Assembly: GCA_003427395.1 (NCBI GenBank)
Contig: BFEA01000004.1
Span: 3,056,276 to 3,111,035 of the forward strand
Length of the DNA: 54,760 bases
Origin: Chara braunii
Taxonomy: Eukaryota; Plantae; Charophyceae
Reading direction: 5' to 3'
Shown: positions 1 through 54,760 of the stretch, one piece after another
Layout: every line of letters starts with the position of its first letter
Numbering within the stretch: position 1 is the first letter of the stretch
Translations under genes and position numbers: made by a program
The notes under the pieces: model-generated
Seen by the model: the letters and a program-made list of their open reading frames with translations, nothing else
Told to the model about the DNA's origin: nothing
Databases searched by the model: none

Positions 1-71
<71 letters not shown>
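1..71. repeat. (CA)n microsatellite
   Basis: Pure CA run at the window start. Confidence 0.99.
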
Positions 72-73
<2 letters not shown>

Positions 74-144
74 CCCTCGGCCCAGACCCCTGTGCCCTGC
101 GCAAACGCGTCAAACGCGTTCAGCTGCGTTCTATGAACGTGCGC

Positions 145-1260
145 TCAACGCGTTCGAAAACTGAACGTGGAACCCGCGTTCAACAAACGCGCAGCAACAC
201 AGCACGTGTCGAAATGTGCCTCGTTCGGCGGTTGCACAACACCGCCATTAGGCACCACAAGCCATGGCATGGGTCCATTGCCGTTGTCGGCGAGCACGTA
301 TCCCCTCGTTTGCACTGCGTATGGAAGGTCCAACACATCCGCCCAAAACAAGGTGTTACCTTCTGCGCGTCTGTGAAGCGATGAATTGATCAAAACCCTA
401 GCATCGTGAACGCTGCCCGGATACGCTACGAAAACGTCCAGCGCGAGCATGTCCTGATCGACACGACTTGAGCCACAACGGACTACTATTGCTTTCTATC
501 GTACTAATAATTCTCTGATGGCACGTACTTTGGCTTGTCAATATAGATGTGGGTGCAATCCATGCTACCGAAGTTATTTCGGAAGCCCTTTGCCGCAAAG
601 ACGTGTAGCTTGCAACAATAGTCGGCCAGTCGACATGACTAACTTGTCAGGGTACGCTGACCAGATAGCATTGGTCACTTCCCTCATCGCCTTGATACCA
701 GTCGACTGACCCATCCCGAATGACGATGTCACATTGTCAAAATTCTCATTAGAAGCCCATATGTACAGAGCGAATGCCACCAACTGCTCCGGTTGCAAAA
801 AAGTTTGGTAGTGAGTATCGGACCGACCAAGAAATGTCACGCAAGGAGAGACGATGTTGTAGAAAGCCCCTCTCGTCATTCTCAACTTCTCAGGAAAATA
901 ATCGTAGGTGACGTCATCGTCGATTATCAAATTTTGCCACGTGTCGCCGGTTCTCCTCCTAATCCACCACAGTGACTGTGGTGTTTCCCGCAGAAGAACT
1001 TCCGACACGGTGCATTCGCCGTAAGGAAAGGCGCATCCCAAACAACGGTGGAGGAATGCGAATTCACAATGGTGTGAGTGACGATTGTCTCCCTCACCCC
1101 AATTCTTCTCGTCGCCATGTGCCGCAATGTCGTTGTCTGTTGCAGGTGTGTCGACACGGCGAGCAACGTTGTCACCATCAACCGCCTCTCTCGCTCTAAA
1201 AGCTCTCCGTGACATGGTGCAGACCCCTCCACTGAGATGGAGGTAAACAGTACGTCGTCC
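145..1260 (-). pseudogene. PIF/Harbinger DDE transposase (DDE_Tnp_4/HARBI1-like), frameshifted relic
   Basis: ORF 574..1215 has FPEKLRMTRGAF...PEQLVAFALYIWAS...SFGMGQST (N-terminal HTH region). ORF 145..450 has LDVFVAYPGSVHDARVL..SSL and GYVLADNG, matching the family motifs PGSxHDxRV and YLLGDxGY. Confidence 0.85.
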
Positions 1261-1825
1261 ATGGCTAAGCTATGACAGTTCGCGGAACCCCACTTCCGCA
1301 CCAAGGGCCTGCCAGCGACAGAAATCGGCCACGGTGACCACCGCACGCACACTCGCCGAACTTCAGCAAAAACATGTCTTCACTTCCGCACACATGCCAA
1401 TCTTGTTCGCTGCGGAGCACCACAATGAACCGGCCTCAAATTTTAAATTTTGAAAACCGTCGCGCGCGCGCTTCGACGCAACACCTAGCCCCGAGGCGGA
1501 CCCTTGAGTCACGAACACTCCCCTACAGGCGGACATCTCTAGGGCTGGGTGCTGGCCTACTGGATCACATGGCCCATAATGGCCGCAAGCAGGTCTCCGT
1601 AGAACAGGGAACCAGAGGGGGGTTCCTTCCAAGTGCGTCATTTTTAAGAGCGGCCTCTAGTGCGCATGGAACGCGGAGGTGGCGTAGAGTAAATTAATAA
1701 CAATTTTGTGATTAGGGCGCACTTGAAACTTAAGAGTTTTTTAGTGGTGTGGAACAAAGCTCTCCCCCCCCCCCCTCCTCTCTGTATGTGTTTGTGCGTA
1801 TGTGTCTTATTATTTTTTTTTTCCC

Positions 1826-1878
1826 TTAGCCTCATATACCTTCCTGGGCAAGATTGGTGCCCGCCACCTAGAGATAGC
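1826..1878 (+). mobile_element. 5'-truncated fragment of the tRNA-derived SINE
   Basis: cctcatataccttcctgggcaagattggtgcccgccacctagagatag matches 13508-13556 and the reverse complement of 25117-25165. Confidence 0.7.
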
Positions 1879-2609
1879 CCGTTGCCCCCCCCCACTCCTA
1901 AGAAAAACAATGGTCCTCGTGTAACACCATCGTGAGGGCCCAACGAAAAAAACGGTAAGGAGGTGGCACCCGTGGAGCGCGGCCCGTCTCAACGAGTCCC
2001 GAATGTTTTGAGTGTCGGGCGGTGTGATGAGCCACCTTGAATTTTTTTAGTGTTGGGCAGTGCGGGGAACTGCCAAATGCCAGGCGGTGTGGAGAACACA
2101 GAGACAACACCGCCACCGGATATGTGCTGAGCCGAATGTACGGTAAGCGGCAAGAGGCAGTGGGGTGCGCTCGACGCGAAGAGGACAGGGTGTGGTCGTG
2201 TGCATGGTCTTTGGTCGAAGGAGCTTGACACAGGCGTGCATGACGAGGTGTTCGAGTACAGAGAGGCAGCGGGGTGTGATCGCGGGCATGGTCACTGACC
2301 GATGTGTCATCATTGGTCGCCATGATCCTTCATGGCCGAACGGACGATGAGCGGGAAGGTTTTTTTTTTTCTGGTTCAACTGACCCTAAGCAATTCGGAA
2401 TGATTTTGTTCTCTTCATCGGAGGGCATGTGGATTAGAGATTGGGAGAAGAGAGGAGCGATGAGGAAAGAAAAGGGAACTAACAAACGAGTATTAATGTA
2501 GAAGGAGATAAAGGAAAGCGGCTTGTACAGCGAAGGGTGTGAAAGGGTCGTGATGAGGGGGATTACCAGTGTCAAGGGAGGAACGAGTATAAGCGTAAAA
2601 GGAAAGAAA

Positions 2610-3131
2610 CAACAAAAAAATTCCCACGAGAAATAAAAGTTGAAAAAACACTCCATAAAAAAAAACTCCTTCATATTTATAAATTATCATTCCAATGTTC
2701 GTCCAACTCTGAAATTTCCAATTTAATTTGATAAGTTCTCGTCTAAATATGAGTTTTCCCTTCCAACTACATCTATTTGTTCAAGATGGAATGAAAGTCT
2801 GGACGAGTTTATAAAATGTTTTAATTAAACTTTCATTCTACTACAACAAATATCTTCTAATTTAGATTGGATTAACCTATTTATGACAATAAATCCTTAC
2901 TTAGAATGATAGTCAAATTAAAATATTTCATGAACTCATCCAGACTTTCATTCCATCTCTAGCATGCATTTCAAATAAGAAGGGATACCTCATTCTTGGA
3001 AGGAAAGTTTTCAATTAAGACGAAAAATTTTAAAATTGGAATGACATTTTTTAAGATGGAATGAAAATTTTAAATTTAGAATGTAATTTGACTCTAGAAT
3101 GATTATTTAATTCTGGAAAATTTTTCTGTTG
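2610..3131 (+). mobile_element. AT-rich MITE, CAAC...GTTG family
   Basis: Starts caacaaaaaaattccc and ends gaaaatttttctgttg (TIR), flanked aa|...|aa. Body matches the copies at 13557, 16730, 17959 and 18901. Confidence 0.85.
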
Positions 3132-3616
3132 AAGGAAAGAAGCTTGAGCAGGGAAGGGCGTGAAACAGTCGTGATGAGGGGGATTATGAGCGTGAGATAA
3201 AGAAAAGCAAAAGACATCAAAGAAGGAAGGGTATGCCATAGTAAGGCTTACATTACCGGAAGATGAGTATTTGGTCGGCGACGACTTTTGGATATCATCA
3301 TTGCAATTCACAACGATTTTGTTCTCATTATCTGACGGCATTTGGATTCAAGGTTGAGTTTGTCTTTCAAGTTGGCCACGCTCGATGTACGTGACTGTTT
3401 TGGTGAAGAAGCAAGGAGGGAGGAGGGAAGAAAAACGGGCTACCAGAATAAATGGAGGAGGAGGTGAAGGGGACGGAGAAGGAGGCGGAGAACATAAGAA
3501 AAAGTAGAAATGTATGATTCTTTCAGTGGAGGAGGAAAGAAAAGGGTGCACAAACAAGAGGAGAAAGGGAGAAGGGGGAGGGGAAAAAAACGGACCGAGG
3601 AGGAGGAGAAAGTGTC

Positions 3617-4938
3617 TTTTCGGTCTCTAACGGGTTTTGGGGTACCTTCTTTTTGGCGAACGGGTAATGCATGGGATCAATGGTCGTTGTGGCCCTCCCA
3701 CTTCAAAACATTTTCGCATTCTAGGAATTTTCAGAATTTTTCTTTGTTTTTCTTCAAAATTTCATGAACGTACGTAGGAATTACGCATGCCTTAGCGAGC
3801 ACATTAGGATATTTGTTCGACAGTTGGAAACTTTGAAATTTGTGGCCGCACTTCCCGCTAACGTGTCCTTTCTTGAGCATGAGTGTTCCCAAATCCGCCT
3901 CGAAAAGCTCTGTGAATTTTCTAAGGAGATTTGAACACCCATAGGATTTTCACGAGTCTAATTCCACTCGCAGATATTGCTTTTGAATTTTTCAATCTTA
4001 AACTAGTTTAGGAGTTCGGATGGACGCAACGTAACTATTTTCTGTGCCTTTTTATTTATGTACAAGCACCATGCATACAAGCTTCTCCTGCTTTCCGCTG
4101 CATCCCAAACCATCTTCACCTTTCTCTCTTTCGCGGCTTCTTCCCTTGACATGTAATTGTTTTTCACTTCGTGCTTCTTTTTCCCTACCTTCACCTGAAT
4201 CTTGGTCCCCCACCACACCGTTCTTCGTCACCTCTCCTTTTCCCCGTTCATCCTTGTACAGGATGTCCCTACCAATTCCCTCTCAGATATTTCAAGCCAT
4301 AAGACAACAGTGTGTAAGGATAATAAATCCCCCCTGCACTGTGATCTGATTGGCTGTGAAGAGCTCACGCAGATCGATATGGCTTTCCCAATGCAATTAA
4401 TCCCTATCTCATTTTCCCTCTCTTCTACCTCCCCTTCCTTCTCTCTCATCGTCTATCTCCTTCTTCACAACTATAAAATTTGCAAGCGCATCCGAAAAAC
4501 TCTCTCTCTCAACTCATCTGTCAGCTTCCGGGAAGTGGTGGCTAGATGACGTGATGATCAGCGAGTCGGAAAGTCCACTGTAGTTTTGCAAGGTTGTGAG
4601 CAGAGTGGACATGACGGACTGTGGGATTTGGGAAAATCAGTGTGGAAACTAGGTTGGCGGGGTGACGATCGTTGTGGTGCGGAGGTCGGTACTACTACGT
4701 GGCGGTCGGGATCGCCAATGCTCAAGGAAGGTGTGTGTGTCAACAAGTGGTTGCATGGCCTGAGGCCATGGCATGAGAGAAGAAAGTTTGCGACGAACTT
4801 GCGCGCCTTGTTCTTCGTCCATTTCTCATTTTAGAAGCTAAATGCACTGCAAAGCGCTGGTTTCTTTCAATTGTGCGACTGTGTTACTCTGCTTCTCTTC
4901 TTGGTCTACTTGTTCGGTCAAGCTATGACTTTTAAAAT

Positions 4939-5027
<89 letters not shown>

Positions 5028-6598
5028 GTGTGGTTTGAATGTGTGTGTAAGTGTGTGAATAATTGGATAATGTGACGTCTTCCTCATCTCTGACTATACC
5101 CGAATCCCCACCATGCTCATCTCTTTAAGTCCGATCGGGTCTCGCAAGAGCGAGCATCATCGAACTTAAGGAACTAGCGAGGTCTAGTCACCCTGTCTCT
5201 TCTGCTCTCTTTACTTATTTTTGTGTGATCAATGGCATGTGTTCATGACAATGATTGATATGTGCCCCCGCTTATTTTTGACAATCGGAGTTTCACCGGA
5301 TGAACCAAGTCGAACATAGAAATTAGTTAGGAGAGAAGCACTTCTTTATATAATTCAAGAGTTGTTTTTATGCATATGATCTTTATGCATGGTTTATTCT
5401 TATTTATTTCCTCCCTTGAATGTATGTTAGATAGTTGCCTTTTGGATTGGGTCTCATTGCACAGACTCATGTCTTTAGTTAGCCTATATTATGACTTTGA
5501 GATAATAAGAATCTAGTGTCGTTTTTTTTTTAATCTCTTTGAATTTGTTTTCGGTCGACAAACGAATTCAGTAGACAAGCGCAATCAGTCCACTTATGCC
5601 ATTTGGACCGATTATACTGATCCGACTGGGCGCCGACCTCCCGTATCCCCACAGCGTCTGTTCTCGTATAACGAGGAAAGGACCCGTGTATGTAAGTTGG
5701 ACATACGAGAAGCAGTCGCAAAGATCGGATGACGTTTAACTTATTGGTTTCCATCCGAAACAAGATATTCAGGATTGAGAGGCGCTGGTTTCGTCAACGT
5801 TGATACTCATTTTCAGCCTTATTGTCTTTTAACAAGTTGATCGTTATCTCGTGGACGGCGGTGGCACCTCATTGGCTCATCATTCTCTGTAGTGATTATC
5901 GTCGCACCGAGCATTATCAGGAAAGATGTTCCACTACCGGACACGTAGCGAGGACGAGCATAAGGAAAGAGCAACCAAGTTGCAACCTTCCACGTTGGAT
6001 TCTGAGTTCTTTCGTGAGCAACGGCGATACTTTATTCGAACACGGATCCCACGCGCATATCCTCGTCTTTCTATTCGAAAAGATGTCGAGTAGACCGCTT
6101 GGAATTTCAAAGATACTTTTTGGATTAAACGAACGTTTGAAAGTCACGCGAGCTTGTTCTTTCCCACGCGACGATTGTCATTTCTCGCAAAAAAAGGAAT
6201 CACACGAGAAATTCTTGTTCTCTCCGGGTCTTCACACTCAAACTTTCCAAAACTCTTTCACACACTTCATTGTTGATGTTCTTTCAGGGTTTGTTCCACA
6301 TATTTAATCACTCTGAAGGAAAGATATTGCAGGGTGTGAGGTTAGAACGTCACATGTTAACGCATAGCGCTCCTAGCAGCGCTGCATCAAACTCTCTATT
6401 GTTTTTGTCGCTTTTGTTCTTCCCATTTTTTTCTTATTTCTTTTGGTTCGTATGACTTTGTTTTGCTTATCTTGGTTTGCCCTAGATTCAAACTCGGGGC
6501 TGTATTCCAACAATTTATGGGTGTACCAACTGAGTTAGGCTAATTGTTCTTTGTTTTCCCTCTTCGACCACTTTCACTCTTTCTTTTGTTCCTTTTGT
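3617..6598. repeat. ~3-kb diverged direct repeat, copy 1 (possibly a decayed Penelope-like element)
   Basis: Collinear with 10097-12966, from tttcggtctctaacggg to ccactttcac..ttct. Contains (CT)n at 4940-5023. Confidence 0.85.
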
Positions 6599-7215
6599 GG
6601 CAAAACAGGAAAATGCGTCGAAATTGTCCCCGCGATTTATTTTGCGGTTGATTTTTTTTTTTTTTTTTTCCATATAAAGATCACGACAAAATTTATGGAC
6701 CGTCAAATTTAAAAACGCGTGACAACCAACCAATAACATACCCCCACTTAGCCCGATCCAAGAGAAACTTGCCTTCTCACTCAACTATGACGCTCAGGGC
6801 ACTTTACCTCTTGTCCTTGCACACCAATCAAGGGGGAGGGTAAGTTGGGGTAACCGCCTATCGAGAATCTCAAGGTTCAATATGCTATGTCAACCCCAGT
6901 ATTCATTTGAGCAAAGGACTTGCGAATGATTGACAATAGAATTTTTTTTAAAATGATAAAATTACATAAATGAAAAATCTTCCTCCTAGTCCTCATGTGA
7001 TACCATACCAGAGCAACAAGTCACCCAAACCCCACAATAAAGTCATTATCTTTATTGTTGTTATGTCGTATAACCATCCCACCAGCTCCTCAATGCTCGC
7101 AAGGAGCTTGACAACTAACCCACAACATACCTACACGAGAGAAGGTTAACCGACCCCCCAATTTTCACTCCCATTTATAAGAAAACCAAAGGGTCATTTT
7201 AACCATACTTCACAC

Positions 7216-7573
7216 CTACGTTGCATAGAGTACACGTACGGGGGCTTCCCATACGAAACATTCAGGTTATTTTTGTACAAGATCTGTACGGAAACCTGTA
7301 CGGGAACCTGTACGTCTTGTACGCCCCCATACGAAAAAGCAAAAAAAAAAAAAAAAAAAGTCATCAAAAAAATCCGAAAAAAAACTATGTGATGCAAAAA
7401 CACAAAACAAGCAACATTTGGTTGAGCNNNNNNNNNNNNNNNNNNNNNNNNNNNNNNNNNNNNNNNNAAAAAAAAAAAAAAAACTCGTACGGGGCCCCTA
7501 GTGTACGAGTAGCATACGAGTACAAGAGTACGAATCCGTACTCGTACGAGGGTGCGTACAAGTGGCAACGTAG
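7216..7573. mobile_element. hAT-type MITE
   Basis: TIR ctacgttgc / gcaacgtag; perfect 8-bp TSD cttcacac (7208-7215, 7574-7581); subterminal (c)gtac repeats. Confidence 0.85.
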
Positions 7574-10096
7574 CTTCACACCAATTTGTAGAGTGCACTT
7601 CTTAAGTGGGGGTACCTGTTAACCATTTGTGCACATAACCTAATACAGGAGAAAGTCTAATTCTCGCTCAAAAAGACGTCCATGGCGCTTGCCTCCTTCC
7701 CTTAGGGACCAATCAAGGAAGAGGGGGCAAGGGAGGTAAGTTGAGGTAAACCTTTGTCTTAGATCCTCAAACTCTAGTATTTTATGCCAACCTTAAATAG
7801 CAAGAAATTATAAAAATTATGAAAATTATAAAACTACGAGAATTAAAGGAATTACAAGTAGATTTCATAATGCAATCATAATATTTGAAGTCAATTGATT
7901 CGAGCATATGCAAATCACTAATAGTTTCAAAACGTAAGGAAATAGTTTGAAAAACTTGAAGTAACGAACATACTCGTCATCAATAAATACAGACCAGATA
8001 TCGAAGGAAATATGTGATCATGTACTTTAAGGAATATTAGCTAAGATCGCCAAGTTATGAACGGGTTTCAACTCATGTTTTCGAAAGTGTTATGATTATT
8101 ATTAGTTAGACAAAAGTTGAGTAAAAAACAAGGTTATTTGCTCGTCTGGCTAGGTATGTCCGGGCGGGCGTGCCCGGACGCGCACAGGGCCCAGGGTTCG
8201 TCTGGGTAACCCAGGCAGACCAGAACATGGCCTGATTTTTTTTTATTTTTTTTTTAGGGGATTGTTGTTTTGTGCTCGTTGAGAGCATGTATAATACACC
8301 CTCAAACTGAAAAAATAATAATTGTCCTTCCTGAGGGTTTGAGGGGTGGAATGGGGTGGTATTTTGGCCAAGTGCATTGCCTGCAGTGCTGAATTGTTTG
8401 CACATGGGAGGAGGAAGGAGATAGCAGAAGGACGTTGAAGGAGATAGCGGGAGTGGAACAAGGAGTTAGCAAGGGGAGAAGATTGTGGGGCGATGGAGAC
8501 GCACCTAAACGGTTTTAAAGTCGTTACAACAAAAAAAAGAAAGGCATGTGGTGGGAATGTAGCATGTGGCACACGTTNNNNNNNNNNNNNNNNNNNNNNN
8601 NNNNNNNNNNNNNNNNNNNNNNNNNNNNNNNNNNNNNNNNNNNNNNNNNNNNNNNNNNNNNNNNNNNNNNNNNNNNNNNNNNNNNNNNNNNNNNNNNNNN
8701 NNNNNNNNNNNNNNNNNNNNNNNNNNNNNNNNNNNNNNNNNNNNNNNNNNNNNNNNNAAAACAAAGAAGAAGAAGATACTTTACCCTGTGGTATGCAACT
8801 TGCGCGGAGGAGTCGGAGGGTGACTACCATGAGGTCACGCAGCTCGGGCAATGGAGGGCACAGAGGTCGAACAGCTCGCCGATGATGGCGACTCCAACGG
8901 GGTGGGGAAGCTGGCGAGTGGGATACCAAGGGATTAACTCCAAGTGGGGGTGGGGTGGAATCAAAGTACCCGCTTTCATACTCAAATCTTGGCTGCTCAA
9001 TCCAGGCTGCCGATCTTCAAAGATTAGCGACCCAGATTGGGCCACCAAAAAATTGCCTGAGAGGCCATGTACATATTGTCGGGGTTCCAATTTTTTGGGG
9101 GTGCTCCCTTTGCATGTGGAAGGTCAGGGAGTGGCCTTCGCAGGGGAAACTAGCCAATCGTGAAAATGCCCTAGGCCTGCCCGTAACCTGCCTGAGGGGG
9201 CCGTCTGGAGGGACCACCCAAGGCGGCACCCAAGTAGGACCTCGTGACCTAGGCCGCCTGGAAAATAACTCAATTAAAAAATTCATTCTCAAACTAGCAT
9301 CCCTAATCATCCATGCAAATATCATTATCAAAGGTCCAAAGCCATTTCAAATCCTCTTCAGAGTCAAAAGGACTAATTTTGTAGTGTGATTTTGCTATAA
9401 CTCCGATTGTCTGTAATACAGATATAAAAGGCATTTATGAAGAGCTATGTTCCCATGTAGGGGCTTTGCGTCTGCCATCCTAAGTTTATAACTCGCCAAG
9501 TGAAATAGCCTTAACCTCCTCAAAATTGCCATATATCAACTCCGTATACACCAAATTGAATCTTGTTGATTCATTCCTTTGGACCGCACCCCTCCACCTA
9601 TGTTTGGCAAGAGCTTCCCTCTCCTCACCATGTGGACGGCAAAATGAGCCGCCCTCCACTCATGAACGCTTTTCAAACCGGATTGCATCACAATAGGCGT
9701 TGTCGAGCCTGCCGACAAGGCCTCCCAGGAGGTTCGAACTACTGAGGCAGTGGCATAGAGATCAATTGAGGTGAGACAACCATAAAAAAATAATAGTGTG
9801 TTGAAAATAAATTTTACCTGCGATTGTAGATAGGTTCATCCTGAAGGAGGAAGCTCACTCCCACCTTTCGTCATCGACTGCATCACATCTCTAAGCCAGT
9901 CTGCCCCCTACGTACACGTCATCCCTATCCACGTCACCTGCGCCCCAACAATACATCACCACTTTTGGCAAAGTATGTGCATCATTGTGCCCAAGCATGC
10001 ACAGGGGAGACCTAATGCTCCTAACCGCCAGGATGTATATGACGTGCCATCTTTCGTGTTTAAACGAGCTTCTAAGACCCTAAGATGGTATTTTGT

Positions 10097-11405
10097 TTTT
10101 CGGTCTCTAACGGGTTCTTAGGTACCTTCTTTTTGCAGATGGGTGACGCATGGAATCAATGGTCCCTGAGGCCCTCCCACTGCAAAACGTATTCACTTTC
10201 TCGAAATTTTTAGAATTTTTCCTTGTTGTTTTCAAAATTTCATGAACTTACGTAAGAATTACGCACGCCTTAGAGAGCGCACTAGGAATTTTGTTCGACA
10301 GTTGGGAACTATGAAATTTGCGACCGCACTTCCCGCTGATATGTCCTGATTTTAGCATCAGTGTTCCCAAATCCGCCTCGGAAAGCTTTGTAACCTTTAT
10401 AAAAATATATGAATAGGCGTAGGATTTTTGCTCGTCTAATTCTGCACACAGATATTGCTTTTGAATTGTTTAATCTTTAACTAATTTTAGAGCTCGGATA
10501 GACGAAACTTAACTGTTTTCAATACCTTTTTGTTTCTGTACCGGCGCCATGCATGCAAGCTTCCTCTGCTTCTTGCTGCATCCCAAGCCATCTTCACCTT
10601 TCTCTCCTCAGTGCCTTCTTCCCTTGACTTATAACTGTTTTCCACTTCACGATTCTTTTTCCCTCCCTTCATCTGAATCATGGTCCTGCACTTCATCGTT
10701 CTTCGCTCCCTCTTCTTTCCCGCCTTCGTCCTCGTACAGGAAGTACCTACCAAACCCTCCCAGAGACTTCAAGCGATCAGACAACAGCGTGTAAGGATAA
10801 TTAATCCCCCCCGCACTGTTATCTGATTAGCTGCGAAGAACTCACGCGGATCGATATGACTTTCCCAAGGCAATTAATCACTATCTCATCTTCCCTCTCT
10901 TCTACTTCCCCTTCCTTTTCTCCCATTGTCTATCTCCCTCTTCACAACTATAAAATCCAAAAAGTGCGTCCGAAAAACTCTCCTCTAAACCCATATACCA
11001 GCTTTCGGGAAGTATTGGCTAGATGACGTGATCATCAATGAGTCGAACAGTCATGACAAGCCAACTATAATTTTGCAAGGTTCTGCATGGGGTGGCAGCG
11101 ACGCACTGCGGGATCTGGGTAAGTCAGTGTGGAAACAAGGTTGATAGGGTGACGATCGTTGTGGTGTGGAGGTCGGTACATGGCGGTCTGGATCGCCAAT
11201 GATATGTGTGTTGACGAGTGGTTGCATGACCCAAGGCCGTGATATGAGACAAAAAGGATCTGGTATGCAAGCCTTATTCTTTGTCCATGTCTCATTTTAG
11301 AAGCTAAGTGCATGGTGAAGCGCCGGCTCCTTTCAATTATGCGAGTGTGTTACTCTGCTTCTCTACTTGGTTCACTTCTTCGGTCAAGCTACGACTTTGT
11401 CACTC

Positions 11406-11442
<37 letters not shown>

Positions 11443-12966
11443 AATGATTGTATAATAAGACGTCTGCCTCCCCACTCTGCTCGTCTTTTAAGTCCAATCG
11501 CTTCTCGCAAGAGCGAGCACCATCAAACTTAAGGAACTAGCAAGGTTAGTCACCCAGTCTCTTTCACTCTCTTTACTTTTTTGTATAATGAATGGTATGT
11601 GTTCATGGCAATAATCAATATGTATGTAAGAGTTTTTGCCCCCGCTTCAAGTTATTTTTAACGATCGGAGTTTCACCAGATGAACTCGATCGAACATAGA
11701 AATCAGTTGGGAGAGAAAAACTTCCTTTTATGACGCGAGTGTTGTTTTCATGCATCTGCTTTATGCATGGTTTATTCGTTTTTTTTTCCTCCCTTAAATG
11801 AATGCTAGATAGTTCTTTTTTAATTAGATTGAATTGCACGGACTCACGTATCTAGTTAGCCTATGTCATGACTTTCAGATAATGAGAGCCAACCGTTTTT
11901 TATCTCTTTGGATTTATTTTCGGTCGAATGACGAATTTACTAGACAAGCGCAATCAACCCACGTATGCCACGTGGACTGCTTATAACGATCACGTTGGGC
12001 GCCAACTCCGTGTATCTCCGCAACAGTCGATCCCGTATAACAAGGAAATGACACGTGTATGTGAGTGAGATGTACGAGAAGCAGTTGCAAAGATCGGAGG
12101 ACGGTATTATTTTCCTCTCGAAACATGATGTTCAGGATTTATGGACGTTGGTTTTGTCATCGTTGATACTCATTTTCCGCCTTATTCCTTATTATTGTCT
12201 TTTAACAAGTTGATTGTCATCTCGTGGACGGCGATGACACTTCTTTGGTCCAACAACCTCTGTTATGATTATCGCCTCACCGAGCGTCGTCAGGAAAGGG
12301 GATTGCACGCTTGGACACATGGCTAGGGCGGGCATAAATAAAGTGCAACAAGGTTGCGACCTTCTACGCCGGATTATAATCTGTGTAGTCGGCGACGATG
12401 GGACTTAAATGGGATCCCACGTGCGTATCTCCCCACCTTTCCGTTTGAAAAGACGTGGAGTAGCCTGTATGGAAGTTCAATGATACTTTTTGGATTAAAC
12501 GAACATTTAAAAGTTGTGTGTTCTTCTTCTTTCTTGCACGACAATGACAATTTCTCGCTAAGAAAGGAAACCACGTGGGAGATTCCTCTTCTGTCGGGGT
12601 CTCCACACTCAGTTTCTCCAAAAAAAATTGGCACGCCCCGTTGTTGTTGTTCTTTTAGGGTTTGTTCCACATATTTAATCACTCCGACCGGAAGATAGCA
12701 CAGGGCATGGGGTAAGGATATCACACGTTGATGCATAGTGCTTCTAGCAGCGATGCACCCAACTCTGCATTGTTTTTATTTCTTTTGTTCTTTGTATTTT
12801 TTTATTTTTATTTTGGTTCTTGTGATTTTATTTTGCTAATCTTGGTTGGCTCTGTATTGAAACTTAGGGTAGTATTTCAATAATTCATTGGCGTGCCAAC
12901 TGAGCTAGGCTCATTGTTCTTTGTTTTCCATTTTCAACCACTTTCACGCTTTCTTCTGTTCTTTTT
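10097..12966. repeat. ~3-kb diverged direct repeat, copy 2
   Basis: Collinear with 3617-6598, with a shorter (CT)n at ~11410-11439. Confidence 0.85.
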
Positions 12967-13444
12967 TTGTTTTTTGGGAAAATTGCATCGTACCCCGTTT
13001 AAGCCACCACTACCTTTCTCAATGTTAAGAAAAACTGTGATTTAACTTGAACCTACTCCGAAATGTCTGGAGGTCCCGTGGAGGCTCGGCCTCCTTAGCC
13101 CCATGTGGGACAACCCTTGAAAAAAAGAAAAAGGGAAAAAAAAATTCATGGAGATCACTGATTTCGGGTAACGCTCGCCATGAGGTCATACCCACACTAG
13201 TGTTTCCCGAAATAAATATGACCAGTAAAAGAGCGAAATCCTTATTGCTTTTTCTTTTCTATGTTCTATTTGTGCTCTCTCATCGAGGCATGGCGTGTTC
13301 CACGTTCTGCCATGGGTACCATTAACTAAGGGCCAAGTTTTTTTTTTCCCTCAGGATTACTTTTTTTTTTTTTTTTTTTTTTAAGAGTACCTTTTTTTTT
13401 CTTCATTTTTTTAGGAGTAAGAAAAACAAATTGAAACATCCAAC

Positions 13445-15120
13445 TGCCAAACTCAGTTGGTAAGGCATGCAAGTGACATTCATGAGGTTTTGGGTTCAAT
13501 CCCATTGGCCTCATGTACCTTATTGGGTAAGCTTGACGCCCACCACCTAGAGAGATCAACAGAAAATTCCCACGAGAAATGAAAGTTGAAAAAACACACC
13601 ATAAAAAAAAAAAAAAATTATATTTATAAACTATCATTCCAATGTTCATCCAATTCTAGAATTTTCAGTTTTATTTGATAAGAGTTTCCCCTTCCAACTA
13701 CATCTATTTGTTCAAAATGTAATGAAAGTCTGAACGAGTTTATGAAATATTTTAATAAAACTTTCATTCTACTACAACAAATATTTCTAATTGAGATTGA
13801 ATTAACCTATTTATGATTGAAAATCCTTACTTAAAATGATATTCCAATTAAAATATTTCATGAATTCATCCAAACTTTCATTTCATCTGTAGCATGGGTT
13901 CAAATAAGAAGGGATACCCCATTCTTAGAATGAAAGTTTTTAAGTAAAACAAAATTTTTTAAAATTCGAATGACATTTTTTAAGATCAACAGAAAAAATT
14001 CTCATAATTAAATAATCATTCTATTGTAAAATTACATTCCAAATTTCAAACTTTTATTCAATCTTAAAAAATTTCATTCCAATTTTTTAAAAAAAATTCT
14101 TACTTGAAAACTTTCCTTCCAAGAATGGTGTAACAAATATCTTCTAATTTATATTGAATCAACCTATTTATGATTGAAAATCCTTACTTAAAATGACATT
14201 CCAATTAAAATATTTCATGAACTCATCAAAACTTTCATTCCATCTCTAGCATGTAGTTCAAATAAGAAGGGATACCCCATTCTTGGAAGGAAAGTTTTTA
14301 ATTAAGACGAATTTTTTTTAAACTCGAATGACATTTTTTAAGATCAACAGAAAAAATTATCATAATTAAATAATCATTCTGTAGTAAAAGTACATTCTAA
14401 ATTTTAAATTTTCATTCAATCTTAAAAAATGTCATTCCAACAATGGTGTATCCCTTCTTATTTGAAATTCATGCTAGAGATGGAATGAAAGGCTAGATGA
14501 GGTCATAAAATATTTTAATTAGACTATCATTCTAAGTAAATATTTTCAGTCATAAATAGGTTAATCTAATCTAAATTAGAAGATATTTGTTGTAATAGAA
14601 TGAAAGTTTAATTAAAACATTTCATAAACTCGTTCAGACTTTCATTCCGTCTTGAATAAATAGATGTAGTTAGAAGGGAAAACTCATATTTAGACGGAAA
14701 CATATCAAATAAAACTGAAAATTTTAGAATTGAACGAACATTAGAATGGTAATTTATAAATATGAAGGATTATTTTCTTTTACAATGTTTTTCAACTTTC
14801 ATTTCTCGTGGGAATTTTTATGTTGATGGAATGAAATTTTGAAATTCACAATGTAATTTTACTAAAGAATGATTGTTTGATTTTGGAATTTTTTTCTTTT
14901 GATGTCATTGGCCCCCCCAAGTGGCATTAAGCAGAGACTTCTGATGTCAATAGGGAAAGGGGACCGGAGGGGAGACACAGTGACTCACCCATCGAAGAAG
15001 TTCGGTTCTGATGCTAAAGGCTGACCCCTAACCGGTATTACCCACCTGCTGGTGGGTGGAGCTCCCACATGTTCCCTCGTTGGAGGCTTAAGCACGGACG
15101 TGGCTGCTACGGGGTTCCCT
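13445..15120 (+). mobile_element. tRNA-derived SINE interrupted by a MITE cluster (13557-14901)
   Basis: A-box-like actcagttggtaa and B-box gggttcaatccc. The body resumes at ~14903 and matches the reverse complement of 24920-25110 (e.g. gctacggggttccc). Confidence 0.75.
13557..14901. mobile_element. Nested CAAC...GTTG MITEs: outer copy 13557-14901, inverted inner copy 13987-14825, plus a ~360-bp tandem duplication over the junction
   Basis: Outer copy flanked at|...|at. Inner copy reads aagat|caacag...tgttg|atggaatg, whereas intact copies read aagatggaatg. The junction aagatcaacagaaaaaatt recurs at ~14340. Confidence 0.8.
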
Positions 15121-15133
15121 ACAATGCTATAAT

Positions 15134-15247
15134 CAAGGCAACCGGCGTTCGGGACGGGCAGAACGCCCGAACGTTTGGGACCCCTTGGGAATGCGTTCGG
15201 TGGTTCGGACCAAACGAGGACAAAAAAAAAAAAGAAAAAAAAAGTCA

Positions 15248-15279
<32 letters not shown>

Positions 15280-15885
15280 TCTTATAGAAAAAATAAATTA
15301 AACAAGATTTGTCGGAGCATTACATCCGAATTCCTTACCAAATTTAAAATAAAAATAAAATACGGAAAACAAATAATAATAGTCAAAATAAATAAAAATA
15401 AAAAGAGAATTAAACTTAGTAAGTGCGCGAGCATGTTTTCGACACCGCCATCTTTGGCGATTTTTCATTTTTTTTTTGGCATAGCTAAATGCCCTGAAAA
15501 TTTACAGATGCGTACTTCACATAATATAAAACCCACTAAAAAAGTTTCAAAAAATAATAAAATTGTTTAGATCCCGAACTAAAGTGAAAACAAAAAGTAA
15601 AAAGTGAAAAAATACATAAGCGAGCACGTTTTGACCCCGCCATCTTTGGCGATTTTAAATTCTTATTTGGCTGAGCAAAATAACTTGAAAATTTACAGGC
15701 ATGTACTTCACGTCATAGAGAACTCACAAAATAAAATAAAATAAAATAAAAATTATTTTTAGGCCCCGAAATAATTTTTGGCGGGGGCCGAATGCCATCG
15801 GGTTCGGACCCCGTACGGGACCCCGAATGCCCGTACGTACGGAGGTCTGCCCGGGGGCCTCCATACGTACGGGCTGGTGACCCTG
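15134..15885. mobile_element. hAT-type MITE
   Basis: Imperfect TIR caaggcaaccggc / gctggtgaccctg; perfect 8-bp TSD gctataat (15126-15133, 15886-15893). Confidence 0.8.
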
Positions 15886-16114
15886 GCTATAATGACAATA
15901 AAAACAAAGGCCTGAAAAATCGTCATGTCCAGATTCGACATGTAAGTGAATTTGTTGGACTTAAAAAATTAACCTTTTTTTTTTTTCTTTTTTTTCAATC
16001 GAAACGGTTTTTTAGGGCATCTGTTGAGTTTGGAACGATACAGAGAAGGCTTGCATGACCCATGTACAATAATGACATGCATAAATCAAAAAATTATCAA
16101 AATAAAACTAATAA

Positions 16115-16420
16115 CTAGGCTACCAGCCAGGTCGTCCGGGTCCCAGGTGGCCAGCCCGTGCAAGGATCAGGGAAGGTCTTAGCAAATAAAATAAAATAAA
16201 AACTAAAAAATAAAAATAAAAAAAAAACCTAAAAATCTGAAAAACAACTATGTTATGCATAAAAATAAACTGAACAACTTTTGCCTCAGGGTCACATCGA
16301 AGTTCTTCATAAAATTTAGAATACTAAAAATAAAATATAAAATTATTTTTTATATTTTTATATTTTTGTTTTTTTTTTGCCCGGCCGGACAAGTGACCCC
16401 GGGCCACTCTGGTAGCCTAG
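16115..16420. mobile_element. hAT-type MITE
   Basis: Perfect 12-bp TIR ctaggctaccag / ctggtagcctag; 8-bp TSD actaataa / aataataa (7/8). Confidence 0.8.
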
Positions 16421-16595
16421 AATAATAATATTAAAAAAATGAAAAGTTTTCGAAATGCCCTTGAAGTTTGCATTATTTGCGATTTACCCCTTTGATCACC
16501 GACTTACCCTGATATGCCCCTCTGACAGTGATTCAAGTTTTTAAAAAAAACTTGGCGTCGTTGGGGCCTGATACACAATATGCCCCTACTGGATA

Positions 16596-17244
16596 CAAAA
16601 AAAAAATTCCTACGACAAATGAAAGTTGAAAAACATTTCAAAAAAAAAAAAATCCTTCATATTTATAAATCATTCCAATGTTCGCCGAATTCTAAAATTT
16701 CTTGTTTTATTTGATAAGTTCCTCTCTAACAACCGAAAAATTCTCACGAGAATTTAAAGTTGAAAAAACAGTCCATTAAAAAAAATCCTTCATATTTATA
16801 AATTATCATTTTAATGTTCATCAAATTCTAAAATTTTCAGTTTTATTTGATAAGTTCTCGATTTAATATAAGTTTACCCTTCCAACTACATCTATTTGTT
16901 CAAGATAGAATGAAAGTCATGACGAGTTTATGAAATATTTTAATTAAATTTTCATTCTACTATAACAAATATCTTCTATTTTAAATTGGATTAATATATT
17001 TATGACTAGAATCCCTACTTAAAATGACAGTTCAATTAAAATATTTCATGAACTCATTCAGACTTTCATTTCATCTCTACCATGTACTCCAAATAAAAAG
17101 GGTTTATTCTTGGAATGAAAGTTTGTAAGTAATATGAAAATTTTAAAACTGGAATGACATTTTTAAAGATGAAATGAAAATGTAAAATTTAGAATGTAAC
17201 TTTACTATAGAATTATTATTTAATTCTGGAAAAAATTTATGTTG
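16596..17244 (+). mobile_element. CAAC...GTTG MITE: partial copy (16596-16729) followed by a full copy (16730-17244)
   Basis: Family body sequence; caaccgaaaaattctc ... aaaatttatgttg. Confidence 0.8.
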
Positions 17245-17958
17245 TAGCCGTTCAGTACAAGCACAAGAATTTTTCATATGCCTCTACCGGTACTGTGTAT
17301 CCTTTCGGTATGTCCTTTTGGTCGTTGACCCTCGGAGGGATGCTATCAGGGCACTTTTTTTGTGGCGTGTGTGTGTGTGAGAGAAAGAAAAAAAAAAAAA
17401 AATCTCCAACCTCACGGTTGGCCTCATGGTACTTCCATTGATAGAATGATAAAAACAAAATGAATCTACAGCTAGAACATGGAAATTTATACTACCACAC
17501 TTGTGTGGGGGGGGGGGAGGTTGGGGGGGGGGGGGGGGGGGGGGGGGGGACGGAGAGAGAGAGTGAGAGGCGTGGAAAAAGGGGAAGAACACTTACCTTC
17601 ACCAACGTACTCAGCAGACGTCCACGGCGGTAGTGAGTCGCAGTAGCTAAAGAATGCACTACACGGTGGATTGCAGCAGCGGACATGACATGGAGTGCAA
17701 CTTTTTTTTTTGCGCGGCGGCTTAGAAAAGTATGGGGGTTGAATTCAAATTTTTAGCGTCTCCCTGCTGGAGGGCATCTTGGGAAGATGAATCCCCCATA
17801 AAAGGGCAAATCGGACAGGGAGCAAGGGAAATAGCATCGTTGGTCGGGTAGGGGTATTCCAAAAAGTTGTGTCCCTCACTAACAGGGGTCTCGATGAAAG
17901 GTGACAGACTTAGGGGCATATCAGGGTAAGTCGGCCGTTGGAGGGGCAAATCGCAAAT

Positions 17959-18479
17959 CAACAAAAAAATTCTCATAAGAAATGGAAGTTGAAAAAATAT
18001 TCCATTAAAAAAAAATCCTTCATATTTAAAAATTATCATTCCAATATTCGTCCAATTAGAAAATTTTGAGTTTTATTTAATAAGTTTCGTTCCAAAATTG
18101 AGTTTCCCCTTCCAACTACATCTATTTGTTGAAGATGGAATAAAAGTCCGGACGAGTTCATGAAATATCTTCATTAAACTTTCATTCTACTGCGTCAAAT
18201 ATTTTCTAATTTAGATTGGATTGACCTATTTATGACTAAAAATCTTTATACAGAATGACAGTCCAATTAAAATATTTTATAAACTCCTTCAGACTTTCAT
18301 TCCATCTCTACCATGCAGTTCAAATAAGAAGGTATACCTCATTCTTGGAATGAAAGTTTTTAAGTAAGACAAAAAATTTTAAAAGTGGAATGACGTTTTT
18401 AAGATGGAATAAAAATTTGAAATTTAGAATGCAATTTTAGTATAGAATAATTATTTAATTTTGGGAATTTTTTCTGTTG
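17959..18479 (+). mobile_element. CAAC...GTTG MITE
   Basis: caacaaaaaaattctc ... gggaattttttctgttg, flanked at|...|at. Confidence 0.88.
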
Positions 18480-18900
18480 ATAAATGTCAACTCCAGAAGC
18501 TTTTCGAAAATTCCTCCCCCCCAAAAAAGAAACAGAACCTCCCTCACATCAAGTTCGGTAAAAACGGTGTGCAGGGAAATTCAAGGTTAAAAAAAAAAGG
18601 GTTGGGAATACCTTCTATACCCAGTCCCAGAGTCAAAATTGCATGTATACCCAGAATATCGTCTATGCAAGTTATTTGTTCATCCCAGAATGCTCAAAGT
18701 ATGTACATGCCTGAGCAAATTTTGCTCATACCTAATTTTCCCTTCACGGTTCCCACGTAGAAGCACAATTTTGTACTCTCCAAGGTACACATAATTTGCA
18801 CACCGGAAAAGTAGGGTAAGGGTCAGGTTATAGTATATTTGGACAGGGCTATAGACTTGAAGATTTGTTTGAATGATGTTTTTTGTTTTGACTTTTTTTT

Positions 18901-19431
18901 CAACAGAAAAATTCCCACGAGAAATAAAAGTTGAAAGAACATTCCAGAAAGAAAAAATTCTTCATATTTATAAATAATAATTTCAATGTTAATCCAATTC
19001 TTAAATTTTCAGCTTTATTTGATAAGTTATCGTTTAAATATGAGTTTTACCTTCTAACTACATTTATTTGTTCAAGGTGGAATGGAAGCCTGAAAGAGTT
19101 TATGAAATGTTTTAATTAAACTTTCGTTCTACTACAACAAATATCTTCTAATTCGTATTGGATGAACCTATTTATGACTGAAAATCCTTACTTGGAATGA
19201 CAGTCCAATTAAAATATTCCATGAACTCATTAAGATTTTGATTTCATCTCTAGCACCTGGCATGCAGTTCAAATAAGAAGGGATACCCCATTCTTAGAAG
19301 GAAAGTGTTCAAGTAAGACGATTTTTTTTTTTAAATTGCAATGACATTTTTCAAGATGGAATGAAAATTTAAAATTTAGAATGTAATTTTACTGTAGAAT
19401 GATTATTTAATTCTTGAAAATTTTTATGTTG
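18901..19431 (+). mobile_element. CAAC...GTTG MITE inserted in the 5' pseudo-LTR
   Basis: Absent from the 3' repeat copy at ~24315; flanked tt|...|tt. Confidence 0.88.
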
Positions 19432-20142
19432 TTGGTTTTTTATTCGTTTACCTTCGGTAGTGAAATATGACTGATTGCGAATATTGAGTTTTTTTGTTCG
19501 AGTCAGCCACCTGGGAATGCGTAGGACACCCATGATATAGCAGGTATTTGAGGGTTACTTTGAAAGGATTTTCTTTGCGATTTTTCGATCCAGTAACCTT
19601 ACTCGGAGTAGGACAATAAGAGAAGAGATACTACCGAGAAACCGATGGTACCACTGTGGGTTTTGCCGACACAGAACGTGTCGGTACGACTATAAGTACA
19701 GTCAGTACAATGAGTTAGTCCTCTTACGGTAGTTCGCAGTCCGCAAAACACTAATCTTTGATTAGCGATGGTGGTCGCAAACTTGGTCTGTCGGTTCGAG
19801 AGGAGGTTCTTGGGTTTGTGGCACGAGGTTGTACTATAATATCTCTGACGAATTGTAATGCACTTTTTTTTTTTTCTCATTTCATAGCTTCAGTTTGTGT
19901 GACCTTGTATCATCATACTCTTTTTAGTGCGAGTGTGAACTATTGCGGAGTAAAGTTACCGGAGTAAGTGAGCACGTTTTGGTTCATTGTTATGTTGAGA
20001 CGTTGTTACGATGATACTTTGGGTACTGCATCAACGAGACTTTGTATAACTTTAAGTGTCATCGTCACCTTTGAGATTTGTTGTTATTGGCTATCGAGGG
20101 CGATCTCTGTGTTGAGGTTGTTTTTGATGAAGTGTACTATCG

Positions 20143-21294
20143 ATGGCGTCTTATGTGACCATCGCGAGTACGATCGTGATGAGCACTGCAACTACGGAGG
20201 TGACCGATGACGGTATGGGAGCGACCACCGTGAAAACCGTGAGCATGGAGGGGACCGACGCAACTCTGAGCGAGGGAGAAGTCGAGGTCCTTTGACGTGC
20301 TACAACTGCAGGAAACATGGGCATTACACTAACCAATGTCCATATCCCCGCAGACAATCATCGACAGCAAATCGTGCTCGATCGATGTCGACCTTGGAAA
20401 TGCTAAGCGTGTTGCGTCAAACAACCCACAACAATCTAAAGTTGCGGAGATTGGGAGGAGCGTTGTTGCAGTTTGTCAGTATGTTGAGAATGAACAACAG
20501 AAGAGGGCAGCTAAGGAAAAGAGGAAGGCCGACCGCAAGGATGCAGCTGAACATTTGGAAGTCGAGCGGAGAGAAGCTGAGCTAAAAGAAAGGGGTAAGG
20601 AGGAGAAGTATCGACGGGAAGCTGAGCGAGTTGAAACATTGAAGAAGGAGATGGATATCAAGGTGGCGATGCAAGTGGATGAACTGCGTGAAAACGTGCG
20701 TGCCGGTATCAAACACGAGATACGTGATGCTATCAGTGAGTTGTGCATGGCGGTGACGAAAGAAAAACAGAAGCAAGTGTACCACGAGAGCAGTGATTCT
20801 GAAAGCAGCGCAAGCAACACTGAGACGAAGGAGCTAAGCACTACAACTCGCAACCTTTGTATTAAAGAGAAGCGGAAACGAGGGGAGGAACTTGTCTTCG
20901 AGGACAACCCTCTTATAAAGTTACCCCCGAAGTGTACACTGATTAAGGCGAGCAGACCTGCGAATCTAACAACAGGTTTCACACGATCGAAGACCAGGAA
21001 GACACCAAGTTTCATCAGGAAGAAGAAGATTCTAGCACTGTTGGAGCAGTCGGACGTCTGAAGTTTGAGAAACAAGTAATGCACGAATTGAAGTGCTTGG
21101 ATGCTTTGGTACTACAGAACGTGTATAAGAATGTAGGAATCCTTTACAACGGGAAGTTCGAAGCGATTTTTTATATAGCACCACAACGGACACGTTTCGC
21201 GTATGGCACTGGGGATGAGGATGAGGTTGGGACTTCAAATGAAGCTCGGCCAGAAGTCACGATGGTAAGTGATGATACCCAAAATCCAGTGTGA
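20143..21294 (+). pseudogene. gag-like ORF1 of the Penelope-like element (RD/RE-rich N-terminus, CX2CX4HX4C knuckle, coiled coil), disrupted
   Basis: TCYNCRKHGHYTNQCP at 20295-20342, followed by the E/K/R-rich helical ORF 20336..21061 and ORF 21079..21294. Confidence 0.75.
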
Positions 21295-21319
21295 AGAGGT
21301 TTCACGGTTCAGAATCTTT

Positions 21320-24086
21320 GGAATAGTGTCGATTGCCTTACTAATTGGAGAGGTTTTAACAGAGGTGTCGACGCCAAGGTCGAGGAATTGCTTAGACTAA
21401 CGATTGTACGCCTATCTATATCTGGGGTCTTTCGATGGAATCGGAAGTGTATGGAATCGTGGTTATGACTATTTGACTTGTATGAGACTGAGTTCATTAA
21501 TCTTTCTGAGTGTGTATAGATGGCGGTTTCCCCTTATTGCAAATCGCAGTATGTGGGAAAATCCACGAGACATCTCGATGTGCGTTCGAGCGAGCATACC
21601 TATGTTTTTCGTACTCATCGCCCGAACCATTTCTACAGGTGGCTTAACTCCTTTCGTATTGAGAAGCATGTACTCATCCCTATGGACTTTATTCATAGAG
21701 GTGAGATAGATAAACTTTAATTGGTATATATCAGTCAGTGGTCCCCCTAACTAAATACCTCAGGAATTAAGCCTAAGCGAAATGTTGGATGTCATAGTAA
21801 GGGCAGAAATGAGAGATCAAGGATGTCTTAGCAGCCTGCAGGGAATTATCGGACGGTTGCGCCGCTACGATTCCGGCAAAAAAACAGCGATGATTGGAAG
21901 CTTGATCTCTTCGAGATCGTATCCGAGTATCTAATGACTCACGTACCCCGGAGTTGTCGATTAGTGGTGGAAATCTATGGCATACACCGTGGAATAAGAT
22001 TTCGAGAGTTTTTGGTGCCTTTAAGATTATATGCGGTAACAAACTCGCTTTTTGAGGAACTGTAAAAAGGACTTCGAAAGGTTCTGATTTCTCTACTGAA
22101 GAATCCTAAAAGACTTTCTAGTTTTTTCAGTTGCGGTATGCATTTTAAGCTACGGGTGTATCGTGTTGTGAAAGACTTCTCGAAGAAGTCAACTGGAAAG
22201 TACCTTTGCAGATTATTGTCCCGAGTTTTCTTGGACAAATTCGACCTTAGTTTGAGCGCTGACTTGTTGATTCGAGTGAAGTATAATGACAAGATTAAAC
22301 TTGTTAAGTTACGTAAAGTAGTTAATGATTTGCTAATGACGTGTGATTTGCCTACTTGCTTTTCACAACGTGCACGTAGAAAAACCCATATCGTTTGGGA
22401 GAAAAACCGAATGGTAGGTGAGTTATAGCACAATCACCGGCTCTTTGCAGCCCGGGATGTGCTGACCTGCCAGTGTGCAGGCCTACCCTATCCGAGGAAG
22501 GATGGGCACATTCACTTTTGCTTGAGCAAGGAGATGATTGAACATCCTTTGTTAGTTAATGCTAACAATATTCCGAAGACTGAGATCTTTGATCAGATTA
22601 GCCTGTTGAAGTCGGAAGTCTGTGAAAGTTTCAGTAACTAGAGAAATCTTTGTGGTAAGGTACCTCAGGTGGATGATGAGGGATTGTTTGCTTGTGTTGT
22701 GAGAGATAGGGAAATCCAACCCAGTGCGCTCTCGATGAATGTCGTTATGGAAACTAAGAAGGTTTTTTATGGTCTTGTGTTAACACCCCTGGATCATAAC
22801 CTAGGCGAAACCGTGGTTATGTGGCCAATATTGTATTATGAGGCTATGATGATGGAGGCGTTCGTCCTGAATACGGGTTACAGGGTGGTTAAGGTCCACG
22901 ACAATGTTGTTCTGAGAGAGATTCGTGAAAACGTGGATGCGGCCGGAGTTAAATCTTTTGTCAGATGGGATAGGAAAGGTGGCATAAAATTCTCTTATGT
23001 TATTCTTAAATCTAAGGATTTGACCAGATACCGCCTTAACTGTCCTACGTGTATAGAACCTATGGTTCGCACGAGAAGAGTCGTAGCCAAGAGTTTGAAT
23101 TTCATGTTGACCAGATTACCATGCAAGTATGATTTTAATATGTCGGTCGTGTCTATGCTGACCACGAGACTGAAAACAATCAATGACAAGATTCAATGTT
23201 TGAGACGACCATCAGTGGCAGCATATTACTTTGATATAAAGGATATGTTCAACCATTTGCCACATCTTGAGATTGTCAAAGCTTTAAAGTGGGTTTTGGG
23301 TTTCCATCGTACGAAAGAACGTGAATTCGTGAGGGGAAACACCAGATGAACGAGTTGCTCCTTCGGTTTGACTAGTGGAGGTGACCATTGGTGACTCTTG
23401 CACTTTGATGATATCATGAAGTTCTTGCACATTGAACTAAGTCATACATATGCACATGCTACAAGGGTGTTGATCAGACAAGTTGTGGGTATCCCTATGG
23501 GAAAAAACACAAGCTTCTCGTTGACATGCTTAATGTGTGCTTACGCTGAATATAAATTTGTCACAGATTTGGGACGTTATGGTCGTCAAGTTTTTGGGAT
23601 TCGTTTGTTGAACGACGTGGTTTTGATTGCTGCATCTTCGTCAGGGAAACCCCTTGACTGGGTGGTGAACAAGTTTTTAGATGATTACCCAAAGAATTTA
23701 TATTTGAAAAAAAACGACGATGACTCAGGTTTGCTAGCATTTCTGGATTGCCAAGTTCGCTGCACACAGAATTACCCATATATTGAGTGTGTGCAGATTT
23801 CACAAAATGAGAATAGCTTGTGGACTACAGGCGATCTGGAGATTAAAAATGGACAGTCCTACTTGTCTTGGGGTAGTAAACAACAAAAGACCGCGACTAT
23901 CAACAACTATCTGCACAGCATTGACAAGAAGACCTCTATTCGAAGCCCAATCCTTGGAAGAGTGTTTTCTCAGTGACTTGAACTGAGACTAAAGGACTTC
24001 CTGATAAAAAAATTTATGCAAACTTGAGACGCTTCGCTTTCCGGAGGGATGAAGTCTGGAAGCAAATAGTCAAATTACTTGAGTAA
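21320..24086 (+). pseudogene. GIY-YIG endonuclease + reverse transcriptase ORF2 of the Penelope-like element, with stops and frameshifts
   Basis: CV*MAVSPYCKSQYVGKSTRHLDVRSSEH...HFYRWL...WSP*LN (GIY-YIG, ~21510-21760); linker TCQCAG..GH; RT motifs YFDIKDMF, RQVVGIPMG, degenerate IRLLNDV, LAFLD. Confidence 0.82.
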
Positions 24087-24919
24087 TTTTTTGAGTTACC
24101 TTGCTTAGGCAGTAATTTTCAAAGTTTGTCAGATTTAGTATTTGTGGTGAAACTTTTATATTTTTTTATATCAACACATTTTACCATTCGTTGCTGATCA
24201 CGAGACTCTGCTTAGTCGACGGAGGTTGTGTACTGTTGATTTGGATGGTAGTATATTTGGACAGGGCTATAGACTTGAAGATCTGTTTGAATGATGTTTT
24301 TTTGGTTTTGATTCGTTTTTGGTTTTTGATCCTTTTACCTTCGGTATAGGACTGATTGCGAATGTTGAGTTCTTTGGTTCGAGCCGGCCACCTATGAATG
24401 CTTAGGACACCTATGATGTAGTGGGTATTTGAGGGTTGCTTTGAAAGAATTTTCTTTGTGATTTTTGATCTGGTAACCTTACTCGGAGTAGGATGATAAG
24501 CGAAGAGATACTACCGAGGAACCGGTGGTACCACTGTGGGTTTTGGCGACACAGAACGAGCCGGTACGACTATAAGTATAGTCAGTACAATGAGTTAGTC
24601 CTCTTACGGTAATTCGTCGTCCGCAAAATGCTAATCTCTTATTAGCGTCAGTGGTCGCGAACTTGGTCTGTCGGTTCGAGAGGAGGTTATTGGGTTTGTG
24701 GCACGAGGTTGTACTGTAATATCTATGACGAATTGTACTGTACTTTTTTGCCTTTGTCATTTCATAGCTTCGGCTTGTGCGACCTTGTATCATCATACTC
24801 TGGTCCCCACCAGCAGTGCGTTTCGCATCTTTTTTTTTTTTTTTAATAAAAAAGAACTTTACACTTCTCTCAAATTCACCTTACCCTACCTACCTACCAC
24901 TACTGCGAATTGTAAGCAT

Positions 24920-25232
24920 ACGGGGAACCCCGTAGTAGCTAGAACCATGTTCACGGGAGAACATGCAGGGGCTGCTCCCAACGTGCAGGTGCGCGACACC
25001 GGCTAGGGGACAACCGGTAGCGTCGGGGACCATGCCAACATGTGCCTCCCCTCAGGTCCCCTCCCCTACGAACATCAACAGACTCTGCTCAATGTCGATC
25101 GGGGAATCTAGTGGTCTATCTCTAGGTGGCGGGCACCAAGCATGCCCAGGAAGGTACATGAGCCCAATGGAATGGGGATTGAACCCACGACCCCTGAATG
25201 CCACTTGCGAGCCTTACCAACTAAGTTAGGCC
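24920..25232 (-). mobile_element. tRNA-derived SINE, uninterrupted copy
   Basis: Minus strand begins ggcctaacttagttggtaagg...ggtcgtgggttcaatcccc (A/B boxes), then a body shared with 13445-15120. Confidence 0.78.
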
Positions 25233-25912
25233 TCTGGATCAGTTATTTTCCTCCGACACCGCTGCATGCAGGCCTCAACTTTCTGTTTTTTTGTTTGTTT
25301 GTTTGTTTGTTTGTTTGTTTGTTTGTTTTAACTTGATTCCTTATAAATAAATAAGCAGAGGCCGTGGACCTCACAATTCTACCCGGATGCACTGGCAGCA
25401 TCAGCCAGCTTAGCTTACAGGTTTTCACCTGCGGAAAGTTGAAAAAGCTACCAACTTTCCAGGTCCTACTCAACTTTCCTGTTGGACCTTGGTCCTGCCA
25501 ACCTAGTACTACAGAACGTTACTATTATACTATTGTCACTAAGTAGCTGACCATCCAATCAAGCCAGCTGCACCGGCTAACCCGCCTGATACCCTGACTG
25601 CTTAACATATTGCTACTGCTTCAGATCTACTCCCATAGATATGGCGAGATGACTGAGTAACTTACCAAAAAGTGCATACCTTGACCAGTTTCAAAAACAC
25701 TACTTGTTTATAATTTCCCTACCATCCGTACGGTACATTTTTACGCCTATTTCTGGGAATAACTCGGCCAAGAGGACCAGGAACACACCGGTCCCTTGCC
25801 TATCAGCCCTCTCCTAAATGGCCTACTGCGGCCCTATGCAACCGAGTGCCCTGGTTAATTGTCTGCCTACTCTGCCCTCTACTCAACCCGCCCTTACTCC
25901 ACAGCCAACTCT

Positions 25913-28900
25913 TTATGCTACTTTTATCGCTCCTCCTGTTTCGTTTGCTGTCCTAGTGGTGTCCACTTGTCTGGAGTCCATTAACCACCTTGATAGGACC
26001 AGACCCTTCATTGAGTGAATCGCGGCCAGCTGGTGGTTCTTCGCCCATGTGTGCAGAAACCCGCGGATCTGCCCCCGACTTCCTCTGCCCGACCTGGTTC
26101 TCCTTCTCCAATCCACGCGGATGGCTTGCCTCAGTCCCTGCTTTATGTGTCTCTTGATTTCCACATCAGAAAAAGAGCTTTTGTGGAATCTGGCTCTGTT
26201 CCTATCCGACCAGATGACTTCACAAATCAGACCTCTGACCATATGGGCTACATACCCCCAACCTCGCCTTCCACTCACGCCAGGAGGGAGAAAACCCAGT
26301 AACACCCACCTCTCATCCCAAAGAACATGCTGGCCCCCGAATTCCTTCCAATGATGAGCCCACCAATTCCATACTCGTTTTGATGTTGGGCGATCCCACC
26401 AGACATGACGGGTCGATTCGAATAACCATCTGCAACGTGTGCATCCCAGACTAACATCCATCCCTCTGCTGACCAACCATACGGCAGATGGGGTAACAAT
26501 CAGAGAGAGTAACCATAGGATACTTGCCTGTTTGCCATTCAGATGAGCTGCTAAAATCCTCCACAGTCTTAGGAAATCCTGACCTGAATGAGATAAGTCC
26601 TCACCCCAAACAGCCTGCCATCTTGGGACTGCAATTTGGGCAGGGCTCTTCAATAGCCTTTGAGATTGCTGATAGCCGTGCGAGGCTGAGTAGTCTATCA
26701 GTTTCGAGCTGGCTCGTCCCCTGCCGATCTCCAGCCCCAGGTTTGCGGGTCCATACCTAGTTGGCGCAGTTGAGTCTTGCCAACCCACGAGAGGACCTTG
26801 GTATGTGGTCTCTTGCTCCACGATTCAACCACCCTGACTTCTGCTGGATTACTCCAAATCATGACTGTATCTTCTTCTATTAGAGACAGGGTGTTGGAAG
26901 GACCGCAGCACCGCCATTTCTGTACCCTCCTGAACCCGCTTGGCAAGACCTCCAGCATCTTTCACACCTCGTTCGTCTCCATCCCCAGGTCCGAGACGTA
27001 CCATGTTCCCGGGGGGTCGACTCCCGTTGGGCCTAACAGCCTCACCTAGTCCTATGGGATAGCTTCAACTACTTGCGTCCAGTGTTCTTCCACCCTTCGC
27101 AGACCCTTGAGTGTCTCCTTCACCTCCGCCAGCGGTTTCCACCCTCCCAACCACGGGGACCACACGTCTTCGATCCGGACTATACCCCTCTTTATCCAAG
27201 CCAACCCAAATGTGCCTCTCGAGCCGTCCGCGAGTAAGGGGGAACCCGTACGGTCCAGGATATACTGGTTCTCGAAGAGTAGCTGGCCCATCACGTCTTC
27301 TTTCGTACACGGGGTGGTTTGCTCGTCCGGGGGCATCTTGTTCCATGCCTTGCGTATCGCTTCCTAGAAGCTTGACTTTAGTCTTTTCTTCCTGAGCGAC
27401 GGCATGAAGAAACACGCCCAGACGTCCTTGGGTCTGCAAAGGTCCCACTCCTTCATCAGGATCTGTTCCGCTAGTGCCACCCAATGCTCGGTTGGGCCTT
27501 GCATCACCGCCCTGGACACCCAGCTACGCAGTTGTGCCTGATTCCTTCGGGCTGGGTCTATGAGCCCCAAGCCCCCCTCCTCGCGTGGGAAGGACAAGGT
27601 ATCAACCGCCACCTTAGAAATGAAACCCTCTTCCTGACCGGCCCGAGGTTTCCATATGAAGCACGCCGCAAGCCTTCGAATTGCTTTTATAATGCCGCTT
27701 GCAAGCTCTCTCACCGTGGTGACAAACCACAGGATGGAAAAAAGGGCGACGCTGGCTACCAAGGCTCTTCCTACTAATGATAGGTGCCAAGCCGAGCCCC
27801 ACAACCTAAGTCGTGCAGCGATCCTCTATTGTAGATGGAACCCTTGACCCGACACATCAATCTGTAGACTTATCCAGATCCCCAGGAATCTCTCCTCCTC
27901 CCCTTCTTCAACCCTTCTCATGCCCCACTCCACCTTCAGCGAGAATTGAGTTGGTAAAAGGTAGGTGGATTTGTTCCAGTTGACCGTTGCCTCTGATAGC
28001 TCCGCGTACTCGCACATCACCCCTTTAAGGGCTGAGAGAGAGGAGACCGTATTCTCGCTGACTACGAACAGATCATCAACGAGAGCTTTGACCCTGCAGT
28101 CCATGCCGTTGTGTAACTGGATGCCTCTAATGTCGGGGTGTAACCGGATCTTGTTCAATAGAACCTCTAGTTGCAGGACAAAGATGAGCGGGGCGAGTGG
28201 ACACCCTTGACGTAGCGATCTTGATAATTGGAAGGGAGCGGACAGATGGTCGTTAATCATGATTGCCGACGAGGAGAAGGTGTACATCACAATGACCCAG
28301 GCGCAGAAGCTTTCGCCAAATCCCATTATCCGCAAGGTGCCTACCTTGTCGTATGCTTTCTCCAGGTCCAGAAGGCGAACCACCATATCACGGTTCTCCT
28401 CCTGGATCAACTCGAGGGATTCTATGGCTGTCACAATATTGTTAAAAATAGACCGCCCCTGCACAAAAGCCCCCTGGTCCTTCTCCACCAGCTCCGGAAG
28501 GTATTTGGACAACATGTGGGTCAACGCCTTCGCCAGAATCTTGTAAGAGACGTTTAGAAGGGAAATTGGACGCCAGTTTCGGACCTCCGATTTGTCTCCC
28601 TTCTTAAACATGACCGTGATCACCCCATGCGTCATGCCCTTGCCCAACTTACCCCCTACTAGCACCTCATTGTACAGTTCCACTAGTAACGGGTCAAGCA
28701 CCCCCCAGTTTGTTGCGTAAAACTCCACCGAGAGACCATCCACTCCTGGAGACTTTCCCTTCGCCATTGACTTCAGCGATTGGGAGAGCTCTTCCACGGT
28801 GAAAGTTCTGTCCAGGTCCAACTTGGCTGACGTATGCAGTTTCAAAGTAGTGCTGTCCCACATGTCTGTCCCACTTGACAGGTCCACGTTCACCCCGTCT

Positions 28901-30125
28901 TGCGGTCGTCTGGACGTCAGTATGTCCTCATAGTACATCCTTGCGTACTGGAGCATCCCCGTTGCGGAACAGGCTGGGGGTGCGGACTCAGCGAACGGGT
29001 GCTTAAGCTCAATCATCTGCTGCTGCAGACGGCTTGGTTGGAGTTTTTGGAATGTCTCCTTTGTCATTTTGTCGTGTGTCTCGATCCCCTTCACTTCCAG
29101 TACCTCCGTCCATTGCTTTTGCTTCTCCTCTTGGATGTTGTCCCACTCCGCAAGCCTCCTTTCACGTTCTGAGGCCCATACCAACCACGAGATAGGGTGA
29201 CCCTCCATGCGGTCTTCCGCCTCTTCCACCCTCTTCATACAGTCTGCCTCCCTTTTGTTCCTAGTCCTTGCCATAATTCTTGAGATCACGTTAAGCACCC
29301 CGGATGTAATAGCCAGGCCCCCGTCCAACCATTCTGCATTGGAGTTGAACAGATGTCTATCTCCCTCTCATTTGGTCATGTGATCTGACACCCATTCCCC
29401 CACTCTGGGGACCCTTAGCACCTCGTTGTTCAAGCGAAAGAAGCCTCTCCCTCTTTCGCAGCCCAAACTCAGTCTAAGATCCACCACTACCGGTTTGTGA
29501 TCGGAAATCGGGTGGCAGAAGTGCCTGACGGATGTGACTCTGTCCATCACCTGTTCTGAAAGAAAGAAGTAGTCAAGGCGCCTTCTGGTCACCGTCTGTC
29601 TATCCCACTGCAGATGAGAAGTCTAGGTGTAACCTAGGTCGTCTGGGTTCAGAGTCGGGAATGGGTCCACCAGCGTCAGCTCCGGGATGAATTCCAACAC
29701 TGTCCTCACGTCCCCCCTATTCGTTGTCGGTGCGCCGGGTCTCAGGGCTTCGTCTAGTGACACATTCAAGTCACCAGCAAGAAGCAGTCTGTCTGCCTTG
29801 GGGACAGGAAGCATCAGTCTTGCGAAGAATTTTTCCCTTTCCCCTGCCCCTGTCGGTGCATACACTGTCATGAAGGCTCATTCCTCCTTACCTATGAGCA
29901 CCTTGAGCCACACCCATTTGCCCCAGATATCCACCTCTGAGTCGATCACCTGAGCTTGTAGGTCCCTATGTAGCATGATGCCCACTCCACCCCGGGTACC
30001 TTGCGTCGGGGCCCACACTTGTGGGCCCTCCCACCATTGAGAGAACTCAATCAGTTTCTCTTTATCTAATTTCGTATTCGTCTTCTTTTACCCCTCCCGT
30101 TCGACACCGCTCGACTTTTATCCAT
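25913..30125 (-). pseudogene. LINE ORF2: APE endonuclease, reverse transcriptase, C-terminal zf-RVT; several stops and frameshifts
   Basis: APE: GGVGI, VYAP, LLAGDLN, RRLDYF, SDHKPV. RT: KSPGVDG, NWRPISLLNVSYKI, LDLEKAYDKV, LRQGCPLAP, LVDD. C-terminus: CTRC..ESTRHVWW. Confidence 0.93.
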
Positions 30126-31357
30126 GAAGTCTGCTTTCTTCCACTAGCTGTTGGATGCGGGCATTGTCTCCTTGCGTGTTGACCTGGTCTTGAGCCACCT
30201 GTGTAACTTCTGCTGTAGATCTGCCTGGTCTTCGTTGAGAACTTCGTTGGGAGCTTCCCCTGGATGAGTTGGCCTGGGACGACAGCGCCCGCCATTCCTC
30301 GGTAAGCTTCGTGGCAATGAAGGGCGAGTGCAAGTTCTCTTCTGCGATGAGTTTCTCGTTTGCATTCAGCAGGATCAAACCGGATACTCCTGGTAGAACC
30401 TTAATCTGTTCCAACTCTTGCATGTTGCGTTCCCTGATGAGGTCTATGTGGAACCAGCGAATGCCTGCCTGCGATAATGTGTGCGCCACTTCTGACGGGA
30501 TTCTGGCATCGAGGAGTGGAAAGTACATCTTCGTATAGCCTTTAACTGTTTCACAAATGATACTGGCCATGGTCGAATGGGGGATCAGCCTCACTGGTAT
30601 GTGTACCCCGTACATCTTCTTCGTTTCTTCGAAAATCATAGCTGGGGTTGGCGAACGGTTCACCTCCACCGAGGGAATCAGAGGAGCACCCTCCTCATCC
30701 GAGAGTGTGATAAAGCAGATACCCTCCGTCGTCCTGGTACAGATTAGCGGGATCAGACATCTCTGCACCGACTCCATTCTGTTTCTGTCCACTGTCTCCG
30801 CTCTGTGTCCCCTGTCCGGTATACGACTGTCCTCCCTTGTCTGTTTGTCTTTGCCTATGGTCCCTGATGCGGCTGAGCTTTCCATGGACGACGATTCACC
30901 TGATGATTCTATTTCCTCACAACACTCGCTTCCCCACCTCACTTTGGAGTGCAAGGAAAGAGATATCTTTGATTGCTCCACTTGTAAAGTCGGGTTCTCT
31001 TTCTGGTGCAAGTCTGTCCCCCTTCCCCGTAGCGTCTCCTCCCCTGGCCTTTCTGGAACGGTGTGACCCCACTTGCCATGTCTCCAAGTTTGCGAGTCAT
31101 CTCCCTTGTTCCTCGGACTGTCATCTTTTCAAGCATCCCACCTGGAGTTGCTAGCCTTGGTTCGTCTTCTGTTTGACCCGGCCCTGCTTTCCACGGTAGA
31201 AGCGTGGAACGGAGCCAGCAAACTCCCAGGGTACATACCTGCAAGTACCGAAGTGCCACCAGGTTTCGAGTTCATAGGAACATCTCAGCAGACGGAGTGT
31301 TCCGCTGGATCCGCTCTTCCTCAAGATCCACAAGACTCAGGAAGGTGTAGAGGGGGG
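30118..31357 (-). pseudogene. LINE ORF1, C-terminal part
   Basis: 297-aa ORF 30118..31011 directly upstream of ORF2, its end overlapping the putative ORF2 ATG. The frame extends upstream through STVESRAGSNRRRT. Confidence 0.65.
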
Positions 31358-33153
31358 TAACATGCGAGAATTGAAGACAGATAGCAACAGAGACAAGAGA
31401 ATACCTCGCTTACTACACTCTCGTCCGACTCTCTGCATCCGGAAGCAGGGAACAGGGAAGGGCAGGGGAGACACCAGGCGGGGCCCGCGACTCCTAATAG
31501 CTAGATCGTGAGCAGACAACAGGGAGGAAGGATACCAGGAGGCAAAAACATGGATAATCCGTGCAGAACCGGGAGTGACACACCGCCGCGTCCGCCTCAA
31601 TCAAGGGAAGACGTATCCAGAGTTAGAGAGTCGGTGAGCAGGTGCTACGATGATGGGATGTGTCTAGAAGGAGACAATTTGGGAAGGCTGGTCGAAGACG
31701 AGGAAGGGAAAAGATTTGTTGTGAACGAGGTGATAGACGAAGTGAAGGAACAATGACTTAAAGACAGATCAGTTATAGTAACGTTCTAGGGCGAAGTCAA
31801 GAATCTGTCGAGGTCTGTTAAGGAGGACCTCATAAGAGCGTATTAAGATGGATGGACTGCGGAACGACTATTTCAACCTAAGGCAAGGAGGGGGAGAGTG
31901 AAGTTTGAAGGTCAAAACGTCGCCTCATACGTAGCGAAATCCAAGGAAATCGTTGAATGGCTGATTCGTCAGAAGGAACTGAAGATAAAGCTGGAGCAAA
32001 TAGAATACATGGTGACGTTCAAACCCAGGCTGTCAAAACAAGAACTCCAGGATGTTCACACCCCGGAAGCAGAGACAAGGTTCTGGATTATGGCCCTGAG
32101 AGTCCCGCTAGATGCCTATTACTACCTGAAGGGTGCGGTGATAGCCTGCTTTGGGGAAGTGCTAGTCGCGCACAGCCCTGAATACGACAAAGATCGGCCG
32201 AAGCTCATGAACGTTAAGTTTGACATGCCCCCGGCAGCAAGAGGCAACATTGAGGATGAGTTGGTTATCGAATCTCCGAAGGGGTCCCGCTGGAAGGTGG
32301 AGATTGCGACACCTTACACGGACTGGTGCAGGCGATGTAGATGGTACTTCTATACGGAAGACACCTGTCCAAGAATTAGGATGGAGTTGGGAAGAAGGGG
32401 CAATGGCGAACGGCAGGGGGGACATAGAGCTCGGTACCGTGAACATCTGCTAAATCAAGTACGGGAAAACAGGGAAGAGGCAGAACCCAGGAGAGATGAC
32501 CATCCACCCCCAGCTGGGAGAGGGCCTCAGGAGCAAAGTACCAGCAATGGACAGCGGCAACGAGAGGCAGGAGGGACCACACAAAGCAGGGAGGGGAGAA
32601 CCAGGGCGCAACACCTCACGACTGACACAGGTATTTAAGTCCCGGGACTGTAGGCTCGGGGAGGACCATCGCAGCAGAACCAGCGGCAGGAAGCGTCGCC
32701 TTGGGATCTCAGCGGAGTGAATGGTCACTGGGAGGAACCTCAGTGGGCCGATCAGACATGGGGTAATGATCAGAGACCAGGATACGGAGTACCCCTGATG
32801 CAACCTTGGATCCTCAGAAGAGATTGGCCAGGTGGCAATATCGAGATTGGCACAGAGGGCTATGGGCAGCATGGGGCAATGGTGCCAGGCAGGGGAAGCC
32901 CGGTCCACACGAATTGTCAAGCATGGCAGAACATGCAGCAGTTTCACGGAGAGTCTTACACGGACGGTGGCTACCTACTCCCTAGGGACGCGTACCCCCC
33001 TGCTAATCAAGGTCAGGTGTCACACCCAAAACCGCGTTACCCGTCGGATACCTATGATTGGAGATGCTGGGCTCCGCTGGGGCAAAACAGAGGTCCCCCG
33101 GACCCGGACCTTTCCAGGTGGGAAAGCAGGGCCGGGTCAAACAGAAGACGAAC
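31358..33153 (+). pseudogene. Inverted 5' segment of the LINE: 5' UTR and ORF1 N-terminus with a degenerate zinc knuckle
   Basis: ORFs 31508..31756 and 31898..32638 read FWIMALRVPL...WCRRCRWYFYTEDTCP (CX2CX4[H>Y]X4C), the layout of plant-type L1 ORF1. Confidence 0.75.
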
Positions 33154-33549
33154 TTTCTGTTTTCGGCATGGAGGCCGCAACTTTCTTTTTTAGGCCTGCC
33201 AGAGCAAAATGGCTGGCGGCTTTTTGGCGCGCAGGGCGTTCCGGGCCCCGAGAAAAAGGGGCTCGGAGGTACTAGCGGCATGGGCCGCAGATGCAATTTC
33301 CCCTTGTTTTCTTTTGCCTTTTCGAGGGGTCGGCGGCCTTGACACGCCGTGTGATAGGGCTGCCTGCACTTTTGTCCCCTTCACATCTGATGAGTGCCGC
33401 CCCGAGGCCCTAGAGATATAGCTCTTTCGTTAGTGGTATGGCGCGGCCGGGTCCAAGTAGAGGGCCTAGCTAATTCAGACAGGATTCGAATTCATGTCTC
33501 TATTTCAACAGCTCGTCTGCATTTCACACGCGCATTTGTCTTCTCGGGG

Positions 33550-33710
33550 CAGCGCGTCTGGTGGGCTCTGGCCGGAGCAGAGTCGATCTACGTGCGAACG
33601 GGCGTGCGGAAGCGCAGTCCCTCTCTCTCTCTCCCCGCTTCTCTGTGCCTGCGGTGTTCTGCCTGGAGATGTCCGTCTTTCCATCCACATTCGGCCTCGA
33701 ACGGAAACAG
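33550..33710 (+). other. Candidate non-coding first exon of the ZMAT2-like gene (5' boundary unknown)
   Basis: Consensus donor CAG|GTGAGT at 33710/33711 in a GC-rich, CT-microsatellite-rich segment upstream of the ATG exon. Confidence 0.4.
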
Positions 33711-33737
33711 GTGAGTCCGCGGCGCGTGGCGAACTGC

Positions 33738-33781
<44 letters not shown>

Positions 33782-33821
33782 NNNNNNNNNNNNNNNNNNN
33801 NNNNNNNNNNNNNNNNNNNNN

Positions 33822-33855
<34 letters not shown>

Positions 33856-34655
33856 CCCCCGGGGCCCTTCCCTCCCTCTCTCTCAGCGGTTTTGTGCGTG
33901 AAGAGTTTCAGAGGTGCGTTCATACTCGTCCCCAAAACGAAGCAGGTGGGCTTGCCCGGCGTGCGCGAAGTGCTCTCTCTCTCTCTTACACACACACATA
34001 CACACACACATAAAATGTGTGGGTTTGCCCGCCGTGCGTGAAGTGCTCTCTCCCTCGCTCTCACACACACACAAAAGAAAAAGTAAAAAAGAAAAAAAAA
34101 GGTGGCGTGCGTGAAGTGCACTCTCTCTCTCTCTCTCCCCCCTCCCCCCTCCCACCCATCCCCCTCCTTTCCTCCCTCCGTACGTCCATTCGTTTAAGCC
34201 TGCAACTTCATTTTTTGTGAGGGCTCCATGTTGCAAGTGGGACAGGATTTGTGCACGGCCGGTCTTGGAAGGAGTAGGCGGGGATCATGCCGTCAATGCG
34301 GAGAGGCAGGGGAAGAAGGAACAATAGGCGGGGGGGGTGTTGCCATCGAAATCTTGAGGGGCTGGATTAGTAGGAGAAGGACGAAGAGGGAGGGTGAGCA
34401 TGCGGGATGAGGAGGATGAGAGGGTCAGGATTTTGTCGGTCAGGATGGGATACGACGACAGAGGAAGCAGAAGGAAAGTCACCGGATGATGGTGAAGCAT
34501 GCAGTGCAAGGTAAGTTGGCCGGCTCTAAGGAGATTGTGGAGGAGGAAGACGTCGAGGTCGAGGAGGGAAGTCCCCGGGAGAGGAGGGGAAGGGGGAGGG
34601 GAGGGGTCGGCGGGGCGATCGAGGAGGCTCCCAATTTGTGAAGAAGGGAATGGGC

Positions 34656-34693
34656 CTGTCTCTTATACACATCTAGATGTGTATAAGAGACAG
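34656..34693. other. Nextera (Tn5 mosaic-end) mate-pair junction adapter; assembly artefact
   Basis: Exact ctgtctcttatacacatct + agatgtgtataagagacag. Confidence 0.99.
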
Positions 34694-34830
34694 GGCCCGA
34701 GGTTTCCATATGAAGCGCGCCGCAAGCCTTCGAACTGCTTTTATAATGCCGCTTGCAAGCTCTCTCACCGTGGTGACAAACCACAGGATGGAAAAAAGGG
34801 CGACGCTGGCTACCAAGGCTCTTCCTACTA
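34694..34830 (-). other. LINE RT fragment attached via the adapter (chimeric read)
   Basis: Near-identical to 27640-27776 (two visible mismatches); sits between the adapter and an N gap. Confidence 0.9.
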
Positions 34831-35416
34831 NNNNNNNNNNNNNNNNNNNNNNNNNNNNNNNNNNNNNNNNNNNNNNNNNNNNNNNNNNNNNNNNNNNNNN
34901 NNNNNNNNNNNNNNNNNNNNNNNNNNNNNNNNNNNNNNGATCGAGAGGTGGAGAGGGTCGGAATGACAGCCAATCAGGGGGAAGGATGTGGGGACTGATG
35001 AATTGCAGAGAAAGAACGGCAAGGCAACAGGTTAAGGAATGCAGGTCGTGTAGGGGATCGCGACAAGTTGGGGAAAAAAGAGATTGCAAGGCAGGAAGAG
35101 GGGCTAGGCACGGAGGGAGGGGAACATGGTGTAAGGGAATGAGAGAGCAGGATAATAAGGAAGGGCCGGAATAACGAGAGGGATAAGGTGAATGTGGATA
35201 TGGCGATGCAGGTGATTGAGAGAGGGCAATGGAGAGAGAAAGAGATCGAAGAGGATGGCAAAGGAATGGAGAAAGACGGGAAGAGATGGCAGAAGAGGAT
35301 GGGGAAAATCGGATTGCTGGGAGGAAGATCGGACGGGGGGATGGATGGCACAAGTTGAAAGATGGATTCGCACAGGCGGAAGAGAGGGAATGGAGAAGAA
35401 AGAAAGGGAAAAAAAG

Positions 35417-35418
<2 letters not shown>

Positions 35419-35483
<65 letters not shown>

Positions 35484-35516
35484 GGTCGCCGTATCATTGG
35501 GTGGGTGGGTGGGGGG

Positions 35517-35577
<61 letters not shown>
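35419..35577. repeat. Two (GA)n microsatellites
   Basis: Direct reading: ~35419-35480 and ~35519-35577. Confidence 0.97.
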
Positions 35578-35580
<3 letters not shown>

Positions 35581-37751
35581 CATGAGAGGGCAGTTGATTG
35601 TCGTCAATGACCCGACGACGCAGCCCCTGGAGCGAGAGAGAAATAGGGTAGGGATGGAGAAAGGAGAATAGCAAGAGAACGGGAAGATTGAGGGAGAAAG
35701 AGATGGCAAGAGGGAACAGGGCAGAGAGAGATCGCAGCGGGATAATACAGTAATCTTCGGGGGCATTATCTTCTCTTCATCGGGGCACGCACGTCCTCCC
35801 GCCAATTCCCGCCCTAGGTGATTCTAAAACACAAAGAGGAGGGAAGAAAGAAAGATGATGACGAAATATTAATTAGTATGTGATATATTACTACATCCTT
35901 TCAAGCGCTTCTTCTCTATCAATAAACACTCGATTAAAATCGGTGAACAATGAACGGTGATCGGTTTCATCAGTTGGCTTTTCCGCTTCTGTTTCTTTTT
36001 ATACTCGCCTCTCGGCCATCATAGAGTCGTATTGATTTAATTAATCCGTAGACCTGCGAGACACATCATCAGATTTTTATCACATTTCATCATCTTAATC
36101 GAAATAAGCGTTGAACTCTGTCCGGCGCAATAGACGTGGTTCAAAATATAGCTCCCGTAGTGTTCTCCCTCTTTCTCTCTCTCAGTGCATCTCTCTCTCT
36201 CTCTCTCTCTCTTTCTGACCGTGCACACACACAACCACGAGATATGTAATGTACAAGGTTATTTCTGTAGACCCCGGATATCTCATTGATATTTCCAGGT
36301 GTCCGGGCGTAGCCGCACTGGCTTTGATTTTGGATGTTGGTGGATGTTGATGGATGCCATGGATGTTGCTTGGTGTTGATGGATGGATGGACTGTGGGTG
36401 GGTGGGTTAGTGATGGGAGGGTGGCGCTGGTGCTGACAATTACTGGCTGGTGCCCAGTTGCTGTTTGTTGTCTTCTCTGGTGTGTGGCTCTGCTGTGACC
36501 GTTTTTTCCTTCTTTTCAGGTCGTTTGTGGACAGCTGTTGAAAGGCGTTCCCTCCCCTCCCCCCCCCCCGATCTTCTTGGCGACTTGGGGTTGCTTGATG
36601 AAGTGAGGTATATACACTCGACAGCTTCTAGTGGTCGACTCTCGTCCTGTAGGCGTAACTGGAAGCGGGAGCAGTAATAATGCAGCAGCGAAGTCGCTTG
36701 TCAGTAGAGACAGTTATGGTGGGGACCGGAAGCCTGTCAGGCAATGAAGACTAGCAAGTTTCATCCAAGGGGGGAGGGGAGGAGGGGAGGAGGGGGGGGG
36801 GAGGGCGGAGCAGCAAAGAAATCAACCTTTGAAAAGTTAGCATTATTGTAAAGGTTAAAGGTAGTGACTTCTTTTCTCTCATCACGGTAGTAGGGGGTAG
36901 GTTGTTTATTTTTTTTAGCAGCATTAGCCATTTCGAGGGCTGCTGGCTGATTATTTTTTAGCAGCATTAGTCATTACAAAGTGCTTTTTTCCCCCAGTGA
37001 TGGGTACGAAGGCGGCGGACTGACTTAGTGTTCATGTTCAATTGCCAGTTGACCAGAAGCAGAGTACTTCTCTTGCCCGTCTTCACATTGCAAGAGCATT
37101 TCGATTCGATCCTGGGGCGGTCGCACTAGCAGCAACCCGAGGCAGAGTAGCAACCCGAGTCTTGCTCGTTTACCGTGGCAAGAGCATATCAATACGGGTC
37201 GGGGGGGGGTAGCAAAAAAAAAAAAAGGCGGCAGGGCACTTTTTAAAAATGCGCAGTTCCAGGCTGGCTGCGAGCCTTGGAAGGTAGCTTCGTTGTTGAT
37301 GATGAAATGGAAATTTGAATTTTGAGGAGGGGGAAAAAAAAAGGGGTGGCTTTTGTCGACTTAGGCCTGTGTGAACTGGTGGCTGGTGATTTAAGGTGCG
37401 GAACAGTTGAGGTGGGCCTCTTTTTTCTTGGGTTATCGTTGTGCTTGACTGATTAGGGGTTTGAGACCAGATCATAAGAGGAGGGGGAGGGAGAAGAGGG
37501 GCGAGGGGGAGGAGAGGAAGGGGGGAGGAAGGGGGGGGAAGGGGGTCGTTAGCAGCGTTAGTGAAGTCCGTGCTACCTAGTCTAATCATTATTACGGCGT
37601 CACGGAGCTCTATTCTTGTGGCCGTTGGGCAGTGATTTCATCGGCTCGTATATATATATCTATATATGTTTGTGACGATATATATATATATATATTGCGG
37701 ACTGACTGCTTCTTATTCGCTGCTGGAGAAAAGCCATAACAGCCAGCAGCC

Positions 37752-37760
37752 ATGTCGAAG
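37752..37760 (+). CDS. ZMAT2: ZMAT2/Snu23 homologue, first coding exon (MSK)
   Basis: gcagccATGTCGAAG|GTATGT: good start context and a strong phase-0 donor, in frame with the next exon. Confidence 0.7.
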
Positions 37761-39822
37761 GTATGTCTCTCCTCTCCTAGTTTGTATTTATTGGTTGTTG
37801 TTTATACAATTTTATTGTGCTACCAGGGGAGGGCTCGGNGGNGGGGGGGGGGGGATGGGAATGATCTCCCGGCTATTTAACCGGGTGGGGTCCAGGCAGG
37901 GTCCTGGGCAGTCCCAGCTCAAAGTACTTCCAAAAAAAAACGAGAACCTGAAACTTTCAAAATAAATGTTTAAATCTGGGATGAAAATGTTGTGTAGAAT
38001 TCCAATTGCGAACAACATTTTGTGTTGAGGGCCCCATAGAAATTGCTTGTTAAATTTTTTTTTTTTTATAATGAAGATCACTGTTTATTAATGTCAAAGC
38101 CGGAATTGCTTTTGAGATAAAGCTAAAATAGAAAGCTCAAATTTTGAAAATGAGAGTTAAGATGTACCCCCCTTTGAACCCCCTTAAAAACCTGTTTACG
38201 GTTAACTTTGATACGCTCCAAACCCAACTGGGTCACCCATCACCGAATTGGAAGATAAGGCTGGATTCAGACTGCTCAGGCCAAGCGCAACAGGTTCATT
38301 TGTACACATTGGTTTTAATTTGTGAAGCTCATCGACTACCTTTTTCACCACTGCTCGGGGATTAGCAGCACCCAAAAAGAAGAAAAAGAAAAAGGAAAAA
38401 ACGGATGGGCCGCCCATCCGTTTTTTTCACTTGCTGGTCCATTCAAATGACGATCCTGCGGCCACAGTTTTTTTTTTTTTTTTTTTTTTCCCCGTCTACA
38501 TGGCATTAACCGGATTTGGCTGAGGAGGTCATGGGGGTTTAAACCACCAGTTGTGGGGGGTTAAGTCTCCACTCCTGGGGGTTTAAACCACCAGTACCGG
38601 GCACCCTTCTGTGCAGCGCTGACATTTTTTCAATTACGAGGGAATGATTTTTTTTTTTTTTTTTTTTTTCCGAGGGAATGAATTTAACTCAGGGAAGCCG
38701 GTATCACGCGGGGTCCACTGCACGATGCCCTTGTTAAATTTGGCTCGGGCAGGCCGGTACCCCGGCGTCCAAAGCGCGACGCACTTGTCAAAAAAATGGC
38801 ACACTTTGTGCGAATGCTAGGAGTTGACAACTTTACACTTGGTTAAATATTATGATGCATGAATGAATCTGACCAGGCTCAGGCTGAGCGGTACATTTAA
38901 AAAGCGATGTTTGAAGTTTGAAGTTTGAACCTAACTGCTAGATACCATTCATTGCATGCAAAACAACTATATAGTATATACCCCATCTCTATTGAATAAC
39001 CAAACTACCGTCTACCCCCACCTGATAGAATGTAGGCCGTATGTTCATTCTAGCTGTATTTGGGGCAATTTGTTTTTCTACGCACAGCCATAAGGACCAT
39101 ATATAGAACGTTATAGCTGTATTTGGGGCGACTTTTCATCTAGGTACAGCCATAAGGACCATGAAGTGTACAATTTGGGGGAAGAAGGTAGCGTATCATT
39201 CAAACTGAAATTGCAAATGTGCCTAATTTCTGAGGAGCAGCAGTAAACTGTAACCCTAGATTTTTAGGGTTTCTTTTCCTCATGGTCTTTTTTAGGACAA
39301 AAAAAAAAAACGAAACCTGTTTTTTAGAATTAAAACCAAACTATTACCAATTCAAAAAATTAAAACCAAACTATTTGCAATCTAATCCATCGAGTGGACA
39401 CCACATATAAATCAACAGCTAAAATAATAAATAAAAATAAAAATGTAGCCTGAAATGTGCTTTTTTCCCCTTCAGGAATCTGATTCTCCGATTTTAAGAA
39501 TTTCCAGGGCTTGGCGTAAAAAGCCATCTTTTTCTCTCTTTTTTTATTTTATTTTTTTAACACCCATGTCCAAGGCTCCGACGAACTCCAAACTCGAGAC
39601 ACACGACCGTTGACATAAAAAAAAAAGAAGACAGGGCATAAAAAGAAAAACTAGGAAAAGTTATCTGAAAAAAAACTGAAACTAATTATGCCCGATTGGC
39701 CTTTTGAGCGCTCGGGGGGGGGGGGGGGGGGNNNNNNNNNNNNNNNNNNNNNNNNNNNNNNNNNNNNNNNNNNNNNNNNNNNNNNNNATTTTTTGGATTT
39801 TTTTTTTTTTTCTTACGAAGAC

Positions 39823-40164
39823 CTGTGTGGCACACCGAACATGTTTGGAGCGTTTCCGAACGTCCGAACATGTTCGGGTGTTCGGCCGAATGCCACCCGA
39901 ACCTGTTCGGCCGAACATAATCAAAAAAAAAAAAAACTTGTTTTTAGTTTCTGATTTTTAACTCGAGTTTGGTTACGAATTTGAGCATACCTCCAAGGCA
40001 AAAGTTGTTTGTATTATTATTTTACATAACATTTTTTTTTCCAGATTTTTTGGAGAACCTTTTTTTTTTATTAATATTTTTATGTTCGCGTTCGGAGAGT
40101 TTCGGCGCTCGTTTGCGTTCGGTCCCGAACGTTCGGGTTCGAACCCGAACACGATGCTACACAT
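39823..40164. mobile_element. Probable hAT-type MITE with ccgaac/gttcgg subterminal arrays
   Basis: Imperfect TIR ctgtgtggca / tgctacacat, possible TSD acgaagac / acagagac (6/8), and an AT-rich core shared with other MITEs here. Confidence 0.5.
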
Positions 40165-40443
40165 ACAGAGACCTTCCCTGGCCCTTGCCTGGCCAGGCCA
40201 CCTGCGCAACCAAGGTGACCCAGGCGGCCTGGTTGGTAACATAGTTAATTTGGGAATTTCTTTCTCAAGAAAAGAAGTGGAAAAAAAAACAGAGAACTGC
40301 TTTTGACAAAAAAGTTGAAAAAACGTACGGTGTATGGATGAATGAATCATTGACTGAAAGTGGAACTCCATCGCTCTTTTTTTTTCCATTTTTTTTCCAT
40401 TTCTTGTGGGTGACCTTTTGTTGGTTGTATTTGATTTGTGCAG

Positions 40444-40524
40444 CCAGATGGGGTCGACAATACGTTCCGAAGGAAATGGGACAAGGCAGAGTATGCAGAA
40501 CGAGCAAGGGAGAGGGAGAGAAAG
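40444..40524 (+). CDS. ZMAT2: ZMAT2/Snu23 homologue, coding exon 2 (PDGVDNTFRRKWDKAEYAERARERERK)
   Basis: tttgtgcAG| ... |GTgatt; the GVDNTFRRKxDxxEY motif is characteristic of the plant ZMAT2 N-terminus. Confidence 0.92.
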
Positions 40525-41767
40525 GTGATTGTTTTGTCCCAAGTCCCGAGAGTTCCCACCCCAAGTCCATACATCGAGTCTAGAGTTCATGTCTTATTCT
40601 ACAAGGGCTAGTAGTCTATAAGGGCATACTCACAGCTGCACGATGTAGGATGTGCCTGACCATAATTATGGGCGGAGTCGGTTGAAAAAAGGCCAGTGTG
40701 AGGGATTGGCCTTGGTTATGTGATTTTTTTTTTGTTGAAAAGACAAGCTCCGTCTATTGGTGGGGAGCAACACCTGCTGGAAACCGGGGTCCAGCGTCCC
40801 TTGAATACATCATGATATTTATTTGTACAGACTGGGAACCGGGCCCAGTGGCCTTGGTTGTGTGATTGCTGTAGTGTATTAGGACTTCCTTAACTACCTG
40901 AATTACGGCAAATAGGTCTGAAAAAGATCATTGCGTATACTTCAGTAGCTTGCATGAAGTCTGTCATTGTCGGCATGTTTAGCCCAGCGGCCGTCAGGTC
41001 ACCTGTTGCATATCAACAAATACTTGGCATGGGTCGTCATCTGCAGGGGACCATTATAACTTTGCGGGAGGCTGGCAAGGGAAGGAGGGGTATCTGTCCG
41101 GCTAGGCAAATGATACTATCAGTGTCCTTCAGACAATACTATGTCTGGTTATGTCGCCGTGTTTGGGCCGTGTTTGGGCCGTGGTTGGGTCGTGGTTGGG
41201 CCGTGGTTGGGATGTGGATAGCCTCTACAATGGCTGGGGCCGTGTACTGGCGGTTTAAGACAGCAAAGTGGGCCCTGTTTTAAGCACCAGTACATCTGGA
41301 GATTCGCATAAGCCTCTCAGAGAAGTTAGGGGACTTGGGACAGGGCCTGACTGGGGGGGGACAATTGTTTTTTTTTTTGGTTTTGTTTTGTTTCAGGGCT
41401 GGGCCTAGTGGCCCCTCACGGCATGGGACAATTTTATTTTCTACTGGCCCTTTGGACTCCCTGTCCCGAGCCTCCGAAATTTTAGGAGAGACTGACTCGA
41501 TCGGATTCTCAACTTGGCTGGGGCCATGTACTGGTGGTTTAATCACGACTACAGGGCCCCAGCCTTGCAGGAAAGAAACTCGTCCCCAGCACTGAAAATT
41601 TCGGGCCTTTTTGGGGCTCGAGGTGACCAAACCGGAATGGCTGCTGCCGCCAACCAACAAAAAGGAAAAAATATGCCATGTTGGCGCTTCGGCAAATGTC
41701 TCCACGCAGGGGCACGTTGGTTCGGTGAAACGGCCCCGGCTGTACGAGTGGTTTAATGTGGTCATTG

Positions 41768-41768
<1 letters not shown>

Positions 41769-41836
<68 letters not shown>

Positions 41837-41890
41837 AGAGTGTGTGCGCATGTGTCAGATGTTTGTGTGGGTGTGTTATACACACACAGA

Positions 41891-41934
<44 letters not shown>
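41769..41934. repeat. (TG)n and (GA)n microsatellites
   Basis: Direct reading; another (TG)n lies at 42859-42913. Confidence 0.97.
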
Positions 41935-41939
<5 letters not shown>

Positions 41940-42858
41940 TGGCAAAATTAAATATGGGTCAAATTGCGGCCACGATCTATTTTGCAGTTGGAATGATTTT
42001 TTTAAATTTATTGGCCCAGGCATGGCTGAGTGGCAAAAATGGAAAATGTGCCGAACCGGTGCGACGATTATTTCGCAGTGTAAATGATTTTTTTTAAATG
42101 TTCTATTATTATTTCTGGAAAAAACACGACCTCATCTATGGATTCTCAAAATTTCAGATTTNNNNNNNNNNNNNNNNNNNNNNNNNNNNNNNNNNNNNNN
42201 NNNNNNNNNNNNNNNNNNNNNNNNNNNNNNNNNNNNNNNNNNNNNNNNNNNNNNNNNNNNNNNNNNNNNNNNNNNNNNNNNNNNNNNNNNNNNNNNNNNN
42301 NNNNNNNNNNNNNNNNNNNNNNNNNNNNNNNNNNNNNNNNNNNNNNNNNNNNNNNNNNNNNNNNNNNNNNNNNNNNNNNNNNNNNNNNNNNNNNNNNNNN
42401 NNNNNNNNNNNNNNNNNNNNNNNNNNNNNNNNNNNNNNNNNNNNNNNNNNNNNNNNNNNNNNNNNNNNNNNNNNNNNNNNNNNNNNNNNNNNNNNNNNNN
42501 NNNNNNNNNNNNNNNNNNNNNNNNNNNNNNNNNNNNNNNNNNNNNNNNNNNNNNNNNNNNNNNNNNNNNNNNNNNNNNNNNNNNNNNNNNNNNNNNNNNN
42601 NNNNNNNNNNNNNNNNNNNNNNNNNNNNNNNNNNNNNNNNNNNNNNNNNNNNNNNNNNNNNNNNNNNNNNNNNNNNNNNNNNNNNNNNNNNNNNNNNNNN
42701 NNNNNNNNNNNNNNNNNNNNNNNNNNNNNNNNNNNNNNNNNNNNNNNNNNNNNNNNNNNNNNNNNNNNNNNNNNNNNNNNNNNNNNNNNNNNNNNNNNNN
42801 NNNNNNNNNNNNNNNNNNNNNNNNNNNNNNNNNNNNNNNNNNNNNNNNNNNNNNNNNN

Positions 42859-42914
<56 letters not shown>

Positions 42915-43133
42915 GTTTGTGTGTCTGTTCTTTGGGAGTGTATGAGGAGGGAGGGAAGAGGAGGGGAGGGGGAGGTAAGCTCGATTGGAATTCCGACGAA
43001 ACGTATGGAGAATGGAAGGTTAATTAATGGGTTGATAATTTGGCCCAGATAAGCGTGTCACACTAGTATGCTTCTTTGTTTGCTCTCGCTGGTATTGATG
43101 GGTGGTGGTTTTTGCACTATTTATTTATTGCAG

Positions 43134-43170
43134 GAGGAAGAAGAAGAGGAAAGGAGATTCAGACCAAAAT
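43134..43170 (+). CDS. ZMAT2: ZMAT2/Snu23 homologue, coding exon 3 (EEEEEERRFRPK + 1 nt)
   Basis: ttattgcAG| 37 nt |GTGAGT. Phase 0 to phase 1 links exons 2 and 4 in frame. Confidence 0.85.
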
Positions 43171-44679
43171 GTGAGTGAATCCTTGACAGAATTCCATGTT
43201 CTGAATTTTTATTTATTTATTTTTTCCATAGTCAGGAGCATCATCCGATTTTCTTTATGCAGGCAAGGGCCATGCTAATTTTCTCTTTGTTCCTTTGACA
43301 GTGCGCCTACCTGTTTGTCACCTTCTATTGGGCTCAAAGTTTAAACCACAAGTACACCGCCCAGGCAAAAGAAATTCATTGAAAATGACTCATTCTGAAA
43401 AGATCGGGGGTCGGGACAGGCAAGACAGTAAGATAATGTTCAAACCCGAAAAAAAAAAAAAAAAAAAAAAAAAGATGCAACTCCAAAGAGAGGAATGATG
43501 TCCGGGAAGGCTGTGAAGGACGTGTGCTCACGCTAGTGCACTGGGGAATGAATCTGCGTGCAACTATGGCCAGTATTCGCTTTTGTTGCTTTTGTTGTTT
43601 TTTTCTTCTTTGTTTTCTTTTTGTTGCCCTGCCAGCGAGGCAGGGCGCACTGCACGGACTGCTGACACTTTGTCAACAAGGGCATACACTCCAGATTCGG
43701 TATCGAACGGCTTTCATGTCCATATTGTTGTTGCTTCTTCCCCCCCCCCCCCCTGAAAGTAACGTTCGTGATGAGCGCGTAGCTGCAATGCCCTCACTAA
43801 GGGCGTACGAGATATACTGACCCCAGATTCTGTAGCTTTCTCGTCCTTAGGGTTGTTGCATTTTTTGTTTTGTTGTTTCTTTTTTTTCTTTATGCTGTTT
43901 ATTTTGGAGGACTACCCAAAAAGAAACTACACTGGGACCCAGGCTCGGCAAAACTCAGCGCGCAGTGAAATTCAGGTCTGTTTTAATCAGATGCGGGTGT
44001 ACTTGTGGTTTAATATAAGAATTTGAGAAATCTGCTGAAGTTTGATCTAAAGAATCGTAAAGATCATGAAAAGCATACTACAAATAGGGCCGTGCTCCAC
44101 TACTCACCGAATGTGCAAAATGAGAATGAATCTTCCGCTAGAACATGGGAAGATACACCGCAATACTTTTTGTCTTTTGTGCATCTCGCCAGTAGTGGAG
44201 CCAGGACCATAGTGATGAAAAAAGAAGTTGCTGGAAAGGGGAACCTCTCAAACAAGTCTGAAGTTTAAACACTCACGGCAGCGATTTCACTCAATTGCTT
44301 GCGTATTTTTTGTGGGACTTGTAGATCTGTCATGAATAAACACTCTTTATGGCGATTTCGCTTGCTTGCTTGCTCGCGCAGGCAATTCTGCATAGTATAT
44401 CGCATTGAGTAGTGGGCTTTATTTGCCAGCATGTATGCGAGGCTGTTCACAGCAGCTCCAGTTTTTTTTTTTTTTTCCCTTGGCGGATTGTTGTTGTTTC
44501 GTTGTGTTTGCTTCTTGCACGGGTGCTGCTTTCTTCAAAAGGAATGGAAATCATATCATACTGTTGCAAAGTATATATTGTGTTATTCAAACTTATTTTG
44601 TTTGTTGGTCTAATAGCCAAATGGTTTATCTATTCGGCTTGGCGGATGGTTCAACTTTTTGTTGGGGGTTTGGAAGTTG

Positions 44680-45679
44680 TGTGAGGATCTGGGTCCTCGG
44701 CAGGCCTAAGGGTCCCCTGTTGCAGATGTGCCTGCCCTAAGTGAAGGCGGGCTGACAAATCACGAGAGGGCCTCGGCTGTCAATTTCGTATTTGGGGTCC
44801 AGACAGTTGTGACACGCCAGTTGGTTGGGAAAAACACAGGCTGAGCAGCAAAGACATTTCCATGGCCTTCCAGGCCTTTCCTGAAAATGCAGGGCCTGGG
44901 CGAGAATCGCAGCCTCATACACGGACAGTTGGGAGGCCCAACCGAACGAGGCCCAGTAGCAGCAAAGGAGGCGCAGCCCCCTGGGGCCTACCGGAAGCTT
45001 CTGGGTCGAGGCCCAGGCCAGCTAGGCTGCGAAAGCAGACAGACTTTTTCCGCATAGGAAGAGCTCGCTGCCGGGGCATTCATTCAGCACTTGCATGCTG
45101 GCGGCAGCGCTGCTGGAGCGGACGCTCATGGGCTGCTGCTGGCGCTGAGAGGCAAGGTGCTAGCACGTGCGGTCGTGTGCGAGACAGGGCGCTGCTGAGG
45201 GCAGCGCCATAGCCCAGCCTTCATAGCTGGCTGGGGCTTGGTCTACAGTGAGGCGTAGAGGTGATCTTCGGGTGTACAGAGGGAAGACGTGGGTGTAAGT
45301 CCGGGGAGAGAGAGAAGGATGATGATGATGATGATGATGATGTGAGGGCACATACCTGGTATTGGCGATGGTCTGCTATGGGCGACATCTTTACTTCGTT
45401 GGCTGCGGACGGCAACAGTTGCATTGTCAATTAGTAGGCTGGTAGTAGCTGTGTAGGGAGTAGGCTGGGCGCCGAGCGCCAAGTAGGGAGATAGGGCTGG
45501 ACACATATGTTGGTGGTGGTGAGAGCAAGCTCTCATTGACATTGGTTTTCAGTGTTACGATTCTCCGTTGGTGTCATATTGGTGCAATGCTTCTTTCTGG
45601 ACACTGTGATACGATCTGGCTCTCAATGTGATTGTGCAATCTGAATATTGTCATCTCGCTACTGTTCATTTTCCTTGCA
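44680..45679 (+). repeat. 5' LTR
   Basis: tgtgaggatctggg...ttccttgca; contains (GAT)n. Confidence 0.95.
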
Positions 45680-45682
45680 ATT

Positions 45683-45694
45683 TGGTATCGGAGC
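45683..45694 (+). promoter_or_regulatory. Primer-binding site (tRNA-iMet type)
   Basis: tggtatcggagc versus canonical TGGTATCAGAGC, 3 nt after the LTR. Confidence 0.9.
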
Positions 45695-46959
45695 TGGTTC
45701 GAACTGCGCTTCATTGGTTTTTCACAATAGCTGTTTGGTGCTTCGCATGAGGTGTGGGGCAGTAATAAGGCTCGGGGGTTGAACGATTGGGGGCCCAGGC
45801 TCATGTTGGCGCGCCAGGAAGCTATGTGGTGACATTAGGGGTGTACGCTGGATGGTGAGAACTCGCTGATGTGGCATTTAAGCCGAGGTGGAACTGCATT
45901 TTGTTGTTGGTTGTGCCGAGGCAAAAACCGGTCATCATAAATGCACATCAGGTTGCCGGTGAGAAATCTGTGGTTGAGGGCAGCATTATGAGGTATGTTG
46001 TTCTCGTCCTTATCTACCCTGTTCATTACTTCTTACCGTGAGGAAGTGAGTTCTGTCTTGAGGGTCCTCTCAATGTGAGGTGTCGCAAGCGCTCAACCTT
46101 GAGAGTCGACGTTCTTCCTGGGCAGCAAGCTGGTGGGAGACGGGCGAAGCCTCTGAAGGGCCCTGGACGAAGCACTCAGGTTACGGTCACCATGCCAACC
46201 CGCTGGGACTAGTACACGCATGCTTTGCCGCAAGTCCTTGGTTTTGCTGCTGCGCAATAGAGGTCATGCAGGGCATGCCAGCCCTTTGAACAGACGCGTA
46301 CCAGATCGCCTCTAAATATTTTGGCGGGTTCCGGTGTTGAACCCTGGCTGTGATCGTCGTCCTGTTGCGATGTTAAATAATTCCTGAGGACCTTGGGTGC
46401 TGTCCTTAAACTGCCGCTTGATCAGCTAGATCAAACCGGAAGTAAGGCTCGTTGCATGCGAGGGTAAACAACGTGCAGGGGCTGGCACGTTCGGCATAGA
46501 CTTGGGCCACAGGCGTGGGCCGAATTGCACACCTTCAAACACGCCGCTCAACCAGATGATCAGGGCGTTGACACAAAATGACCAATCAAGAAGGACACAG
46601 GGAGAGGGGGGGATTTCGGTAACTGTTCGCAAAGTTATTAACTGGGAAAATGTTCCATCTAGCATGCGTGTCTGCAAGTGACACTATTTTTAGTTTTGAT
46701 TATTTAGTTGTTACGGCCTTGATCCACAACTAACAGACAACTGCAGATAGTTAGTATTCTTTGTTGCATGCAATCTGTTTCAGAGTAATCTAAAAATAAA
46801 ATTAGTATCCCCTATAGGATCTGACATTAGTTATTGGCTACCGCTCGACTATTTTCTCCAGGCTGACCGAGATGTATTGATTATTCTTACTCGATTGGGT
46901 GTCAGGCTAAGGTAGGAGTCAATGTGGATTCTAGTTTAGATCACACTCCACTGTAGCTC

Positions 46960-49900
46960 ATGAGTGAAGCTGCTAGCAGTGAGGAGGAGGAGTTAGTGAA
47001 AGATCTTAGGGTTACTCGTAGAACTGCCCTCAGTCGACCTTTGACCTTCCTAGAGTTAGGTCCAGGAGAGGAAAGGAGGTTGCGAAGAGAAGCTAGGGAG
47101 AGGGCGGCATTGTGGAGGACGATGGATGCTGAGGCCAGCGCCAGGGCTAGGAGTATAGCTAGCACATGTGTAACCATGACTACCTCCTCTACCATGTCAC
47201 AAGCCTCTTCTCAGGCCTCTTCGTTAGGACTCAGTCAGAGTACCCAAGGCTCCATAAGTCAGACTGTTGGTTTGCAAGTCAGCCAGCAGCCCCCGCTCAC
47301 GCCGAAGGATTATGAGATCCTCCAAGTGGAAGCTCTTCGTGATGAGTTGCAGTGGCAACTTAGAGAGGTAGAAGAAAGAAGAGAAAGGGCTAGGTTGAGA
47401 AAAGTCAGGTTAGGCACTAGGTTGCAGGAGTGAAGAGGGTTAGAAGAACATGATGAGTTTGCATTGAATCCTGTTGATCGGGCGCTGCGTAACTCATTGC
47501 TGTGTGTGGCAGAAATGCAGGTAGTTCAGCAGGAACTGTTGGCTGAACTAGTGACAGGCCAAAAACGAATTTTGTCTGCACTTCAGGGACCTCGTCCAGT
47601 CATGAGGCAGCCCCAATTCTCTGTAGTTCCCCCTTCGATTGCAGGTCCTTCAGTGACGTCGTTGCCGATAGGGCCATCCTTTTCACGTATGTATGGCATG
47701 TCTCTCTCAGGCGCACAACAAGTAGCTACAGTGGCAGCTAAAGTGCCATTGTCTGGACAGTCACAAGTTAGTATGCAACAACCTGTCTCAGTGGCTATGC
47801 ATCCACTGCCGCAATCACCTGGGCAGATCCAACCCTGCAGTGGATGCCCAAGATACCCTTGTTGAGTCCTAAGCCTTTCTTTGGCAACAGGAAGAAGAAC
47901 GAGGACCTGGATACCTAGGTGAGGATTCTGCCTACCTACGTGAGGTCACAAGGCCAGAGCAGGAAGTCATAGTTGCTGCCTCCTTTTTAGAGGGATCGAC
48001 AACACGCTGGTTAAACGGGTAGTATAGCAGTAGGGTTATGGTCAGAACTTCGATGCCTAGGCTCAGGCCCAGACATTGGAAGACTTCGTACAGACTGTGT
48101 ACTAAAGGTGGCATGACCCTCAAGGGGCTCGGAAGGCTACCGACGCGATCAACAATCTTTGTGCCAAAAGGTACAAGAATGTACGCGAGGTCACAGACGT
48201 CGTAGAACGTCTGATCGTAGTACGTGGTGTGCGCTTCGACCCGCAATTACTCCTCACAAATTATTTGAGATGTCTGCCTACAAATGTCAAAAATAAGCTG
48301 GTGGACGAGGCCTACATTGACCAGCATAGCTTCACATCCTTCAGCAAGAAAGCCTTAGACATAGAGGCTAAGCTTAGGTTCGTGCATCAGAGTCAGGGAG
48401 ATGGTAGGAAGAAAAGACTTCCCCTAGATTGGAAGAAGAAGGGTTAACTCATGTTTGTTGACCATGATGATCAGGCAACTGAGATTGACGACTTCCCAGA
48501 TTTAGGGGACGCAACAGAGCAGGATGGGGCCAGCGAGACTTCGGATGGGGGAGTCGTGGCGCCTATCGAAGAGAAGGCTAGGGGGACTGAGAAGCAGAAG
48601 GTAGGCCGGTCTATGGGTTAGGGCGACCAAGGAACAGCCACATGTGTAAAACTTGGTTTAAATTATGAGGTGTGGAGAGATCGAGTTGCTAGGGACATGT
48701 GCATGAACTGTGGCAACTATGGCCACACGTCTAGAACGTGTTGAGGCAAAAAAGTCACAACGAAGGTAACCTCTCCAACGGTAATGGGCTTATCCTCGAA
48801 CCCTGGCAGTGCTTTTGCGAGTACTTCGCAGGGAAACACCTTGGGCCAGTAGGAGTGTTGGCCGCTCTTACTCGCGCTGAAGTGGTAACGTTGCCTTCCC
48901 CACTTCAGGCGTTGGCCAAGGCTAGTGACGCATACATCGCCCCGCAAACACATTATGACCAACCGACACTTTGTTCGAGAGATGTGTCTGAGTCCCAAGA
49001 AGAGTTACAGTTTGTGCCGGACCCGCCGGGATGGCGGTCCGTTAGGATGGAGACGAAGAAGGAGGTAGAGATGGAGCTGGAGGGGACAGCGCAGCTCCGA
49101 CGCAGACTCCACACGCAAGTACTCCAAGATCTGCGAAAGTGAAGAATGACGAAAAACAGACTGCAGCTGGGGTATACCCCCAGCGGACTGACTGGACTGG
49201 ACTGGACTGGCCTGGTACCGACCGTGGTACCGGGCGGGACTGGACTGGACTGAAACAATATACGGCCTGTGGGGTCAGGCCACGGCCTGGTCCCACAGGC
49301 CGAACTGGCAAATAGCCAAATAGGCCCTGGCTGTAGGCCGGGGCAGATGAAGGCCCGCTGCACAGCTTGAGTGGTCAGGGAAGGACCCAAAGATTCTTGG
49401 ACGATGATCAGTAGAGGTCCTAAGGGTGAACATTTCGTGGTAGAGGTTGATGTAGGTGGCCGCAAAGTGGGTGCCTTCGCAGACATAGGCTCTACACGGA
49501 ATTTCGTCAGTCGTGCTTGTGTGGATAAATTGCGCTTAGGGGACCAAGTGCAGCGGCTTAACAGAACTGTAGCTTCTACGCAGACCAACAAGCACCAAAT
49601 GGTAGTCAAAGACTATGTCGAGGACGTAGTCTACTCCTTCTCTTATGGAGGAGGGAAAGTAAGACACAAAATCTCATTCCTTGTCAACGACAAACTGCCT
49701 TTTGATATGTTGCTAGGTACCTCGAGGTTGCTCAACCTCGGTTCGATTGGGATAGAAAGGTGTCAATCCACAAGGTGCCCAATGGTAAAACCGTTAGACT
49801 GCAAAAGTATAAAACTAGCAGTCTAGTGGAAAACTACGGGTGCATGTGCGCAACATCCTTTTATAACTACTATAAGCAGAACCGGGAGGAGGGCATGCAT

Positions 49901-52791
49901 CTAGTCTTTGTCTCTGAGAAAGGGGAGGCCGTAAAATCACCCCCAGAGATAGAAGCAGTCGTCGCGCAGTATTCCGACCTTTTTTAGGAGTCCACAGGCG
50001 TGGTGGAGAGGGAGGTGGTCCATGCGATAGAGGATGTCCCAGGTAGTAAGGTGCCTAGATGACGAATCTATAGGATGTCTCCTGCGGAGTTGGATGAGCT
50101 CCGCCTTCAGTTAAAGGAGCTAACAGAAAAGGGATGGATTCAGTTTAGTACCTCCCCTTTACGGCGCTCCAGTTCTATTCGTTCCTAAAAAGAGAGGTAC
50201 CTTAAGGATGTGCATTGATTATAGGGGCCTCAATGTCATCATCGTAAAGAACGCAAAGCCCCTACCCCGCATCGACGACCTATTGGATAGAGTGCAGGGA
50301 TGCAAGTACTTTACTAAGATAGATCTAAAGTCCAGGTACCATCAAATTGCCATTAGACCTGAGGACCAACACAAAACCGCTTTCCAGACCAAGTACGATC
50401 TGTACGAGTTTGTGGTGATGAGTACCTGGAACATTCCAGCATGCAATTAACAAGATTTTTCATGAATACTTAGACAAGTTTATCATCGTGTACCTCAACA
50501 ATATTTTTATCTTTAGTAGGACTGTAGAGGAGCACGTTGAGCACTTGAAAATAGTGCTAGTTCTCCTAAGACAGCACCAATACAAGGTGAACTTGGAGAA
50601 ATGCGAGTTTGGTCGCACCAAGATCTTGTACTTGGGTCATGAAATCTCCGCGGATGGGTTGAGGCCGGCCGATGCTAAAGTGGCCAGCATACGAGACTGG
50701 CCCAGACCTCAGACTATTATTGAGGTCCGATCGTTTTTGGGGATGACGGGAAACTATCGTCCATTTGTTAAAAACTGTACTACTATAGCTTCCTCATTAA
50801 CAGATCTAACTCAACTTGACACCCCTTGGGAGTGGACTGAAGAGTGTGAAGCAGCCTTCAAGAAGCTGAAGTATGCGCTGATGCACTACGAAGTCCTCAA
50901 ACTTCTGGATCTTGAACAACCCTTTGTCGTGACCACGGACGCCAACCACTGTGGCATAGGCACGGTCCTTGCGCAGAAGGAGGGGAAAAAGTTGAGACCG
51001 ATCGATTAGATGAATAAGAAGATGCCGTCTCAGAAGCTAGCCAAATCCACGTATGAGCGTGAGCTTTATGTCCTATATAGAGTGCTGGTCGACTAGAGAC
51101 ACTATCTCCTAGGCGGATTCTTCCACTTGAGATCTGACCATGAGACCTTGCGCCAGATCAAGACACATCATGTACTCTCTAACGCACTCAAGCGGTGGAT
51201 TCAAGTGATAAACATGTATGACTATCAACTTGATCCAATCAAGGGAGAGTATAACAAAGTGGTTGATGCACTATCACGTCGGGCAGATTATCAGGGCGCG
51301 CTAGTGACAGAATTTGGCATATCGGATGATCTAACTCGATCTTTGGTGGAAGCCTATCAACAAGATTCAATGATGTCTTAGATCATTCGTAAATTTAAAG
51401 AGAAAGATAAATTAACTTTTGACGAATTTACGATGGTAGATGGCTTGCTGTTTCTTGAGAAGGCAGGGAATAAAAGACTGTGTTCCAGATAGTGAGTCTT
51501 TGCGTAGTTTATTTTTAAGATAATGTCATAATGCAACTGGCCATTTCGGCTATAAGAAGACTTCAGCTAACTTAGTGCAAAGATTTTGGTGGCCTTCTAT
51601 GATGCAAGATGCTAAGAAGTACGTAAAAACCTGCCAGGTTCGTCAACGGGACAAACCTTGGACTCAGGCTCCGCTTGGGCTTCTCAAACCCTCGTTGATT
51701 CCTGAAGGTCCTGGTCAGAGTGTGTCCATAGACTTGATGGATACTCTTGAGACCAGCAGGACTGGCAAGAGACACATCTTCGTTATAGTGGACCGCTTTT
51801 CCAAGTATGCAACACTTATCGCTATGCCAGAGATTGCTAAGACTGGCTATATCATCAAACTGTTTCTGGATAACTGGGTTCGTGATTTTGGACTCCCTTC
51901 GTCGAAAGAAAGCGATAGGGATGTAAGATTTACCAGCGAACTGTGGCAGTCAACAGTTGAGCAGATGGGCACCAAGGTACAAATGAGGTCAGGAAACCAC
52001 CCTGATTCGAATGGCCAGGCAGAACAAATGAACCGAGTACTACAGCACCTGCTTCGGCATTATATTAAGCCAAGTCAGGATGACTGGGACGAGAAGTTAC
52101 CTCTCGTCGCCAGCCTGTACAACAATGCTGTGCACAGTACTACTGGTATGACTCCCAACCAACTGCATCTTGGTTGGAAGCCCAAAACTGCACTTGACTT
52201 TCTGCTACCCGAAAGACAGCCCGCCGCAGCACCTGGCAGCATAGAATTTGCTGTCAAGTACGAGCAGATGCTGCAGCAGGCCGTCGAGCATGTTAGAAAA
52301 TCTCAGGATGCTATGATTGCATCTGAGGGCCCTCTAACTTTCAGGTAGGTGATAGAGTCTGGGTCAAATCATCTGAACTGGGTCAAGAGCTGGGCATATC
52401 TTGCAAATTGATGCCACAGTGCTTCGGTCCTTGGGAGGTCCTAGACATAGTCGGGGATCAGCAAGACAGACCTTCCTATGTGATTCACATCCCACCTCAC
52501 TTACGCACACACCCAGTTTTTCACGCCTCAAAGCTGGCACCTTTCGCAGAAACTGCACAGTTTCCCTCCAGACGGTCAATGCTGCCCCCAACCATAAATG
52601 GTGAAGTCGACATCGACGGAATCGTGGAGCATCGAATGACGCCAGTACCTAAACCGCCGGGCATCTAGATTCAGACATCATCTAGATTTCAGCGAAGATC
52701 AGTGGTTCACCAGAGAAGAACTCATGCGAACATCACCTCAAGTTATTGCAGGCTATGAAAGAGAACTCAAGGGGAAGATGCCTGCAGATTA
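46960..52791 (+). pseudogene. gag-pol of the Gypsy element, with many stops and frameshifts
   Basis: Knuckle CMNCGNYGHTSRTC; protease AFADIGSTRNF; [26 protein letters not shown]; RNase H TTDA, ERELY; integrase VDRFSK, SDRDVRFTS, GQAE, FGPWEV; chromo-like IDGIVEHR...EDQWFTREEL. Confidence 0.93.
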
Positions 52792-52820
52792 GAAGACTTC
52801 TGAGAGGACTATCGAAGAAT

Positions 52821-52832
52821 AGGAGGAGGGAA
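52821..52832 (+). promoter_or_regulatory. Polypurine tract
   Basis: aggaggagggaa directly before the 3' LTR. Confidence 0.88.
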
Positions 52833-53845
52833 TGCGAGGATCTGGGTCCTCGGCAGGCCTAAGGGGGCCCTGTTGTAGATGTGCCCGCCCTAAGTGAAGG
52901 CGGGCCTGACAAATCAGGAGAGGCCCTCGGCTGTCAATTTCGTATTTGGGGTCCAGACAGTTGTGACATGCCAGTTGGTTGGGGAAAACACAGGCCGAGC
53001 AGCAAAGGCATTTCCACGGCCTTCCAGGCCTTTCCTGAAAATGCAGGCCCTGCGCGAGAATCGCAGCCTATCGCAGCCTCATACATGGACAGTTGGGATG
53101 CCCAACCGAACGACGCCCAGTAGCTGCAAAGGAGGCGCAGCCCCCTGGGGCCTACCGGAAGCTTCTGGGCCGAGGCCCAGGCCAGCCAGGCTGCGAAAGC
53201 AGACAGGCTCTTTCCATATAGGAAAGAGCTCGCTGCCAGGGCATTCATTCAGCGCACTTGCATGGTGGTGCCAGCGCTGCTGGAGCGGACGCTCGTGGGC
53301 TGCTGCTGGCGCTGAGAGGCAAGGTGCTAGCACGTGCGGTCATGTACGATACAGGGCGCTGCTGAGGGCAGCGCCATAGCCCAGCCTTCATAGCTGGCTG
53401 GGGCTTGGTCTACAGTGAGGCGCAGAGGTGGTCTTCGGGTTTACAGAGGGAAGACGTGGGTGTAAGTCAGGGGAGAGAGGATGATGATGATGATGATGAT
53501 GATGTGAGGGCACATGCCTGGCATTGGCAATGGTCTGCTATGGGCGACATCTTCAAGTACTTTGTTGGCTGCTGATGTCAACAGTTGCATTGTCAATTAG
53601 TAGGCTGGTAGTAGCTGTGTAGGGAGTAGGCTGGGCGCCGAGCGCCAAGTAGAGAAATAGGCCTGGACACATATGTTGGTGGTGGCGAGAGCAAGCTCTC
53701 ATTGACATTGGTTTTCAGTGTTACGATTCTCCATTGGTGTCATATTGGTGCAATGCTGCTTTCTGGACACTGTGATATGATCTGGCTCTCAATGTGATTG
53801 TGCAATCTGAATATTGTCATCTCTCTACTGTTCATTTTCCTTGCA
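52833..53845 (+). repeat. 3' LTR
   Basis: tgcgaggatctggg...ttccttgca; collinear with the 5' LTR, with substitutions and small indels. Confidence 0.95.
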
Positions 53846-53961
53846 GTTGTAAGAGTGTAATAAAAGTTTAAAATCTAAAAAGTCTAATTCTGATGACATT
53901 TTTGGTTGCTTGCTTTTTAAGTTTTTAAAAATTTTGGGACTGACTGTCGTCGATTTTGCAG

Positions 53962-54044
53962 TTCGAGACCCGCCGGTGCAGCGGAAACCGTTGAAGCCCC
54001 GAGAACATGATGTTGATTTGACTTCCCGGCTTGGAAAGACGCAG
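53962..54044 (+). CDS. ZMAT2: ZMAT2/Snu23 homologue, coding exon 4 (FRDPPVQRKPLKPREHDVDLTSRLGKTQ); gene continues beyond the window
   Basis: ctgac branch-like site, ttttgcAG| ... CAG|GTgata. PPVQRKPLK.R...VDL.SRLGKTQ is the conserved ZMAT2 segment preceding the matrin-type zinc finger. Confidence 0.93.
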
Positions 54045-54707
54045 GTGATATTTCCATTTCCAACACTCTGTCCTTTTCTTTTTTTTTTAATGAAAAACAG
54101 GTCCTTATGGCCCTGGCTCCATATCTATTCTGGGGAGCATCAGTTCGGTTCCTATTTGGAAGTGCTTTCTTTTTTTTTTTCTCCCTCAACACATATCTGG
54201 AAATTACTAGGATTTTTTTTTTTAAATAATAAATACTTGCACAATCACATGCACAGCGTCGAGTCCAAATTCAAATCGTACAACGCACCCTCAGATGATC
54301 TCACGTTTTTGTCCACACCACACTGCACTCGTTTCTTTTCCTCTTTTTTTTTTTTTGGCCGGCGATCTCTTTTAATTACTCAACGATCGATCCATAAGAC
54401 ATAAATTGAAATCATCTATAGATCATACTTGCGACGCATCGGCCCTGTGCGCTGCGCGGTGCGCTGTGCACAGGGCCGGTGCGCTGGGGGGTGCGAGATG
54501 GCGGGCCGCATATGCGCCAGGTGCACACATCATATATATTTTATTTTTTATTGTTTATGTTGCATTGGAACACACACACACACAGTGAAGTGCCTCGCAA
54601 GCGACTGCAAGATCTGCTTCGCCAGCGCCATCAACAGCTTCACCTGCGCACACACAATCCACAAACAGCCCAGGTGTCAGCCGCTCTTCAACACTTTTCA
54701 AAGCAAG

Positions 54708-54760
54708 CCCTCCTCCCTGCCCCTCAAACCCTCCTCCCCGCCCCTCAAACCCTCCTCCCC
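54708..54760. repeat. ~21-22-bp tandem repeat (ccctcctccccgcccctcaaa), cut by the window end
   Basis: About 2.5 units visible. Confidence 0.8.

Follow-up and report, generated by a model that had tools for sequence, protein, structure and literature searches.

Introduction

L1-type LINEs of plants and the green lineage encode an APE endonuclease, a reverse transcriptase (RT) and a zf-RVT domain, together with a separate ORF1. For mammalian L1 copies with an inverted 5' part, the twin-priming model was reportedly put forward by Ostertag & Kazazian in 2001. The surveys of 5'-inverted mammalian L1 that we used for comparison (PMC2912911, PMC5668948) describe frequent microhomologies at L1 5' junctions (PMC2912911) and duplications at the inversion junction (PMC5668948); for human L1, about 18% of copies are reported to be 5'-inverted (PMC5668948). 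Template switching by L1 has other products, namely U6/L1 chimeras and copies with extra sequence at the 5' end. Among 106 open-access papers that mention twin priming, the 40 ranked highest all dealt with mammals or human-cell systems.

Here we describe a 5'-inverted L1-like LINE from the streptophyte alga Chara braunii (assembly GCA_003427395.1, contig BFEA01000004.1), located in a window of 54.8 kb, by which we mean the whole stretch of DNA analysed. The copy probably arose in one retrotransposition event that was resolved by classical twin priming, and no template jump within the inverted arm need be assumed. As in 5'-inverted mammalian L1, a single element gave rise to both the tailed 3' arm and the inverted 5' arm; one target-site duplication (TSD) surrounds them (13 bp in Chara, typically 14–16 bp in human); the second primer shares microhomology with an internal RNA site; the inversion junction carries a short duplication; and the first-strand nick site is T-rich. 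Unlike mammalian L1, the element resides in a streptophyte alga, has an RT that by match-list identities is only about 30–35% identical to vertebrate L1 RT, ends in (AAAC)n rather than pure poly(A), and has an inverted arm that spans the 5' UTR and about half of a very long ORF1 (~880 codons). With the L1-type LINEs of plants and the green lineage it shares the domain order ORF1, putative APE, RT, and its relatives in Chara carry zf-RVT, A-rich or poly(A) tails and, in L002 and L003, 14-nt candidate TSDs beginning with AAAA. It differs from them in that ORF1 has no Pfam match and is followed by ORF2 in the same frame, after a conserved stop.

Results

A single L1-like LINE lies on both strands

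The element is an L1-like LINE of 7.9 kb, with ORF1, a weak match to an APE endonuclease and an RT (Table 1). Direct matches placed ORF1 on the plus strand and the RT on the minus strand, where collinearity with relatives also places EN and the 3' UTR. We compared the copy with four diverged relatives from the same genome (L002–L005; 65–70% DNA identity). Joined as one model, both arms were collinear with all four on a single strand, and the 13-bp repeat around them was exact. These results support the initial annotation of this DNA, in which a TSD flanks a single LINE insertion whose 5' part is inverted.

Table 1 Features of the 5'-inverted LINE and its target site in the window
Feature	Position	Strand	Remarks
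Target-site duplication, left copy	25277-25289	+	13 bp, AACTTTCTGTTTT
A-rich tail, about (AAAC)10	25290-25329	-	Array
Direct (3') arm	25290-31192	-	3' UTR, ORF2 C-terminal region, RT, APE-like EN, C-terminal half of ORF1
Reverse transcriptase region	27829-29367	-	RVT_1, E=4.9e-24
APE-type endonuclease region	29371-30087	-	Interrupted by in-frame stops; weak Pfam matches
Duplicated LINE segment, inner copy	31160-31192	-	Start of direct arm
165-nt segment beside the inversion junction	31193-31357	+	Strand predicted from composition; no counterpart there in relatives
Inverted (5') arm	31193-33153	+	5' UTR, ORF1 ATG at 31550, N-terminal ~535 ORF1 codons
Duplicated LINE segment, outer copy	33121-33153	+	Last 3 nt, AAC, common with the TSD
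Target-site duplication, right copy	33151-33163	+	13 bp
Target's own tandem repeat, second 28-nt unit	33164-33191	+	24/28 identical to 25262-25289

The RT region is carried in the public assembly annotation as a 482-aa protein (P0001), and its match list had Chara LINE proteins on top, then varied metazoan LINE RTs including a 'LINE-1 reverse transcriptase homolog'. Pieces of the window's endonuclease region matched the APE profile weakly (E=0.05–0.14) and in the correct profile order, and the relative P0004 gave a clear Exo_endo_phos match (E=2e-15). The inverted arm measures 1,961 nt if the 165-nt segment is counted in. The copy has 15 in-frame stops, yet there are 0 differences across its 46 duplicated nt, so that the RNA it was copied from may already have been defective and mobilised in trans.

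At the 3' end, the array (TGTT/GTTT)n comprises 11 units at 25284–25328 and begins within the left TSD copy, whose last 4–6 nt (TGTTTT) merge into it. The end of the 3' UTR, TTGTGAGGTCC.CGGCCTC, adjoins the tail and is conserved in the window copy, L002 and L003. Calling the element a non-poly(A)-tailed LINE is overstated: among its relatives, L002 and L003 have A25 at the 3' end, and L004 has A22(CAAA)n.

The closest copy found with the RT query (L001, 92–94%) was an internal 1.4-kb fragment only, and queries with the RT, ORF1 and post-junction sequence yielded no close (>90%) full-length copy of the family; the latter two retrieved relatives at 46–72% only. The protein P0129 covers the region as a spliced gene model that omits the junction.

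One target-site duplication encloses both arms

A single TSD encloses the whole element, the tail-less inverted end included, in a target that is itself a 28-nt tandem repeat. The 13-mer AACTTTCTGTTTT occurs in two exact copies in the 54.8-kb window, matching at 13/13 nt, with one more copy at one mismatch (33179–33191); 0.27 matches would be expected by chance at up to one mismatch. Each flank is one unit of the same 28-nt tandem repeat; the two therefore adjoined each other before the insertion and represent one locus. In principle, the 13-bp repeat could instead be what is left of a third repeat unit, together with the loss of 15 bp of the target.

The exact matches listed in the initial annotation (the 13-bp repeat, the (GTTT)n tail, the 33-nt inverted repeat and the 3-nt overlap) were all recovered. 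At the inverted end, the AAC at 33151–33153 belongs to both the inverted-repeat arm and the TSD and provides the priming microhomology claimed there, although 3 nt alone are weak evidence. The tail side likewise agrees with priming: the T-rich first-strand primer adjoins the A-rich tail, a signature of twin priming.

Strand composition places the inversion junction at 31192|31193

The two arms had been proposed to meet at 31357|31358, where we found no mark of a junction. The plus-strand purine fraction changes from 0.33 to 0.57 at 31192|31193, and the best composition change point is at 31194. For the 165 nt in between, the log-likelihood ratio in favour of sense on the plus strand was +7.2, as compared with a mean of 8.1 (sd 5.9; 91–93% above 0) in known sense windows; their composition fits the plus arm. 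Strand composition thus places the predicted inversion junction at 31192|31193, and the 165 nt most likely represent the extreme 5' portion of the UTR in the plus arm, in sense orientation on the plus strand. We infer the identity and orientation of this segment from composition and parsimony only. We also considered the segment as an intron and rejected this, since GT...AG ends compatible with the observed join are absent.

Twin priming could also have left the 165 nt as filler at the inversion junction rather than as LINE 5' UTR. Such filler might come, for example, from a template switch to another RNA once the second cDNA had reached the LINE RNA's 5' end at 31358, or from DNA captured in end joining. 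Consistent with filler, neither the 165 nt nor the 192-nt UTR had a significant match in a sensitive blastn search that covered the window and ~100 kb of other Chara loci; the 5' UTRs of the relatives cannot be aligned with that of the window copy, so that continuity across 31357|31358 cannot be shown; and L1 inversion junctions are known to carry insertions (PMC5668948). Against it, the 165 nt show the composition and strand asymmetry typical of this LINE's sense strand, with no break towards the plus arm, Rfam has no family match within them, and 165 nt is long for junction filler. We regard filler as unlikely; a template switch is a possible source of the segment, for which no donor was found.

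The locus is not readily explained as an artefact

The assembly is a short-read draft scaffold, with gaps at 33782–33821 and 34831–34938, which sit 0.6 and 1.7 kb to the right of the element. Next to a gap, at 34694–34830, lies a further 137-nt piece of this LINE at 98.5% identity. In exact-protein look-ups, no independent contig was on record for the ORFs across the inner and outer junctions. An exact-pattern scan for the 31357|31358 junction had 0 hits in metagenome contigs, in which Chara DNA is not expected.

Given the draft scaffold, its nearby gaps and this gap-side fragment, the structure might be a mis-assembly of two LINE copies; alternatively, it might combine two independent insertions, or stem from a normal insertion whose 5' part was inverted afterwards. 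We consider any such origin very improbable. No run of Ns occurs within 25277–33163, the inverted arm has no tail and its end coincides exactly with a second, perfect copy of the 13-mer beside the tail, and both flanks belong to one repeat as sister units. A separate insertion should have brought a tail and a TSD of its own, and a simple inversion does not produce the 33-nt duplication.

The 33-nt repeat is a duplication at the inversion junction

Traced on the element, the inverted arm at its outer end and the direct arm at its inner end reach the same point, apart from a 33-nt overlap that is seen in the window as a perfect inverted repeat (33/33 nt). The initial annotation had explained these 33 nt by the process known from L1 template-switch products. 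In that account, the family carries 165 nt between ...CCAGGT and GGAAAGC..., and the second cDNA began 165 nt further downstream and, after copying 33 nt, jumped at a short gtgg microhomology. This would imply family copies in which CCAGGT is followed by CCCCCCTCTACACC; the 165 nt would then precede GGAAAGCAGG in minus orientation.

Protein and DNA alignments with L003 and L002 disfavour this arrangement. In both relatives, the plus arm through 33121–33153 joins the minus arm at 31159 with no interruption: their counterpart of ...ttccaggt|gggaaagcagg... is unbroken and leads to the homologue of 31159 downward. Whereas ccaggt had been expected to be followed by cccccctctacacc in the family, the relatives continue with the homologue of GGGAAAGCAGG. 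The BLOSUM62 scores of the continuous arrangement versus the earlier join were 261 versus 202 for L003 and 104 versus 82 for L002; the earlier join requires a 55-residue gap, which is exactly the 165 nt at 31193–31357, and the spacing of anchors in the relatives is 156–167 nt shorter than it predicts. Because the relatives read through the proposed jump point, the 33 nt appear as an ordinary duplication at the inversion junction. By these alignments the repeat is a junction duplication and, unlike L1 template-switch products, is explained with no switch required.

The geometry of the earlier account is possible, and the reading frame is kept across its join; we tried the frame as a test, but 165 is a multiple of 3 and the frame stays intact under either model, so it does not discriminate. 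In frame 0 of the minus strand, the 165 nt contain 2 stops; their composition is antisense-like, and splicing offers no rescue, given the lack of GT...AG ends. With the segment lacking a counterpart in the relatives, the jump would by chance have to recreate their exact arrangement and the first cDNA would have to halt exactly at the far edge of a family-specific insert, which makes this account extremely improbable.

Discussion

The arrangement of the Chara copy can be accounted for by twin priming, with the structure read from the locus and the order of events inferred from the established model. The element endonuclease would first nick the plus strand after ...CTGTTTT, and the T-rich 3' end would prime on the A-rich (AAAC)n tail to give cDNA 1, the minus-sense arm. 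The other strand would be nicked 13 nt away, and the GTT of its 3' end, ...AAAGTT, would pair with an AAC inside this RNA, midway along ORF1. This paired end would prime cDNA 2 toward the 5' end of the RNA, yielding the plus-sense arm that ends at 33153 and probably including the 165 nt as the 5'-most part of the 5' UTR. Meanwhile, cDNA 1 would extend 30–33 nt beyond the second priming site, and this overrun would leave the stretch present twice. The two cDNA ends would finally be joined at 31192|31193.

A broader proposal, which we offer as quite unlikely in its joint form, has two parts. Twin priming would be a regular part of L1-type retrotransposition in streptophyte algae, and as such an ancient property of the way APE-type LINEs integrate rather than a peculiarity of mammalian L1; and the second priming would be guided by pairing of the RNA with both target strands. 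Located 4 nt upstream of the priming AAC, the RNA sequence AAACAGAA (33139–33146) is the complement of TTCTGTTT inside the TSD on the other target strand, and this complementarity might have chosen the internal priming site.

The case is one of a known mechanism in a new lineage, a charophyte alga, and adds no new mechanism. It extends a by-product of mammalian L1 integration, with its 5' inversion, junction duplication and priming microhomology, to a charophyte L1-like element. If a genome-wide census confirms it, the use of the second-strand nick as a primer for reverse transcription would prove to be conserved in the integration of APE-type LINEs, and the repeat annotation of Chara would have to allow for 5'-inverted copies.

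Both arms belong to one type of L1-like LINE

A profile search detected the reverse transcriptase (RT) domain RVT_1 (E=4.9e-24) on the minus strand of the LINE, and Exo_endo_phos gave weak matches upstream of it, in three stop-separated pieces in the correct profile order. The RT ORF has an identical counterpart among the proteins of the window's record, and its nearest relatives were dozens of Chara braunii proteins. Five loci of the same genome served for comparison: L001, an internal fragment only, is 94% identical to the LINE, and L002–L005 are full-length relatives with 65–70% identity. A script joined the plus arm to the reverse-complemented minus arm, and the resulting model was collinear, on a single strand, with each of L002–L005, indicating that the two arms derive from the same type of LINE. 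The ORF1 ATG agreed with the relatives' gene starts and N-termini. ORF1 (~880 codons from this ATG) and ORF2 share one frame, and the stop between them recurs at the equivalent position in L002 and L003, which suggests readthrough or reinitiation and not frameshifting. L002 and L003 have A25 tails and 14-nt candidate target-site duplications (TSDs) starting with AAAA (AAAACATTGGCAGA and AAAATCTAAGGCCC), and the 3' end of L004 is A22(CAAA)n. The family is L1-like with a poly(A) or A-rich tail.

Nine of the 15 in-frame stops were polarised against the relatives: six are TGG to TGA/TAG (sense-strand G-to-A), two CAG to TAG and one GAA to TAA. Despite the 15 stops, the two copies of the 33-nt duplication are identical, as are those of the 13-bp TSD. 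The template RNA may have been defective before insertion, which would imply trans-mobilisation.

Features of the LINE insertion and its surroundings in the window
Feature	Position	Strand	Detail
Direct repeat AACTTTCTGTTTT	25277-25289; 33151-33163		no other exact copy in the 54.8-kb window; one 1-mismatch copy, 33179-33191
28-nt tandem repeat units (flanks)	25262-25289; 33164-33191		24/28 identical; each ends in AACTTTCT(G/T)TTTT
Tail array	25284-25328	minus, as (AAAC)n	period 4, TGTT/GTTT, 11 units
Inverted repeat	31160-31192; 33121-33153		33 nt, perfect
165-nt segment	31193-31357
ORF1 ATG	31550	plus
ORF1-like protein	31847-32635	plus	Chara relatives 49-72% identical
ORF1/ORF2 stop	~30120	minus
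In-frame stops	27048-32651	both arms	n=15, in the frame of ORF1 and ORF2
AAACAGAA	33139-33146	LINE sense	4 nt upstream of second priming site AAC
TSD core TTCTGTTT	25281-25288; 33155-33162		exact reverse complement of AAACAGAA
LINE fragment, 137 nt	34694-34830	same as 27640-27776	98.5% identical to 27640-27776, just downstream of RT
Gaps right of LINE	33782-33821; 34831-34938		first within (CT)n tract
SINE-like repeat	25113-25239	minus (T-arm GGTTCAATCCC)	tRNA-like; just left of insertion; copies 13438-13553 (79%), 1821-1880 (88%)
U6 snRNA match	16007-16106		decayed, 53 bits, within AT-rich sequence

The inverted arm continues across the proposed jump point

The initial annotation joined 33120 to 31357 and explained 33121-33153 as a short cDNA, copied from 165 nt downstream before a template jump. 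The relatives align contiguously across this point instead. Anchor spacing was shorter than that join predicts by 167 nt in L002, 167 nt in L003 and 156 nt in L004. In global protein alignments, the L003 protein (...HPRPKYPSATYDWR...VSRREASATSTRRRHRGIESWWDAQGEES...) matched the plus arm through 33153 and then 31159 onward with no large gap, and joining 33120 to 31357 required a 55-residue gap corresponding exactly to the 165 nt; the continuous arrangement scored 261 versus 202 with L003 and 104 versus 82 with L002. At the DNA level, L003 TCCAGGCGTGAGGCGAGCG... matches TTCCAGGTGGGAAAGCAGG..., placing the proposed jump point inside a contiguous conserved stretch. The reading frame does not discriminate, since 165 = 3 x 55. 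A jump would have to remove exactly a family-specific 165-nt insert, and the same insert would also have to mark the exact end of the first cDNA. Given the relatives' contiguity, we take the plus arm to be uninterrupted LINE sequence up to 33153. On these alignments the 33 nt is a duplication at the inversion junction, as described for 5'-inverted L1 (PMC5668948).

The 165 nt and the 5' UTR

The 165 nt matched none of the sequences compared (the window and the Chara loci). An intron was ruled out, as GT...AG ends are lacking. The segment's plus-strand purine fraction is 0.57, against 0.53-0.66 in the plus arm and 0.33-0.49 in the minus arm, and the best composition change point is 31194. Scored with Markov models (orders 0-2) built from the known LINE sense strands, the segment reached +6.9 to +7.3 for sense on plus, as genuine sense windows usually do (mean 6.9-8.3; 91-93% positive). 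Most economically, the inverted arm would span 31193-33153 and include a 357-nt stretch of 5' UTR; the segment could also be filler or stem from a change of template to another RNA. The candidate TSDs of L002 (8272-17641) and L003 (8103-14370) precede the ORF1 ATG by 1.7-1.9 kb. L002 8325-8550 and L004 8445-8674 share a segment, 80% identical, near the 5' end at similar distances upstream of that ATG. The relatives' 5' UTRs appear very long and mutually unalignable, so the internally primed second cDNA probably stopped before the RNA 5' end.

Target site and proposed twin priming

The direct repeat, tail array and perfect inverted repeat described in the initial annotation were all recovered, as was the AAC that the outer inverted-repeat arm shares with the direct repeat. 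The pre-insertion target is two tandem 28-nt units, the LINE having inserted after the first; in such a target the "TSD" could be a third-unit remnant. It is unlikely that mis-assembly, a pair of insertions or a subsequent inversion produced this structure, because the arm without a tail stops precisely at a perfect 13-mer copy, the flanks are sister units and a simple inversion would not yield the 33-nt duplication. A scan for N runs found none inside the LINE. The 137-nt fragment runs up to an N gap and could be a second near-identical LINE copy or a scaffolding artefact. ARAGORN called no tRNA in the SINE-like repeat, and the U6 match is probably a pseudogene.

Under the accepted model of twin priming, a nick behind CTGTTTT in the plus strand would expose a T-rich end that primes on the A-rich tail; the two have up to 4-6 nt in common, and the G fits the phase of the array. 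A nick 13 nt away in the opposite strand would free an ...AAAGTT-3' end, which would pair with AAC in the ORF1 RNA and prime the second cDNA. The first, tail-primed cDNA would run 30-33 nt beyond this second priming point, and joining of the two cDNAs would create the junction 31192|31193. For 5'-inverted L1, 5'-junction microhomology is documented (PMC2912911). For the complementarity of AAACAGAA to the TSD core, a rough, post hoc estimate puts the probability of finding an 8-mer match like this beside the junction by chance at 0.002-0.005. The RNA could pair with the first-nicked strand right at the start of the second primer.

Of 106 open-access papers mentioning twin priming, the 40 ranked highest all dealt with mammals or human-cell systems, and the 16 in which plants are mentioned too included no plant or algal case. 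The mechanism is already known, and Chara braunii is, as far as we searched, a new lineage for it.
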